From the NCBI GenBank assembly GCA_963736005.1, contig CAVTNB010000003.1:384001-448000 (forward strand): a stretch of DNA of 64,000 nucleotides, in the 5' to 3' direction. The first letter of the stretch is position 1; the number at the start of each line of letters is the position of its first letter. This DNA comes from an uncultured Pseudomonadota bacterium. Lineage in GTDB: Bacteria > Vulcanimicrobiota > Vulcanimicrobiia > Eremiobacterales > Eremiobacteraceae. This document shows, one piece after another, positions 1 through 64,000 of the stretch. The notes under the pieces are model-generated. The model made no database searches and was not told where the DNA came from. It was given only the letters and a program-made list of their open reading frames with translations. Position numbers and translations under genes: made by a program.

Positions 1-452
1 TGATCCGGGATGAGACCGTAGACAGCGCGCTGTTCGGATTGTGGTATTTTGGAATGTTTTCGCCGCGTGACGAACGCATTACGGCCACCGTTGCGGCGAT
101 TCGTGACCGATTATGGCTGCGAACGGACGTGGGCGGCTGCGCGCGCTATGAGAACGACTACTATCAGCGCTATCAGGACTTACCCCCGTCGCTGCCCGGC
201 AATCCCTGGTTTATCTGCACCCTTTGGCTCGCGCAGCACGCGATCGCATGCGCCCAGACCCGTCAGGAACTCGAGGAAGCCAAAGCGCAGATTCTTTGGG
301 CTTGCGACCATGCGCTGCGGAGCGGCATCTTGGCAGAGCAGGCGCATCCACTGACCGGCGCACCGCTCTCGGTCTCGCCGCTCACCTGGAGTCACGCAAC
401 TTTCTGCCTGGCATTTCAAGAATACGTGCGTCGCTGGAATGACGTGGCCTGA
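1..452 (+). CDS. Glycoside hydrolase family 15 (glucoamylase-like), C-terminal part, truncated by window start
   Basis: GGCARYENDYY, GNPWFICTLW, GILAEQ and SPLTWSHA motifs typical of GH15 C-terminus. Confidence 0.85.
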   Translation, partial: IRDETVDSALFGLWYFGMFSPRDERITATVAAIRDRLWLRTDVGGCARYENDYYQRYQDLPPSLPGNPWFICTLWLAQHAIACAQTRQELEEAKAQILWACDHALRSGILAEQAHPLTGAPLSVSPLTWSHATFCLAFQEYVRRWNDVA

Positions 453-455
453 AAA

Positions 456-478
456 CGGACCTAAAGGTCCGCTGCTAC
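456..478 (-). repeat. GTAG-type REP family A (GTAGCAGCGGACCT-TT-AGGTCCG)
   Basis: Palindrome; near-identical copies at 44222, 52600-52686 (x3) and 61309. Confidence 0.85.
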
Positions 479-491
479 ATTCGATCTAGAA

Positions 492-507
492 TCCAATCGC
501 CCCCTAC
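492..507 (-). repeat. REP family C half-copy (GTAGGGGGCGATTGGA); its TAG is the stop of the 504-932 gene
   Basis: Matches left arm of copies at 26203, 42089, 46282. Confidence 0.7.
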
Positions 508-932
508 AGGCGCCTGTAGGTTGGGCCTGACACCATCGGTGCGCTAGGTTGAAAATCCATGAGCACCGACACCACCGTGAGCTCGAACGTTTGAAATTCA
601 TGACCCTTTGAATCCGCATGAGGGCGTGGTGGATCTTGAGATCCGCCAACAGTACCGCGTATGCAATACGCCGCGGCATCGAGCACGTACCAAAGAGCGC
701 CTGTACCCGAGCGCGTCAAATTTGCACCAGTAGTTGAATCGGCGTGCACGGCAAACTCGAGGTGCGACGCGTCTTTGACGCGCAGTTCAGGGGCGCCGAG
801 GACCGCGACGCGAGAGTGTCCATCAGCATCTGTCGTCAACAGCAGTACAGCTTTGGGCGCTCCGCCCGTTGGATGCGCGCCCAGTTCGAACTGAAGCGGC
901 GGCGGTAGTTGCGATCCAATTTCTTGCGACAT
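504..932 (-). CDS. Pyridoxamine 5'-phosphate oxidase-like (FMN-binding split barrel) protein
   Basis: LLTTDADGHSRVA and STTGANL pattern; 142 aa. Confidence 0.55.
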   Translation of the reverse strand: MSQEIGSQLPPPLQFELGAHPTGGAPKAVLLLTTDADGHSRVAVLGAPELRVKDASHLEFAVHADSTTGANLTRSGTGALWYVLDAAAYCIRGTVGGSQDPPRPHADSKGHEFQTFELTVVSVLMDFQPSAPMVSGPTYRRL

Positions 933-944
933 CTCTGACCCCTT

Positions 945-969
945 CGCGCGAATGAATTCGCGCGACTAC
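945..969 (-). repeat. REP family B (GTAGTCGCGCGAAT-nn-ATTCGCGCG)
   Basis: Palindrome recurring at 8814, 13902, 18243, 24194, 34458, 53318, 61286. Confidence 0.85.
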
Positions 970-970
970 T

Positions 971-1177
971 TTAGATTTTTTTGCGAATAAAGCGCTCTAA
1001 CACGTATTGAGCAATTTGCCTCGCCGCTTGCGTCGAGTAGTAGGCGAACTGCCGCGGAGAAGTCGCCGTCTTCCCCATAGCCACGTCGATAATGCCTCGC
1101 GCGAACGTCTCGAGTTCGTCATCTCGTTCGAGTTGATACGGATTCTTTGGTTGCTGGGATTGCGGACCCTCGCTCAT
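971..1177 (-). CDS. Small hypothetical protein (68 aa, MSEGPQSQQPKNPY...)
   Basis: ATGA overlap with stop of upstream MBL hydrolase; fills the gap in a co-directional run. Confidence 0.65.
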   Translation of the reverse strand: MSEGPQSQQPKNPYQLERDDELETFARGIIDVAMGKTATSPRQFAYYSTQAARQIAQYVLERFIRKKI

Positions 1178-1812
1178 GTTTGTTGCACGATGAAGGGGTT
1201 CGAGCGTCGTTCGTTGCCGATCGTTGTTTGCGGACCGTGGCCTGGAATGACGGTGACATTGTCTTCGAAGGCAAGGAGCTTGGAGCGGATGGACTGCATG
1301 ATCTGGGTGAACGAACCACCCCATAAATCCGTTCGTCCTATGCCGCCGGCGAAGAGCGTGTCGCCCGATAAGATGATCGGCTCGCGTTCTTCGATGACAA
1401 AACTGACGCTGCCCGGCGTGTGGCCCGGCGTGTGAACGGCGCGCAGCGCGTGGCGCCCAAATTGCAGAGGTTGGCTTTCGCGAAGATAGCTGTCGACGTC
1501 CGCCGTTGTAGGCGTGGGAACGCCAAGCCACGCCGCTTGCTCGGCGATGTTTTTGTAAAGAGGTATGTCGGCCTCGTGCATCATGATCGGCGCGCCGGTC
1601 CGCTCCTTGAGATCGGCAAGTGCTGCAACGTGATCGATATGTGCATGCGTTGCGACAATCGCGGCGAGCTTTAGATCGTGCTTGCGCAGGGCTTGATAGA
1701 TGTTTTCCACGTCACCCCCCGGATCCACCACAATCCCTGTTTTTGTCGCTTCATCGCCCAGAATGATGCAGTTGCAGGCTATCGGACCGACGGGGAAATA
1801 TCGCAAAATCAT
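1174..1812 (-). CDS. MBL-fold metallo-hydrolase (glyoxalase II/YcbL-like)
   Basis: THAHIDH, HTPGHTPG, GDTLF, PGHG motifs; start placed at ATG 1812. Confidence 0.9.
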   Translation of the reverse strand: MILRYFPVGPIACNCIILGDEATKTGIVVDPGGDVENIYQALRKHDLKLAAIVATHAHIDHVAALADLKERTGAPIMMHEADIPLYKNIAEQAAWLGVPTPTTADVDSYLRESQPLQFGRHALRAVHTPGHTPGSVSFVIEEREPIILSGDTLFAGGIGRTDLWGGSFTQIMQSIRSKLLAFEDNVTVIPGHGPQTTIGNERRSNPFIVQQT

Positions 1813-1915
1813 ATGCGGCTGCAAGCTTAGTGCGCGTTGCAAAGCCACCCTGCCCGCGGGCTCGGAGGTTTGCGGGTACGGCCCTGTCAAAACGCACATT
1901 GTTTTGGACGCTCAC

Positions 1916-3013
1916 ATGATACGCACGGTTGCAAGCGGCCTCGATCGCAAGCTTTTGGATTTCATCTCTAGTCCGGATGCCGGCGAGGCCGAATTCGAGC
2001 AGCTGGCGCTGGAGCTGTTTGCCTACCAGTACTCGGCAAATCAACCATATCGCAATCTGTGCGATCAACGCAACCGCACGCCGGAGCTCGTTCGCCGCTG
2101 GACCCACATTCCCGCGCTCTCAGCAGCGTCCTTCGCCGACGCTCGCATCGCTTGCTTTCCGCCCGAGCGCGCGCGCTTGCGTTTCGTTTCCAGCGGCACA
2201 ACGAGCGAGGGAGAGCGAGCGTCGGTGCACGAGCTTGAGAACGCCGTGCTGTACGATGCTTCGCTTGCGAATCATTTCCGGCGATGCGTTCTGCCAGATC
2301 GCGAAAAGATCGAGATGCTGCTGCTCTCCCCTTCCTTTGAAGACGCGCCTCAGTCGTCGCTTGCCTACATGCTTTCCCGCCTCTACGAACGATACGCAAG
2401 CGGCGGTGACTTCTTCGTTCGGCACGGCAGTCTCGACTCGCAGGGGATCGCCAGCACGTTGCGCTCGGCTCGCGAGCCCGTGCTCCTTTTCGGCACGGCA
2501 TTTGCCTTCGTTCATTTCTTCGACTATTGCGACGCCGCTCGCCTCAAGTTCCAGGTTCCCCCGGGTAGTCGCATCGTCGAAACAGGCGGCTTCAAGGGAA
2601 AATCTCGATCGATCGAACGAGATGAATTTCATCGGGTACTCTCGTCGACATTTGGCATTTCGCCAGAGTGGTGCATTTCCGAGTACGGCATGTGCGAGCT
2701 CGGCAGTCAATGGTATGACGCGAGTCTGAGCGACAAGCTCGCGGGTCGTCCGCCGCGCCTGGCGTTCAAAGTCGGGCCCCATTGGACTCGGCACCTGGTC
2801 GTCGATCCTGTTAGCGCGGAGCCGCTGCCCGAAGGCTCCGTAGGATTGCTCCAAGTATTCGATTTGAGCAATCGAGGATCGGTGGCAGCAGTGCTCACAG
2901 GCGATCTGGTCAGGGGCGAAGGCGAGGGCTTTACGTACGTAAGCCGCTCGCAGGCCGCTCCGCCAAAGGGTTGCAGCATCACCGTCGATTCGATGCTTCG
3001 GTCTCATGCCTAA
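1916..3013 (+). CDS. LuxE-like acyl-protein synthetase / acyl ligase
   Basis: F-SSGTT, ETGGFKG, SEYGMCEL-SQ, DLSN, terminal KGCS motif; start placed at ATG 1916. Confidence 0.85.
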   Translation: MIRTVASGLDRKLLDFISSPDAGEAEFEQLALELFAYQYSANQPYRNLCDQRNRTPELVRRWTHIPALSAASFADARIACFPPERARLRFVSSGTTSEGERASVHELENAVLYDASLANHFRRCVLPDREKIEMLLLSPSFEDAPQSSLAYMLSRLYERYASGGDFFVRHGSLDSQGIASTLRSAREPVLLFGTAFAFVHFFDYCDAARLKFQVPPGSRIVETGGFKGKSRSIERDEFHRVLSSTFGISPEWCISEYGMCELGSQWYDASLSDKLAGRPPRLAFKVGPHWTRHLVVDPVSAEPLPEGSVGLLQVFDLSNRGSVAAVLTGDLVRGEGEGFTYVSRSQAAPPKGCSITVDSMLRSHA

Positions 3014-4211
3014 CGCCCAACCAATTGCCAGTGCCCGCACAACGGCGCTGTTGGCAGGAGCGGCGCAATGGCGCCATCGGAATTCCCACGTCCGCATCGC
3101 AGCGCGCGAAGCGCTGCGCGACGGGGAGTGGCCTGCCCAAGTCGTCGAGCTGGCACTCGACAACGTCCTGCTCGATGACCAAGTGCTGAGCGAATACGGC
3201 AGCGGACCTGGCAGCAGCGGACTCTGTAGCAGTGGACCTGTAGTGGGCGACTGTCAAGTCGCCCGCCGAAACTCAATGCTTGCCATCCTCCCAGGCAACG
3301 TCTTGGGCCCGGCGATTGCCACGGCATATTGCGCCGCCGCGGCGGGCGCGACCATCATGCTCAAGTCTTCGAGCCGAGAACTGTGCCTTGCGAATATCGT
3401 CGCAGAACAATTCGAATCGCTCGGTCCGCCAATCGCAGGCACGCTGAAGGCGCTGCGATGGACCGGAGGTGACGAGGATTTCGAATCTAAGATTTTTCCG
3501 CTAGCTTCCCGGATTATCGTTTTTGGCGACGACGCAACAATCGCCGACGTCAAGCGTCGTGCCCCCAGCAACGTCACCGTTGTGGGGTACGGCAGCGCCT
3601 ACAGCCTCGGCTACGTTCCGGCCGGCAGCGACATGGCTGCTGCTGCCAAGGCCGCCGCAACGGACGTCGCATTGTTCGATCAGCGTGGATGCCTCTCACC
3701 GCAAACGATCTATGTCGAGGGCGACGATTCAAAGGCGATCCTGTTCGCGCATGCGTTGAGCGGCGCTCTGGCCCGGGTTGGCCGTGCTCTTCCGCGTGGG
3801 CAGGCGGGCGGCGCCGAAAAGGCGGCGGTCGCGGAGTTCATACGGCGGCTCATGGTGAGAGCACTCGCTCCCAAGACGCATGCTCTCGACACGGTGATCG
3901 TCGGACCCGATATTGATGGAATCCCCGAATTTGTCGTTGGTGCTGAAGCGTTCTCCGCGCCGACGTGCGCCGGATTCGGAAGAATCGTGGTGGTGAAGCC
4001 GGTCCACAGCCCCTCCGACGCTGCTGGAGCTGCAAAGACCTTGGGTCATCGTCTGGACTCGATCGGCGTCGCTTCGGCGTTGAGCCCGCAACTCCGCGGC
4101 GCATTCGCCAACTGCGGTGCGTCCCGCCTTTGCTCGCTGGGAGAGATGCAGCGTCCGCCACTTGGCTATCGCCCGAAGATATCGGACTTCGCGCTCGAGG
4201 ACTCCGAATGA
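3006..4211 (+). CDS. LuxC-like acyl-CoA reductase
   Basis: PGNV, KSSS, FGDD-TI, DVALFDQRGCLSPQ catalytic-Cys motif, GEMQ-P; overlaps luxE-like stop. Confidence 0.85.
   Translation: MPNAQPIASARTTALLAGAAQWRHRNSHVRIAAREALRDGEWPAQVVELALDNVLLDDQVLSEYGSGPGSSGLCSSGPVVGDCQVARRNSMLAILPGNVLGPAIATAYCAAAAGATIMLKSSSRELCLANIVAEQFESLGPPIAGTLKALRWTGGDEDFESKIFPLASRIIVFGDDATIADVKRRAPSNVTVVGYGSAYSLGYVPAGSDMAAAAKAAATDVALFDQRGCLSPQTIYVEGDDSKAILFAHALSGALARVGRALPRGQAGGAEKAAVAEFIRRLMVRALAPKTHALDTVIVGPDIDGIPEFVVGAEAFSAPTCAGFGRIVVVKPVHSPSDAAGAAKTLGHRLDSIGVASALSPQLRGAFANCGASRLCSLGEMQRPPLGYRPKISDFALEDSE
3198..3264 (+). repeat. REP-derived segment inside luxC-like CDS (three family-A half-sites plus one full family-D REP)
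   Basis: GGCAGCGGACCT, GGCAGCAGCGGACTCT, GTAGCAGTGGACCT, GTAGTGGGCGACTGTCAAGTCGCCC; the last matches 42066-42085 and 49074-49098. Confidence 0.75.
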
Positions 4212-5572
4212 GCGCTCGAACGTTCGGAACGCAACCGGGCAAGATCAAAGTCAAGCCGCCAGGTCCAAAGAGTCGGCGTCTGACCGTGGAGCTGCGTCGC
4301 TACGAAAGCCGCAACGTCACCTTCGTTAACAAAGACTTTCCTATCTTTTTCTCCCAAGCAGCCGGTGCGAATGTCGTTGACGTTGACGAGAACGTTTACG
4401 TGGACCTCACCGGCTTTTTTGGCGTGGCGGCGACAGGCCACAGCAACGAGCGCGTGGCCGACGCGATTGGGAACCAAGCTCATCGCTTGCTCCATGGCAT
4501 GGGCGATGTGTATCCGACGGAGAGCAAAGTTGCGCTGGCGCGCGAGCTGTGCAAACTGACGCCGGGCAAAGGGAACAAGCGGGTCATCTTTGCCTCAACC
4601 GGGGCTGAGGCAGTTGAATCCGCGTTGAAGACAGCGGCGATTGCCACCGGCAAGCCCGGTGTCTTGTGTTTCACGGGTGCGTACCACGGCCTCACCTACG
4701 GGGCGCTTTCGGTTACGGACCGGGATTTGTTCCGCGCTCCGTTCTCCGATCAGCTCGGCCATTTCAGCCACAGAGTGGACTTTCCGTATTGTTACCGCTG
4801 CCCGCTGGGGCTCCGGTATCCATCGTGTAAGGTTGCGTGCCTTGACTTCGTTCGCAGCGCGCTCGAAAGGTTGGGCCCTTCTGAGATCGGAGCGGTCATC
4901 GTTGAGCCCATGCAAGGGCGGGGTGGGGAGATTCCTGCGCCGGACCAATGGCTACAAGAGCTGCGAACGTTCTGCGACGAGCAAGGCCTGCTGCTCATCT
5001 GCGACGAGATTTTCTCCGGGTTTGGACGTACCGGACGCTGGTTTGCCTGCGAACACGCCGGTATCGTGCCGGACATCATCTGTGTCGGCAAAGGCCTCTC
5101 ATCTGGATTTCCGATCTCCGCCTGCATCGGTAAGGCGGAGATCATGGATCGTTGGCCCGCATCGGAAGGCGAGGCAATACACACGAGCACGTTCCTCGGG
5201 CATCCTACCGGCTGCATGGCGGCGCTCGCGTCGATTGCAGAAGTGCAAGAACACAGACTCGTTGCACGAGCAGCAAAACTCGAGGGATCCGTGCGCGAGA
5301 TGCTTGTGAAGCTACAGAAAGAAAGCAAGGGGAAAATTGGCGATGTGCGCGGGCTCGGGCTCATGTGGGGGCTCGAGTGCATCAAGCGCGATGGCTCGCC
5401 CGATAAGGATCTCGCCCTCCACGTCCTGCGGGATGCGATGCAGCAGGGTGTGCTTATCTTGACCAGCGGACCTCAGGGCAACGTTCTGTCAATAACCCCT
5501 CCGCTTGTCATCACGACGGATCAGCTCGCGTTTGCGATCGACATCCTTGCAAATGCAATCAAAAAGGCCTGA
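4208..5572 (+). CDS. Class III PLP-dependent aminotransferase (GabT/ArgD family)
   Basis: GAEAVE-ALK, YHG, EPMQG-GG, DEI-SGFGRTG, GKGL; ATGA-coupled to luxC-like gene. Confidence 0.92.
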   Translation: MSARTFGTQPGKIKVKPPGPKSRRLTVELRRYESRNVTFVNKDFPIFFSQAAGANVVDVDENVYVDLTGFFGVAATGHSNERVADAIGNQAHRLLHGMGDVYPTESKVALARELCKLTPGKGNKRVIFASTGAEAVESALKTAAIATGKPGVLCFTGAYHGLTYGALSVTDRDLFRAPFSDQLGHFSHRVDFPYCYRCPLGLRYPSCKVACLDFVRSALERLGPSEIGAVIVEPMQGRGGEIPAPDQWLQELRTFCDEQGLLLICDEIFSGFGRTGRWFACEHAGIVPDIICVGKGLSSGFPISACIGKAEIMDRWPASEGEAIHTSTFLGHPTGCMAALASIAEVQEHRLVARAAKLEGSVREMLVKLQKESKGKIGDVRGLGLMWGLECIKRDGSPDKDLALHVLRDAMQQGVLILTSGPQGNVLSITPPLVITTDQLAFAIDILANAIKKA

Positions 5573-5582
5573 GCACTCAGCG

Positions 5583-5611
5583 TTATCCACAACAATCAAA
5601 TGCTATCCACA
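5583..5611 (+). promoter_or_regulatory. Two tandem DnaA boxes
   Basis: TTATCCACA at 5583-5591 (perfect) and CTATCCACA at 5603-5611 (1 mismatch), same orientation, 20 bp apart. Confidence 0.65.
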
Positions 5612-5641
5612 ATTTTCTTTCAAAAGCGAACAACCGTTCAC

Positions 5642-5670
5642 TTGCACAATGGGAGTGCATTGAGTATACT
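5642..5670 (+). promoter_or_regulatory. Sigma70-type promoter
   Basis: -35 TTGCAC (5642-5647), 17-bp spacer, -10 TATACT (5665-5670) in a locally AT-rich tract. Confidence 0.75.
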
Positions 5671-5676
5671 GCCACT

Positions 5677-5927
5677 ACACCGACCGCGGTGCCGAGTGAA
5701 GTCAGCAACAACGGATGCCACGATTCGAAGCGTGGAGAGCTGAAGTCCTCGGAGATGGTACCCCTACCGTTGGGGACCCGGCTCACGCTGGGGGATGGCT
5801 CTGGGGATCGCGTCCCAGTTAAGCCCTACAACCGAACCTACTGACTAGAGAGTAAGGATCGGAAGGTACGGCGAAAATGTCATCGACCTAACAGTCAACG
5901 ACCGAGCTCCGCTCGGTCGTTACTGTT
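5677..5927 (+). ncRNA. Putative structured non-coding RNA, family not recognised
   Basis: Lies between a promoter and a long hairpin in the gap between convergent genes; no credible ORF; several helices can be drawn by eye (see findings). Confidence 0.7.
5890..5927. terminator. Long hairpin, probable bidirectional terminator
   Basis: AACAGT-C-AACGACCGAGC-TCC-GCTCGGTCGTT-ACTGTT inverted repeat between convergent units; weak U-tract. Confidence 0.65.
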
Positions 5928-5939
5928 GTGGGGGTCCTT

Positions 5940-7391
5940 TTAGCGTGAATCTACCCGGAACGTCAGTGTTGCCTGGCGTCCGGCCGCCACCGGAATCATC
6001 CACACAACCGTTGAGCTCGAGGTCTTTTGGTGGGGCAGCGTCTCACTTGCGATCTGCCACAGGCCGCTGAGCTGCTCCTCATAGCGCAACACGATCGGCT
6101 TACTTTTGGCATTGCTGACCGTCACGCGATAGTCGGTGACATATTCAGTTCTATTGTAGGGATGTGGGATCTCTTGGTAATTCGTTTGAACGCGGCTCAC
6201 GTGAACGTCAAATGATGGACCGAGGTCGAGCTGCACGTGCGCTTTGCGGGGCGTGTTGTCAATGGCATTTTCGCCGATGAAGACTGGTTCGCCGGACTCA
6301 TCGTTTTTGTACATATGAAAGACCCCACTGGGTAGGGGCACGCCGAGCCCGTGTCCATCGTTGTCAAATTCAAGCGTCACCTCAACCGGGACCGCTTGCT
6401 CCGAGCCCTGGCTTTGAAAGTCGTTGGCGCTTACCGATGATGAGAAGACCTGTTGCACGGGGACCTCGCGAGCAAAAAGCAAGAGGGTTTGCTTGGTCTC
6501 ACCGGTTCGCAGCGAGGTCCGCCGGGGCAGACTGTATTCGTAAAATTCAAAGACCGCCTGGCGTGTGGCACGATTGGTGTTAGCTGCGTAGACGTCAGCG
6601 GCGGCCTGCGCGCGCACCGCACCAAGCATTTTCACTTCACCTGGCTGCGCGCGCTGCACGCTCCCGGCGACGAGCCGAACGGTTGCATCGTCAAAGTCCA
6701 TGCCGCTGTCGTTGTGCAAAGTGATGAAGGCGTCGATGTCGAGATGGTCGCCTCCGGCGTTGAGCCTGGCCACATAGTCGGCGGCCCAAGACAGGCCACT
6801 TGTGAGGTACCCGAGGGCGATGGGTCGTTGTGCGGCGGTTGGACTTTCAAAATCAGCCAAGAAATCGGGCGTCAGTCGAATGATTGGCAGCGTCGCATAC
6901 ACGATGCGGGAATTGGGCGGCAAGCTCGTTTCGAAGCGATCCTTGAACTTGAGGATCGGGCCGCTCGCACTGATCACCACCGCCGTCTCTTTTGTCTCCT
7001 TCCCCGTCATTGGTTCGTCGTGGATAACGGTCACCGTGTGGCCGACAGCTCGCGCAAAAATCGCGTCTGGCGAAAGAACAGCGGTTTCAAAATTCTGCTC
7101 CTGCACAAGGATCGGCACCTGGGTGCCGAGATCCGAAAGAAAGGCTGTCTCTGGTGACATCTGCGGTGAGACGTCGTCAAAAACGATTCGATTCTCGCCC
7201 CGCTCGACATTGAGGAGCCTGACATCCCGAACAAGTGCGAAGTCCCCGTAGACGGTGACCGTCAGGGATTGACGTTGCGCTGCGCTCGTGTGGCGTTCGG
7301 GAATCACAGCGAGCGCGCGCGGTGCATTGACAAGCGACGCTACCATCGCGCTCATAATCGAGAGGAGCACAAACACCGCTGTCCTCTTCAT
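5940..7391 (-). CDS. Secreted DUF4139/DUF4140-domain protein
   Basis: Signal peptide after GAGGAGG RBS; VTVY-FALVRDVR, YLTSGLSWAADY, GVPLPSG patterns. Confidence 0.8.
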   Translation of the reverse strand: MKRTAVFVLLSIMSAMVASLVNAPRALAVIPERHTSAAQRQSLTVTVYGDFALVRDVRLLNVERGENRIVFDDVSPQMSPETAFLSDLGTQVPILVQEQNFETAVLSPDAIFARAVGHTVTVIHDEPMTGKETKETAVVISASGPILKFKDRFETSLPPNSRIVYATLPIIRLTPDFLADFESPTAAQRPIALGYLTSGLSWAADYVARLNAGGDHLDIDAFITLHNDSGMDFDDATVRLVAGSVQRAQPGEVKMLGAVRAQAAADVYAANTNRATRQAVFEFYEYSLPRRTSLRTGETKQTLLLFAREVPVQQVFSSSVSANDFQSQGSEQAVPVEVTLEFDNDGHGLGVPLPSGVFHMYKNDESGEPVFIGENAIDNTPRKAHVQLDLGPSFDVHVSRVQTNYQEIPHPYNRTEYVTDYRVTVSNAKSKPIVLRYEEQLSGLWQIASETLPHQKTSSSTVVWMIPVAAGRQATLTFRVDSR

Positions 7392-7539
7392 ACAAAATCC
7401 TCCTCGGCCAATACGCAGGCGAAGGGCTGTCAAATGACGAGCTTCGCGGCTCCCTTGGGCCGTCCTTGGTCGTCGCTCGGTGCTCTTTTCGTCGAACCCG
7501 TGGCACGGAACTTGTCGTATCCGCGACAAACAATCGCGC

Positions 7540-8808
7540 GTGGCGACGACGACAGAACAAAACCCATCGCAAGAGAGCGAATCGCCGCCGGGGGCGCAGC
7601 GCTGGGGCGCGCTGGCGTACCGAGAGTACCGGCTGCTGTGGATCGGGCTCATCATCTCCAACACCGGCAGTTGGATGGCTACTTTAGCTCAAGGATGGCT
7701 TGTCGTTGAATTGGCGCCGCGCCCGGCCTTGGCGCCGTTTTACCTTGGCATCATCGGCTTCACCCGCGCCATCCCCGCTCTGTTGCTGTCCGGAGTGGCG
7801 GGCACGATCGCCGACCGAGTCGACCGGCGACGCCTCTTAATCGTCAGTCAGGTCGTCCTTGGACTCGCTGCCCTCGCGCTGGCCATTTTGGCACAGACGC
7901 GTACGGTACAAATATGGCAGGTCATCCTGCTCGCCGGCTTGTCCGCGTGTGCGCTCACCTTTGACGCGCCCACGAGGCAATCGATGGTGCCCCTTCTTGT
8001 TGGACCACGCGAGCTGATGAATGCGATCGGACTCAACTCCGCCGCCTTTAATGGACCGGGCATCATCGGCCCAGCCATCGGCGGAATTTTGGTGAGTACC
8101 GTGGGCGTCAGCGCCACATTCTATCTCAACGCACTTTCATATGTCGCGGTTATTTTTGCGCTCTTGCTCATGACTCCCAAGCCGCCCGTACAGGTTGCCA
8201 AGCGATTGGGTCTGTGGGAAGAACTCGTCGATGGGTTGCGTTACGTGCGCGGGCAGCCTGCAATTCTTGCGCTCTTCTTGCTCGCGCTGCTCGTCTCAAT
8301 TGTGGGGCGGCCTTACATACAGCTGCTGCCCGCTTTTGTGAAAGCGACGATTCAGGGTGGGCCGGATACCCTCGGTGTGCTCATGGCGGGATCCGGGGTT
8401 GGCGCGTTGGCAGGTTCGATTGCCGTCGCATTCATCGGAACTCGCCATCACCGAGGACGGATCGCGACTGCTTGTGCGACGCTCGCGGGGGTGGCGCTCT
8501 TTGGATTCTCGCTGACGAAGACGACGCTGATCGCAGCAAGCGTGCTCGTTGCGCTCGGAGCAAGCATCAATCTGTTTATGGGCATGACCAACACCTTGCT
8601 GCAGCTTCACACCGCCCTTGAAATGCGCGGTCGCGTGATGGCGCTCTACACGATGATCTTTTTGGGCTTCATGCCCTTGGGCTCGTGGCTGCTTGGCTCG
8701 ATCGCGACGCTGACGACCTTGCCGCTGACCCTGGCGGCTGCCGGCATTCTCGTTGCGCTAGCCGGGCTCGCGGTGAGTCGCCTTCCGGGCCCTCGCGACC
8801 TGGCATAA
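7540..8808 (+). CDS. MFS transporter (MFS_3/EntS-like)
   Basis: About 12 hydrophobic segments, GTIADRVDRRRLL motif A, MRGRVMA; start uncertain. Confidence 0.88.
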   Translation: MATTTEQNPSQESESPPGAQRWGALAYREYRLLWIGLIISNTGSWMATLAQGWLVVELAPRPALAPFYLGIIGFTRAIPALLLSGVAGTIADRVDRRRLLIVSQVVLGLAALALAILAQTRTVQIWQVILLAGLSACALTFDAPTRQSMVPLLVGPRELMNAIGLNSAAFNGPGIIGPAIGGILVSTVGVSATFYLNALSYVAVIFALLLMTPKPPVQVAKRLGLWEELVDGLRYVRGQPAILALFLLALLVSIVGRPYIQLLPAFVKATIQGGPDTLGVLMAGSGVGALAGSIAVAFIGTRHHRGRIATACATLAGVALFGFSLTKTTLIAASVLVALGASINLFMGMTNTLLQLHTALEMRGRVMALYTMIFLGFMPLGSWLLGSIATLTTLPLTLAAAGILVALAGLAVSRLPGPRDLA

Positions 8809-8813
8809 CCGAA

Positions 8814-8838
8814 CGCGCGAATAAATTCGCGCGACTAC
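8814..8838 (-). repeat. REP family B; its TAG is the stop codon of the E2 gene
   Basis: cgcgcgaataaattcgcgcgactac overlaps stop at 8835-8837. Confidence 0.85.
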
Positions 8839-10097
8839 ATCGAGAAGGTTTCGAGACGGTGTCTTACTGACTGCAAGAAGCGCGACGCCACCGAGCCATC
8901 GAGGACGCGGTGATCGAGGCTCATGCAAAGATTCATGATCGAGCGGATTGCAATGGCGTCATTGATCACCCAAGGTCGCTTGACCACGGCTTCCATAGTG
9001 ATGATGGCAGCCTGAGGAGGGTTGATGATCGGGTAGGACGCGACGCTTCCGAGTGCGCCCGTGTTGTCGACCGTGAACGTGCCGTCGGACATGTCCTCCA
9101 TGGTGAGCTTGCGACTACGAGCCTTGGCGACCAATTCGGTCATGGCCCGCGCCAGCCCGGAAAGACTAAGACGATCTGCATCGCGGACAACTGGAACGAC
9201 GAGTCCTTCTTCAATTTCGACTGCGATGCCGATGTTGATATGGCTGCGAACGATGATGCGATCGCCTGCCCACGTCGCATTTACCATCGGAAATTCGCGT
9301 AACGCGCCACACACCGCAGTGACAACGATCGGTAGGAAGGTCAGATTCACCCCTTCTCGGGCCTTGAAGCCCTCCTTCTCTCGCTCTCGCCACTTCGCAA
9401 CTTCGGTGACGTCCGCTTCGACCATTGACCAAGCATGAGGCACCGTCGTCTTGGAAAGCACCATGTGTTCGGCAATCGTCTTGCGCATCTGCGTGACGCG
9501 GACCGACGTGTCGCCTTCACCCGGTGGAGCGACCGGGACGGGTTTGGCGGGCGCAGCCACATGAGCCGCAGGAGCGGCGGTCACGCTGGCCGCGGTTTGC
9601 GCCGCTGGAGCCTGCCCTGTCGCAGCGGCACCCGAATGATCGATTACATCTTTGGCGGTGATCCGACCACCGCGCCCGCTGCCGGAGAGCTGACGCAGAT
9701 CGACTCCGTGCTCGCGCGCGAGTTTGCGCACGGCTGGCGAGTAGCGATTGTCGTCGGCCTCGCCATCGGATGAAATTGAGGGCGCCGCGTTATGACTTAC
9801 TCGCGCGGCGGGTTCGGTCGGCGCAATGGTGGAGGCGTTTGGCGCGGCTTTTGCTTCTACTCCAGATTCGCTGATCTCACAAACGGGAGCGCCAACGGGA
9901 ATCGTCGATCCTTCGGCCGCCACAATCTTCGTGAGCGTTCCGGCAAACGGTGAGGGAATCTCAGAAGCGACTTTATCAGTCTCCACTTCGAGCAGCGGCT
10001 CGTACTTGGCAACTGCTTCGCCCTCTTTCTTGAGCCAGCGCCCGACGGTCCCTTCGGTGACCGTCTCACCCAGTTGTGGCATCGTGACGATTGCCAA
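8835..10097 (-). CDS. bkdB: Dihydrolipoamide acyltransferase E2 of 2-oxoacid (probably branched-chain) dehydrogenase
   Basis: Lipoyl ETDKV, E3-binding SPAVRKLARE-GSGRGGRIT, catalytic DHRVLDG. Confidence 0.92.
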   Translation of the reverse strand: MAIVTMPQLGETVTEGTVGRWLKKEGEAVAKYEPLLEVETDKVASEIPSPFAGTLTKIVAAEGSTIPVGAPVCEISESGVEAKAAPNASTIAPTEPAARVSHNAAPSISSDGEADDNRYSPAVRKLAREHGVDLRQLSGSGRGGRITAKDVIDHSGAAATGQAPAAQTAASVTAAPAAHVAAPAKPVPVAPPGEGDTSVRVTQMRKTIAEHMVLSKTTVPHAWSMVEADVTEVAKWREREKEGFKAREGVNLTFLPIVVTAVCGALREFPMVNATWAGDRIIVRSHINIGIAVEIEEGLVVPVVRDADRLSLSGLARAMTELVAKARSRKLTMEDMSDGTFTVDNTGALGSVASYPIINPPQAAIITMEAVVKRPWVINDAIAIRSIMNLCMSLDHRVLDGSVASRFLQSVRHRLETFSM

Positions 10098-10109
10098 AGC
10101 TTGAGCTCC

Positions 10110-11093
10110 TTAGATTGCGACGAGGTCGCGCATCGCCGCGGCGATTTTTTCTGGATTGGGCATGAACGCTTCTTCGTATTCCTTTGCGTAGCCCATCGCG
10201 GGGACGTCCGGCCCACACACGCGCCGAATGGGGGCATCGAGATCGAAGAACGCTTCCTCGGCGATGATTGCGGAAACCTCGGCACCGACACCGCCGAATT
10301 TTTGATCCTCGTGTACGATCAGCGCGCGACGAGTCTTCCGAACGCTCTCCAAAATTGCGCTACGATCCATCGGTCGAATCGACCGCAAGTCGATGACCTC
10401 GGCTTCCACGCCCTCTTTCGCCAGCGTTTCGGCTGCCTCGACTGCGAAGTGGCGCATGAGGCCGTAGGTAATGACGCTGAGATCCTTACCAGGACGGGCC
10501 ACGTCCGCTTTGCCGATCGGAACGGTGAAATCGCCATCCGGCACTTCGCCTTTGATGAGACGATACGTTCGCTTGTGCTCGAGAAACAGCACCGGGTCAT
10601 CATCGCGAATCGCGCTCGTCAACATGCCTTGGGCGTCTGCGGGCGTCGAGGGAACGCATACTTTCAAGCCGGGAACGTGATAGAAAAGCGCTTCCACGCT
10701 GACCGAATGCGACAGCGCTCCGCGCACGCCGCCGCCGTACGGCGTGCGGATGACGAGCGGGCACGAGTTACCCCCCGCGCTGCGATAGCGAATCTTGGCC
10801 GCTTCGCCGACGATCTGGTTGTACGCGGGGTAGATGAAGTCGGCAAATTGGATTTCGGCAACTGGGCGCATGCCGGCCATCGCGGCCCCAATGGCGATTC
10901 CCACGATGGAAGCCTCGGCCAGCGGCGTATCAACGACCCGATCTCGGCCGAATTCCTCTAGGAACCCTTTCGTTATGAGGAAGACGTTACCGCGCGGGCC
11001 CACATCTTCGCCCATGATGAAGACCCGTGAGTCGCGCGCCATTTCGTTGTGGAGCGCGTCGCGAACGCCTTCGAGCACCGTTTTGTTTGCCAT
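10110..11093 (-). CDS. bkdA2: 2-oxoacid dehydrogenase E1 beta subunit
   Basis: GEDVG, DTPLAE, EIQFADF, GALSHS, PVLFLEHK. Confidence 0.92.
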   Translation of the reverse strand: MANKTVLEGVRDALHNEMARDSRVFIMGEDVGPRGNVFLITKGFLEEFGRDRVVDTPLAEASIVGIAIGAAMAGMRPVAEIQFADFIYPAYNQIVGEAAKIRYRSAGGNSCPLVIRTPYGGGVRGALSHSVSVEALFYHVPGLKVCVPSTPADAQGMLTSAIRDDDPVLFLEHKRTYRLIKGEVPDGDFTVPIGKADVARPGKDLSVITYGLMRHFAVEAAETLAKEGVEAEVIDLRSIRPMDRSAILESVRKTRRALIVHEDQKFGGVGAEVSAIIAEEAFFDLDAPIRRVCGPDVPAMGYAKEYEEAFMPNPEKIAAAMRDLVAI

Positions 11094-11102
11094 CAACAAA
11101 CC

Positions 11103-12120
11103 TTACGAAAGTGGGCCCGAGGCATACACATGCGTATACAGATCAGCTTCAGTGGGGGGCGGCTGCGCTTCGGCCCAATCGGTTGCATCGTCCACTTCCG
11201 CTTGCGCTTTCTTCTTCATTTGCGCAATCATCTCGTCATCAGCGAGGCCGCGGTCCTTGAGCCATCCATCAAAGCGCGGGATCGGGTCGCGACGCCTTGA
11301 GCGCCTCGATATCTTCGGGCGTTCGATAGGTTAGCTGATTGTCGTCGCTCGTGTGTGACATGGCGCGGTAGAACTTGGCCTCGACGAGCGTCGGGCCTTC
11401 GCCTATGCGAGCGCGTTCGACCGCCTCATGCACGACCGAGTAGGTCGCACCACATCCGTGCCGTCGCAAATGACGCCCGGGAAGCCGTATCCTGCGGCGC
11501 GGTCGGCGACGTTGGAGACCGCCATCTGGAGTTTCTGAGGAACTGAGATAGCAAACTCGTTGTTCTCGCACAAGAAAACCACGGGCACATTGTGAATCCC
11601 GGCGAAGTTCATGGCTTCGTGCCACTCGCCTTCGCTCGTGGAACCCTCACCAAAGGTGATGAGCGTAACGACCGGTTCTTTGCGCATCTTAAACGCCAGC
11701 GCCATGCCAACGCCGTGCGTCACGTGAGCGGCAATGATGCTCGAGATGCTCGCGATCTTTCGATCGGGCACGCTGTAATGGTTCGGGAAATTGCCGGCCG
11801 CTGGAGAAAATGTCATCCTTGCGCGCGAAAAGGCACATGAGCTGCTCTCTCGGGGTGACGCCATACGATAGCGCGAGCGCGGTGTCGCGATAGTAGGGCA
11901 CGACCCAGTCGGTACCGCGTTTGAGCGCGAATGCGGCCGCTACTTGTGCCGCTTCGTGGCCCTGGCACGTTGCGGCGAACGGTATCTTGCCTTGGCGATT
12001 GAGGGCGAAGGCACGATCGTCGCACAGGCGTGTGAGAACCATGCGATAGTACATTTCGCGCAAGGTATCCGCAGAGAGACCCTCCGGCAGTGAGACCCGG
12101 ACTTTTGGTTCACTCTTCAT
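11103..12120 (-). pseudogene. bkdA1: 2-oxoacid dehydrogenase E1 alpha subunit, split by three frameshifts (probably sequence errors)
   Basis: QGHEAAQV, PYYRD, GEGSTSEG-CENN ThDP motif, HTSDD and RDPI fall in successive frames; shifts near 11788, 11447, 11295. Confidence 0.85.
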
Positions 12121-12222
12121 GAGCCGGTCGTTTGACGCGCTTGCCAGCGACTCTTCCCTGGCCGCCCTCCGCGAGCTCACGGCTGCGGGGTTTTGTTGCA
12201 ACAAGCACGTATTGCGGTCTCT

Positions 12223-13326
12223 ATGAGACCACAGGTGAGACGGTGCATGGCAGCCGCTGCGATTGCATTGCTGCTCGTTTCGGGCTTCTCTGGGTGTTCG
12301 AAACCCCTCGACCCAAATAGCAACGTTCCCGCCTACGATCAACCGCTGGTGCTTCTGTTGGCTGCAATCGGTCTCGGCATCGGCATCACCGCGCTGCATC
12401 ATCACAACGAGAACCACTCGGGCAGCTCCGGCACACCGACGCTGACCACACCCTCGTTCGTGGGTTCACTGACAAATCAACCCTTCGATCTCGCTCTCGA
12501 TCTGAGCGTGGCTGGGTCTGTCGGCGCCCTTGGGACTAGTGGTGGCGGCGGCAATTATGGTTTTACGGAGACCGGTTCATCTTCTACCAACGCCGGCTCG
12601 TACACGCTCCCGACCGGTTATCACCCTGTCGCGGTGGCCATCGATGGCGTTGGGGATGATTGGTTCGACGACAGCGCTGGCAATATCGATAAGTGCCCGC
12701 CACCGACGTCGACCTCTGGAGCGTGCACGCCGCTTCTTACTTTCAGTGACGCCCTGGGCAGCGGTGGCTTCCGCGCGCTCGTCGCAGATTCCACGCACGT
12801 TTTTATCGCGGCTGATAATCGCAGCGGAACGGTCAAGTGGGCAGCCTTCGCGCTCGATGGGACCGGCGGGCTCAACGGATCGTACACTTACTCCGGTAAC
12901 GGCATCTACTCGCAAGATGCGGCGGTTGCTGTGTCAGGCACGTCTGCGGCAACCTACGAAGTCTTCCATCAAGATGGCACATCGTGGACCATCCCACTGC
13001 CTGGTCCGGCAAGTAAGAACACGTTTACCTTTAGTCCATTGCCATTGGCAGCCGCGAATGTGGCCTTCGATGGCGCCTCCCTTTTCTATGGCGCGCTTGG
13101 TTCGGCGACCTCGGGCAGCTATCAGATCGGTCGCTGGGTCGGTCCCAATAATTCGCTCGAGAAGCCGCCGGGTGCACTTGTTTCCCGAATTACTATTGCG
13201 TACAATGGGCAGACGAGCCCGAGGGGAGCGGCCTTTGTTGTGCCGGTGCGCGCACTCCACACCGACGGCTCTTTCATCTATATGCTCGATGCAAGAGGCA
13301 AACTCGTGCTGTTTGCCGCTTTCTAA
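12223..13326 (+). CDS. Hypothetical lipoprotein, Gly/Ser/Thr-rich, possible beta-propeller
   Basis: Lipobox-like FSGC; PVAVAIDGVGD NHL-like strand. Confidence 0.65.
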   Translation: MRPQVRRCMAAAAIALLLVSGFSGCSKPLDPNSNVPAYDQPLVLLLAAIGLGIGITALHHHNENHSGSSGTPTLTTPSFVGSLTNQPFDLALDLSVAGSVGALGTSGGGGNYGFTETGSSSTNAGSYTLPTGYHPVAVAIDGVGDDWFDDSAGNIDKCPPPTSTSGACTPLLTFSDALGSGGFRALVADSTHVFIAADNRSGTVKWAAFALDGTGGLNGSYTYSGNGIYSQDAAVAVSGTSAATYEVFHQDGTSWTIPLPGPASKNTFTFSPLPLAAANVAFDGASLFYGALGSATSGSYQIGRWVGPNNSLEKPPGALVSRITIAYNGQTSPRGAAFVVPVRALHTDGSFIYMLDARGKLVLFAAF

Positions 13327-13339
13327 GAGGCGCACGATC

Positions 13340-13699
13340 ATGTCAACCAGAGCTCTACGACCAAACGCAGCTGCCTCGCTGCTGAACCAGTTGCAACGTC
13401 TCGCTTCGGCGGACCAAGGCAGCGCCGACCTCGCCCAGCTGCTGCTCGCTCCTCTCGCGCGAGAGGATGATGAGCGCGGCAATAATCTGCTCGCCACGCT
13501 GCGCGCATACTATGAGTGCGGAGCTCGTGTCGACTGGACCGCAGATCGCCTCTTTCTCCACCGCAACAGCGTGCGCTATCGGCTCGATCGCGTTCGTTCC
13601 TTGCTTAGGATGAACATCGACGAACCGCAAGCGATCGCCGCGCTCGTGTTGGCACTCGAGTGCAGCGGGCAGGCAGCGGAGCAAGCAGATGCGGGTTAG
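13340..13699 (+). CDS. Stand-alone PucR/CdaR C-terminal helix-turn-helix protein
   Basis: LLATLRAY and TADRLFLHRNSVRYRL motif; only 119 aa. Confidence 0.85.
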   Translation: MSTRALRPNAAASLLNQLQRLASADQGSADLAQLLLAPLAREDDERGNNLLATLRAYYECGARVDWTADRLFLHRNSVRYRLDRVRSLLRMNIDEPQAIAALVLALECSGQAAEQADAG

Positions 13700-13892
13700 C
13701 GCGCGCAACAAGCTCCCGGGCATCGTGTCCGATATCCAAACCGATGGGCTCATGGCAAAAGTGAGCGTACGCATCGGCGACAATCATATCGTTGCGTTGA
13801 TCACCGCGGAATCCGTCGCCGAGTTGGAGCTGCGGGTTGGAGACCACGTGTCGGCCCTGATCAAGTCGACCTCAGTCATGCTCGCAAAATAG
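13689..13892 (+). CDS. Mop/TOBE molybdate-binding protein (molbindin)
   Basis: SARNKLPG, ALITAESV-EL-L-VGD-V-ALIKST; 67 aa. Confidence 0.9.
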   Translation: MRVSARNKLPGIVSDIQTDGLMAKVSVRIGDNHIVALITAESVAELELRVGDHVSALIKSTSVMLAK

Positions 13893-13901
13893 TAATCCGA
13901 T

Positions 13902-13927
13902 CGCGCGCATAGATTTCGCGCGACGAC
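13902..13927 (-). repeat. Degenerate REP family B directly abutting PepSY ATG
   Basis: cgcgcgcatagatttcgcgcgacgac followed by ATG at 13928. Confidence 0.6.
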
Positions 13928-15031
13928 ATGAGGAACGTGCGTAGAGCGATCTTCGTGCTGCATAAATATCTCGGCCTCTTTGTTGGGGTCTACTTTTTTG
14001 TTATCTGCGGCACCGGCGCTATCCTCATCTTACTGGAGAATCGCATCGACGGCTTTCTCGACTACCCGGTCATCCACGTAACACCCACCCACGAAAAACG
14101 CTCTCTTACCTCGATGCTTGCGACGGTGCACAGTGCATATCCAGATGCAACCGTGACGCACATTCTAGAGTCATGTCAGGTCGGGTGCACGTATGATGCA
14201 AGCCTCCGGCAAACGGATGATGACCGCCTTGACGTCCTCGTCAACCCCTACAACGGTGCCATCATCCGCGCGCAACTTTGGAGCAAGTCGGCGGTCGGCG
14301 TGCTCTACGACTTTCACGCCAACCTCTTTGGCGGCGACAAAGGCTCCTTCATCAATTCAATCATTGGGCTCGTTGCGGTCCTCATGGTCTTGAGCGGGCT
14401 CTACCTGTGGCCGGGCTGGCGGAGACTGCCAATCGGGTTCTCGATCAAGTGGGGTTCGGATTCATGGCGGGTGAACTTCGACATCCACAAGATCACCGGC
14501 ATTCTGTGTGTCGTGTTTTTTGTCTACATCGTGCTCACCGGCATCGCCACCGTCCTCATCGCCGAGCCAAACACGCCCCAGCCTTCCTTGGCAACGACGC
14601 AACCGTTGCATCCGTCAATGGAACTTGATACTCTTGTAGCTATCGGCGATCGGGCGCTGCCCGGGAAGATCACGATGGTCTACCCACCCGCAGCGTCGAC
14701 GGCACCGGTGCGCATTCGCAAGGTGGTCCCAGGAGATCCAGATCCTTACGGCTGGAGCTTTGTCTCGGTTGACCAGCATTCGGGTGCGGTCGTTGGTCTC
14801 GTAGATCGTCGGCGCTGGCCTTTGTGGTGGCGTTTGTACACGTTCTTTTATCCGCTCCACATCGGTTCGGTGGGTGGATATCCACTTCGCTTCCTCTACG
14901 TCGTTCTTGCGATGGCTCCAATCGTGCTCTACTTTACAGGTTTTCTCCAGTGGCTCAATCGGGTGAAGCGTGATGAAGCGGTTGCAACCGCGCGATCGGC
15001 CCGACTCTCGGCGAGTCCAAGCACGCGTTGA
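13928..15031 (+). CDS. PepSY-associated TM helix domain membrane protein
   Basis: LHKYLGL, DFHANL, DIHKITG, PLHIG His-containing TM pattern. Confidence 0.88.
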   Translation: MRNVRRAIFVLHKYLGLFVGVYFFVICGTGAILILLENRIDGFLDYPVIHVTPTHEKRSLTSMLATVHSAYPDATVTHILESCQVGCTYDASLRQTDDDRLDVLVNPYNGAIIRAQLWSKSAVGVLYDFHANLFGGDKGSFINSIIGLVAVLMVLSGLYLWPGWRRLPIGFSIKWGSDSWRVNFDIHKITGILCVVFFVYIVLTGIATVLIAEPNTPQPSLATTQPLHPSMELDTLVAIGDRALPGKITMVYPPAASTAPVRIRKVVPGDPDPYGWSFVSVDQHSGAVVGLVDRRRWPLWWRLYTFFYPLHIGSVGGYPLRFLYVVLAMAPIVLYFTGFLQWLNRVKRDEAVATARSARLSASPSTR

Positions 15032-15053
15032 ACTTCTGCTCAGGAGGAAAAAG

Positions 15054-18000
15054 ATGAGAACCATTTACGTTTTTGCAGCGGTGTGCTCGCTGATGGTCAT
15101 GTTTTCGGACGCTGCTGTCGACGCCGGCACTACTGGGACGCTCTCGGTAAGGGTCGTTGACGTACATGTCGTGCCCGTGGCTGGGGCAAAAGTTTCCGTC
15201 GCATCTCCATCGCAAAACGCAACGGGCGTTACGGATGCCCGCGGGTTCCTCGGATTTGTCAACCTCTCGCCTGACACCTATACCGTTGTCGCGTCTAAAG
15301 AAGGCTACAGCCCAACCTCAGTCGAGGGCGTTACAATACAGGCCGACCAGAACACGTTTGTTCAAATTTTGCTCCAAGTCCAAGTCACGCTCTTGGGACG
15401 CGTCGTGACCTCCGCCCAAGCCATCGTCAACAAGTCCGTCACAGGCGATCTCTACGCTGTGAATTCGAAAGCCATGAGCCAGTATCAAGGAAGCATGGGT
15501 GGCTCTGAGACGCTCAACAGTCAGTTTGGCGTCATCTCGTCGCTGCCGGGTGTTATTCGCACCATTGGAACCGGCGGTGGATATTATGGGAACGGACTTG
15601 TGAGCGTCCGTGGCGGCACGCCGGATCAGATCGGATTCGAACTCGAGGGCGTACCCCTCAATCGCAGCTTTGACAAGTACAACGGCGGTTCGTTTGCGGC
15701 GAACGGGCTTTCGAGCATCGAGCTCTACACCGGTGGAGAGCCGGCCGATGCTGGGCACTCGATGTCCGGTTTCGTCAACGGGGTCATACAGCGGGGTTCG
15801 TATCCTGGAGGTGCTGATTTCTCAGGCTTCGTCGGAGCACCGGCATTCAACCACACCGTCCAGGCCGATATCTACGGTGGCTCGCCAGACCAACGTTTTA
15901 CTTACTATGTTTCCACGCTTGCTATCAATTCTGATGTCCGCTACTCAAATTCCAGCAACCTGGACAATACCTCGATATCGATTCCAGCGAACGATCCGGG
16001 TTGTCCAAATGTCAACCTCATCAACTTCTCCTCGCTAAATTGCGCCCAACCACATGTGATTAACCTCCCGATCTCGCAAGCACCACTTGAAGTGCTCGGC
16101 ACGACCACCGTTTCCACTCGCAACACAGTGGCCAATTTGCATTTTGCTCTCCACCATGGCGACCTAAGTGACGACCTGCAAGCGCTGTACATGGTCGACT
16201 ATACGGGCAGTCCGTTTCCCTACTCGGGCGCGACGATCGATCCCCACATAGCGAACGCCTCCAACGCTTTGGGTCAGATCGTGTGGCCTTCAGGAGCGCT
16301 GTACACCGGTGCATTGGGGCAGCCGTTCAATCCGACAGCTTTCCGGACTTTGACTTGGCCGTCTTCCGGGGGCGGCACCGGCTTAGTTCCATTGTGGTAT
16401 TACGATGGGCAATCGACGCAACAATCGATCGAGAAGGTCAGCTATACACATCTCTTCACTCAGTCTTCGTTCCTGCGGTTCTATGTTTATGGGCTCTACT
16501 CGCTATGGGGTTTCGATCAGGCCACCAACACGCTCGTGGGCGGCATCTACTACACCTTGCGCAACAACACGACCGGCGCTACGGCAACCTATCAAAACCA
16601 ACTTAGCGACCACAACCTCTTCCGTGCGGACGTCGACTACGAAAAGCAAGTTGGCTTGCGCTACAGCTATTCACCGGGCGGCGGTGTCCTATGCGGCAAT
16701 CTGAGCGCGGGCCAAAGTAGCCTGGTCTCGTGCACACCGGGGGCAACGGTAGCGCAAATTAAGGTGCCGTCGCATTCGTGGAACGACCTGCCCGAGATTG
16801 ACACAGATGCCGCCCTCTCGGACAAGTGGCAAGCCTCGGATCGGTTGCTCTTTGAGCTTGGGGTGCGCTTTGATCGCTTCCATCAGGGACTCGACTCCCT
16901 GACTATTAACGGGCCCAACGGGATCGCCGAGCAGTCGCAAAACCAATTCGGAATCTGCCTCGATGGTTTTGCCTACGCAGCTTCCCAGCCATGTCACGGC
17001 TACCTCATAGCCGCGGGTGTACCGGCCGTGTTGCCGGGCGCGGCTAACTGGCAAGACGTGACAGGCTCGCTTGACTTCAACGAGTTTAGCCCGCGCTTTG
17101 GATTGACCTATACCGCCGACTCGGCGGATGTCATTCGCCTTTCGGTTGGCCGCTACGTCGAAGCTCCGAACACGTCGTACCAAGAGTACGTAGGCGCACC
17201 GTTTTGGGGCGTCGCAGGCACGGTCAACGCACTGAACAACTACTACAGCGGCTTTGGGTTTTTAGCTGTGCACAACGTTCAACCTGAAGACAGCACGAAC
17301 TACGATCTTTCCTTCGAGCATCAGTTCTCTGGCGGATGGGCCGCAAAAATCTCACCGTTCTACCGCGTGACGCGCAATCAAATTCTCAATGCGCCTGCCA
17401 ACCCGCTGGCCCCGCAACTCACCACCGGATTCAACTTTGGCGCCGCACGCATTCGAGGTGCAGAATTCCTTATTGGGCACAACCGAACAACCCCAAACGG
17501 TCTCAACGTGACGCTTGCAGCGACGTATAACGATGCAAAGATTCGGTTCGAGCGAAATCTTACCGGGCACAATTTTATCGACGCGGTGAATCGCGCAATT
17601 TCGATCTATAATACAAAGTATGCAACAAACTTCCCGCTGTTCGACCCTAATGGATACTACTCACCTTCGGTCACCGAATCGCCACAGTACTTGACGCCCT
17701 CGTACGATGTCCGCTGGACGATCAATCTGGGGCTCGATGAGCGCTTCCAGGGCTGGGACCTAACGCCAACCTTCAACTACCAATCGGGGAACCCGTACGG
17801 AGATCCGCTGGGATTTCCGGATTCTGGCGCTCAATTGCTAAAGTACGGACCAGATCCGTATACGCATACGTTCGATGGATTTGGATCATTAGTTGGGCCG
17901 TCGTGGCTTACCATGAATCTAGGTCTATCACGCGACCTGGGGTCAAACACGAGAGGGACGGTCCTCGTTACCAATCTGTTCACGATGATCCACAATCATG

Positions 18001-18176
18001 GTTATCCGTGGGAGTTCCCGACGCGCTATCAAGTCTTATCGTACGGCGACAACAACTTCTACTACGGTTTCCCCTTCTCGGGATCGGAATTTCTTGGGGA
18101 GAATTATTACCCATACGCACCGTTCTCGCTAAACCCAGCCACGCAGCTCACCTTCGCGATCACAACCAAGATGTAG
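15054..18176 (+). CDS. TonB-dependent receptor with N-terminal carboxypeptidase-regulatory-like domain
   Basis: RBS AGGAGG; signal peptide; PDTYTVVASKEGY; SLPGV, VRGG plug motifs; LGVRFD, FSPRFGLTY barrel strands. Confidence 0.85.
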   Translation: MRTIYVFAAVCSLMVMFSDAAVDAGTTGTLSVRVVDVHVVPVAGAKVSVASPSQNATGVTDARGFLGFVNLSPDTYTVVASKEGYSPTSVEGVTIQADQNTFVQILLQVQVTLLGRVVTSAQAIVNKSVTGDLYAVNSKAMSQYQGSMGGSETLNSQFGVISSLPGVIRTIGTGGGYYGNGLVSVRGGTPDQIGFELEGVPLNRSFDKYNGGSFAANGLSSIELYTGGEPADAGHSMSGFVNGVIQRGSYPGGADFSGFVGAPAFNHTVQADIYGGSPDQRFTYYVSTLAINSDVRYSNSSNLDNTSISIPANDPGCPNVNLINFSSLNCAQPHVINLPISQAPLEVLGTTTVSTRNTVANLHFALHHGDLSDDLQALYMVDYTGSPFPYSGATIDPHIANASNALGQIVWPSGALYTGALGQPFNPTAFRTLTWPSSGGGTGLVPLWYYDGQSTQQSIEKVSYTHLFTQSSFLRFYVYGLYSLWGFDQATNTLVGGIYYTLRNNTTGATATYQNQLSDHNLFRADVDYEKQVGLRYSYSPGGGVLCGNLSAGQSSLVSCTPGATVAQIKVPSHSWNDLPEIDTDAALSDKWQASDRLLFELGVRFDRFHQGLDSLTINGPNGIAEQSQNQFGICLDGFAYAASQPCHGYLIAAGVPAVLPGAANWQDVTGSLDFNEFSPRFGLTYTADSADVIRLSVGRYVEAPNTSYQEYVGAPFWGVAGTVNALNNYYSGFGFLAVHNVQPEDSTNYDLSFEHQFSGGWAAKISPFYRVTRNQILNAPANPLAPQLTTGFNFGAARIRGAEFLIGHNRTTPNGLNVTLAATYNDAKIRFERNLTGHNFIDAVNRAISIYNTKYATNFPLFDPNGYYSPSVTESPQYLTPSYDVRWTINLGLDERFQGWDLTPTFNYQSGNPYGDPLGFPDSGAQLLKYGPDPYTHTFDGFGSLVGPSWLTMNLGLSRDLGSNTRGTVLVTNLFTMIHNHGYPWEFPTRYQVLSYGDNNFYYGFPFSGSEFLGENYYPYAPFSLNPATQLTFAITTKM

Positions 18177-18267
18177 TGTCGCGATGACAACAAAAGATCT
18201 AGTGTCGCGAATTTATTCGCGACACTAGATTCGGTGTTTACGCGCGCGAATAGATTCGCGCGACTAC
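18173..18267. repeat. REP cluster: GTAG half-copy supplying TBDR stop, 16-bp perfect inverted repeat (18197-18230), family B copy (18243-18267)
   Basis: ATCTAGTGTCGCGAAT-TT-ATTCGCGACACTAGAT between convergent genes. Confidence 0.8.
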
Positions 18268-18268
18268 A

Positions 18269-20815
18269 TTAGTGTTTGAGCTTGGACTTGGATTCGAGGC
18301 GGTCGATGCGGTCCAACAAAATCTTATTGCTCTCTCGCAGCGATTCAATTTCTCCCCGCAACTCTTTGAGCTCGGCGGGCTTCTCTTGGTATTCAGCGAT
18401 CGCCCGTGCCGCGGTGGTCGCAGCACCTTTCAGCCGGCCTTCGACGTCTTGTGACGCAATGCGCTGTAAGACTGGGATTGCGGCAACGTCGTGCAACTCC
18501 ACCAGCGCACCAATGGCGGACAACCGAGCGTAGAAGTTCTTGTCCTCGAGCAAGTCCATCAGACGAGACCGCACCTTGCGGTTGCCCTGCCCTAGCTTGC
18601 CAAGTGCTGAAATCGCCGCTTCGCGCGCATACGTCGGCTTACCATACTCTGTCCAGTCGAGCAGCACGGGAATAGCACGATCGTCGCCAAGTTCGGCGAG
18701 TCCTTGCATTGCGCCGCTGCGAATGACTTCGTTGAATGACGTTTTCTCCAAGGCCTTTGTCAACAGCGCATACACCTTCTTGGATCGCGTCTTGCCTATG
18801 GCGAGCGCAGCCTCAGCTTCAACAAAGTACGAAGCGTCGCGCGCAAGCAGCATCGCTATTGCTTCGCACGCGGCGTCGCCACGAAACTCACCGAGCGCAC
18901 GTGTTACCGCTCTGCGCGCCTTGGGGTGGTCGACTTTCCTCGCCCGAACGAGCGCAGCAAACGCTCGCTCGCTGCGGATGCTCCCTAGTGCCGCTGCGGC
19001 TTGCGCCTTCACGCCCCAAAACGACCGGCCAGCCAACAGCCGGTCCAAGGCATCGACAACATCAGGCGCTGGATCTCTTGCCAGCGCACGAATCGCGTCC
19101 ACCCGTGCACACAAATTCTTGTCGGTCAAACTTTGGCGAATGAGCATCTCAAAGGGCACGCGCAACTCAACCGTCTTGAGCACGTCGCCGTCAGGATCGA
19201 AGCAAAAAATCTCCGGACGCTTGGGGAGCGCAAAGTTGAACGTCTGCTCCCGCTGCTCCAGCTCGATCTTGAAGCGCTGCTCGGCCTTGCCCGTCACAAA
19301 CGCCACAGTCATAGGAAGCGTGAAGACGGGCGTCCCGTCCTCTGGGTCTTGCGTTTGTTCGACCCGCACCGCGGCAGATTTTGTTTTTTCATCCCACGTA
19401 TAGTGAACGCGAAACGACGGATGGCCGCCGTGGAACACCCACTGATCGAAAAACGGCAGCATGTTCTTGCCGGTCACGGTCTCGATGGAGCGAATGAAGT
19501 CGATGGTCTCCACATTGCCCAGCTTGTGCTCCGAGACATAATGGTAAATGGTTTGCCACCACAACTGGTCGCCCAGCGTCCGTCGAATGAGGTGCAGCAC
19601 GCACGCAGCCTTTTCGTACAGATGACGGTCGAACAGATCGATTGGCTCGATGTACACGTTGGTGACGATCGGCCGGCGGTATTTCTTGATGTCCTCTTCA
19701 AAATAGCGCTGTGCAAGCATGAGCCGGTAGTAGTCAAACTCGTCTTCGCCTTGGTCGAACTCGCGAAAGAGCGCCTCGAAGTAGGTTGCGAAGCCTTCGT
19801 TGAGCCACGCGTGCGACCAATCTTTGCAGGTCAAGAGATCGCCGAACCATTGATGCGCAAGCTCGTGCGCAACGAGGCTATCGCTCGAGAAATCGAGATG
19901 AGCGCGCGCATCGTGCAGCGTCGTGTCGGTCTGCGTCGTCGCGCTCGTGTTCTCCATGCCACCAAAAATAAAGTCCGTGACGGCGATCTGCGCGTACTGT
20001 GCATAGGGGTATGGCACCCCGATGCGATCCGAATAGAACTTCACCATCTTCGGGGTCTTGCCGAAGGAGCGCTCGCCATCCGCTTCGCGGCCTGGAACGA
20101 CGTAATAGGAGACCGGAAGATCCCCGAGCATCTCGGTCTCCTCGGAAAACTCACCCGCCACGCACGAGACCAGATACGTCACGTGCGGCGTGTCCATTTT
20201 CCAATGATATGTCTTGGTTTTTGCCTTCGTATCGCCCGTCGTTGAGACCAGCGCTCCATTGCTCAACACAAAAAAGTTGGCGGGCACCTTCGCGATGAGC
20301 TCGGTTGTTGCTTTGGCATTGGGATAGTCGATGCACGGGAACCAGTAGTGGGCGTCTTGATCTTGTCCTTGGGTCCACACCTGGACCGGCTTGCGCGGAT
20401 AACCCTTGTCAGGGGAAATGAAATAAATGCCCTGGGTTGGCTGTCGGGCCTCGTAATCCACGATCACCGTGCTCGACTTCCCGGGCTGCAGCGTCTGGTC
20501 GAGATCGATCAGCAGCTTGCCAGCGGCAAGCTCGAAGGACAGCTTTTTCCCGGACGCGCTGCGCGCAGCCTTGATATGCAGGTGGTCGGCATCCATCTCG
20601 AGCGAATCCAGCGATTTGCCGACCGCACGGAACGTCGTGCGGCAGCTGCCAAAGAGCACGTGGTCTTTGAAATCAAACGAGACTGTCAGCGCGATGTGCT
20701 CGATGGCCGCGGGCCGATCCGGTGCGTAGCGCGGTTTGGTACCCGGTAGGGCAAAGGGTCGACGACCGATGGAGTAATCTCCAACGTCCGCGCGACGGCA
20801 ATACGCTTCGTTCAT
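18269..20815 (-). CDS. pepN: M1 family aminopeptidase with C-terminal HEAT repeats and coiled coil
   Basis: GGMEN, HELAHQW-NEGFA zinc motif; HEAT-like repeats. Confidence 0.9.
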   Translation of the reverse strand: MNEAYCRRADVGDYSIGRRPFALPGTKPRYAPDRPAAIEHIALTVSFDFKDHVLFGSCRTTFRAVGKSLDSLEMDADHLHIKAARSASGKKLSFELAAGKLLIDLDQTLQPGKSSTVIVDYEARQPTQGIYFISPDKGYPRKPVQVWTQGQDQDAHYWFPCIDYPNAKATTELIAKVPANFFVLSNGALVSTTGDTKAKTKTYHWKMDTPHVTYLVSCVAGEFSEETEMLGDLPVSYYVVPGREADGERSFGKTPKMVKFYSDRIGVPYPYAQYAQIAVTDFIFGGMENTSATTQTDTTLHDARAHLDFSSDSLVAHELAHQWFGDLLTCKDWSHAWLNEGFATYFEALFREFDQGEDEFDYYRLMLAQRYFEEDIKKYRRPIVTNVYIEPIDLFDRHLYEKAACVLHLIRRTLGDQLWWQTIYHYVSEHKLGNVETIDFIRSIETVTGKNMLPFFDQWVFHGGHPSFRVHYTWDEKTKSAAVRVEQTQDPEDGTPVFTLPMTVAFVTGKAEQRFKIELEQREQTFNFALPKRPEIFCFDPDGDVLKTVELRVPFEMLIRQSLTDKNLCARVDAIRALARDPAPDVVDALDRLLAGRSFWGVKAQAAAALGSIRSERAFAALVRARKVDHPKARRAVTRALGEFRGDAACEAIAMLLARDASYFVEAEAALAIGKTRSKKVYALLTKALEKTSFNEVIRSGAMQGLAELGDDRAIPVLLDWTEYGKPTYAREAAISALGKLGQGNRKVRSRLMDLLEDKNFYARLSAIGALVELHDVAAIPVLQRIASQDVEGRLKGAATTAARAIAEYQEKPAELKELRGEIESLRESNKILLDRIDRLESKSKLKH

Positions 20816-20843
20816 TAATTTTCCTTAGGTCAAAGAATGCTTG

Positions 20844-20868
20844 AGCGGACTTCAAGATCCGCTGCTGC
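20844..20868 (-). repeat. Degenerate REP family A
   Basis: agcggacttcaagatccgctgctgc. Confidence 0.55.
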
Positions 20869-20950
20869 TATAATTGCGGTGCGAGCAATTTAGCCAGCCA
20901 GGCTCGAGAATCCATCTAGATGCGTGGCCCGCTGCGATTTTTCTCGTTGT

Positions 20951-23014
20951 CTATTTTGCGGCGGCCGCCATCTCTTTGCGTTCGGCCGTGACGATTTGCA
21001 CGACCTTAGGCGGAGCAAACTCGAAATGATCGTGCTCCGCTGTGTAGTAACCGAGGCCTTGGGTGGCCGTGCGCAGCTCGGTTAAATATCGCGGCATTTC
21101 CGATTGCGGCACGAGCGCTTTGACGACATCTGCGCCTCGGCGCTCTTCGCTCGGACCGTAGTTGAGAATCTGGCCGCGGTGACCGCTGATTTGTTGCAGC
21201 ACCGTGCTCGTGTACGTGGTTGGCACGGTGATCTCAACTCGTTGAATCGGCTCGAGCAGCACGGGATGACATTTTGGCATGCCCTCGCGCATGGCGAGCG
21301 AAGCTGCAAGTTTGAAGGACATTTCATTCGAGTCGACGCTGTGGTACGAACCGTCGTAGAGCGTCACCTTAAGGTCCACCACCGGGAAGCCTCCCAACGG
21401 CCCGCGTTCGAGCGCTTCCCGCACGCCTTTTTCGACGCCTGGAAAAAACTGCTTCGGTACAGAACCGCCGACCACACGCTCGTCAAATTTGAAACCAGAA
21501 CCGCGAGGCAACGGCTCGATCTCAATGTGAACATCGCCGAACATGCCGTGGCCTCCGGTTTGGTGCTTGTATCGGCCCTGCTGTTGCGTCTTGCCCGTAA
21601 TGGTTTCGCGATAGGGCACCGCGGGCAGCTGCGTGTCGAGCTTCACGCTGTACTTGCGCTGTAAGCGTTCCACGGTGACGGCGAGGTGCATTTCCCCATA
21701 GCCGCGCAGCACGAGCTCATCAGTAAACTCAGCACGCTCGACAACCAGGGTTGGATCTTCTTCGCGCATGCGCACGAGCAATTGTGAGAGCTTTGCTTCG
21801 TCCGATCGGTCGTGGGGACGCAATGCCAACGAGAAGGCTGCCTTCGGCAATTTGCGCTTGGGCATGATCGTCTTGTTTGCATTGGAACACAGGGTGTCGC
21901 CCGTGACGGTCGTATCGAGCCGCGCTATCGCCGCAATGCTGCCCGGACCGAGGTTGCTCGCGGTCGTCTGCGCCTTGCCGAGCAGCGCGTAGAGGCCGCC
22001 GGGGCGCTCCTTGACGTCGCGATTGACGTTGACAAGCGCGGTGTCCGGATTGAGCGTTCCAGAAAAAACTCTGACGATCGAAAGCTTGCCGCTTTGTGGG
22101 TGGACGATCGTCTTGCAGACTTGGGCGACAACCGGTCCGTTTGGATTTGGTTCGACAACTTTGCCAGCTTCATCATTGCGCCGCACTTGCGTACCGTCGG
22201 GAAACTGCCGGATGATGAGGTCGAGGAGCTCGGCGACTCCCCAGCCGCGGATGCCGCTGGTAACGAGCACGGGTATGATCTTATCGGCGCTGACATCTGT
22301 CGTGAGATCCTGTTCGACCTCTTCGAGCGGCGGCTCCGTGCCCTCCAAAATCTCTTCCATGAGGTGGTCGTCGAAATCGGCCAGCGCTTCGAGCAGTTGC
22401 TCGTGATTCTTGTCGGCAAAATGTTCAGGCAAGGTGCTGGGGCTTGCCACGCCGTCCGAATACTTGTACGCTTTCATCGTCACCACGTCGACGAACCCTG
22501 ACAGGTTCTCGCCTTGGCCAATCGGCGCTTGCTCGGCCACCACGTGGTTGCCGAAGCGCTGGCGCAGCGCCGCGTACGTGCCAACGAAATCTGCGCCGGG
22601 ACGGTCGAGCCGATTGATGACGAAGCAATGCGGCAAGGAGAGCGATTCGACATAATCGACGATCATCTCGACTTGCGGCAAACGGTTAGGATCGGCCTCG
22701 ACGACGATGATGACGGCATCTGCGCCGGCGAGTGCAAACTTGGTCTCCTCAAGAAAATCGACTGCTCCTGGGCAGTCGATGATGTTGACAGACACTCCCC
22801 CGCTTCGCAGATAGGCGAATCCTGGCGTGACCGACATTTGGTGAGCGTGCGATTCGGGATCGTGATCTGTCGTCGCGGTGCCATCGACGACTGAGCCTTT
22901 GCGGGGAATCGCTTGGGTGTGAGCGAGCAGCGCCTCGACGAGCGTGGTCTTGCCGCTGTGGTGCGGGCCGACAAAAGCGACATTCCTGATGCCTTGGGCT
23001 TGCGCTGCAGCCAT
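20951..23014 (-). CDS. Elongation factor G-like paralogue (EF-G2/FusA2 type)
   Basis: GPHHSGKTTL, DCPG, NRLD, GEMHL, YRETI, KHQTGGHG, YHSVDSNE; RBS GGAGGT. Confidence 0.9.
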   Translation of the reverse strand: MAAAQAQGIRNVAFVGPHHSGKTTLVEALLAHTQAIPRKGSVVDGTATTDHDPESHAHQMSVTPGFAYLRSGGVSVNIIDCPGAVDFLEETKFALAGADAVIIVVEADPNRLPQVEMIVDYVESLSLPHCFVINRLDRPGADFVGTYAALRQRFGNHVVAEQAPIGQGENLSGFVDVVTMKAYKYSDGVASPSTLPEHFADKNHEQLLEALADFDDHLMEEILEGTEPPLEEVEQDLTTDVSADKIIPVLVTSGIRGWGVAELLDLIIRQFPDGTQVRRNDEAGKVVEPNPNGPVVAQVCKTIVHPQSGKLSIVRVFSGTLNPDTALVNVNRDVKERPGGLYALLGKAQTTASNLGPGSIAAIARLDTTVTGDTLCSNANKTIMPKRKLPKAAFSLALRPHDRSDEAKLSQLLVRMREEDPTLVVERAEFTDELVLRGYGEMHLAVTVERLQRKYSVKLDTQLPAVPYRETITGKTQQQGRYKHQTGGHGMFGDVHIEIEPLPRGSGFKFDERVVGGSVPKQFFPGVEKGVREALERGPLGGFPVVDLKVTLYDGSYHSVDSNEMSFKLAASLAMREGMPKCHPVLLEPIQRVEITVPTTYTSTVLQQISGHRGQILNYGPSEERRGADVVKALVPQSEMPRYLTELRTATQGLGYYTAEHDHFEFAPPKVVQIVTAERKEMAAAAK

Positions 23015-23146
23015 CATGACCTCCGCATCATTGAGAAAAGGGAGTGGGCTTTTCGACGCGGGTAGGAGCTTGCCTCTCGCCATGCGGGTCTGCGGCGCGG
23101 CACACGGGGGGTAGCAGCGGGAGGTGGCGCGAAAAAACGTTGTCCG

Positions 23147-23833
23147 ATGAACGCCCAGGCCACGCTGAACGTCAACGAGACGTTCGTTTCCATTCAGGGC
23201 GAAGGCGACCTGATCGGCGCGCCTGCGCTTTTTATTCGACTCGACGGCTGTCCGCTGCGCTGTTCGTGGTGCGATACGCCATACGCGTTGGCTGGTGACG
23301 CGGGGCGGCCCACGGACGTCGTTGCCTTGGCGGCGCTCGCTCGAAATCACAAGCGCATCGTTATTACCGGCGGTGAACCGCTCGCCCAAGACATCAAACC
23401 GTTGGTGACGGCATTGCGCGATGCTCATGTTACGGTCGAAACCAGCGGCACGATCTTCGCCGACCTGCCGGACGTGGCGCTCTTCTCGATCAGCCCCAAG
23501 GTTGGTTCGTCCGGCTACACCCCCAAACCGATCGTCCTCCGCCAGTTTTGCGCGAGTGCCGCTGGCCGCATGCAGCTGAAATTCGTCATCGCAAACGAAC
23601 TGGATTTGGCGCAGGCTCGAGCGCTGCTCCTCGCCATACGCGCAGATCTCCCACCGCGAACACCCATCATCTTGCAACCCGAAAGCGGCGAGGCGAACAA
23701 AAACAACTCCTATCTGTCGTTTTTGCGGTGGCTCACCGAAGCGGTGCTCGCAGATGAAACATGGAGCGACTTTAACGTCCGCGTGCTTCCGCAGTTGCAT
23801 TACTTGCTTTGGCACGGAGAGCCGGGCCGATGA
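23147..23833 (+). CDS. queE: 7-carboxy-7-deazaguanine synthase (radical SAM)
   Basis: F-SIQGEG, CPLRCSWCDT, TGGEP, VETSG, SPK, QLH. Confidence 0.9.
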   Translation: MNAQATLNVNETFVSIQGEGDLIGAPALFIRLDGCPLRCSWCDTPYALAGDAGRPTDVVALAALARNHKRIVITGGEPLAQDIKPLVTALRDAHVTVETSGTIFADLPDVALFSISPKVGSSGYTPKPIVLRQFCASAAGRMQLKFVIANELDLAQARALLLAIRADLPPRTPIILQPESGEANKNNSYLSFLRWLTEAVLADETWSDFNVRVLPQLHYLLWHGEPGR

Positions 23834-24192
23834 TATCCGTGTCGCTCACCTGTCACTTCGACGCGGCGCATCAACTCGTATTGCCGTATGATTCGCCGTG
23901 CAACCGCAGACACGGACACCGCTATACGGTTGAGATTACCGCCTCATCAGAAAAGCTGGAACATGGCATGGTCGTCGACTTCAATACGCTGCGCGAGGTC
24001 GTGGACGAGTTCGACCACTGCGATCTGAACGAACGACCGGAATTTTCTGTCACCGGTTTGGCGACGACTGCGGAAAATATTGCCTTTGTGCTGGCACAAA
24101 AACTCGAACACGCGGTTGGCCCGCGCGTGGCAATTGACGAGGTAACGGTGCGTGAAACGCCGCACTCGATGGCGCGTTGGAGGCGAGGCTAA
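23830..24192 (+). CDS. queD: 6-carboxytetrahydropterin synthase
   Basis: FDAAH, C-HGH-Y, DH-LN, TAENIA, ET; ATGA-coupled to queE. Confidence 0.9.
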   Translation: MISVSLTCHFDAAHQLVLPYDSPCNRRHGHRYTVEITASSEKLEHGMVVDFNTLREVVDEFDHCDLNERPEFSVTGLATTAENIAFVLAQKLEHAVGPRVAIDEVTVRETPHSMARWRRG

Positions 24193-24193
24193 G

Positions 24194-24217
24194 GCGCGAA
24201 TAAATTCGCGCGACGAC
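24194..24217 (-). repeat. REP family B between convergent queD and rpoZ
   Basis: gcgcgaataaattcgcgcgacgac. Confidence 0.8.
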
Positions 24218-24219
24218 GT

Positions 24220-24447
24220 CTAGCGGGCGTTGGTGTCGATTTCGATGTCGAGCTTATCGGCTGCGATCTCGGCGAACGCGGTCGTCACCGCCTTCTCGGG
24301 ATTGGCCCCTTCGATCGCAGGCTCGTCTCGGTTGACCAGTTGTTGGGCGCGCACGCGTGCTGCGTTAACGAGCAGGTACTTATTGCCCACGCGCGCCAAA
24401 AGCTGATCGATATCGCCAAATGATTTTGGTGTTTTCGTATCTTTCAT
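24220..24447 (-). CDS. rpoZ: RNA polymerase omega subunit
   Basis: IDQLL-VGNKYLLV-A-RA-QL and KAVTTAFAEI. Confidence 0.85.
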   Translation of the reverse strand: MKDTKTPKSFGDIDQLLARVGNKYLLVNAARVRAQQLVNRDEPAIEGANPEKAVTTAFAEIAADKLDIEIDTNAR

Positions 24448-24519
24448 CAGACCAGACTCGTTCGACTAACAGCCGTGGGCGCCTGCCCGCGTTGTGCGAT
24501 CAATGGGTGATGGCGGTGA

Positions 24520-24951
24520 CTATTCTTGCAGCAACATCTCCAGAGTCCCGCGCATGGCGACAAGACCATCTTGGTTGGTCGCGGTCCCTTCGAACAAGAT
24601 AATCATGCCGCGCAGCGATTCCTTTTGGTATGTGTCGGTGACTTGCCAACGCAATTCAAGGTTGTCTCCCTCGCGAACCGCAGCGGTAAATCGAAAAGAA
24701 CACCCAAGACCAATGGCCGTGCCGCGCTCAGCGAGCCAGGAGGCTGCCATGCCAAGCATAAGCGAAATTGTCTGCTCGGCTGAAGCAATGCGTTTGCCGA
24801 AGCGCGAGCGCGCGCCTGAAGCTTGATCGTGATGCACGGGGTTGTGGTCTCCAGCCCTGTGCGCGAAATCGGCGACGTCAGCAGCATCGTACCGATGATG
24901 CTGCGAGAAGGTGTCGCCCGAAGAAACCCGTTGTGCCAGTGGTAGCGCCAT
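24520..24951 (-). CDS. MaoC-family hot-dog dehydratase
   Basis: FA-GDHNPVH-D and RFGKRIA. Confidence 0.85.
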   Translation of the reverse strand: MALPLAQRVSSGDTFSQHHRYDAADVADFAHRAGDHNPVHHDQASGARSRFGKRIASAEQTISLMLGMAASWLAERGTAIGLGCSFRFTAAVREGDNLELRWQVTDTYQKESLRGMIILFEGTATNQDGLVAMRGTLEMLLQE

Positions 24952-24997
24952 AGTGGGTCCCTATTATGGAAGGTGCAAGCAGCGGTCCTTTAAGCTC

Positions 24998-25024
24998 AAA
25001 AAGGACGGCCTGAGCCGTCCTTTT
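24998..25024. terminator. Rho-independent terminator, bidirectional type
   Basis: AAAAAGGACGGC-CTGA-GCCGTCCTTTT, just downstream of the STAS gene. Confidence 0.75.
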
Positions 25025-25046
25025 GATTTCTTGCGCGCAGCGCGAC

Positions 25047-25406
25047 CTATGCGGCTTTGTGCAGCCCGATGGCGCGGAGCGCCTCTGAACCGCTGCGAAA
25101 GATGACAACCGAGGATGGAAGATTGGCGTGCGCGAGAACCTCGGCAAGCCAGCTATCCTTGGCGACAAAGGCCACGTGCAGGGTGGGTCGCTCTGCAATC
25201 AACTTGGCAACCGTCCCCGTCAGTTTGCCGACACCAATTTCATCAACGCTGGCCAAATCTTCGAGATCGATGATGAGGTCGCTGCCATCGAGGTGCGCGG
25301 CGTGAAAGAGAGCAGTCTGCACTGTGGGCGCCGCCGCGAAATCCAATTGCCCTTCAATTTTGAAGAGATTCCATTTCGTCGTGGCGGGTAATGTTTGTAA
25401 AATCAT
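25047..25406 (-). CDS. STAS-domain protein (anti-anti-sigma-like)
   Basis: IEGQLDFAAAP, LIIDLEDLASVDEIG; canonical phospho-Ser position reads Glu. Confidence 0.75.
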   Translation of the reverse strand: MILQTLPATTKWNLFKIEGQLDFAAAPTVQTALFHAAHLDGSDLIIDLEDLASVDEIGVGKLTGTVAKLIAERPTLHVAFVAKDSWLAEVLAHANLPSSVVIFRSGSEALRAIGLHKAA

Positions 25407-25619
25407 TGTGTCACCTAGGTCACGTTATCGGCGTTCCCGCGAGACTTTACACCTCTGGTCCGAATTTTTACAAGTACTCATCTAGTTTTTAAACTCTACA
25501 TCTTGGGTTAGCGAGGAAGCTGCATCGCAAGACGTGCTGCTGTCCCGTTGCATTCCACGTTTGCGGCGCGACGCGGCCCAAGGAAGGGGCCACGCCGTCA
25601 AGGCCGTGAAGGGCGCTGC

Positions 25620-25808
25620 ATGGACGTTGTCTGCATCATCGGTGACCGCGTCTATCACTCCCCAGGAAGTCCTTGTCAGCGGGAGCTTGATAGCCGTGGC
25701 CAGCTGCTCAACCTCACGGAAGCGCAGGCGCACGAAGTGGGCATGGAACCCTGCGGGTTCTGCATGGCTCCCCATTCCAGCGAGGATCCTACGCCAAAAA
25801 GGGGCTAA
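25620..25808 (+). CDS. Small Ada-like metal-binding domain protein (62 aa)
   Basis: VYH-C and EAQA-G-EPCGFC pattern. Confidence 0.55.
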   Translation: MDVVCIIGDRVYHSPGSPCQRELDSRGQLLNLTEAQAHEVGMEPCGFCMAPHSSEDPTPKRG

Positions 25809-26202
25809 GCGCTGCGCGCAGTTCCTCAGGCAGTGTCCGCTTGGCAAACGATTTTCGATCGATGCAGACCAGCACGATCTCGAAATCTGCGATCCGAGTC
25901 TTTGCATCATTGTCGATCGTGAACCCAAGTGCGACCGACGTTGTGCCAAGCGACTTGACGAAAGCGGCGACCGTCAGCTTCTCATCCAATCGTGCCGGGG
26001 CGTGAAAATCACCCGAGAAGTGTACGCGCGGCAGCCAGCAGTCAAACTCGTCGAAGACCTTTCCATACGGCATGCCCGCGGCTCGAAAGAGTTCGGTCTC
26101 CGCAACTTCAACGAAGCGTACGAACGCACCGTAGCAGACGATGCCGGCAGCATCGACATCACTCCAGCGTACGTATTCTTGAATCTCAAATGGCTTCTTC
26201 AT
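25789..26202 (-). CDS. Acyl-CoA thioesterase (4HBT/YbgC family)
   Basis: VRWSDVDAAGIV, F-APARLDE. Confidence 0.85.
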   Translation of the reverse strand: MKKPFEIQEYVRWSDVDAAGIVCYGAFVRFVEVAETELFRAAGMPYGKVFDEFDCWLPRVHFSGDFHAPARLDEKLTVAAFVKSLGTTSVALGFTIDNDAKTRIADFEIVLVCIDRKSFAKRTLPEELRAALSPFLA

Positions 26203-26228
26203 GGGGCGATTTTCCAATCGCCCCCTAC
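26203..26228 (-). repeat. REP family C (GTAGGGGGCGATTGGAAAATCGCCCC); supplies tnaA stop and fills the whole intergenic gap
   Basis: Identical to 46282-46307 and 42089-42114. Confidence 0.85.
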
Positions 26229-27604
26229 AAGCGCTCAAAGCGAGCGGTGAAGTGCCGCAGCGGCGGCGATTGCCACGTCATTTTGAGGCCACGCACCTTC
26301 GCTTTGTCCTTGTACACTTCAGCCATCACCTCGATGACGTAGTCGACATGACTTTGCGTATAGACACGGCGCGGAATCGCGAGTCGAACGAGCTCCATCG
26401 CGGCGGGGGTCTCGGCACCCGTCTTCGGATCTATTGTGCCGAACATGACGGTTCCGATCTCCACGGCGCGAATGCCACCCGCGAGGTAGATTTCGCACAA
26501 GAGCGCTTGGCCCGGATATTGGAGCGGTGGAACCTGTGGTAAGAGCGCGGCTGCATCGACATAAATTGCGTGCCCGCCGGGTGGCTGCACGATCGGATAC
26601 CCAATCTCTGTCAGGTGCTTGCCGAGGTAGGCGGTCGAGGTAATGCGATATCTAAGGTAGTCATGATCGACGACCTCTTTGAGGCCGATGGCAATGGCCT
26701 CGAGGTCACGACCCGCCAGCCCGCCATAAGTTGGGAATCCTTCGGTCAAAATGAGAAGCGTCGCCTCTTGTTTGGCCAGCAATTCGTCGTTGGTCGCAAG
26801 AAAACCACCGATGTTAACCAGTCCGTCCTTCTTGGCTGACATCGTTGCTCCGTCGGCATACGAGAAGAGCTCGCGGGCGATGTCGATGACCGCTTTGCTC
26901 TCATAGCCTTTTTCGCGCTCGCGAATGAACCAGCAATTTTCGGCGAAGCGGCATGCATCGATGTAGAGCGGCAAGCGATGCTCCTTGCACACGTCGCGCA
27001 CCGCCTTGATGTTCTCCATCGAGACGGGCTGACCGCCACCGGAGTTGTTCGTGACGGTGAGCATGACGAGTGGAATCTTCTCCCTCCCAACCTCCGCAAT
27101 GAGGGCGCGCAATCCCGCCACGTCCATGTTGCCTTTGAACGGATGCATCGATGCGGGTTGGCGACCTTGCAGGATGGGCAAGTCGACGGCGACCGCACCG
27201 ACGTGCTCGATATTTGCGCGCGTCGTATCAAAATGCGTGTTGTTGGGAACCACGTCTCCTGGTTTGCAGACCGTGGCGAATAAAATGCGCTCGGCAGCGC
27301 GGCCTTGGTGAACTGGGAGCACGTATCGGAAGCCGAAGAGGTCGTGCACCGCATCGAAGAAACGATAGTACGAGCGTGCTCCCGCGTACGACTCGTCGCC
27401 TCGCATTATGCCAGCCCACTGCTCAGCGCTCATCGCTCCCGTGCCGCTGTCGGTGAGGAGATCGATGATGACGTCTTCGGCTTTGAGCAGAAACGGATTG
27501 TTGCCCGCAGCCTCAAGCAGCCGCTCGCGCTGGGCGCGCGTGGTCATCCGAATCGGTTCGACAACTTTAATACGAAAGGGTTCGATGATGGTATGAAATG
27601 ACAT
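26225..27604 (-). CDS. tnaA: Tryptophanase / tyrosine phenol-lyase family beta-eliminating lyase
   Basis: EPFRIKVVEP, IDLLTDSGT, GDESYAG, HQGRAAE, MSAKKD, EGFPTYGGL, RLAIPRRVYT. Confidence 0.9.
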   Translation of the reverse strand: MSFHTIIEPFRIKVVEPIRMTTRAQRERLLEAAGNNPFLLKAEDVIIDLLTDSGTGAMSAEQWAGIMRGDESYAGARSYYRFFDAVHDLFGFRYVLPVHQGRAAERILFATVCKPGDVVPNNTHFDTTRANIEHVGAVAVDLPILQGRQPASMHPFKGNMDVAGLRALIAEVGREKIPLVMLTVTNNSGGGQPVSMENIKAVRDVCKEHRLPLYIDACRFAENCWFIREREKGYESKAVIDIARELFSYADGATMSAKKDGLVNIGGFLATNDELLAKQEATLLILTEGFPTYGGLAGRDLEAIAIGLKEVVDHDYLRYRITSTAYLGKHLTEIGYPIVQPPGGHAIYVDAAALLPQVPPLQYPGQALLCEIYLAGGIRAVEIGTVMFGTIDPKTGAETPAAMELVRLAIPRRVYTQSHVDYVIEVMAEVYKDKAKVRGLKMTWQSPPLRHFTARFERL

Positions 27605-27705
27605 ACGACCCCCGTGATTGCTGCTCGGCGGTTCGCGCCGCAGCGGTGTCTCGCCTATGAGCTTTGGCCCAAGGAGATTCTAAAAACCGAACCTAAGGGG
27701 GCAGC

Positions 27706-27909
27706 GTGCTTGCTCAGTCAGTATTTCTCAACGTCTGCCCGAAGTGCGCTTCGCCGAACTTGGAGCGCCGCAAGTACTGGTATCCAACCTTGGGCTATGG
27801 CGATCAAGAATTGAACTGCCGCCTGTGTGGACTGTGCCTGTGGCCGCGCTTCGACGAATCGCCGCGCCGCGCATATTATCGATGGTTGATGAACCGACTC
27901 CGCTTTTAA
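27706..27909 (+). CDS. Small zinc-ribbon protein (67 aa)
   Basis: CPKC and CRLC pair; AAGGGG before GTG; fills gap between genes. Confidence 0.55.
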   Translation: MLAQSVFLNVCPKCASPNLERRKYWYPTLGYGDQELNCRLCGLCLWPRFDESPRRAYYRWLMNRLRF

Positions 27910-27916
27910 CGCGCGA

Positions 27917-28726
27917 TTAGGAGCCGGTGCCTTTGTAGTGATTGAGGCCTGCGCGCCAAAAAAGATATGCACCCCCAAACCAGAGAGCGCCGATCGCCGG
28001 CGTGAACCAGCCAAGAGCCGGATTGATCGAATAACCGACTTCTGATGTTTTGTGCAAGAGCGTCGTCGCCGGAAAATAGTTCATGAACGCGAAGGGGAAG
28101 ACATAGGCGAGCATGATGCGCACGGCGCGATTATAAATCGAGAGAGGATAACGGGTAAAATCGTTCTCGAGCGACATGACCACCCACCGGAGCGTATCGA
28201 GACGGATCACCCAAAAGGAGAGCGTCGCCACTGCAAGCTGGACCGCAAAATCGATAAGTGCGCCGCCCGCGAATGCCAGCAGCAGCAAAATGGTTGAGGC
28301 GATCGTCCATTGTAAATGCGCGACGCCTTGAGCGAATGCAAAAAAGACCAAAGCGATCACAAGCTCGTCCGGCCAGATTTGGCCCGGCTGAGACAGCACT
28401 TGGAAGAGCGGATCCAGCGGGCGCACTAAGAAACGATCGAAGCCGCCTTCTTGCACGTGCGTCGGCACCTCGCCGATCGTGAAGAAAAACGTATTGTTCA
28501 GCGTGTGCGCAACCATGTACAACGCGTAGAGGAAGAACACTTCTTTCCAGTTCCAACCGTTCATGGATGGGAAACGCGACATCATGATCCAGATCGTTCC
28601 GACCGCGATCCCATGATACACGATCGTAAAAAAAAGCCAGATAAAGAAGTTCGCTTTGTACTCAAGAAGCGTGAGGGTGTTGAGCCGCCAGAATTGACGA
28701 TACGTTGCGAGGTAGCGGCTAGCCAC
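27917..28726 (-). CDS. ABC-2 family (DUF990-type) permease
   Basis: G-FDRFLVRPLDP, YPLSIY, YKGTGS C-terminus. Confidence 0.88.
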   Translation of the reverse strand: MASRYLATYRQFWRLNTLTLLEYKANFFIWLFFTIVYHGIAVGTIWIMMSRFPSMNGWNWKEVFFLYALYMVAHTLNNTFFFTIGEVPTHVQEGGFDRFLVRPLDPLFQVLSQPGQIWPDELVIALVFFAFAQGVAHLQWTIASTILLLLAFAGGALIDFAVQLAVATLSFWVIRLDTLRWVVMSLENDFTRYPLSIYNRAVRIMLAYVFPFAFMNYFPATTLLHKTSEVGYSINPALGWFTPAIGALWFGGAYLFWRAGLNHYKGTGS

Positions 28727-29516
28727 CTTGAATCACCACACGGCGCTCGCCCACTCGCCACAACCCGAAGGCGATGACGCCGAAGACGATCGCCCAAACA
28801 ACTTGGAATCCCAACATACCGAGGATCTGCGTTCCAGCCACTTTGCCGATGTAGATGGACAGCGGCGCATTGTAGATTGCGGCGAACGGTGACGCGAACG
28901 CAAGTTGCTGCAAAATGCCTGGCGGGAAAAAGTAGAGTGGAACGAGCGACCCCGACAACAGCGACGAGACAAACTGTACCATGAGTTGCACACCGAAAAT
29001 TTCCATGGTCCAAAACGTGATGGTCGCCATCATGAGATCAAGGAAAAAATTGACAACGAATCCCAGCACCACGGCAATGAGGAACGCGACGGCCGCCCCA
29101 AATGATGGCGGAGGAGAAAGATGCACGAGCAAGAGTGACAGCAAGAGCGCCGGAATAATCTGCAGTGAAGCGAACAAGGTCTGGCCGACGGTATCCGCCA
29201 GCACGTAAAACGGCACGGAGATTGGCCGCATCAGGTCGATCGCGATCGACCCTTCGCGAATTTTCTCGCGAATGATATAGGCCCCGTTGACGCCGTAGAT
29301 GAGATCGAGCAAGAGCGCCAGCGTGGCATACGTGATCATGGCGGGCAACGAGATGCCTGCCTGCGCGCCGTTGTTACGGTATAAAGCCGTCCACAGCGTG
29401 GAGAGCAAGAACACGCGCAGCAAAACCGAGCCTATGTGCGTAAAAACCTGGGGACGGTACGTGCCCTCGCGAGAAAATGCGCGTTTCGCAAATTCGAGGT
29501 AAGGGGCAATCGCCAA
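28719..29516 (-). CDS. ABC-2 family (DUF990-type) permease
   Basis: IREGSIAIDLMRP, LSGSLVPL-FFP, VIQGG C-terminus. Confidence 0.88.
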   Translation of the reverse strand: MAIAPYLEFAKRAFSREGTYRPQVFTHIGSVLLRVFLLSTLWTALYRNNGAQAGISLPAMITYATLALLLDLIYGVNGAYIIREKIREGSIAIDLMRPISVPFYVLADTVGQTLFASLQIIPALLLSLLLVHLSPPPSFGAAVAFLIAVVLGFVVNFFLDLMMATITFWTMEIFGVQLMVQFVSSLLSGSLVPLYFFPPGILQQLAFASPFAAIYNAPLSIYIGKVAGTQILGMLGFQVVWAIVFGVIAFGLWRVGERRVVIQGG

Positions 29517-30605
29517 CTAGGCGTGGCCTCGGAACTTTATCTTGATGACGGGACTCACGTAGCGCATGACGACTTTGCTCGGCGCGGTGCCGGTCGTTGA
29601 CGCGCCGCCGATAACCCACACCACATTCCCGAGCGTCACCTGTGCCATGCCGTGTCGCGGGCTTGGCAGCCACGGTCCATCGAGCCAACCGCCTATTTGC
29701 GGCTCGGAGATCTCCATTGTTTGCGTGGCTTGATCCTGACGCAGGTCATCGCCACCGACAGCAACGAGTCGACTATTGACCACCGACAACCCAAAATCCG
29801 ATCTTGGTTGGTGCAGATAGGAGCACGCCATCCAGCGATCAACAGCGGGATCGAATGCATCGCAGTTGCTCAAGTTGCGCTCTTGCTCGTCCCGACCGCC
29901 GACAACAACGATCAGCCCATCGAGCACGGTGGACGCTAGGCCTTCCCGCTCGTCGGCGAGGGCAAAAGGCACGACGGTCCACTTTTCCGTCGTCGTATCG
30001 AAGATCTCCATGCTCGTTGCGTCATTGCCGTGCGATACCGCACCGCCAATGAGATAGAGCTTGTCGTCAGCGGCCTGCATCGTTGCGCCATATCGAGGAA
30101 TGGGCATGGATGGCAGCTCAACCCAAACATCGTTGCCGACATCGTAACGCCAGAATTTGTTCGTAACCAGATTTTCAATTCGCCCACCCGCAACATAGAC
30201 GTAGCCTTCGGACGCCGCTGCGGCGGCGTGATCGACGGGTTCGGGAATGGGCGCTCCATACGTCCACGCGCCGAGCCGAACGCCGGCTCGCATGACATCG
30301 GTGCCCGGCTCCTCTTGCGCGATTTCTGGCTCCCAAACAAGCGTCGTGTCCATTTGATCGTCGTGAGGTCCATAGCCGCCGATCAGGTAAATGCGTCCGG
30401 CGAGGACGGCTGCTGCTGCGTCTTGGCGTGGTGAGGGCAAGTCCGGTCCGTGCGCCCAGGTTCCCCGATTGAGATCCGCACGAAGCTCAAAGGCTTCGGA
30501 GGGGGGCGACGCCGCCGATGCTTGCGCATTGATTGCGCTGCTCGTCAAGCACACGAGAGCAAAGCCCACGAGGGTGGCGAGTGCAGTTCTGCGGTACGCG
30601 GCCAT
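29517..30605 (-). CDS. Secreted Kelch-repeat beta-propeller protein
   Basis: Signal peptide; six Kelch repeats (PR, IYLIGG, W). Confidence 0.88.
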   Translation of the reverse strand: MAAYRRTALATLVGFALVCLTSSAINAQASAASPPSEAFELRADLNRGTWAHGPDLPSPRQDAAAAVLAGRIYLIGGYGPHDDQMDTTLVWEPEIAQEEPGTDVMRAGVRLGAWTYGAPIPEPVDHAAAAASEGYVYVAGGRIENLVTNKFWRYDVGNDVWVELPSMPIPRYGATMQAADDKLYLIGGAVSHGNDATSMEIFDTTTEKWTVVPFALADEREGLASTVLDGLIVVVGGRDEQERNLSNCDAFDPAVDRWMACSYLHQPRSDFGLSVVNSRLVAVGGDDLRQDQATQTMEISEPQIGGWLDGPWLPSPRHGMAQVTLGNVVWVIGGASTTGTAPSKVVMRYVSPVIKIKFRGHA

Positions 30606-31621
30606 CACGTCAGCGCTCCGGCAATGCTCGGTTCGATGTCCAATCCCTTGAGGTAGATTTCGCGAATAATCGATTCCAATGCCGGTTCGGAAATCGTCAC
30701 ATCCTTGAGCTCGTACTGCTTGGCCAGCGCGACGATAATCGCGTCAGCGCCCACGCGCTCGCGGTCGAATTCAAAGGAAATGCGATTGCCTTCTTGGGCA
30801 ACGAGCCGGACCCCCGGGATCTCGATATCGCATTCTTTGCAATAGCCCTCAATGAAGGCAACTAGGATGCGGTTGCGCCCATAGCGCCGCTTGATCGCCT
30901 CAATGCTGCCGTCGTACAGTTTCTGCCCGTGATCGATGATAATAATCCGGTTGCAAAGTTTCTCGACGTCGTTGAGATCGTGCGTCGTGAGGATGAAGGT
31001 GGTACCGCGCTCGCGGTTCGTTCGCCCTATAAACTCGCGAATGGCTTCCTTGGCGACGACGTCAAGACCGATGGTTGGTTCGTCGAGAAAAACGACGGGC
31101 GGGTTATGCAGCATGGCAGCAGCAAAATCGCCCCGCATTCGCTGCCCGAGGCTAAGCTGGCGTACCGGCGTGCGAATAAACTCTTCGAGCCCGAGCAGGT
31201 TACTGAACTCGCGCATGTTGCGCTCGTACACATCCGCCGGGATCCCGTAAATCGCCCGTAGCAGCTCGAACGACTCGCGCAGCGGCAGGTCCCAATACAA
31301 CTGCGTTCGCTGCCCAAAGACGACGCCGATCTGACGTCCGTTAGCAGTCCGATGCAGCCACGGCACGATGCCGTTGACAACGCAATCGCCGCTTGTCGGC
31401 ACGAGGATGCCGGTGAGCATCTTGATCGTGGTTGATTTGCCCGCGCCGTTGGGTCCGATGTAGCCGACGAGCTCGCCGGCCTCGAGTTCGAAGGACACAT
31501 CGCGCACCGCAACCTTGTCATCATATTCGCGCGAGAAGAGCGAGGTGAGCGTGCCGACAACACCGTCTTTGCGGCGCCGGGTCCGAAATGTTTTTGTCAG
31601 GTGGTTGGCGCGAATTATCAT
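30605..31621 (-). CDS. ABC transporter ATP-binding protein
   Basis: GPNGAGKST, LSLGQRMR, FLDEPTIGLD, TTHD. Confidence 0.93.
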   Translation of the reverse strand: MIIRANHLTKTFRTRRRKDGVVGTLTSLFSREYDDKVAVRDVSFELEAGELVGYIGPNGAGKSTTIKMLTGILVPTSGDCVVNGIVPWLHRTANGRQIGVVFGQRTQLYWDLPLRESFELLRAIYGIPADVYERNMREFSNLLGLEEFIRTPVRQLSLGQRMRGDFAAAMLHNPPVVFLDEPTIGLDVVAKEAIREFIGRTNRERGTTFILTTHDLNDVEKLCNRIIIIDHGQKLYDGSIEAIKRRYGRNRILVAFIEGYCKECDIEIPGVRLVAQEGNRISFEFDRERVGADAIIVALAKQYELKDVTISEPALESIIREIYLKGLDIEPSIAGALT

Positions 31622-31667
31622 GCGTTGCCTAGGGGTGGGATGCGGCCCTGAACGCGAATCCTTGCGC

Positions 31668-32084
31668 GTGACCGCAACGCCTTCCTTGGACGGCCAATCG
31701 GACGGCGAGATTACGTACCTCTTCGTGTACGGCGGGCTTATGCGTGGCTTCGATTTGCATCATTACTTGGCGAGCAGCACATTTATCGACACCGGGTGGA
31801 CGGCAGGCTCGCTCGTCGAGTTAGGGCGCTATCCGGGTTTGATCGATGGCCCCGGGAAGGTCAAAGGCGAGCTCTATGCGCTCCACGATACGCCGGCACA
31901 ACTCGAGGCGCTGGACGAGCTCGAGGACTTCGACCCAGCGAATCCACAAGCGAGCACGTATCTGCGGACGATCTGCGAGGTGCATCTGGCAAACGGTTCG
32001 CTCGCGCGCGCGTGGATCTACAAGTACAATCGTGACCTTGGCCGCGTCATGGTGATCGAAAGCGGCGACTGGCACCACAAGTGA
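31668..32084 (+). CDS. Gamma-glutamylcyclotransferase (AIG2-like) family protein
   Basis: LFVYGGLM, YPGL, V-GELY, LDELE, AWIY; start uncertain. Confidence 0.85.
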   Translation: MTATPSLDGQSDGEITYLFVYGGLMRGFDLHHYLASSTFIDTGWTAGSLVELGRYPGLIDGPGKVKGELYALHDTPAQLEALDELEDFDPANPQASTYLRTICEVHLANGSLARAWIYKYNRDLGRVMVIESGDWHHK

Positions 32085-32088
32085 GCCT

Positions 32089-33375
32089 TCATGTTTCTCC
32101 GGGTTCCGCTGGGCCCGTGATCAAGCGCGCGCTTCGACTGTAGGTTAAGTATAAGAATCCCCATTCGATAAAAACCAGCAGCCGGCTCTGAAATTCAACC
32201 AGATACATCAAGTGAATGAAGAGCCAGAGGAACCAGGCGGGCCATCCCCAGACATGCATGCCGAACACATTTGCCACGGCGGCGGAGCGGCCGATGACCG
32301 CCATGTCGCCCCGATTGAAATAGCGAAATGGTGGAACGATCTGCTTTCCCCGCAGGAGGGTGCGGATGACCCGGGCGACATAGGCGCCTTCTTGAATCGC
32401 GACCGGGGCGAGACCGGGCAGCGGTTTGCCCTCTGCTCCGGGTGCCGAAGCGAGATCGCCTATGACGAAGATATCCGGAAAATCTGGCACGGTCATATCC
32501 GCGTTGACTTGGATTCGACCTGCTCGGTCGGTCGGCGCATGCGTGCGCTGCGCGACTTGCTCGCCGAATGCCGTGGGAGCGATGCCCCCTGCCCACAGAA
32601 CGGTCCTAGTTGGCAACCGCGTTGATCCCTGGTCGGTAGAAAATGTCACGGAGCCGGCATCGATGTTTTGAACGCGAGCGCCGGTGAGCACTTCTACACC
32701 CAGCCGCTCGACGAGAGCGCGCGCGTGGCTCGAAAGATCCTCGGGATAGACCGGCAAGACGCGAGGCGCGGCCTCGATGAGCACGATGCGAGCATTTTGC
32801 GGTTGAATGGATCGGAAATCATGGCGCAGTGTTTCCCGAGCGATTTCGGCTAGAGCTCCGGCCATTTCAAGCCCCGTTGCTCCAGCTCCGACGATGACGA
32901 ACGTGAGCCAAGCGCGGATGTCGTTTGCGTCGCTCGATCGCTCGGCAGCTTCGAACGCGTAAAAGATCTTGCGTCGAATGGCGGTGCCTTCTTCGACCGT
33001 CTTTGGGCACTGCGCCCACTCGCGCCACTCGTCGTGTCCGTAGTACGAAGTGTCCGCGCCGGTCGCCACCACGAGCGTGTCGAAGTCGATGCTTGCGCCA
33101 TCCTTGAGCGTCACGCGCCGTAGTTTTGGATCGAGAAACTCCGCTTCTCCCAGCAAGACGCGCACGTTCTGTTGCTTGCTGAGGATCGCGCGCAGTGGCG
33201 AAGCAACTTCGCCGGACGACAGTGATCCCGTCGCGACCTGATACATGAGTGGTTGGAAGAGATGAAAGTTTCGGCGATCTAAGAGCGTGATATCCAGCGG
33301 GGCCGATTTCAAATGTTGAGCCGCGCTGAGCCCCCCGAAGCCTCCGCCGATGATGAGGACTTTAGGAGGCGCCAT
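32089..33375 (-). CDS. ndh: Type II NADH dehydrogenase
   Basis: GGGFGG, FQPLMYQVAT, VGAG-TG-E-AG, IGD, LAPVAIQ. Confidence 0.9.
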   Translation of the reverse strand: MAPPKVLIIGGGFGGLSAAQHLKSAPLDITLLDRRNFHLFQPLMYQVATGSLSSGEVASPLRAILSKQQNVRVLLGEAEFLDPKLRRVTLKDGASIDFDTLVVATGADTSYYGHDEWREWAQCPKTVEEGTAIRRKIFYAFEAAERSSDANDIRAWLTFVIVGAGATGLEMAGALAEIARETLRHDFRSIQPQNARIVLIEAAPRVLPVYPEDLSSHARALVERLGVEVLTGARVQNIDAGSVTFSTDQGSTRLPTRTVLWAGGIAPTAFGEQVAQRTHAPTDRAGRIQVNADMTVPDFPDIFVIGDLASAPGAEGKPLPGLAPVAIQEGAYVARVIRTLLRGKQIVPPFRYFNRGDMAVIGRSAAVANVFGMHVWGWPAWFLWLFIHLMYLVEFQSRLLVFIEWGFLYLTYSRSARLITGPAEPGET

Positions 33376-34439
33376 CACTCGCCGTCATAGTAGTCCAGCG
33401 CCGGCGCGGCTCGGACCATGAGTCGATCTCGGGTCGTCACCAGCACTTTGTTGGAATCCGGATAGTAGGCGACCGAACCAAGGCCCTCCATGCCCAGCAT
33501 GAACACACGACACGGCTTGTCGCTTCGATTGATCAGTTGATGGGCGCCGACATCGCCCGGTGGAAACGCGATCACGTCGCCCTTGCGGCACGTTATCTCG
33601 CCGCGCAGTGTGCGAACGACCGCCTCTCCCTCCCAGACAATGAACAATTCTTCTTCGTGCTCCTCAACGTGCAGGGGACAGAAAATCTTGCCTGGCGGCA
33701 AGGTGGTAATTTGATAGCCAAGTTTGCGCGCCCCGATCAGCAACCCGAGCTCGTGAAAAATGCCTTCGTATTTGCCGCCCGCCTCTGAAAAGTGCTCGGC
33801 CGGGGCTTCGTCGATGTTGATCCGATTGACGTACACGTCTTTGCGCGACTGCAGGCACTTGCCGATGATGTCGTCTGCGCTGCCAAAAAGGCACGCCCCG
33901 TCTCCGACCAGCAGGGTGTTCAGGCGCAGCGCCCATATTTGGCGCAAAGATAAGACTGCTTTGACGGGATCGCTAAGTTTTTCATCCGGAGGCAGGCGCA
34001 GCGAACCTGCTGGGTCTCCCCACAAGGCATCTCCCACGATCGCAGCTTTTCGCTTCGGCAGCGAGAGCGCGATTTCGCCCGGGGTCTTTCCGCCCTCGAG
34101 CGCGATGATAGAAATGCCCTCGGCGAGCTCCTCATCCCTCTTGAGCATCCGGTCCACCGGACCGCTGAGCAGTTTTGCTTCATGCTCGCCGGCCAGGATT
34201 TTTGCACCGAAGGCGACTGCGAGCTCGCGCGCTTTGCGTTCGTGATCGCGATTGGTGATGACGATTGTTTGCACCCCACCACGCTCGCGCATGAAGGCGA
34301 CGTCTTCCTCGTTGGTAGCGAGCGGATCGACGACGATATTGCCATCTGAGTGGCGCAGAAAAAATGAATTGAAGAACATGTTGCGATCGGCTTGCCAAAC
34401 CGACCACATGGCTGCGCCATCGAGAGCAAGAGCCTGCAT
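33375..34439 (-). CDS. MBL-like domain fused to cupin domain
   Basis: N-terminal VVDP, TNRDH, KTPGE, GD; C-terminal PLH-H-EEE, FPPG-AHQLIN, YYPDSNK, LDYYDGE. Confidence 0.8.
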   Translation of the reverse strand: MQALALDGAAMWSVWQADRNMFFNSFFLRHSDGNIVVDPLATNEEDVAFMRERGGVQTIVITNRDHERKARELAVAFGAKILAGEHEAKLLSGPVDRMLKRDEELAEGISIIALEGGKTPGEIALSLPKRKAAIVGDALWGDPAGSLRLPPDEKLSDPVKAVLSLRQIWALRLNTLLVGDGACLFGSADDIIGKCLQSRKDVYVNRINIDEAPAEHFSEAGGKYEGIFHELGLLIGARKLGYQITTLPPGKIFCPLHVEEHEEELFIVWEGEAVVRTLRGEITCRKGDVIAFPPGDVGAHQLINRSDKPCRVFMLGMEGLGSVAYYPDSNKVLVTTRDRLMVRAAPALDYYDGE

Positions 34440-34457
34440 GGGTACGATCCTCCAGCG

Positions 34458-34482
34458 CGCGCGAACGAATTCGCGCGACTAC
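34458..34482 (-). repeat. REP family B
   Basis: cgcgcgaacgaattcgcgcgactac. Confidence 0.8.
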
Positions 34483-34483
34483 A

Positions 34484-34864
34484 TCATAATGGGGACGTGC
34501 GCTTTTGGATTGCGCGCCGAATTGCCTCCAGCAGCTTCTCGGGTTCGAAGGGTTTGAGGACGCTGCCGTCGCCGATACGATCCATTTCGGCTTGCATCGC
34601 TTCGTCAATGCTTCGTGCGGTGACAAACACAAACGGCATCTCGCTTGTTTCCTTCCTCGCGCGAAGCGCGCCGCACAAGGCCAAGCCATCCATCCCGGGC
34701 ATCAAGACATCTGATACCACAACGTCGACTCGCTCCGTCTGCAACCGGTCGAAGGCCTCATCGCCATCTCTGCACTCGATCACCGAGTGCCCGGCGAACT
34801 TAAGGTATTCGCACAGGACCGAGCGTAAGAGTGGCTCGTCGTCCACTAAGAGTACGCTTGCCAT
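34484..34864 (-). CDS. Single-domain response regulator (CheY-like)
   Basis: LLVDDE, SDVLMPGMDG, VTA, KPF. Confidence 0.92.
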   Translation of the reverse strand: MASVLLVDDEPLLRSVLCEYLKFAGHSVIECRDGDEAFDRLQTERVDVVVSDVLMPGMDGLALCGALRARKETSEMPFVFVTARSIDEAMQAEMDRIGDGSVLKPFEPEKLLEAIRRAIQKRTSPL

Positions 34865-34865
34865 T

Positions 34866-36920
34866 TTAGGCCGGCTCCGACACGGGGGCGTCAACTTTTT
34901 GTGCCCTGCCGACTTCGCCGGCGCGTAAGTACTCGATGGTGACGGTCGTGCCGCGTCCGACGTCGCTCGCAACCGAAATCGTACCGTGCATTGATTCCAC
35001 GAGTCGCGCGACGATGGCAAGTCCAAGACCGGCGCCCGACGCCTGAGCGGCCGCCTGGGGGGATCGATAGAAGCGTTCGAAAATATGGGGCAGATCGTCT
35101 TTGGATATTCCAATGCCCGTATCAGCCACGATGAAGCGCACGCGATCGAGGTCGACCTCGACCGTGACGTCAACGCACCCGCTCGCGGGCGTGAATTTCA
35201 ATGCATTGCCCACAAGGTTGTGAACCACGCTGCGCATCGCCTCCGCATCACCGCGAACGATGGCGGGCTTATCGCCGACGTGCAGCTCAATGCGAGGGCC
35301 GGCGGTGGCAAAGCGGCCAACTTCTTCAATACCGGACTGCACCACCGTCCGCAGATCCACATCCGTGGTCCTCATCGTGGCATTTGGAGCGTCCAAGCGG
35401 GCAATCTTTAGGAGATCGTCGACGAGATACGCCAACCTGCGCGTCTCCTGATCCAAGACACTGAGCAGGCGCCCGTCCTCAGGCGCCAACGCGTCGCGTG
35501 GGCCCAACTTCTCCAGCAAGAGTGCTGCGAGCATGCGCAATGTCGTCACCGGCGTTCGCAGCTCGTGACTCGCGGTTGCAATGAAATCGGCGCGCGCGCG
35601 CATTTCGCGCTCGATCAGCTCGTTGGCCTCGAGCAAGTCGTCGATGAGTCGCCGGCGCGCTGTCACGTCGCGCGAGACGGCGATCAGGGTGCCGGAGCTA
35701 TCCAAGCCGTGGCGCGTGAACGTGACGCCGGCGATATAGCGAGTGCCGTCCGCCCGTGTCCGCTCCATCTCTCTATAGACGAATCCTGATTCGCTGACTT
35801 CCTCCCGAATTTCCGAGAGCTGCCTGTCAGACAACCCCAATGCATCGATGGAGGACACTGAAGAGCCGATGAGCTCGCGCGCCGTGCATTGCAGTTCGCT
35901 GCACAGCGCCGCATTGACGTATGCAATCACGCCATCGGCGCTGATGCGCATCACGCCCTCGCGAACCGACTCCACAACGACCGCAAGACGCCGCGATTCA
36001 TTGAGGCTTTCTTCCAGTTCGCGGGTGCGCGCTGCAACGCGCGATTCGAGTTCTTCGTTGAGGGCTTGCACGCGACGGTTGATGTGCCCAACCACTTCGA
36101 TCGGCAGCACGATTGCCAGAACCAGCGCGAGCCATCCGAGCACGAACCACCACGGCCGAACTTCTGCGTGCGCAGGAGCGATGAGGGTCAACTGCAGCAC
36201 GCGGTCGGCAAAGGGGATCGGGAAGGTCTGCCGGTCGGGTTGATTTGCGTCGGCACCGCCAGATGCCACCGCGAGTAACCGGCCGCGGCCATCATCGAGA
36301 GTGAATGGTCCAGGCGCCGCCTTCGTGAGGTCACCTGTCACGAGAAGCCGCACATCCAAAAACTCGACAATCGTGCCGACGTCGCGGTCGCGTCGAACCA
36401 CTCGCGTCGCCAAGAAAAACTGGCCGTCTGACGCAGGCGTTAGAGGCGGCGCAGCGGCTTTTGGAGTGACATCGGAAACAGACGTTGCGCGGCTCAATTC
36501 AGCATCGAAGAGCGCAATTTCGATTGCCTGGATCTCGGGGCGGGAAACGCTGCGCTGGAGAGCGCCCCTTGGAACACCCAGTTGACCTTGGCGCCCTGCC
36601 TGGATGTGCGCCGTGTGTTCGTCGCTGGCATTGAAAAAATCCACCGCCATGATCGCATGATCTAAACTCATCGCGCGGCGAGAGTTGCGCTCGAAGTGCG
36701 GCGCGAGATATCCTTCCACCCCAGTCACGGCGGCAAGACTTTCCACTGCTGCCACCCGCTGGCCCAACCGTTGGGTCTCGCGTTCGACGACGTGCGCGCC
36801 ACGCGCGCGCAAATCAGCGGTCACGGTTGTTTCTTGATAGGCACTGACCGTGCGGAACAACGCGTACGCGACCAATGCGAGGACAATCGCAACGAGAAGC
36901 TGAGAGAATCGAACGCTCAT
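34866..36920 (-). CDS. Membrane sensor histidine kinase with PAS domain
   Basis: Two TM segments, PAS, SHELRTP, NALKFT, DTGIGI, GAGLGL. Confidence 0.92.
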   Translation of the reverse strand: MSVRFSQLLVAIVLALVAYALFRTVSAYQETTVTADLRARGAHVVERETQRLGQRVAAVESLAAVTGVEGYLAPHFERNSRRAMSLDHAIMAVDFFNASDEHTAHIQAGRQGQLGVPRGALQRSVSRPEIQAIEIALFDAELSRATSVSDVTPKAAAPPLTPASDGQFFLATRVVRRDRDVGTIVEFLDVRLLVTGDLTKAAPGPFTLDDGRGRLLAVASGGADANQPDRQTFPIPFADRVLQLTLIAPAHAEVRPWWFVLGWLALVLAIVLPIEVVGHINRRVQALNEELESRVAARTRELEESLNESRRLAVVVESVREGVMRISADGVIAYVNAALCSELQCTARELIGSSVSSIDALGLSDRQLSEIREEVSESGFVYREMERTRADGTRYIAGVTFTRHGLDSSGTLIAVSRDVTARRRLIDDLLEANELIEREMRARADFIATASHELRTPVTTLRMLAALLLEKLGPRDALAPEDGRLLSVLDQETRRLAYLVDDLLKIARLDAPNATMRTTDVDLRTVVQSGIEEVGRFATAGPRIELHVGDKPAIVRGDAEAMRSVVHNLVGNALKFTPASGCVDVTVEVDLDRVRFIVADTGIGISKDDLPHIFERFYRSPQAAAQASGAGLGLAIVARLVESMHGTISVASDVGRGTTVTIEYLRAGEVGRAQKVDAPVSEPA

Positions 36921-36957
36921 CGTATTGCCATCGAACGCCTGAGCTTTTACAACCTAT

Positions 36958-36983
36958 GCAGCAGCGGACCTCCTGAGTCCGCT
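36958..36983 (+). repeat. Degenerate REP family A
   Basis: gcagcagcggacctcctgagtccgct. Confidence 0.55.
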
Positions 36984-37116
36984 CGCGGGGCGCACCAAGA
37001 GGTGCGCCGCTGCAAGAACATATTTCGGGGCGGGGTCAAAAGTCCCGCGTTAGAAAAATCATTCAGGCAGCGTGATTAGGCGGGAGCCGGAAGATGCTTG
37101 GCGAACTTTGAAAAGT

Positions 37117-40100
37117 ATGGCTGTTCGCGCACAATCGAAAGTGAATCAACCTGTCACTTTGCGTTTTGAAGAAGGCGTCGGCCCCGAGCGCGGGGGGCCA
37201 CCACTGGGTCTGTGGCAAGAATCAATTCCGTCGCAGACCGCGATCGAGGGAACGTTTCCCAAACCAATTATCGCACAAGGCGTTGCGGCGTATCAGCGCG
37301 GTAAAGTTCGCATCCTCAACTTGCGCCGCGCCGATCTCGTCGCGACCGTCGCCGACACTGAGACGCACACCACCACGCTGACGCGCGATCCGTCGCGACT
37401 GCCACTGGGCATGCGCTGTAATTGCACGTGCCGCTACGGTTATGACTGCAAGCACGCGGTCGCCGCATTGTAGATGCTCGCGGAACTCGCGGCGCAGAAC
37501 ACCGAACCGCCAGAGCCCTCTCCGCCAACGACGCCAACCAACGGAGCGACCTCCGCATCCCATGTGAGCGGCAACGGCTCGGCAACCACGCCGGTTGCGT
37601 CGACCAACGGACGGCCGGTCAGTGAGCTCGGCGAATTGTTCGACTTGCTCGCCCCTCATCATGAAACGCTAGCCCCGCGCCGGCGCCTGTGGGTCGTCGT
37701 CGGTTTCGACGAACGCCTCGGTGTCTTCTACGCGCGCTTGTGTTTGGACGCGCCGAAACTGCACGGGGTCGGACGCACCCATGGCGACCTTCAGCAACTC
37801 TATCGCACGACGCGTCAGGCGAATCTCACGGGCGAGGAATGGGATCGTTACGACGGCGCCTTGCTCTCGGACGCTACTCTTGGCCCGATGTTCGGCACGC
37901 CGGCCGACTACGCGCTTGCCCGCCCCTCGTGCGAACAGACGCAGCGCTTGAGCAACAATTTCGCACAGCTGCTGTTGCGCTTGATCTCGCATCCGCGCGT
38001 TCGCTATGACGACCACTTAGGCTCGCATCCCGAGACCTTGCCGCCCGTGCGGATTGTGCTGTCGCCGCTCCGACTTCGGCTGTCAGGCGAGCGCTCCAGC
38101 GAGGGAGATCTGCAGCTGTCCGGTCATTTTGTTCGTCCCGATGGTTCGACGATCGAGTGCTCGGCTGTGCGCATCATCGATGGGATGCCAGCATGGCTTT
38201 TCGATGGACAGGCATTTTATCTCCACGATGGTTGTTTCAGACTGCGCATCGTCGATCGATTCAAGAACGTTGCGTCGGTGAAGCTATCGTCGCCCGAGGT
38301 GCCGCTGCTGCTCGAACGCGCGCACAACCTGTTAGAACGCGAGACGGCCACGGACTTGCTGCTCCTGCCGGAAGACATGGAGCCCCAGACGCTGGTGCGC
38401 CTGCGCTGGCTCGGCGATGGCATCACCGCCGATGCTGCGGTCGAAGACGCAAGCAGCGGTGCGAACTGGCCCATCACGACTGGCGAGTTTAGTCCTTTGC
38501 GGCGGATCGATGACGGCAAGAAAGACAGCGTGCCAAAGTACGCTTATTGCGATCCGGCAATTGCCGCTCATGTTCGCGCAAAGCTCGAAGCCCATGGTTT
38601 TCGTACCGTGGAAGGACATTTACGAGACCTTCAGGCTCGAACACCCAGACGATCCGTTGCCGCACTACGATGAGACTGCATGGCGGCTCGAGGGGACAGA
38701 CCTCGGCTACCAATTCGGCACCGAGATTTTGCCGGCATGGAAAACTGAATTCCACCTCGATCTTGACGAAACGATGAAATCACTCGTGGAGGGCCCAAAA
38801 GCCATCCACGTTTCTTTATCCGTGGAAAGCGCCGCCGAGAAAGCCAAAGCAAAGGCCAAGGGCAAGATCTCGGCAGCCGCGTCGGGACCAATCGATTGGC
38901 TCGAGATCTCAGTCGAACTCATGCTCGACGGACAACCGCTCTCACCAGACGACGTGAAAGCGTTGTGGCAGAGTTCGGGTCGTTTCTATCGGCTCGCAGA
39001 TGGGCGTTTCATCGATCTTTCGTCGTTTGCTTTGCTGCGCGAGGCCACGGGTGGCTTCGGTCACTGCCTTGAGGCGGGCGGACCGGTGCGCTTGTCTGCG
39101 GCGCAGATGCTCTCGGTCTACGACGACTTGGCGCGTGCCTGCGGCGACGCGGAACTGCCTCAACAGCTACGCGATTTGCGCGAGGCCGTTCGCGGGTTCA
39201 GCGGCATCGAGGAGGTCGACCCGCCGGCGCACCTCGTCAAGATCTTGCGCCCTTATCAGCGACGCGGTTTGGATTTTCTCGCTTATTTCGGCCGATATGC
39301 TTTCGGCGGCATCCTAGCCGATGACATGGGCTTAGGGAAAACGCTCCAAGTGCTGTCGTATTTGGAGCGGGAGCGCTTGCGCCGCGGCAGCGCGCCGAAC
39401 CTCATCGTTTGTCCGACCTCAGTGACGCACACGTGGCTCAGCGAAGCGGCCCGCTTTACGCCCGAGTTGAAGGTCAGCCTCTTGACGGCAGGCGCTGGGC
39501 GCGAAGCCATCTACAATGCCGCGCACACATTCGATTTGCTCGTCACGTCCTACGCGCTCGCGCGTCGCGATGCTGAAAGTCTCAACAAGATTGCCTTCCG
39601 CACCATCGTGTTGGACGAGGCGCAGCAAATCAAGAATCCGCAAGCAAAAATTTCCGTCGTCATCAAGGGCATTAATGCCGAGCAGCGTCTTGCGCTGACA
39701 GGCACGCCGATCGAGAACTCCGTGCTCGATTTGTGGTCCATCGTCGACTTCGTCATGCCCGGGTTGCTTGGCAACGAGAGTCATTTCCGCTCGACCTTTG
39801 AAACGCCGATCATGCGCGACGGGGATGGGGAAAAGCAGCAGCGCCTCGCCAAGCGCGTGCAGCCATTCATGATCCGCCGGCTCAAGACGCAAGTGGCGGC
39901 CGATCTGCCTTCGCGAACCGAGCAAACGATCGAATGCGAGATGACCGCATCGCAAAAGAAAGCCTATCGGGAAATCGTCCTCCGTGCGCGTCGCGAAATC
40001 TTGCGTGAGGTCGACGAGCACGGTATCTCGCGGGCGCAGCTTTCCATCCTCGCGGCACTCACCAAGCTGCGGCAGATCTGCAACCACCCCGGCCTCATCG

Positions 40101-40648
40101 GCGAGCATTGGCGCGAAGACGAAGAGGCCTCCGGGAAATTCCAAGCGTTCTTGGAGTTGTTAGAGTCCATCATCGAGTCAGGCCACCGCGTGCTCGTGTT
40201 CTCTTCTTTCACCGAAATGTTGGGAATCATGCGCGAGTCGTTCGACGCGCGCAAGCGGGCCTATTCGTATCTCGACGGCTCTACGAAGAACCGCGACAAG
40301 GTGCTCGACGATTTCCGTCGCGAGGATGGTCCGCCGGTTTTCCTCATGAGTCTCAAAGCGGGCGGCGTCGGGCTCACGGTGACTGAGGCCGATTACGTCG
40401 TTTTCTACGACCCGTGGTGGAACCCCGCGATCGAGCGCCAAGCGATCGACCGCACGCATCGTATTGGCCAGACCAAGCCAGTGACCGCGTATCGCCTCGT
40501 GACGCTGGGTACGGTTGAAGAGAAGATCCAATCGCTCCAGTATCGCAAACAAGCGCTGGCCGATTCGGTCGTTTCGACCGACACCGCATTTGCGAAGTCA
40601 CTCACGCGCGAGGATCTAGACGAGCTCTTCGCTCCAATCGCCGAGTAG
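37117..40648 (+). pseudogene. SWIM zinc finger-SNF2 family helicase, interrupted by in-frame TAG (37471-37473) and a frameshift near 38600
   Basis: CNC-C-CKH SWIM; LRPYQ, LADDMGLGKT, DEAQ, TGTPIEN, SLKAGGVGL, QAIDRTHRIGQ. Confidence 0.85.
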
Positions 40649-40670
40649 CTAAAAAAGCGCGTCGCGCGAC

Positions 40671-42047
40671 GTGACCGAAGCCGAATTTAGGAAACTCCTT
40701 ACGGTCGGACTCGACGGCATCGAGCGTTGGGAATGCGGCTTTCGCAGCTTCGTCCCCCACGCGAGCCTGGACGTACCGGCCGAGCAAGCGATTCGCGCCA
40801 TCGACGAGTTGGTGGAGCGACTGCATGAAAACTATCCTTTCTTTCATCCCGACTACGCCGGTCAGATGCTTCGTCCCCCGCATCCGATCGCGTTGGCGGC
40901 GTACACCGTCGCCGCGCGCATCAATCCAAACAATCATGCGCTCGACGGCGGACCGGCCACCGCGCAGCTCGAGCGCGAATGCATCGATCAAATCGCCGCG
41001 ATGTTTGGCTTGCGCGAACCATATCTTGGGCACCTCACCACATCAGGCACGATCGCGAACCTCGAGGCGCTGTGGGTTGCTTCAAGACGCAAGCCAGGCA
41101 AGGCGATCGTTTTCTCGGATGAAGCCCACTACACGCACGCGCGCATGTGCGAACTGCTCGGTGTGAAGACGATCGTGGTGCCGGTCGATGGTCGCGGCCG
41201 GTTGGATCTTGCCGCACTCGAGGCTTTGGACGAGCGCGATGACGTTGGAACGGTTGTCGTGACTGCCGGAACGACCGCAGTGGGAGCGGTTGATCCGATC
41301 GACGCCGTGGTGGCGATGGCAAAAAACAGGGGCTGGCGCGTGCACGCCGACGCTGCGTATGGAGGGTTCTTCGCGTGCATCGCCTCCGCACCCGCCGCGC
41401 AGCTCGAGCAGGGCGCATGGAAGGCGCTTGCGGGCTGCGACTCGATCGTCGTCGATCCCCACAAGCACGGGTTGCAACCGTATGGATGCGGCGCGGTGAT
41501 CTTTGCCGATCCCAACGTCGGCGCGTTCTATCGGCACGATTCGCCCTACACCTACTTCACCTCAAAGAAACTTCATCTCGGGGAAATCAGCCTGGAGTGC
41601 TCGCGCGCCGGCGCAGCTGCCGCAGCGCTGTGGGCAACGCTGCGCGTCCTCCCGCTGAACCCGGATGGATTGGGTCGCTCGTTGCTCGCATCCCGACAGG
41701 CTGCTCTTGCAGCGGATGAAGCAGCAACCGCCACCCAGGTTCTCGAGCTCGTTGTCAAACCGGAGCTAGACATCATTGCGCTCGCACCGATGAACGCGGG
41801 TGAACATCCGAAGGCAACGATCGTTTCCAAACGGAGTGAGAAAGCGTTCGAACATTGCGAACGGGATGCGTCGCCGCTCTTCCTTGCAAAATGGCGACTC
41901 CCCGAGGCCTTCGGACGTCTTGCGCTACCGCAGCTCCAATGGGATGAAGATCACTGCACGATCTTGCGCAGCGTGCTGATGAAACCCGAACACCTGGACA
42001 ACGCCGCCTCGATCGTCACGCGTATCGCCAACGTCTTGAAAACGTAG
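40671..42047 (+). CDS. PLP-dependent group II amino-acid decarboxylase family protein
   Basis: [31 protein letters not shown]. Confidence 0.85.
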
Positions 42048-42115
42048 CGGGCGACAAAATGTCGCGGGCGACTGTCAAGTCGCCCATTGTAGGGGGCGAT
42101 TGGAAAATCGCCCCC
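42044..42115 (+). repeat. Composite REP cluster (family D duplicated, then family C); first TAG is the decarboxylase stop
   Basis: GTAGCGGGCGACAAAATGTCGCGGGCGACTGTCAAGTCGCCC then GTAGGGGGCGATTGGAAAATCGCCCCC. Confidence 0.8.
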
Positions 42116-42393
42116 TCCCGTTGTGACCCGTATCGCTTTCACCCTTCATTTCGTCACGTCTCGACTGGCGGAGCGTCCTATTTCCAGCGATTCGCCGATG
42201 AAGTGAAGGATGAAGAACATGACTGAGTGCTGCGCATTTTGCCGTGAAACGATTGGTCAGTCGAAACTCTACGTGAGCCTCGGGCCAGATCTCGATCCTC
42301 ACTTTCCGATTTGCTCGGCATGCTATCTTGTAGCGGTGCGCCACGGTTACCAAGTCGTCTATCGAACGGCGGCTTAAAAGCAACCTCGTCGCG

Positions 42394-43092
42394 TTATTGC
42401 TTTGACGCGTCGATAATGATCACAGCTCGCTCATTCTTATTTTTGAAATCACCAAGGGCACCGACTGCGCTGCCTAACGGGCTCCCTGGCTCGACGAATT
42501 CCCCTGCGGTGTACCCCGAGCGCTGTTTGAGCTGAGAATCGATTCCATTGCGCAAGCCCTGCGGAAGGCTCTGGTACCTCGAAATGAGGGAGATAACCGT
42601 GCCCAGCCTCGCATTGGTCGTGGCCGGGTCCATTGCGATCACGACCAAGCCATGCTTTGCATTGGCCGTGTCATGGAACATGGCGAAATCGACGCCATTC
42701 TTCATCGCCACTGTGTGAATGGTGGACATACTCGCTGGTATCACCACGGCGCTGTAACCGCTGGGCGGCTGTTTTTCGTCTTGACGCAGCCAGTTCTCAA
42801 GATCCGCAAACGACGCGTTCGAGCCCGCAATCACTTCGTCGCCGCTATATGTCCCCGATCCAGCAGCGAAGACACCCGTTCCCATCTGCGAGCTATTAAT
42901 GGTTTGCGAGAAGGGCTTTGCGGCGATGACGCTCGCGCCTTCGATGAGTGGAAAATTGGTTGGATTTGTTGCGTTTGCCGCGGGCGTGGGCGGCTGTTCT
43001 GTCGCTTGGGTCCCAGGAACTGACGTCCCCTTGCTGCACGCGGAGAGGCCAACAATCGCAGCGGCCAAGAAAACCCACAAATGCTTCTTCAT
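42394..43092 (-). CDS. Hypothetical lipoprotein
   Basis: MKK...LSAC lipobox. Confidence 0.75.
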   Translation of the reverse strand: MKKHLWVFLAAAIVGLSACSKGTSVPGTQATEQPPTPAANATNPTNFPLIEGASVIAAKPFSQTINSSQMGTGVFAAGSGTYSGDEVIAGSNASFADLENWLRQDEKQPPSGYSAVVIPASMSTIHTVAMKNGVDFAMFHDTANAKHGLVVIAMDPATTNARLGTVISLISRYQSLPQGLRNGIDSQLKQRSGYTAGEFVEPGSPLGSAVGALGDFKNKNERAVIIIDASKQ

Positions 43093-43107
43093 AAGTACCC
43101 TCGCCTG

Positions 43108-44112
43108 CTAAGCCTTCGCTTTTTGTACCGTCGTCGCGCTTCCGTTCAGCGGTTGGGTTAGGCCTCGTATGCCAATGCGGGCAAGCGCAGCTGCCCCGAT
43201 GACGCCAGCATTGTTGCCCAGCTGTGCGGTGATAATCTTGGTCATCCCCTTGGGCACCATCGTCGTCAGGTCGTCGACGAGTTTCGTCAGCGGTTCTGCC
43301 AGCATCTTCGAGTCGGTTTGACCGACGCCGCCACCAAGCGCAATGACCGCTGGGTTGGTGAACGCGACGATGTTGGAAACGCCCAGCGCCAGGTCGGCCA
43401 TGTAGTTCTTCCACGCGGCAAGTGCATGTTCGTCACCGCGCGCAGCCGCCTTGCGAATCATCTTGCTGCCCCACTTTGCTTGAGGCTTGCGCGTCAGCAA
43501 CGTGCTGCGCGGGAAGGACGGCGCGAGCGCGAGCGCATGCCGCAAGAGTCCGGTGCCCGATGCTTGCGCTTCGAAGCAACCACGCTTGCCGCACGTGCAG
43601 ATAAAGCCCGTGTTGGGTCGTATGACGTGGTGACCAACTTCGCCCGCTCCCATGGCGTTGCCCAAGATCAGGCGACCACCGGACACAAGGCCTCCACCGA
43701 TGCCGGTGCCAAGCGTGATCAGCGCAAATTCAGTCGTTCCTTTACCCGATCCGTAAAGAAATTCGCCCAGCGTTGCGCAGCGCGCGTCATTGAGGATGTG
43801 AATTGGTTGCTTGACGCGGCGTTCTAGGAGAGAGCGAAGCGGCACGTCGCGCCAACCAAAATTGGGCGAGAAGCGTATGGTGCCGGTTTTTTCGTCGATA
43901 TTTCCCGGCGATCCGATGCCAAGACCGATGCAATCTTTGTCGCCGACGACACTCAGCACCAACTGCATGACTTGGACGATCTGGTCGACGACGTGCGCCG
44001 GGTCGAGCGATGTCAGATCTCGCTCAGCTTGGTCGATGATCGTTCCATCAGCGGCAACGGCGCCCGCCGCGGTGTGTGAGCCGCCCAAGTCGATGCCGAT
44101 GGCAAATTGCAT
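43108..44112 (-). CDS. ROK family sugar kinase (glucokinase-like)
   Basis: GIDLGG, GIGSPG, NDA, TLGTGIGGG, GEVGH, CTCG-GC-E. Confidence 0.92.
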   Translation of the reverse strand: MQFAIGIDLGGSHTAAGAVAADGTIIDQAERDLTSLDPAHVVDQIVQVMQLVLSVVGDKDCIGLGIGSPGNIDEKTGTIRFSPNFGWRDVPLRSLLERRVKQPIHILNDARCATLGEFLYGSGKGTTEFALITLGTGIGGGLVSGGRLILGNAMGAGEVGHHVIRPNTGFICTCGKRGCFEAQASGTGLLRHALALAPSFPRSTLLTRKPQAKWGSKMIRKAAARGDEHALAAWKNYMADLALGVSNIVAFTNPAVIALGGGVGQTDSKMLAEPLTKLVDDLTTMVPKGMTKIITAQLGNNAGVIGAAALARIGIRGLTQPLNGSATTVQKAKA

Positions 44113-44123
44113 GCCGACTCCTT

Positions 44124-44210
44124 TGGTGCCCAGGACAGGACTCGAACCTGCACCGGTTTTACCCGACTAGCCCCTCAAACTAGCGCGTCTACCAATTCCG
44201 CCACCTGGGC
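44124..44210 (-). tRNA. tRNA-Leu (anticodon GAG)
   Basis: GCCCAGGTGGCGGAATTGGTAGACGCG-CTAGT-TTGAGGG-GCTAG, long variable arm, GGTTCGAGTCC, TGGGCACCA. Confidence 0.97.
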
Positions 44211-44221
44211 GAGCACCAGAA

Positions 44222-44271
44222 AGCGGACCTAAAGGTCCGCTGCTCCATGAGCGTCACGAATTGATTCGCGA
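44222..44271 (-). repeat. REP family A plus degenerate family B upstream of tRNA
   Basis: agcggacctaaaggtccgctgctcc; tcacgaattgattcgcga. Confidence 0.75.
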
Positions 44272-44284
44272 TTGAACGCCGGAT

Positions 44285-45214
44285 TCATTGGATGTTGGGG
44301 TCGAGGGCGTCGCGCAAACCGTCTCCCATATAGTTAACGGCCAATACCGTAATGAGGATCATGAGACCTGGATAGATGGCAGCCCACGGGGCGATCGTAA
44401 TGTTCTCTTGCGCATTCGCGAGCATACTGCCCCACGACGCCACTGGCGGCTGGATGCCGTAGCCCAGGTAGGACAAGACCGACTCGAGCAGGATGACGTT
44501 GCCGACATCGAGCGTTGCTTGGACGACGATTGGCGCGACTGCATTCGGCAAGAGGTGTTTGGCGACGATGCGCGCATCGCGACAGCCAATCGCGCGAGCC
44601 GCCTCCGCAAATTCTTTCTCGCGAAGGCTCAAGAACGACCCACGCACCAAGCGCGCTACGTTCATCCACGAGAGCAGGCCGATGATCAGCACGATCGAGC
44701 TGAAGTTCAGCGATGCTTTGCTCGATGAGGCAGCCACGATACCGGTGAGCACGAGCAGCAACGGCAACAACGGAATGGACAGGAACGTATCGGTAAGTCG
44801 CATGAGCAACCCATCGATTCGACCGCCATAGTATCCGGCAATGGCGCCGATGAACGTGCCGAGCACGACCTCGATGACGACCGCAAAGGTGGCGACCGTC
44901 AGTGAAATGCGCGCGCCGAAGAGGAGGCGCGTATACAGATCGCGCCCGATCTCATCAGTCCCTAGCCAGTGTCCGAACTGCCCGGGAGCGAGCGGAGTTC
45001 CTTGCCAGTGCGTGTCGATGGCATTTGGATCAAAGTGTGAAAGCCAGGGTGCAAACACGGCACCGCAGACCATGAGCAGGAGGACGAACCCGCCGGTGAG
45101 CGCCAGGCGATGGCGTTTGAACTTGCGCCACGTTTGGTGCCGTTCTTGGACGAACTCATCATCGTAGCTCGGTGCGAGTACTGGTTGTGGCAGGGCATCG
45201 GTTACGTAGGCCAT
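44285..45214 (-). CDS. oppC: Oligopeptide/dipeptide ABC permease (OppC/DppC)
   Basis: HWLGTDEIGRD, EAARAIG EAA loop, GDGLRDALDP. Confidence 0.9.
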   Translation of the reverse strand: MAYVTDALPQPVLAPSYDDEFVQERHQTWRKFKRHRLALTGGFVLLLMVCGAVFAPWLSHFDPNAIDTHWQGTPLAPGQFGHWLGTDEIGRDLYTRLLFGARISLTVATFAVVIEVVLGTFIGAIAGYYGGRIDGLLMRLTDTFLSIPLLPLLLVLTGIVAASSSKASLNFSSIVLIIGLLSWMNVARLVRGSFLSLREKEFAEAARAIGCRDARIVAKHLLPNAVAPIVVQATLDVGNVILLESVLSYLGYGIQPPVASWGSMLANAQENITIAPWAAIYPGLMILITVLAVNYMGDGLRDALDPNIQ

Positions 45215-45226
45215 GAGGTTCGCCTT

Positions 45227-46210
45227 TTAATCGTACTTCACGCGCGGATCGAGCCAGCCATACGCGAGATCCGCCAGAAGATTGAAGAAAACAACTAAAA
45301 TAGCGCTGAGGACGAGATAGGCCATCAAGAGCGCAAAGTCTTGTTGTCCAAGGGCAACGATGAACAGCCTGCCCATACCGGGCCAGGCAAAAATTGATTC
45401 AGTGACGATCGCGCCGGAAAACAAACCTGGAAGCGAGAGCGCCGTGATGGTGACGACCGGCATGAGCGCGTTCTTCAAGCCATGCTTCAACAAGATGCGC
45501 ATGAAGGGCAAGCCCTTTGCCGCTGCCGTGCGCATGTACTCGGTATGCAGAACCTCCTGCATCGAAGCTCTGGTAAAACGCGACCACGTTGCCAGTAGCA
45601 ACATCGAAAGCGTCAACACCGGCAAGACGAGATGCTGCACGCGATCCCAGAAGCCGCCACCTTCAGTTGAGGTCATGCCCGCCGATGGAAAACTGTAATC
45701 GAAAGCATAACCGAAGGCCTGCCAATGAAAACCCTTCACAGAAAAAAGCATCTGCAGCATCAAGGCAAACCAGAAAACCGGCATCGAGAACCCGAAGAAC
45801 GCAAAGGTCGTCACAAAGTAATCGACGAGGGAATATGGCTTGACCGCCGCGATAATGCCGAAGACCAAACCCAGGGCAATGGCAACCGCATAGGACAGCC
45901 CCATGAGTTCGAGTGTCGCCGGTAATCTTTCGAGGATGGCGTCCTTGGCCGGCGTGGAGTTCATTGTCGACCAGCCCCAATCGCCTTTGAGGTAGTTGCC
46001 AAGCCACGAAACATACTGGATCCAAACGGGCCGATCCAAGCCGAAGTTATGTTTGAGCCGAGCGATGTCTGCAGCGGTAATATGCGGGTTCTGCATGTAG
46101 GGAGCGAGCGGCCCACCCGGCATGTAATGCAGAATAGTAAATAAGATGATGCTGATGAATATCAGCAGCGGAATAGCCTGCAACAATCGCCGAATCGTAT
46201 AGTTTAGCAT
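45227..46210 (-). CDS. oppB: Oligopeptide/dipeptide ABC permease (OppB/DppB)
   Basis: RLPATLEL, TAAAKGL, ESIFAWPGMG, LDPRVKY. Confidence 0.9.
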   Translation of the reverse strand: MLNYTIRRLLQAIPLLIFISIILFTILHYMPGGPLAPYMQNPHITAADIARLKHNFGLDRPVWIQYVSWLGNYLKGDWGWSTMNSTPAKDAILERLPATLELMGLSYAVAIALGLVFGIIAAVKPYSLVDYFVTTFAFFGFSMPVFWFALMLQMLFSVKGFHWQAFGYAFDYSFPSAGMTSTEGGGFWDRVQHLVLPVLTLSMLLLATWSRFTRASMQEVLHTEYMRTAAAKGLPFMRILLKHGLKNALMPVVTITALSLPGLFSGAIVTESIFAWPGMGRLFIVALGQQDFALLMAYLVLSAILVVFFNLLADLAYGWLDPRVKYD

Positions 46211-46281
46211 GCCGGCTGAGCCAGGTTTTTTCTGTAGTTTGGACCCTCGGACCTTTGCCCTTTAAGGCTGGAGCAAAGCCA

Positions 46282-46307
46282 GGGGCGATTTTCCAATCGC
46301 CCCCTAC
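46282..46307 (-). repeat. REP family C; its TAG is the acnA stop
   Basis: ggggcgattttccaatcgccccctac. Confidence 0.85.
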
Positions 46308-49048
46308 ATCAGTTGGCGCAAGACGTATGGGAGAATTCCTTCGTGTCGGTAGTACTCGGCCTCATCCGGCGTATCGATCCTCGCACGAACCATGAATTGC
46401 GTTTTCTTCCCGTCTTTGGTGCGCGCGCTCACGGAGAGACGTGCTCCCACACCAACACCGCCGGCAATGCCTGTGACGTCATACACCTCTTCGCCACTCA
46501 AGCCAAGCGTTTCAGCACGTTGTCCGGCGTCGAACTCAAGCGGCAAGACGCCCATCCCTATGAGATTGCTACGATGAATGCGTTCAAAACTTTCCGCGAT
46601 CACGGCGGCGATGCCGAGCAGTTTGGGCCCCTTTGCCGCCCAGTCGCGCGAGGAACCAGAGCCATATTCCTTGCCCGCGATCACGAGCAAGGGGATGCCT
46701 TCGGATTGGTAGCGCAGCGACGCATCGAAAATCGACATCTGTTCGTTGCTCGGCAGGTGCCGCGTGACGCCCCCTTCAGTTCCCGGCGCGAGTTTGTTGC
46801 GCAACCGAATATTCGCAAACGTGCCTCGCATCATCACTTCGTGGTTGCCCCGGCGCGCGCCATACGAATTGAAATCCGCAGGGCTGACGCCGCGCTCGAT
46901 GAGATACGCACCCGCCGGACTGTTCTTGGCAATATTGCCTGCGGGCGAGATGTGGTCGGTCGTCACAGAATCGCCTAACACGGCAAGCACGCGCGCGTCA
47001 ACAATATCTCGGCGCGGCTGCGGGGTTGCGGACATTCCGTCAAAAAATGGCGGGCGGCGGACGTATGTTGACCCGGAGTCCCAGGCGAAGCGCTCGTCCG
47101 CCGACACGCGCAACCCTTTCCAGCGCTCGTCACCACCGAACGCGTCAGCATACTGGCGCCGGAACATTGACTCCGCAACGCACTCGGCGACCGTCGCTCC
47201 GATCTGTTCGGGTGAAGGCCAGATGTCTTTGAGATAGACGGGCTGCCCCGACGCATCGTGACCCAACGGCTCGCTCAGTGGATCGAAATCCATCGTACCG
47301 GCCAGCGCGTATGCCACGACAAGCGGCGGCGAGGCAAGATAATTCGCCCGCACGAGCGGGTGGATGCGGCCTTCAAAATTCCGGTTGCCTGAGAGGACAG
47401 CGCAGACAACCAGCTCGTGCTCGGTGATCGCTTGCGCGATGGCTTCGTCGAGCGGGCCACTGTTGCCGATGCACGTCGTGCAGCCGTAGCCGACAAGATA
47501 GAACCCGAGCTTTTCCAGATAGGGCGTCAGACCGGCCTTGAGCAGATAATCGGTAACAACTTTGGAGCCTGGCGCGAGACTTGTTTTTACCCAGGGCCGC
47601 GCGGAAAGACCGCGATCGACTGCATTTTTGGCGAGCAACCCCGCGCCGACCATGACGCTGGGATTCGATGTGTTCGTGCAACTCGTGATTGCCGCAATCA
47701 CGACGGCGCCGTCGTGAAGGTCAATATTTTCTCCGAGCTTCGTGCAATAGGTCGCCTTGCGCCGAGGTGCCGCGGTAGTTACACTGCCACCTTCGGACGC
47801 CCACTGTTCGACTGCCCCAGGGGAAGCCTTGGCCGGACTGCGCCCTTGCTCGAAGGCTGCCAGAGCGCTTTCAAAGCTGGCCTTCGCCAGGCGCAGGGGC
47901 ACTCGATCTTGCGGGCGCTTTGGGCCCGCAAGCGACGGTTCAACGTTTGCGAGATCGAGTTCGAGGACGTCGGTGAAGAGGGGATCCGGGGAACTGTCCG
48001 TGCGGAACAAGCCTTGCGCACGCGCATACGCGCGAACGAGATCGATGCGCTCGCGGGCGCGCCCAGTGAGTCGCATGTACTCTAATGTAGCATCGTCGAT
48101 CGGAAAGATGGCAACCGTCGATCCGTATTCGGGAGACATGTTACCGATGGTCGCTCGGTCAGCGACACTCAGACTCGACAACCCCGTGCCGAAGAACTCG
48201 ACAAACTTATTGACCACGCCTCGCTTGCGCAGCATTTCCGTCACGGTGAGCACAAGGTCCGTGGCAGTGGCACCCTCGGGCATTTTCCCCGTGATGCGAA
48301 AGCCAATGACTTCGGGAATGAGCATGGTGAGGGGTTGCCCCAGCATTGCCGCCTCGGCTTCGATCCCTCCAACGCCCCAACCCAAGACGCCCAATCCGTT
48401 GATCATGGTTGTGTGCGAGTCGGTGCCCACAAGCGAATCAGGGTAGACGATGGTTTCTCCGTCGCGCTCCTGCTCAAAAACAACGCGGGCGAGGTACTCG
48501 AGGTTGACCTGGTGCACGATGCCAGTGTCGGGTGGCATCGCGACGAATCGGTTCAAAGATTGCTGGGCCCATTTGAGCAATGCGTAACGCTCGCGATTGC
48601 GCTCGAATTCCAAGTCCGCGTTGATGCGAAAGGCGCCAAGATTCCCCCATGCGTCGACTTGCACCGAGTGGTCAATGACGAGTTCAACGTCTTGCAGAGG
48701 ATTGATGCGCCTGGGATTGCCGCCGAGCTCGGCCATCGCGTCGCGCATGGCTGCCAGGTCGACCACCGCCGGCACACCGGTGAAGTCTTGGAGCAGCACC
48801 CGCGCGGGATACATTGCAATGTTGGCAGTGGATGGTGAAGCGGGGTTCCAGGATGCGAGGGCCTTGATTTGATCGGCGGTGACGGAGCGCCCATCTTCGC
48901 GGCGCAACAAATTTTCCAGGATGATCTTGAGCGAGAACGGGAGACGCGAAGGGTGGCCCACGCCAGCGCGCTCGAGCTTTTCGAGGCTCCAATAGGAGAG
49001 CTGACGCTCACCGACTTCGAGCTTGGCCTTGACTTCGAACGTATCCAT
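46304..49048 (-). CDS. acnA: Aconitate hydratase A
   Basis: QDFTGVP, DHSV, GTDSHT, ITSCTNTSN, GCTTCIGNSG, GSSRDWAAKG. Confidence 0.97.
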   Translation of the reverse strand: MDTFEVKAKLEVGERQLSYWSLEKLERAGVGHPSRLPFSLKIILENLLRREDGRSVTADQIKALASWNPASPSTANIAMYPARVLLQDFTGVPAVVDLAAMRDAMAELGGNPRRINPLQDVELVIDHSVQVDAWGNLGAFRINADLEFERNRERYALLKWAQQSLNRFVAMPPDTGIVHQVNLEYLARVVFEQERDGETIVYPDSLVGTDSHTTMINGLGVLGWGVGGIEAEAAMLGQPLTMLIPEVIGFRITGKMPEGATATDLVLTVTEMLRKRGVVNKFVEFFGTGLSSLSVADRATIGNMSPEYGSTVAIFPIDDATLEYMRLTGRARERIDLVRAYARAQGLFRTDSSPDPLFTDVLELDLANVEPSLAGPKRPQDRVPLRLAKASFESALAAFEQGRSPAKASPGAVEQWASEGGSVTTAAPRRKATYCTKLGENIDLHDGAVVIAAITSCTNTSNPSVMVGAGLLAKNAVDRGLSARPWVKTSLAPGSKVVTDYLLKAGLTPYLEKLGFYLVGYGCTTCIGNSGPLDEAIAQAITEHELVVCAVLSGNRNFEGRIHPLVRANYLASPPLVVAYALAGTMDFDPLSEPLGHDASGQPVYLKDIWPSPEQIGATVAECVAESMFRRQYADAFGGDERWKGLRVSADERFAWDSGSTYVRRPPFFDGMSATPQPRRDIVDARVLAVLGDSVTTDHISPAGNIAKNSPAGAYLIERGVSPADFNSYGARRGNHEVMMRGTFANIRLRNKLAPGTEGGVTRHLPSNEQMSIFDASLRYQSEGIPLLVIAGKEYGSGSSRDWAAKGPKLLGIAAVIAESFERIHRSNLIGMGVLPLEFDAGQRAETLGLSGEEVYDVTGIAGGVGVGARLSVSARTKDGKKTQFMVRARIDTPDEAEYYRHEGILPYVLRQLM

Positions 49049-49073
49049 GTTGCGCTTGCTCCGCCGAGAGATT

Positions 49074-49098
49074 GGGAGACTTGACAGTCGCCCGCTAC
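49074..49098 (-). repeat. REP family D (GTAGCGGGCGACTGTCAAGTCTCCC)
   Basis: Matches 42066-42085 and 3240-3264. Confidence 0.75.
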
Positions 49099-49108
49099 GC
49101 GTGGTTTA

Positions 49109-50558
49109 CTACGCGGGGCCGGCTGAGTAGCCTGGTTTCCCGTCGAACGTGTACAAGTGTTCCGTCTTGATGAAGTCGTAGCCCGCTTCCCCGATGCGAC
49201 CAAGCAGGGCAAGGATGTCACTGTGCGCGAGCACCGATCCATCTGACCCGAGGAATCTCGCCCGCCAATGGTCCGTGCAAAACGTCTCGGGGAAACCGCT
49301 CGGCCACACCACTGTCCCCCGATTGAACACTGCTTGAAGCTTCATTCGATTCGAACCTAGGCGGCTCAACGCCGCGCCCAACGCCTCCGGCTTCGCCGAA
49401 GCCAAGTCAAGATAGACGTCGACGCCGACCAGGGCTTTGGCCTGCGATTTCGCCGCTTGCATTGTGGTGGTGACCCGTTTGCTCGAGCTCGGCCTCTCGA
49501 TACGCCGCAGGCACGAGCCTCGTGGGAGTCTGCCCCAGCCTGGCGATGACTGCCTGGGCAAACTCCTTCGTTCCAACTTTCTCTTTGCTGAGCCCGTCTT
49601 TATGAATGTCATACGTATGGATGCCATCTTCGATTGTGCGCAGCCACGCGTTCTGCGCGCGCGCGGCGACGTCTATCTGACCGATGTGCAACAGCATCAG
49701 GATAGCGCCTTGCAGCAGCCCCGATGGGTTGGCAAGATTTTGATTTGCTCGGCGCGGCGCCGAGCCATGGATCGCCTCGAACATGGCGGCAACGTCGCCG
49801 ATGTTCGCTGAACCGGCAAGGCCCACCGACCCTGCAATCTGCGCCGCGACATCTGAAAGGATGTCGCCATACAGATTGGGCAGCACGAGCACGTCAAACG
49901 CCTCCGGCGTATCGGCGAGCTTGGCCGCCCCAATGTCGACAATCCAAAACTCGCTCGTCAGGTCTGGGTATTCTGTGGCAATTTCATCGAAGACCTTATG
50001 GAACAATCCATCGGTGATTTTGAGAATGTTGTCCTTAGCGAAGCACGTCACTTTCTTGCGGGCATTGGCGCGCGCATATTCAAATGCAAAGCGAACGACT
50101 TTCTCGCTGCCTGGACGCGAGATAAGCTTAAGTGCTTCGGTCATTTGCTGCGTCTGGCGGTACTCGATGCCACCGTACACGTCTTCTTCATTCTCACGCA
50201 CGATGATCAGATTCATCCCGGGGTATTTCGTTTCAACGAAGGGCGCGTAGGCGACGGCGGGTCGCACATTGGCGTACAAGCCAAGTGCGGTGCGCGTGGT
50301 GACGTTCAGGCTCTTATACCCGCCCCCTTGCGGCGTCGTGATGGGAGCCTTCAGAAAAACCCGCGTGCGGCGCAGCGACTCCCACGCGTTCGGCGCAATG
50401 CCTGCGGGGTTGCCCGCGAGGTAGACCTTCTCGCCGATTTCGATGACCTCGATATCCAACGCCGCGCCCGCTGCGATGATGATGTCAAGCGTCGCGCGCA
50501 TGATCTCGGGGCCGATGCCGTCGCCATAGGCGACCGTGATCGGTGTTTTTGACGTCAT
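49109..50558 (-). pseudogene. icd: NADP-dependent isocitrate dehydrogenase with a frameshift near 49500 (probably sequence error)
   Basis: GDGIGPEI, KAPITTPQGGGYKSLNV, NLYGDILSD, FEAIHGSAP in one frame; C-terminal LVGVDVYL, NRG, TFCTDHWR, KTEHLY in another. Confidence 0.9.
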
Positions 50559-50709
50559 GGATATCCTCGAGGAAAGGAGCTTTGTGGAAGCTTCATGGGC
50601 CCGCCAGCAGCTCTCCTGTTCGCCTTTCGCGTTATGTCGGCGCATGGTATCGTCCCTCGTCCCCAAAACACCCGCACGAAGATTTTCCGCGACGAGCGAG
50701 GTGGGTTTC

Positions 50710-52257
50710 GTGTCCAATCCAGCCGCCGTGCTCGGCCAAGTGGGGCTGCGTGGTCTCGCCTCGCCTCTCGCGATCACGCGCGTTGCGTGGATCGTTGTCG
50801 TTGCGACGACAGTTTTGCGTCTGGTGGTCGCTGCTCGGCTCCCGCTCTCCGGCGATGAAGCGTACTATTGGGAATGGAGCCGCCGCCTCGCGTTCGGTTA
50901 TGTCGATCATCCCCCGATGGTGGCATGGCTCATCGCGCTGTCGACTCTCGGCGCGAAGAGTGTATTTTTGATCCGACTTCCCTTTGTGCTCTGCGGTCTC
51001 GGGTCAGCCATTGCTCTATCTGCCTTTGCCACGCGAGCTGCTGGGGACGAGCGAGCTGGAGCCGTTGCCGCGCTCTTGTTGTCGCTCGCACCGTTTGCAA
51101 CCATCGCTTTTACGATGGCCGCCCCGGATGGCCCCGAACTTTTCTTTTGGAGTCTGTCGCTGTATTTGGCGCTCCGCGCGTTAGACGCAAGCGCTCCAAG
51201 CTGGCGAGTGCCGCTCGCGCTCGCGGTAGCCCTTGCTATTCTCTCAAGCGTGTTGGGCGCGTTCTTGGCGGTTGGCGTCGCGTATGCGCTCGTCCTCAGC
51301 ACGAGTCCAGCGATCGTGCGACGCCTACACGTTCGACCCGATCAAAACGCCCTGGTGGCGGCGCTGCTCTTCGCCGTGACCATCAGCCCGTATCTTTTCT
51401 GGGATGCGTCGCATGGATGGCAGGCTCTGCGCTTCGCATTGCTCGGGCGCCACACGCCTATTCCGGAAGGCAACTTTCTCACGCTTATCGGGCTCACCGT
51501 TGCTGTGTTGACGCCGGGGATTTTTCTCGCAGCATTTCCTGCCTGCGTGCGGCTGCTCCGAGGGTCCTCGCTCGTCGAGCGGCTGCTCCTGGCAACCTCC
51601 CTACCGTTGCTCGCCCTTTGTTGCTTACTCTCGCTGCGTGAGAAGGTCGAGTTCAACTGGATCGATGGAGCATTCGTCTCGTTGATTGCCGCGATAGGAT
51701 TTTATGCCCCACGGATGTTCAATCGCACGAGCTTCCTCTTCGTCGCAGTACCAGCTGGCATTCTCAGCGCAATCCTTTTTCTCGTTGCCATCACGCCTAT
51801 CGGGTCCCTTCGGTTTGTCGAGCACACGTTGGGCATTCATCTTCGCAACCAAGGCGCGTTTGAAATCTGGGCTTTTGAGCCGGCTGCCCGCGACCTTGTC
51901 AAAGAGGCAGCGGCGAGCGGCGCGATGGTTATGACTGACGGCTATGGTCTTTCCAGCGTGCTCGATTTCTACGCTGGCATTCCCCCGGTTGTCATCGGTT
52001 ACGATCGGCAGGGCCAGGAGGCTCGCGGATGGCTGGGCGGTCAGATGCCGCCAACGGCGATTTTTTTCGATAAAGAGCCGCTTGGATCGCGACCAGACTT
52101 CCAACAGCAGCTTGCGCGCGCGTGCGCGGTTGTGACCGATGATGGAACGCGAACCTACTCCATCGATGGTCAGGTAACGCGGACGTTTTATTTGACCCGC
52201 TGTGAGGGCCTCACACCGGCCGGCTTTTCGCTGCTGCTTTTCAAGAACAAGGTATAA
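50710..52257 (+). CDS. Glycosyltransferase family 39 / ArnT-like membrane protein
   Basis: DEAYYWEWSR-L-FGY-DHPPMVAW; multiple TM segments; start uncertain. Confidence 0.85.
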   Translation: MSNPAAVLGQVGLRGLASPLAITRVAWIVVVATTVLRLVVAARLPLSGDEAYYWEWSRRLAFGYVDHPPMVAWLIALSTLGAKSVFLIRLPFVLCGLGSAIALSAFATRAAGDERAGAVAALLLSLAPFATIAFTMAAPDGPELFFWSLSLYLALRALDASAPSWRVPLALAVALAILSSVLGAFLAVGVAYALVLSTSPAIVRRLHVRPDQNALVAALLFAVTISPYLFWDASHGWQALRFALLGRHTPIPEGNFLTLIGLTVAVLTPGIFLAAFPACVRLLRGSSLVERLLLATSLPLLALCCLLSLREKVEFNWIDGAFVSLIAAIGFYAPRMFNRTSFLFVAVPAGILSAILFLVAITPIGSLRFVEHTLGIHLRNQGAFEIWAFEPAARDLVKEAAASGAMVMTDGYGLSSVLDFYAGIPPVVIGYDRQGQEARGWLGGQMPPTAIFFDKEPLGSRPDFQQQLARACAVVTDDGTRTYSIDGQVTRTFYLTRCEGLTPAGFSLLLFKNKV

Positions 52258-52304
52258 CGTCGGGAGAAGGGGCGACCGACAGATGGGGGCAAATCAGTTG
52301 GCAC

Positions 52305-52610
52305 ATGGACACGAGCACGTATGCTGCCGCTTCCTTTACGCTTTTGCGCGATGCAACCGCTGCTATCGATTGGTTTCGCAACCAAGGGATCGCGCCTGAA
52401 TCCATTCTTGTTGCCGCCCAGCCACCGGGTGAGCCACCGCGCGCGCCGCGCCGTGGTGACAATCTGCGCAGCGATCTCACCTGGGTCGTTGCCCTCGATC
52501 TGCAAGCGGCGGCGCTTCCGCGTTCGGTTGTCCGTGGCACGTTCCAACGCGAGGGCGGTAAGAATCTTTCGCGGGTTCCGACGTTTTCGTTTCTTACGGA
52601 GCGGACCTAA
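52305..52610 (+). CDS. Hypothetical protein (101 aa)
   Basis: Co-directional ORF filling the gap; its TAA lies in a REP loop. Confidence 0.55.
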   Translation: MDTSTYAAASFTLLRDATAAIDWFRNQGIAPESILVAAQPPGEPPRAPRRGDNLRSDLTWVVALDLQAAALPRSVVRGTFQREGGKNLSRVPTFSFLTERT

Positions 52611-52686
52611 AGGTCCGCTGCTACACCTTAGCGGACCTAGAGGTCCGCTGCTACACCTTAGCGGACCTAGAGGTTCGCTGCTCCAT
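52600..52686 (-). repeat. Three tandem family-A REPs with 30-bp period
   Basis: agcggacctaRaggtccgctgctacacctt repeated about 3 times. Confidence 0.9.
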
Positions 52687-52706
52687 AAGGCAAAGGCGAT
52701 GGTGCC

Positions 52707-53321
52707 ATGATCGTAGCCATCGGCCGAGAACTTGGCTCAGGCGGCAGAGAAGTCGGCGAGCGCGTTGCGCGGGAACTTGGCGCGGAACTGCTCGACAATC
52801 AAATCATCGATCTCGTCGCCGCTCGCATTGGGGCACCCACGGCCTACGTGCGGGCGCGCGATGAAAACGTTGAAACGTTCGTCGACCGGCTCTTTCGCGT
52901 CATCACGTCAGCCTATCCTGAAGCGTACGCCGCCGAGGGATTGCCCGACTGGTCCGAAGAGCGCATGGTGCAGCTGACCGGAAGCATTATCCAAGAGCAC
53001 GCCGGCGCCGCTTCGCTGGTGGTCATTGGCAGGGGAGCTCCGATGTTGCTGCGCGAGCGCCGCGACGCCGTGCGCGTGTTCATCACGGCGCCGGTGAGCG
53101 TGCGGGTTGCGCGTTTACGCGAACGAACCGGGTGCAGCGCGGACGATGCGGCGCGCGAGATCAAAAAGTCCGACCAGCACCGCTTTGCGTACATGCAGCA
53201 GTATTACAGTGTGGACTGGCGGGATCCGACGCTGTACGACCTCATCGTCAACACAGAGCATGTGAACGTCGACGCGGCCACGAGCCTTATCATCCAAGCA
53301 GGCAGGTCGATGCTCATGTAG
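52707..53321 (+). CDS. Cytidylate kinase-like family protein
   Basis: IGRELGSGG, VIGRGA, D-R-Y, YDLIVNT. Confidence 0.85.
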   Translation: MIVAIGRELGSGGREVGERVARELGAELLDNQIIDLVAARIGAPTAYVRARDENVETFVDRLFRVITSAYPEAYAAEGLPDWSEERMVQLTGSIIQEHAGAASLVVIGRGAPMLLRERRDAVRVFITAPVSVRVARLRERTGCSADDAAREIKKSDQHRFAYMQQYYSVDWRDPTLYDLIVNTEHVNVDAATSLIIQAGRSMLM

Positions 53322-53342
53322 TCGCGCGAATTTATTCGCGCG
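53318..53342 (+). repeat. REP family B; its TAG is the stop of the cytidylate kinase-like gene
   Basis: gtagtcgcgcgaatttattcgcgcg. Confidence 0.85.
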
Positions 53343-53359
53343 ATTTCTATTCGCGTTTG

Positions 53360-54664
53360 CTAGGCAGTGATCGCGGCCAAGGCCGGACCTTCGCCGATGG
53401 CGCAGACAGCTGCTGCGTCCCAACGCAGACGCTGTCGCGAAAATGCATTGAACTCGCGGGCGCTGATGGTCTTGAGCATTGCGAGTTCCTGTGCAGGCGT
53501 CACCAATTCTTGATCCAAGAGCGCGAGTTCGGCGTAGCGCGCCGCGTTGGCAGCATTCCATTCGGCAATGAGCTCGATCTGCGCTGACAACGCCTCTTTA
53601 CCACGCATCACTTCGTCCTTCGTGAAGCCAGCTGCAGCGGTGTCGGCAAGAATTCGCTTCGTTTCCTTCAGCGCCAGTGCAGCGCGAGCTCGACCGACGG
53701 CTGCCATGGCGCTCATGACGCCGATGTCGGCGTAAAAGTCGAGCGTGGCGTAGACCTCATACGCAAGCCCGAGCTGCTCGCGCAGCCCGTCCCACAGCCT
53801 GCTTCCATCGCCATCGCCAACAAGAACCTGCGCAAGCTGGGTGCTGAGCACGGCGCGGTAGCCATCGGGATACGATGGCGTCGTGGTGGACAGTGAGAAC
53901 CACACTTGCTGGGTGTCGGCGCGGCGCAGCACCCTCGAACGACGGCCTTGTGGCGTAGATGGAGCGCCTGCGCCTCGCAGCCGCCGCGGCGGGAACGCGG
54001 CGTGGTGAGAAGCGCGCCACCTGCCAAAGTGTCGCTGCGCTGCGCCAATCATCTCCTCCGCGGTCATTGGCCCAGCCAGGCTCAGGACTGCGTTCGCCGG
54101 GTGAAAGAACTTGCGGTGAAACCGGCGGACATGCTGCCGCGTGATCTCGCGAATGCTTGCGCGCGAGCCACCGGTGTCACGGCCAAGCGGATGAGAACCC
54201 CACAGGGTCTTATCCGTGAGCACTTCAATGCGCTTGCTGGGATCGACTTCCCAGTCGCGCAACTCTTCTAAGACGACTTGCCGCTCGGTTTCCAAGTCGT
54301 GTGCATCAAAGAGCGGGCGCTGCGCCACGCTTGCAACCAAACCCAAAGCGGTATCCACCTTGCTCATCGGAACGGTGCCCGCGATCGAGATCATTTCTTT
54401 GCTCGTCGTCGGGTTGAAGCGATTGCCGCAGCGCTGCATGGTTGCCGCGATTTGATGACGTGAGAAATCTTGCGTCGATTTAAAGATGAGATGTTCCAGG
54501 AAGTGCGCGAGACCCGGACGCATGGGCGGATCGTACAGCGATCCGGCGCGAATCGCGAGCGTCAGGCTCAAACTGGCGGCGTGCTTCATCGGGGTCGTGA
54601 CAATGCGCAACCCGTTGCTCAGCGTGTGCTGCGCGGGCAAGTTGGTCGATCGCGGGCGGTACAT
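53360..54664 (-). CDS. M16 family zinc peptidase
   Basis: LSNGLRIV, GLAHFLEHLIFK (HxxEH), ERQVVLEE, LREQLGLAY. Confidence 0.88.
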   Translation of the reverse strand: MYRPRSTNLPAQHTLSNGLRIVTTPMKHAASLSLTLAIRAGSLYDPPMRPGLAHFLEHLIFKSTQDFSRHQIAATMQRCGNRFNPTTSKEMISIAGTVPMSKVDTALGLVASVAQRPLFDAHDLETERQVVLEELRDWEVDPSKRIEVLTDKTLWGSHPLGRDTGGSRASIREITRQHVRRFHRKFFHPANAVLSLAGPMTAEEMIGAAQRHFGRWRASHHAAFPPRRLRGAGAPSTPQGRRSRVLRRADTQQVWFSLSTTTPSYPDGYRAVLSTQLAQVLVGDGDGSRLWDGLREQLGLAYEVYATLDFYADIGVMSAMAAVGRARAALALKETKRILADTAAAGFTKDEVMRGKEALSAQIELIAEWNAANAARYAELALLDQELVTPAQELAMLKTISAREFNAFSRQRLRWDAAAVCAIGEGPALAAITA

Positions 54665-54844
54665 GGCGGGCCGGAGCTTTCCTGGTGGGAGGGGGGTCTG
54701 GCGCGCCTTGTCTATCACGCGGCCAGGACTCGATGTCTTCGACAACCCAACCCGGCTTCCGTGGCCGAGAGGGACGGTGTTATCAGGGTTTGCCGTCCCA
54801 ATTTCCAAGATACTTGGAGAATATTTCCGGGCCGAATGGACCCC

Positions 54845-55906
54845 TTAGTGCAGGGCGATACCGGCGGGATTGAGCATGGCTGGGCCCGCCACCGTCGCGT
54901 TGGGCAATGGGCCGCTACAGGCGAGATTGCCAAGGTTATTCGCTGCAAACGTGGTGATGTAACCTGACTGCCCAACCACAACCTGGGAGTTGACCACGAA
55001 CACGCTGCCAACCGAGTTCACCGCCACTCCGGTCGAATTGTTGACGCCCGTGTTCGGGCCACAGATCGCATTCACCGGAGAGATATTGTTCATCGTACCA
55101 CTGACGATCCCAGAATAGATCAGCACTTCATCGAAAGATGGCGCCGGATAGTTAACCGAAACATAGAGCCGCCCTGAAGCGTCAAATGCGATCCCCTGCG
55201 GAGTGCTGCCATTCAGCAACGTGTTCGGACCGCTGATCGTGGTCGTCGGCGGTATGTTTCCGTTCGGGTTGCTTGAGAGCGGAGGAAATTCTTCAATGGA
55301 ATTTCCGGATTGGTTGGCTACCCAGATATTCCCACCTGAGTCCAGCGCAATGAATCCAGGTGTGGAAAGACTTGTGGCTGCACCGCTAATGGTATTGCTT
55401 GCAACGTTCGAAGCCGGCGGGAAAATTTTAATGCTCGCGGTACCACCGTTGATTGCGCTGCTCGCAACGTACACGTTCCTTGCGGCGTCAACAGCCACGC
55501 CGATTGGGGTTGAGAGACCGGTGATGGAAAACGTCGGTGCGAGATTACCGTGACCCGCAACGGGATACTCGGTGACGGAGTTGCCGTTCACGCCAGAATT
55601 CGCGACATAAATCGTTCCGCTCGAGTCGATGGCGATGCCCTCAGGATGGAACATCCCGGTATTTGAGCCTTGGATCAGGCGAGCCTGATTGCAGCTGCCG
55701 CAATTGGCGTTCTGGCCGTAGACCAGGACTGAGTTGTTCGTGTAATCGGTGATGAACATCGCGCCACTCGATGGGGGCGGTGTGGGCGGCGCGGGGGTGG
55801 TCGACGAGTTATTGCACCCAGCCACGGCAAGAATGATGCCCACGGCCAGAGCTGGGATGGCCGTCACAGACCGATGGGAAAAACGCGACCTCATGGGAAT
55901 CTCCAT
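54845..55906 (-). CDS. NHL-repeat (beta-propeller) lipoprotein
   Basis: VAGC lipobox; repeated P-GIA-D-SG-IYVAN. Confidence 0.8.
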   Translation of the reverse strand: MEIPMRSRFSHRSVTAIPALAVGIILAVAGCNNSSTTPAPPTPPPSSGAMFITDYTNNSVLVYGQNANCGSCNQARLIQGSNTGMFHPEGIAIDSSGTIYVANSGVNGNSVTEYPVAGHGNLAPTFSITGLSTPIGVAVDAARNVYVASSAINGGTASIKIFPPASNVASNTISGAATSLSTPGFIALDSGGNIWVANQSGNSIEEFPPLSSNPNGNIPPTTTISGPNTLLNGSTPQGIAFDASGRLYVSVNYPAPSFDEVLIYSGIVSGTMNNISPVNAICGPNTGVNNSTGVAVNSVGSVFVVNSQVVVGQSGYITTFAANNLGNLACSGPLPNATVAGPAMLNPAGIALH

Positions 55907-56005
55907 CTTCTACACCAACCCTAAAATTGCGGAAGCTGACAAAATATCTCCTCTTTCTTCAAGCCAAGAGCGCTGCTGGTTCGTTCACTCTAATGTGATT
56001 GTAAT

Positions 56006-56629
56006 GTGATGAGCACGGCGATTTTTTATGAACGCTTCTCTTTCATCGGACTGCAAGGCATCGCTCCCGCTCCACAAGAAGCGGTCCGACCGGTGACTGA
56101 CGAGCGCGATCTCTTACGCCTAGTCCAAAGGTGCGACAAGGACGCTTTTGCCGATTTGTACGACCGTCACGCGTCGGTCGTGTACGGCATTTGCCGCCGG
56201 ATTCTCGGGGATCCCGCTGCCGCAGAGGATGTGACCCAATCCGTTTTTACCATGCTGTGGGCCAAGCCGACTGCATTCGCCGGTGGAAACTTTTCAGCGT
56301 GGATTACCAGAGTAGCCCGCAACGCCGCTCTCGACGTTGTGCGCAGCGCAGCAGTGCGGACACGCGAACCCGAAATGCCCGCAGACATCCCGGCCACAGG
56401 TGATCTCGAAGACCAAGTCGTCGCCCGGGTCCAATCCAATGCGATTGCAGGAGCGCTGGCGCAACTACCCGAGGAGCAACGCGAAGCGATCGAGCAAGCA
56501 TATTTCGGCGGCCTCTCCTATCGCGAGGTAGCGGAGAGGCTCGGTGCGCCGCTTGGAACCATCAAGAGCAGAATTCGCAGTGGTTTGCGACAGCTTTGGG
56601 ATGCTTTGCAGCAGCAGGTGGTGTTATGA
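56006..56629 (+). CDS. ECF sigma factor (SigK-like)
   Basis: AEDVTQ-VF, W-VARN-A-D, AYFGGLSYREVA, PLGTIKSRIR; start uncertain. Confidence 0.9.
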   Translation: MMSTAIFYERFSFIGLQGIAPAPQEAVRPVTDERDLLRLVQRCDKDAFADLYDRHASVVYGICRRILGDPAAAEDVTQSVFTMLWAKPTAFAGGNFSAWITRVARNAALDVVRSAAVRTREPEMPADIPATGDLEDQVVARVQSNAIAGALAQLPEEQREAIEQAYFGGLSYREVAERLGAPLGTIKSRIRSGLRQLWDALQQQVVL

Positions 56630-57291
56630 GCACGCAACACACACCCGAACTGCTTGAGATGGTCGCGGTGTATGCGCTAGGTGGCGTGGATGCGACGACT
56701 GGGGAATGTGCGGAACTTCGGGCTCACATCGCACAGTGCCCAATCTGCCAAGAAGAATTTCGTCGCAACGCGGCGACAGCCGCCGCGATCGGACGTTCTG
56801 CGGCCCAAGCACCGCCGCCAAGTCTGCGTGAGAAGATTCTCGCCTCGCTTCCGGCTCGCGTCACACCGCTTGCCCAGCGGCGGCAACCGACATGGTTCGT
56901 TCCCGCCGCCGCAGCGGCAGCGGTCGTCATCGCGGCCGGAATATGGTGGAACGCCCATCGGCAGTCCGGGCAGACGTGGGCTGCGACGTGCACGCCCACG
57001 GCACCCAGCTGTCACGCAAGTGGCGTGCTCAGTGTCGCGGGCGGAGCACTCGAGCTGCAGCTGCACGGCTTAGCCGCGCTGCCATCCGGGAAGCAATATC
57101 AAGCATGGCTGATCATGCCTGGTGCGGCTCCGAAACCCGAACCCGTTTTTTCCGCGAATCAAAGCGGCGATGGATCGGTTGCGATTCCTGAAGCGCCAGC
57201 CAAGGGAGACGTCGTGGCCGTGACGATCGAGCCCGCCGGCGGCTCGCAAAAGCCGACGACGGCGCCGTTTTTAGTCGCGAAGATCGATTGA
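56626..57291 (+). CDS. Anti-sigma factor (RskA-like, zinc-finger N-terminus)
   Basis: HIAQCPIC motif, TM segment, YQAWLI, AVTIEPAGGS-PT; ATGA-coupled to the sigma gene. Confidence 0.88.
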   Translation: MSTQHTPELLEMVAVYALGGVDATTGECAELRAHIAQCPICQEEFRRNAATAAAIGRSAAQAPPPSLREKILASLPARVTPLAQRRQPTWFVPAAAAAAVVIAAGIWWNAHRQSGQTWAATCTPTAPSCHASGVLSVAGGALELQLHGLAALPSGKQYQAWLIMPGAAPKPEPVFSANQSGDGSVAIPEAPAKGDVVAVTIEPAGGSQKPTTAPFLVAKID

Positions 57292-57299
57292 CTGAGCTC

Positions 57300-58622
57300 T
57301 TAGGCGACGGTGCTCGTGCGCAGCGCGCGGTGGAGACTCGCTGCGCCATCAGAGAGTTTGATGTCCGCCGGTGAAACTTCATCGACAATGACTTGCTGCG
57401 CCAGTACATCGAGGTAGCTCACCTCGTCGGGAGCAAGTTTGGCCAGGCCCGTTCTCGCGAGCGCGACCAATTCTTTCGCCAGCGCTAAAACGTTCACGCC
57501 TTCCGAACGAGCATCCAGGGCATCGCGCGCAACCGCCATTTGAAGTGCCCGATAGCCCCCTCGGTCGAGACGAGGTGCGAGCCGAAGCGCTTGACCGAGC
57601 GTTTCGGCATCATACGTGAGGCCTTTCCAAAAAGCGGCGAGCGCTATCGCCATCTCGGGAGTTCCGCCGTCGGCGCTGCGCAGTTCAATGTAGTCTCGAA
57701 TGCGGGCCTCCGTGAAGATCATGCTCAGCAAGGTTGGAAAATCGTCAGCGTTCGATCCGGGTATGTCCGTGAGACGCAGACCGGCGTAGTCGAGAAGCTC
57801 ACCGTCGCGCTCGATAAAGAACACCGGCACGTCCAGCATTGCCGCTACGGAGCGGCGCAAATCGAATGGCTCCTCGAGCGTGCCGGGTCCCGGCCCAGTT
57901 CGATCGGCGTCTGTATCAAGCCACACCGCGTAGCGAACTGACTTCAAACCTGTCGGCGCTCCATCGACGAACGGAGAATTGGCGAACATCGCAGCAACGA
58001 TCGGTCCCAGGCGATTCCCCAAGACATATTTTCGCCCCAGATCTTCTTCGTCAGCGTAGTCGATGCTCGTTTGCATCGCAGCGGTCCTGGTCATCATATC
58101 CCAGGCGTGCTGTCCCCGCTGCCCGAGGTAGGGGCGCATGATCGCATAGCGTTGTTTGAGCACCCAAGATTGGTCGGCCGCGCTGCGTACCGGATCGAAT
58201 CCCATGCCGACAAAGAAGATGCCTAACTCTTGCGCGCAAGCATGCAGCTCCGTTAGAAAGCGTTGCAGCGCGCTCGCGTTGTCTGAAAGTGTGCGCTCGG
58301 CGTGACCGGAAAATTCAATCTGACCGCCCGGTTCGAGCGTTATGTCACCAAATGGCATGCGCACGGCAATGATGTTGAGATCCTCTAGAGTTGGCGCACC
58401 GCCCAACGTTACAAACATCCGCAGCAGTGCTTGCACGCGATCGCGATGGATGCGCGCAAGGGTGCTCTGCTCGAAGCCGAGGATTTCATATTCGATGCCG
58501 ACACGCCAATCAGCGACCGGCTTCGCATGCCGGCGAATGTACTCGCATGCTGCATCGAGGTCGAGCTCGGGAGCGGCAAGCGCACTGCCACCGCGGTCGC
58601 GGCGAGGAATAGGTTGCTGCAT
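57300..58622 (-). CDS. gshA: Glutamate-cysteine ligase (GCS2, plant/alphaproteobacterial GshA-EgtA type)
   Basis: VGIEYE, TLEPGGQIEFSG, K-RY-IM, MM-TA-Q-DY, FANSPF, R-W-DTD-RTG, IELRSAD. Confidence 0.88.
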   Translation of the reverse strand: MQQPIPRRDRGGSALAAPELDLDAACEYIRRHAKPVADWRVGIEYEILGFEQSTLARIHRDRVQALLRMFVTLGGAPTLEDLNIIAVRMPFGDITLEPGGQIEFSGHAERTLSDNASALQRFLTELHACAQELGIFFVGMGFDPVRSAADQSWVLKQRYAIMRPYLGQRGQHAWDMMTRTAAMQTSIDYADEEDLGRKYVLGNRLGPIVAAMFANSPFVDGAPTGLKSVRYAVWLDTDADRTGPGPGTLEEPFDLRRSVAAMLDVPVFFIERDGELLDYAGLRLTDIPGSNADDFPTLLSMIFTEARIRDYIELRSADGGTPEMAIALAAFWKGLTYDAETLGQALRLAPRLDRGGYRALQMAVARDALDARSEGVNVLALAKELVALARTGLAKLAPDEVSYLDVLAQQVIVDEVSPADIKLSDGAASLHRALRTSTVA

Positions 58623-58638
58623 TACGTAAGCGTTCTTT

Positions 58639-59943
58639 ATGAGTCCGCAGACTTTAACATTGGGGGCGATCGAGCGACTTCGCTCGGCTAGGGCGCAGAC
58701 CGTTCAACTTTTCGACCTGTCGACCTCTGATTCGGTCCTGCGGACCGAGCCAATGCCTGGGTTTCGTCCATTACTTTGGCATCTTGCCCACATCGGGGTG
58801 TACCAAAACTATTGGCTCCTGCAGCGCTGCGCGGGCCAACCCAGCATCAACCCGCTCTATGACGTCTACTTCGATCCCATCAAAACCCCACGAGAGGAGG
58901 CACCAGAGCTTCCCGATCGTTCGCAGATTCTAACTTACCTTGAGGAAACCAGCAAACGCGTTGAAGAGTTCCTCGAGCACGCCGACCTGCGCTCAGAGTC
59001 GATGGCTCACGCTAACAACGGGAAACTCACCCCGTCATATGCAGTTGATCTCGTGTACGAGCACGAGTGCCAGCACCAAGAAACGATTGCCTTTGTCTTT
59101 GCGTCGCTGCCGTACGCAAGCAAAAAGTCAGGGCCGGCGCTGATATCAGGGAAACGGGCGAACCCTCCGCGGGAAATTGTAGTACCGGCGGTGCGGGCTG
59201 CGATCGGGGGTGCACCTTTAGGATTCGTCTACGATAACGAGCTACCGCGACACGAAGTTGAGGTCAAGGCATTTTGCATCGACCGCGATTTGACGACCAA
59301 TGACGAGTATGCGCAGTTCGTTGAAAGCGGCGGTTACGCAAAGCGCGAGTGGTGGACCGACGACGGGTGGCACTGGAGAGAATCGGAAAATGTGAGCTTG
59401 CCTCTGTATTGGTCTGCAAAGCCGTTTCGAGAGCGCGGCTTTTTCACCGAAAGCGACCTGCGCGAGGATGCACCGGTCACGGGGGTGTCGTGGTACGAGG
59501 CGCAAGCGTACTGTGCGTTTCGGGGAAAGCGATTGCCAACCGAATTCGAGTGGGAAGTTGCGGCCGCATGGGATCCAGCGAGCGGCGAGATGCAACGCTT
59601 TCCGTGGGGCGACCGGCCGGCGCCGATCGAGCGGCCACAACCATTGAGCTTTGGAACTCTCCCAGTCGGCACGTGCGCGGACGGCAAGAGCGCACTTGGC
59701 CTAAACGACGTCACGACCAATCTTTGGCAATGGACGGCATCGCCATTTTCCGGCTATGCAGGTTTTGTCGCCTATCCGTATCCCGAATACTCGCAAGCAT
59801 GGTTCGATGGCGATCACTTCGTCGCGCGTGGCGGCTCCTGGTTTACTGCCCCAGCTTTAGGGCGCGCCAGCTTCCGCAATTTCTACCGGCGCCATTTTAG
59901 GCCCGCATTCATTGGCATCCGCTGCGCCCGCGACGCGGGATGA
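58639..59943 (+). CDS. EgtB-like non-heme iron sulfoxide synthase (DinB + FGE-sulfatase domains)
   Basis: WHLAH, EHECQHQE (HxxxH), DNE-P-H, VSWYEA-AY, RLPTE-EWE, WQWT, RGGSW, RNF, G-RCA. Confidence 0.85.
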   Translation: MSPQTLTLGAIERLRSARAQTVQLFDLSTSDSVLRTEPMPGFRPLLWHLAHIGVYQNYWLLQRCAGQPSINPLYDVYFDPIKTPREEAPELPDRSQILTYLEETSKRVEEFLEHADLRSESMAHANNGKLTPSYAVDLVYEHECQHQETIAFVFASLPYASKKSGPALISGKRANPPREIVVPAVRAAIGGAPLGFVYDNELPRHEVEVKAFCIDRDLTTNDEYAQFVESGGYAKREWWTDDGWHWRESENVSLPLYWSAKPFRERGFFTESDLREDAPVTGVSWYEAQAYCAFRGKRLPTEFEWEVAAAWDPASGEMQRFPWGDRPAPIERPQPLSFGTLPVGTCADGKSALGLNDVTTNLWQWTASPFSGYAGFVAYPYPEYSQAWFDGDHFVARGGSWFTAPALGRASFRNFYRRHFRPAFIGIRCARDAG

Positions 59944-61297
59944 AGCGTGGCTCCTTCGGGCGATCGATCGGTATCACGAGCTGTGTGCTGATCCTACGCT
60001 CGCTGGTCCCGATGTCGTCGCCTCGTTTGCCGCTGCCCAGATACGCCTCGGCCTAACCTTCGGCGGCATCGTCCAATGCCGCTCCCTTCGGCCTGCCTTC
60101 ATCACTTCCCGATCTCTTGAAGCGCTACGCAGGGCTGTCGACACGTTCTGGAACGTCATCCGCGTGATCGAACGAAGCGCGCTTGCGGATGCCTCGCTTG
60201 CCGTGCAACTCGGCTTGACCGAACAGGAACGCAACCTCATCGCCATCGATCCTGGCTACGACGATGCAACAGTCGTTTCTCGCCTCGATACGTTTTTTGC
60301 CGAACGTCCAATCGTCATCGAGTACAATGCCGACAGTCCGGCCGGCATGTCGTATCAAGCAGGGCAAGCAGGCCTCATGCGTCGCTTGCCGGTGTTTGCA
60401 CAATTCGCAACCGAATATCGCCTTGAGGAACTCCGCGCGGACGTTGCGTTGCGCGAAACATTGATTGATGTGTGGCGCGAGTTTAGCACCCGCAAGTCCC
60501 TTGCACCTCGCACGCCTTGCGTCGCCATCGTTGACGTCAAAGCGGCGGAGACGAGTGCCGAGTTCGGCCTTGTCGCCGAGGACTTCAAGACCCATGGCAT
60601 CCCGGCCGTCGTCGCGACGCCCGAGGATCTGCATCTGGTGGATGGCGAGCTGCATGCGTTTGGACGCAGAGTCGACCTCGTCTACAAACGACTGCTCGTT
60701 GCGGACTTTCTGGCGCACTATGACTTGCGCCATCCCTTGGTGCGGGCCTATGCCGCGGGAACCGTGTGCGTCGCGAGTTCGTTTCGTTGCACGATCGCTC
60801 AGAAGAAGCAGGCGCTCGCGGTTCTTTTTGACGACCGCCGTGCAACGTTGTTTTCGAACGAACAACGGCCCGCGATCGAGGAGCTGGTTGCACCGACCTG
60901 GCCGGCGCATTCGTTTGCCAGGGAGCGTTTGGAAACGGAGCGATTCGACTTCGTCCTCAAACCAAATGACGCGCATGGGGGCGAGAACGTGTTCCTTGGA
61001 TGGGAATGCGACGCCGCGCAATGGCGCGATTCGCTCGACACTGCGATCTCCGGCGACTACGTTGTTCAACGGCGAGTGCTGCCGTCTATGGCCACGTACC
61101 CCATTTTCGATGCGGCCGCTCCCCAGGACGGGGCAAAACTCACGGCGCTGCTCGAGGATCGAAACGCCTACGTCTTCCGAGGGATTCTCCGCGGGATCCT
61201 CACGCGATTGTCGGATTCGGCTATCATCAACGTTTCGCGTGGGGGCCAAGCAATTCCAACGTTTGTCATTTCGCCCGCAAACGATGCGCGCGAATAA
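59912..61297 (+). CDS. Circularly permuted ATP-grasp ligase (glutathionylspermidine/glutathione synthetase-like)
   Basis: RLD, EYNADSPAG, LKP-GG-V-LG, VVQ, INVSRGG; start uncertain. Confidence 0.8.
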   Translation: MASAAPATRDEAWLLRAIDRYHELCADPTLAGPDVVASFAAAQIRLGLTFGGIVQCRSLRPAFITSRSLEALRRAVDTFWNVIRVIERSALADASLAVQLGLTEQERNLIAIDPGYDDATVVSRLDTFFAERPIVIEYNADSPAGMSYQAGQAGLMRRLPVFAQFATEYRLEELRADVALRETLIDVWREFSTRKSLAPRTPCVAIVDVKAAETSAEFGLVAEDFKTHGIPAVVATPEDLHLVDGELHAFGRRVDLVYKRLLVADFLAHYDLRHPLVRAYAAGTVCVASSFRCTIAQKKQALAVLFDDRRATLFSNEQRPAIEELVAPTWPAHSFARERLETERFDFVLKPNDAHGGENVFLGWECDAAQWRDSLDTAISGDYVVQRRVLPSMATYPIFDAAAPQDGAKLTALLEDRNAYVFRGILRGILTRLSDSAIINVSRGGQAIPTFVISPANDARE

Positions 61298-61333
61298 ATT
61301 CGCCATCGAGCGGACCTAAAGGTCCGCTGCTAC
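61286..61333 (-). repeat. Partial family-B REP (contains ATP-grasp TAA) followed by family-A REP
   Basis: gcgcgcgaataaattcgc; agcggacctaaaggtccgctgctac. Confidence 0.8.
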
Positions 61334-61383
61334 ATTAGGCGGCGCGGAGGGCGAGGCTCGCGTTGAGGCCACCAAAGCCAAAA

Positions 61384-61563
61384 CTATTCGAGAGCACGAG
61401 GCACTGGCGCAGCGGCATCGGCACGGGCGGAGTTGAGATGGCAGCCTTCACCCGGCGTTTCCAAGTTGACCACGGGCACGACGGTGCTCTCGAATACCAA
61501 TGGCACACAGCGCAGCCTCCACCGCGCCGGTTCCATCAACTCGCGTGCAACCAAGCGTTCCAT
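61384..61563 (-). CDS. Possible small hypothetical protein (59 aa)
   Basis: ATG preceded by GGGAGCGAGGG; no recognisable motif. Confidence 0.3.
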   Translation of the reverse strand: MERLVARELMEPARWRLRCVPLVFESTVVPVVNLETPGEGCHLNSARADAAAPVPRALE

Positions 61564-61686
61564 GTCCCTCGCTCCCGTGTTGACTCTATCGCAATCGCTT
61601 AAAAAACCCATGAAGAGTGATGCCCGTCCGCCTAAAAATCTTATATGATATGAAAACGTCGAGCATAGGACGTTGAGGACCGAACG

Positions 61687-62010
61687 ATGCCAACTCTAAA
61701 GAAGCGTAAGGAAGAGCGCCAAACCCAACCGCCGCCTCGGGTCGATGGATCCGGAGTCATCGCTACACCTGTCTTTGACCCGATGATCCGGTCGCGCGAG
61801 CTAGCAGCGGCCGTCAGCCAGCTCATTGGAGCGGCGACCGAAATATCGGCATGGAGTGTTGGCTATCGCATCACGCCGCTGCTCAGCGGCGTTACCGTGT
61901 CCTGGGAGCGGCGGACCCTCCCGTCGCGGCAGTGGCTTCGCGAACTCGAACAGGAGATCATCACCTTCGGCATTTGCAACGGTCTCCAGGTTTGGTTCCG
62001 CGAGTTCTAA
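61687..62010 (+). CDS. Hypothetical protein (107 aa)
   Basis: GAGGA RBS, AT-rich upstream region, converges on pruA. Confidence 0.55.
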   Translation: MPTLKKRKEERQTQPPPRVDGSGVIATPVFDPMIRSRELAAAVSQLIGAATEISAWSVGYRITPLLSGVTVSWERRTLPSRQWLRELEQEIITFGICNGLQVWFREF

Positions 62011-62019
62011 TTCGGTCGG

Positions 62020-63579
62020 TTAGATTTTCTCGCTGACGGATTTCGCGAGCAAGAACAGCAGCAGGTAATCGGGCCCTCCCGCCTTTGAATCTGTCCCCGA
62101 CATGTTGAAGCCGCCAAAGGGGTGCACGCCGACCATCGCACCCGTGCTCTTGCGATTAAAATAGAGGTTCCCGACGTAAAATTCTTCACGCGCGCGTTCG
62201 AGCTTGCGGCGGTCGCTTGAATAGACGCTCCCAGTGAGACCAAACTCGGTGTTATTGGCGATCGCAAGAGCGTCGTCATAATCTTTCGCCTTGATAACGG
62301 CGAGCACCGGGCCGAAGATTTCCTCCTGCGCTAAGGTTGCGGTCGGCGCCACGTCGGTGAAGGCCGTCGGCTCGAGAAAATAGCCCTCGTCGCCCACGCG
62401 CTCGCCGCCGGCAAGCAGCTTGCCCTCCTTCTTGCCGATCTTGATGTAACTCTCGATCTTGTCGCGCGATCGCTCGTTGACGACCGGGCCCATGAAATTC
62501 GACGGATCGATGGGGTCGCCGACGGTGATTGCATCGACCCGCTCCGCGAGGCGAGAAACGAACTCGTCGTAGATGGACGCCTCGATAATCGCACGCGAGC
62601 ACGCCGAACACTTCTGCCCAGAAAAACCAAAAGCGGAACTGGCGACGCCTTCGACCGCAGCGGCAAGATCTGCATCGGCCGCGACGACGATCCCGTCCTT
62701 GCCTCCCATTTCCGCGACCACCCGTTTGATCCAATGTTGGCCCGGGTGCACGTCGGCCGCAAGGCGGTTGATGCGCAAGCCTACTTCTTTGCTGCCGGTG
62801 AACGAGATAAAGCGCACGCGGGGATCGCTGACCAACGCGTCGCCGATCGCTCCACCAGAACCCGTGATGAGATTGACGACTCCCGGTGGCAACCCGCAGG
62901 ACTCGAGCAACTCGACGAACCGCGCAGCGATGACCGGAGAATCACTTGAGGGCTTGAGCACGACCGTGTTGCCGGTGACGATCGCGGCGGACGTCATACC
63001 TGCCATGATCGCAAATGGGAAGTTCCACGGAGGGATCACGATGCCGACCCCCAGAGGAATGTAATGCATTTCGTTGTCTTCGCCCGGCAGCGGCGTCAAA
63101 GGCCTGCGCTGCGCATAGCGCAGCATCTCGCGGCCGTAATATTCGAGAAAGTCGATGCCCTCGGCGATGTCGCCGTCCGCTTCGGGCCAGCTCTTGCCCA
63201 CTTCGAGGATCAGCAGCGCATCGAACTCGTCTCGCCGTTTTCGCAGTTGTTCCGCAGCCGCAAAGAGCAGTTGTGCTCTCTCGCGGGCGGGAACGCGCGA
63301 CCACTGGGAAAAAGCGCGTTCGGCTGCGCCGATTGCTTCGCGCGCTTGCTCCACCGTTGCAGAGGCAACCCGCCCAACGATTTCACCCGGGTGCGAAGGA
63401 TTGATTGACGCAAATTGTTTGCCTGATGGGACGCGCTGTCCGCCGATGATGAGGTCGTACTCTTTGCGTTCGGCGCGCACGCTCGAGATCGCCGCAACAA
63501 GGCTCGCACGCTCGCCCTGGGTTTGAAACGTGCGGAGGGGTTCGTTCGTAAAAGGCCGCTGCTCGATTAGCGTCGCCAT
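62020..63579 (-). CDS. pruA: 1-pyrroline-5-carboxylate dehydrogenase (RocA/PruA type)
   Basis: FTNEP, PWNFP, FTGSKEVG, AEMGGKD, FSGQKCSACSR, EEIFGP, PFGGFNMSGTDSKAGG. Confidence 0.93.
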   Translation of the reverse strand: MATLIEQRPFTNEPLRTFQTQGERASLVAAISSVRAERKEYDLIIGGQRVPSGKQFASINPSHPGEIVGRVASATVEQAREAIGAAERAFSQWSRVPARERAQLLFAAAEQLRKRRDEFDALLILEVGKSWPEADGDIAEGIDFLEYYGREMLRYAQRRPLTPLPGEDNEMHYIPLGVGIVIPPWNFPFAIMAGMTSAAIVTGNTVVLKPSSDSPVIAARFVELLESCGLPPGVVNLITGSGGAIGDALVSDPRVRFISFTGSKEVGLRINRLAADVHPGQHWIKRVVAEMGGKDGIVVAADADLAAAVEGVASSAFGFSGQKCSACSRAIIEASIYDEFVSRLAERVDAITVGDPIDPSNFMGPVVNERSRDKIESYIKIGKKEGKLLAGGERVGDEGYFLEPTAFTDVAPTATLAQEEIFGPVLAVIKAKDYDDALAIANNTEFGLTGSVYSSDRRKLERAREEFYVGNLYFNRKSTGAMVGVHPFGGFNMSGTDSKAGGPDYLLLFLLAKSVSEKI

Positions 63580-63678
63580 GCGTACTCCAAAGAGAATCAA
63601 AGGGGGCGAAAGAAAGGTCGCATCATTGGTTCGCCGGTTCGCGTGGGCCAACCCTGGCAGCAGTGCGACGGAGGATAC

Positions 63679-64000
63679 GTGCAGCCGGAGCCGTTCGATA
63701 TCGGGCCCGCAGGCCCCAATGAGTTTGACGTGGCAAGCGAGTTTTGGGTCGCGATGCGGCGAGAACTCGATATGCCGGATGAGGACCTCGCGCCGGATTG
63801 GAAGCCGCGCGCGATTGCCTACTTTACTCGCAGACACGTTGCCGGCGAACTGCGCTGGTTCTTGGCTCGCGACGGCTCGCGAGTCGTCGCCAGTGCGACA
63901 GGTTTCTTGCTCGACGGCTACCCGAGTGAAATTTGCATCAACCGAAAAGTAGGATATGTCGCCGGCGTGTACGTCCTTCCCCAGTTTCGCCGGCGCGGGC
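63679..64000 (+). CDS. GNAT acetyltransferase, truncated by window end (not in ORF track)
   Basis: GGAGG then GTG; my translation ends GYVAGVYVLPQFRRRG (motif A). Confidence 0.8.
   Translation, partial: MQPEPFDIGPAGPNEFDVASEFWVAMRRELDMPDEDLAPDWKPRAIAYFTRRHVAGELRWFLARDGSRVVASATGFLLDGYPSEICINRKVGYVAGVYVLPQFRRRG

Follow-up and report, generated by a model that had tools for sequence, protein, structure and literature searches.

A family-specific, highly structured RNA gene of an apparently undescribed class in the Eremiobacteraceae

The window, a stretch of 64,000 nucleotides from an uncultured bacterium of the family Eremiobacteraceae in the candidate phylum Eremiobacterota, contains a 367-bp gap between two convergent genes, and this locus raises the question of whether the gap holds an RNA gene in its own right and how such an RNA would act. 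The aminotransferase gene on the left ends at 5572 on the + strand and the DUF4139 gene, which runs on the opposite strand, has its end at 5940, in agreement with the ~365 bp given in the initial annotation of this DNA. The promoter (TTGCAC-17-TATACT) and the long terminal hairpin that the same annotation had proposed were both found in the gap. The elements that delimit the RNA gene are the following:

5642-5647, + strand: -35 hexamer TTGCAC, read from the sequence; TTG is present here in all 29 homologues
5665-5670, + strand: -10 hexamer TATACT, read from the sequence; TATACT in 28 of 29 homologues, TATGAT in one
5677-5927, + strand: RNA gene of ~250 nt (about 251), its 5' end placed from the promoter and its 3' end from the hairpin
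5890-5907 with 5911-5927, + strand: terminal hairpin of ~17 bp, -24.8 kcal/mol, 6 covarying pairs

The promoter spacer measures 17 nt in this genome, and across the 29 homologues, in which the -10 and the TTG are near-invariant, it is 17 nt (27 sequences) or 18 nt (2 sequences). A promoter scan lists the site as TGCACA-16-TATACT with a score of 9/12. Six nucleotides past the -10, at 5677, the conserved block opens with ACACCGAC, and the covariance model R1 matched the locus from 5677 to 5931 with 260 bits. The terminal hairpin is present as claimed, at 5890-5927, but its role as a terminator is less straightforward. In this genome it is followed by GTGGGGG instead of a T run, which is why a terminator scan of the locus did not list it; most relatives have 1-3 T at this place. 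In this genome the hairpin is not a textbook terminator.

The locus did not correspond to a catalogued RNA. Rfam 15 comprises 4227 models, including raiA, OLE, ROOL, GOLLD, HEARO, T-box and all riboswitches, and none of them matched positions 4500-7000 at E<=1. The sole match at E<=10 on 5670-5935 was the snoRNA GlsR17, which was dismissed as chance (12.8 bits against a threshold of 84); SorX, the sole match when seven homologous loci were compared with Rfam, was likewise rejected (22.2 against a threshold of 46.6). The genes for 6S, SRP, RNase P and tmRNA were located above their cut-offs elsewhere in the same genome and also in four relatives. This rules out that the locus is the genome's copy of one of them and bears out the earlier remark that no tmRNA, RNase P, 6S or canonical SRP signature is visible. 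A full-text literature search of a limited collection returned no paper on an RNA of Eremiobacterota/WPS-2. The signs of a mobile-element RNA of the omega, bridge or retron type were absent as well: the locus is single-copy in the window's own genome, its synteny between aminotransferase and MFS genes is fixed, and the plasmid and phage collections that were searched gave no match to the RNA. The lack of a credible Rfam match supports the undescribed class proposed in the initial annotation.

A coding function of the gap was also considered. A small protein or leader peptide, encoded by GTG 5689-5844 (51 codons) or from ATG 5754, could control the neighbouring exporter by attenuation, as leader-peptide attenuators are known for efflux genes, and an open frame with a similar peptide occurs in 12 of 29 homologues. 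In the other 17 the frame is broken, shifted or truncated, a count in line with the earlier statement that no credible ORF is present. GTG 5689 lacks a preceding Shine-Dalgarno motif, the three codon positions vary to similar extents (63%, 73% and 79%) with no three-base periodicity, and the substitutions preserve base pairs, not amino acids. We regard a peptide at this locus as highly improbable.

Homologues were abundant within the family. A BLAST search over 61 relatives revealed one copy in 29 of the 31 other Eremiobacteraceae genomes, covering 10 genera with 76-98% identity, and in none of 29 genomes of two other families. R1, built from 29 sequences with 257 positions and 63 pairs, yielded across the class 29 of 31 Eremiobacteraceae genomes (f1), 1 of 116 genomes of the sister family (f2) and 0 of 3 of a third family (f3). 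Across the phylum it matched 9 of 9 Eremiobacteraceae genomes and none of 70 genomes in 19 further families. The single sister-family match (G095, 19.5 bits, E 0.005) was weak and was treated as noise. The two family genomes that gave no match, G028 and G031, are 55% and 72% complete, and the G028 contig that carries the luxC-like neighbour stops at base 2681, ahead of the RNA locus. A pattern scan of genome contigs produced 27 matches, of which 24 were confirmed by the covariance model; the remaining three (L078, L085 and L088) were discarded as chance matches. A corresponding scan of metagenomes, which covered 24 of 64 parts of the collection, contained at least 13 model-confirmed copies among the 117 loci listed, 88-100% identical to known ones, whereas the other 104 were assigned to chance, about 40 of them being one identical unrelated sequence. 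The most divergent homologue among the matches listed lies on a metagenome contig of 687 nt (L233) and is 88% identical over 150 nt to that of G007; on this short contig the 140 nt 3' of the RNA resemble the end of a convergent gene and not an MFS start. The RNA is present in essentially every assessable Eremiobacteraceae genome and nowhere else among the genomes searched. The counts for distribution, structure and loops include the unpublished genomes G008, G011 and G013.

The + strand of the locus folds at -107.5 kcal/mol (z -3.86), a value reached by none of 200 shuffles, compared with -97.3 kcal/mol (z -2.11) for the - strand. RNAalifold applied to a MAFFT alignment gave 63 pairs, with compensatory changes at 32. 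A structure of 77 pairs was then assessed that comprises the RNAalifold pairs, an extension of the terminal hairpin, a candidate pseudoknot and the UCAGC/GCUGA helix of the initial annotation. Over 29 sequences these 77 proposed pairs are 94.7% paired, and compensatory change occurs at 34 of them, whereas 500 shuffles gave 18.6 +/- 2.2 and never as many; when the partners were slid by 1-3 columns, only 6-13 pairs showed compensatory change. Covariation and homologues, both of which the initial annotation had named as checks on an RNA gene, are in evidence. G-U pairs are frequent, as at the base of the H8 loop (28 of 29 sequences), and would become A-C if read on the other strand, so that the RNA strand is the + strand. 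The fold consists of a 5' domain with H1 and with H2 enclosing H3, a 3' multi-helix domain and then the terminal hairpin. All elements lie on the + strand:

5678-5691, + strand: H1 hairpin CACCG/CGGUG, invariant, overlapping the 8-nt palindrome ACCGCGGU (5683-5690)
5692-5696 with 5747-5751, + strand: H2, which encloses H3; 99.3% paired, 3 compensatory pairs
5710-5714, + strand: AACGG, candidate pseudoknot strand, complementary to CCGUU 5767-5771; invariant in 29 of 29
5718-5723 with 5730-5735, + strand: H3 hairpin; 98.3% paired, compensatory change at 5 of 6 pairs
5724-5729, + strand: H3 loop UUCGAA with a self-complementary core
5757-5759 with 5886-5888, + strand: H4, which closes the 3' domain 5757-5888; UA-to-CG change in 5 sequences
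5761-5764 with 5772-5775, + strand: H5
5767-5771, + strand: CCGUU in the H5 loop, candidate pseudoknot partner; invariant in 29 of 29
5777-5782 with 5787-5792, + strand: H6, 4 covarying pairs
5794-5798 with 5880-5884, + strand: H7, 2 covarying pairs
5801-5806 with 5813-5818, + strand: H8 hairpin, 99.4% paired
5807-5812, + strand: H8 loop AUCGCG with the self-complementary core CGCG
5823-5825 with 5869-5871, + strand: H9, 3 covarying pairs
5828-5867, + strand: variable arm

Since H1 and the putative AACGG/CCGUU pseudoknot are invariant, neither draws support from covariation. Pairing of the H8 loop AUCGCG with a 5' CGCGGU as a second pseudoknot was rejected: variants with CAUG in the loop carry no compensating 5' change, and no other column covaries with it. 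The helices drawn by eye in the initial annotation fared unevenly when compared over the 29 sequences. Its local hairpins are well supported, with 100% pairing and 4 covarying pairs for CCACG/CGUGG, 100% pairing for CCCC/GGGG and CUGGG/CCCAG, and 83% pairing with 7 covarying pairs for the variable arm (CCGA.../...UCGG). The helices meant to close or enclose them were not borne out. Pairing in the closing stem (5685-5693 with 5865-5873) amounts to 63-80%, with zero compensatory change; UCAGC/GCUGA (65% paired), GUCCUC/GGGGAU (56%) and the GGCU/AGCC extension (74%) also show no compensatory change, and these unsupported helices clash with the covarying alternatives H2, H4, H7 and H9. The gap is occupied by a family-specific, highly structured non-coding RNA gene, apparently of an undescribed class.

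RNA libraries were inspected for a transcript. Six metatranscriptomic runs contain part of the stretch, and four of them, from four studies, were aligned to positions 5200-6400. Each of these four has one whole contig of 182-213 nt inside the RNA, with 1-6 differences and no loose ends; such contigs give neither the ends, the strand nor the level of an RNA, the k-mer depths listed with them reflect abundance poorly, and DNA present in the libraries is a possible source:

Run X9: contig 5680-5872, k-mer depth 234
Run X16: contig 5691-5872, k-mer depth 3.5
Run X17: contig 5696-5890, k-mer depth 11
Run X18: contig 5687-5899, k-mer depth 12

A second contig in each run has loose ends that resemble homologues of other genera. 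The flanks 5200-5650 and 5940-6400 are without a contig in the four runs, a missing cover that carries no meaning. The contig starts at 5680-5696 fit a transcription start near 5677, and the contigs give a weak hint of a discrete transcript. With respect to the discrete transcript of ~200-250 nt that the initial annotation had envisaged, contigs of a comparable length lie inside the RNA, but they specify neither its ends nor its strand.

How the RNA acts was approached through its neighbourhood, which is nearly constant in the family: the RNA always lies between a luxE-luxC-aminotransferase operon and the gene of a DHA3-type MFS exporter. The upstream gene is a class III aminotransferase (PF00202) in 29 of 30 RNA-bearing genomes, and in the 30th the contig begins within the RNA. 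In 25 of the 30 the exporter gene (MFS_3) follows directly downstream on the same strand; in the other five (G000, the genome of the window, with G001, G003, G004 and G019, from two genera) the convergent DUF4139 gene lies between RNA and exporter. The initial annotation had argued that no same-strand gene follows and that a cis-acting role is unlikely for this reason. That is true of this genome and four others and false for the remaining 25. Its conclusion of a trans-acting RNA agrees with the reading preferred here, but the reason given for it does not stand, and with a same-strand MFS gene in 25 of 30 genomes a cis-acting leader stays a serious rival.

Such a leader, whether riboswitch or factor-dependent attenuator, would be transcribed together with the exporter gene from the promoter at 5642-5670, and a ligand, perhaps a product of the luxE-luxC-aminotransferase island, would set the read-through past the hairpin; in this genome a later insertion of the DUF4139 gene would have uncoupled the RNA from the exporter. 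Besides the gene order in the 25 genomes, the spacing in one genus (L081, L153, L184 and L232) speaks for it. Here a Shine-Dalgarno-like AAGG and a GTG follow only ~14 nt past the hairpin, which leaves no room for a separate promoter and makes the RNA the physical 5' leader of the exporter gene in that genus, where transcription of the exporter has to pass the hairpin. The large conserved junctions and loops resemble those of a big aptamer, short RNA contigs are also expected from a terminated leader, and the luxC-like gene of the island comes close to the RNA in family specificity, being found in 29 of 31 Eremiobacteraceae genomes (f1), 4 of 86 of the sister family (f2) and 3 of 3 of f3, and always beside the RNA where the RNA occurs. 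The last point permits a functional tie of the RNA to the island whether it acts as a leader or not.

Several observations argue against a leader. A conserved alternation of terminator and antiterminator was not found: in a search of 29 sequences the best partner of the 5' arm of the terminal hairpin wandered from column 6 to column 214, and the best alternative pairing reached -10 to -17 kcal/mol compared with -24 to -30 kcal/mol for the hairpin. The five uncoupled genomes, from two genera, have kept promoter, RNA and hairpin whole and conserved to the same degree as elsewhere; in them the RNA is 85-92% identical while the aminotransferase is 70-72% identical, a comparison that rests on three comparable genome pairs. 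Homologues of the MFS gene (~40% identity) are present in 37 of 41 genomes of the sister family, a count that includes the unpublished genomes G154, G158, G160, G163 and G164, and are not accompanied by the RNA there (best covariance-model score 7.5 bits over 30 loci). A motif GGA(A)CTTG is conserved ahead of the exporter start in at least two genera and suggests that the exporter has a promoter of its own. The 6S gene of this genome, described below, is built with a promoter and hairpin of the same style as the RNA. Finally, the self-complementary loop switches described below are not expected of an aptamer. As synteny is fixed on both sides throughout the family, linkage and independence have not been put to the test by many independent events. 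Overall, we consider an exporter leader a possible but doubtful explanation, whereas a free-standing stable RNA that does not act as a ligand-sensing leader has, in our judgement, an even chance of being correct.

Further features of the neighbourhood were recorded. In the window the MFS gene is called at 7480-8808 and probably starts at GTG 7541, and the DUF4139 gene on the minus strand probably starts at ATG 7393 with GAGGAGG ahead of it; the ORF calls at 7389-7545 over-extend both of these divergent genes. The motif GGAACTTG at ~7508-7515 recurs ahead of the MFS start in another genus and may be the -35 element of a promoter of the MFS gene. G002, the closest relative, has a 37-nt relic of the DUF4139 gene between RNA and MFS gene (L004:1827-1863, 89% identity to window positions 6179-6215), which indicates that the gene was lost there by deletion and that the direct adjacency of RNA and MFS gene is secondary in that genome. 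In G012 an insert of ~230 nt parts the RNA from the MFS gene (L075, minus strand, approx. 2215-2305, ~80-170 nt downstream of the RNA) and contains two direct repeats GGTTGTG(T)GACATGTTGGACCGGG. The operon upstream of the RNA in the window (1700-5572) encodes luxE-like (PF04443), luxC-like (PF05893) and class III aminotransferase proteins. The gene content suggests a pathway in which a fatty acid is converted to an aldehyde and then to an amine; the MFS exporter lies downstream.

A trans-acting RNA may also function by base-pairing with mRNAs. In such an sRNA a single-stranded stretch, for instance the invariant 5' 17 nt, would pair with targets and the remainder would be a scaffold. The gene's own promoter and terminal hairpin, its retention where it is uncoupled from the exporter and the constancy of its 5' end fit this explanation; ACACCGACCGCGGUGCC opens 30 of 38 sequences, with a 2-nt insertion in seven and a substitution in one. 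The conservation of ~12 helices over all 250 nt goes far beyond the structure of a seed-type sRNA, and when four conserved segments and the entire RNA were compared in a rough duplex scan with 150 start regions of the window, the outcome allowed no interpretation, full-length energies in such a scan not being meaningful. A base-pairing sRNA is therefore, in our estimation, improbable.

The loops of H3 and H8 point to another property of the RNA. Among 38 distinct sequences the core of the H8 loop is CGCG in 34 and CAUG in 4, and that of the H3 loop is UGCA in 34 and UCGA in 4. Both cores are self-complementary in every variant, single-change intermediates do not occur among the 38 sequences, and the H8 switch is not accompanied by a change in any other alignment column. 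Among the 187 pairs of adjacent columns that vary, seven do so solely by coupled change, and only two of these remain self-complementary, namely the centres of H3 (CG in 4, GC in 34) and H8 (GC in 34, AU in 4); the other five look like alignment shifts. Adjacent nucleotides are unable to pair within one chain. On a tree from the 250-nt alignment with the loop columns removed, which is short and weakly resolved, CAUG appears in G023 with G030, in G013 and in L186, which lies within the clade of another genus and whose nearest relative G017 has CGCG, so that at least two origins are apparent. UCGA is found in the window's genus and in L214. The switches between palindromes rest on approximately 3-5 events, and the change from CGCG to CAUG amounts to two CpG transitions, which counts against a reading as self-association. 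At the 5' end, seven of the 38 sequences carry the longer form ACCGCGCGGU of the 8-nt palindrome, a difference that could be explained by repeat slippage.

Switching only between palindromes, as in loop L9.3 of OLE (GGCC/GAUC/AGCU) and loop L21a of GOLLD (GC/CG), is used as an argument for symmetric intermolecular kissing loops by Kretsch et al. (Nature 2025, PMC12286853). The pattern this argument builds on, adjacent loop nucleotides that covary and keep the palindrome, is displayed by both the H3 and the H8 loop. By this analogy the RNA might work as a dimer or higher oligomer, a proposal that we put forward tentatively. Its more specific form is a homo-oligomer made of RNA only, held by two kissing loops (H3 with UCGA/UGCA and H8 with CGCG/CAUG) and perhaps by the 5' palindrome as a third contact; we hold this form to be conceivable, with considerable doubt. 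Two different self-complementary loops per copy could allow the copies to join into rings, filaments or cages.

Large bacterial non-coding RNAs such as OLE, GOLLD and ROOL have sizes of roughly 580-800 nt. These 'ornate' RNAs form RNA-only homo-oligomers (Kretsch et al., Nature 2025, PMC12286853). The RNA described here shares with them a restriction to certain lineages, an elaborate fold and the lack of a known function, and it shares with OLE and GOLLD hairpin-loop centres that switch only between palindromes. It differs from all three in the absence of sequence or structure homology (Rfam negative), in its confinement to a single family and in being two to three times smaller; moreover, the three are known as oligomers, whereas the present RNA is a candidate. 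The raiA motif RNA (Rfam RF03072, about 200 nt) is usually located upstream of one particular gene and is yet regarded as a separate RNA. It resembles the present RNA in its complex fold and is abundant and of unknown function. In contrast to the raiA motif RNA, which is found in over 2700 species according to PMC12968392, our RNA matched no Rfam model and occurs in one family.

Similar to 6S and housekeeping sRNA genes, the locus is a gene standing on its own that has a conserved promoter and a terminator hairpin, and its style is like that of the genome's 6S gene in the -35 region (CTTG...), an AACG...CGUU hairpin and a short U stretch. Unlike 6S, which is a rod with a bubble, the RNA is multi-branched. 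The 6S gene of this genome (L092:1501-1686, equivalent to contig C1:1843467-1843652; 83.8 bits) has a -35 of CTTGTC and ends with a AACGGCCCGGUCG/CGACCGGGCCGUU hairpin followed by UCAU, a terminator without a long U run. Riboswitch or attenuator leaders of exporters offer the third comparison, among them guanidine-I (ykkC), which precedes efflux pumps. They share with 25 of the 30 genomes the order of promoter, folded RNA, hairpin and transporter, and differ from our RNA in that the latter lacks an antiterminator, persists where it is uncoupled and matches no Rfam family.

In the preferred reading, the promoter at 5642-5670 would yield a folded, family-specific RNA of ~250 nt that ends at the terminal hairpin and acts as a free-standing, stable molecule and not as a ligand-sensing leader. 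Its 5' and 3' domains would be joined by the invariant AACGG/CCGUU loop-loop pairing. The cores of the H3 and H8 loops may pair with their counterparts on further copies, and the resulting dimer or higher oligomer would serve as a scaffold or particle, as for the OLE and GOLLD RNAs.

If this proves true, OLE, ROOL and GOLLD would have in this RNA a small counterpart restricted to one family, and the signature of its loops bears on whether small natural RNAs self-assemble. Should the RNA instead act as leader of the exporter, it would count as a new orphan riboswitch candidate of unusual size which is tied to the luxE-luxC-aminotransferase island and points to an unknown metabolite. As the RNA is short, it can be synthesized in vitro at once and the decisive experiments are simple. 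Elaborate bacterial RNAs without a known job are rare, and every one of them to date has yielded new insight into RNA biology or structure; the present one appears to be expressed in soils and comes from a soil phylum with almost no experimental genetics.
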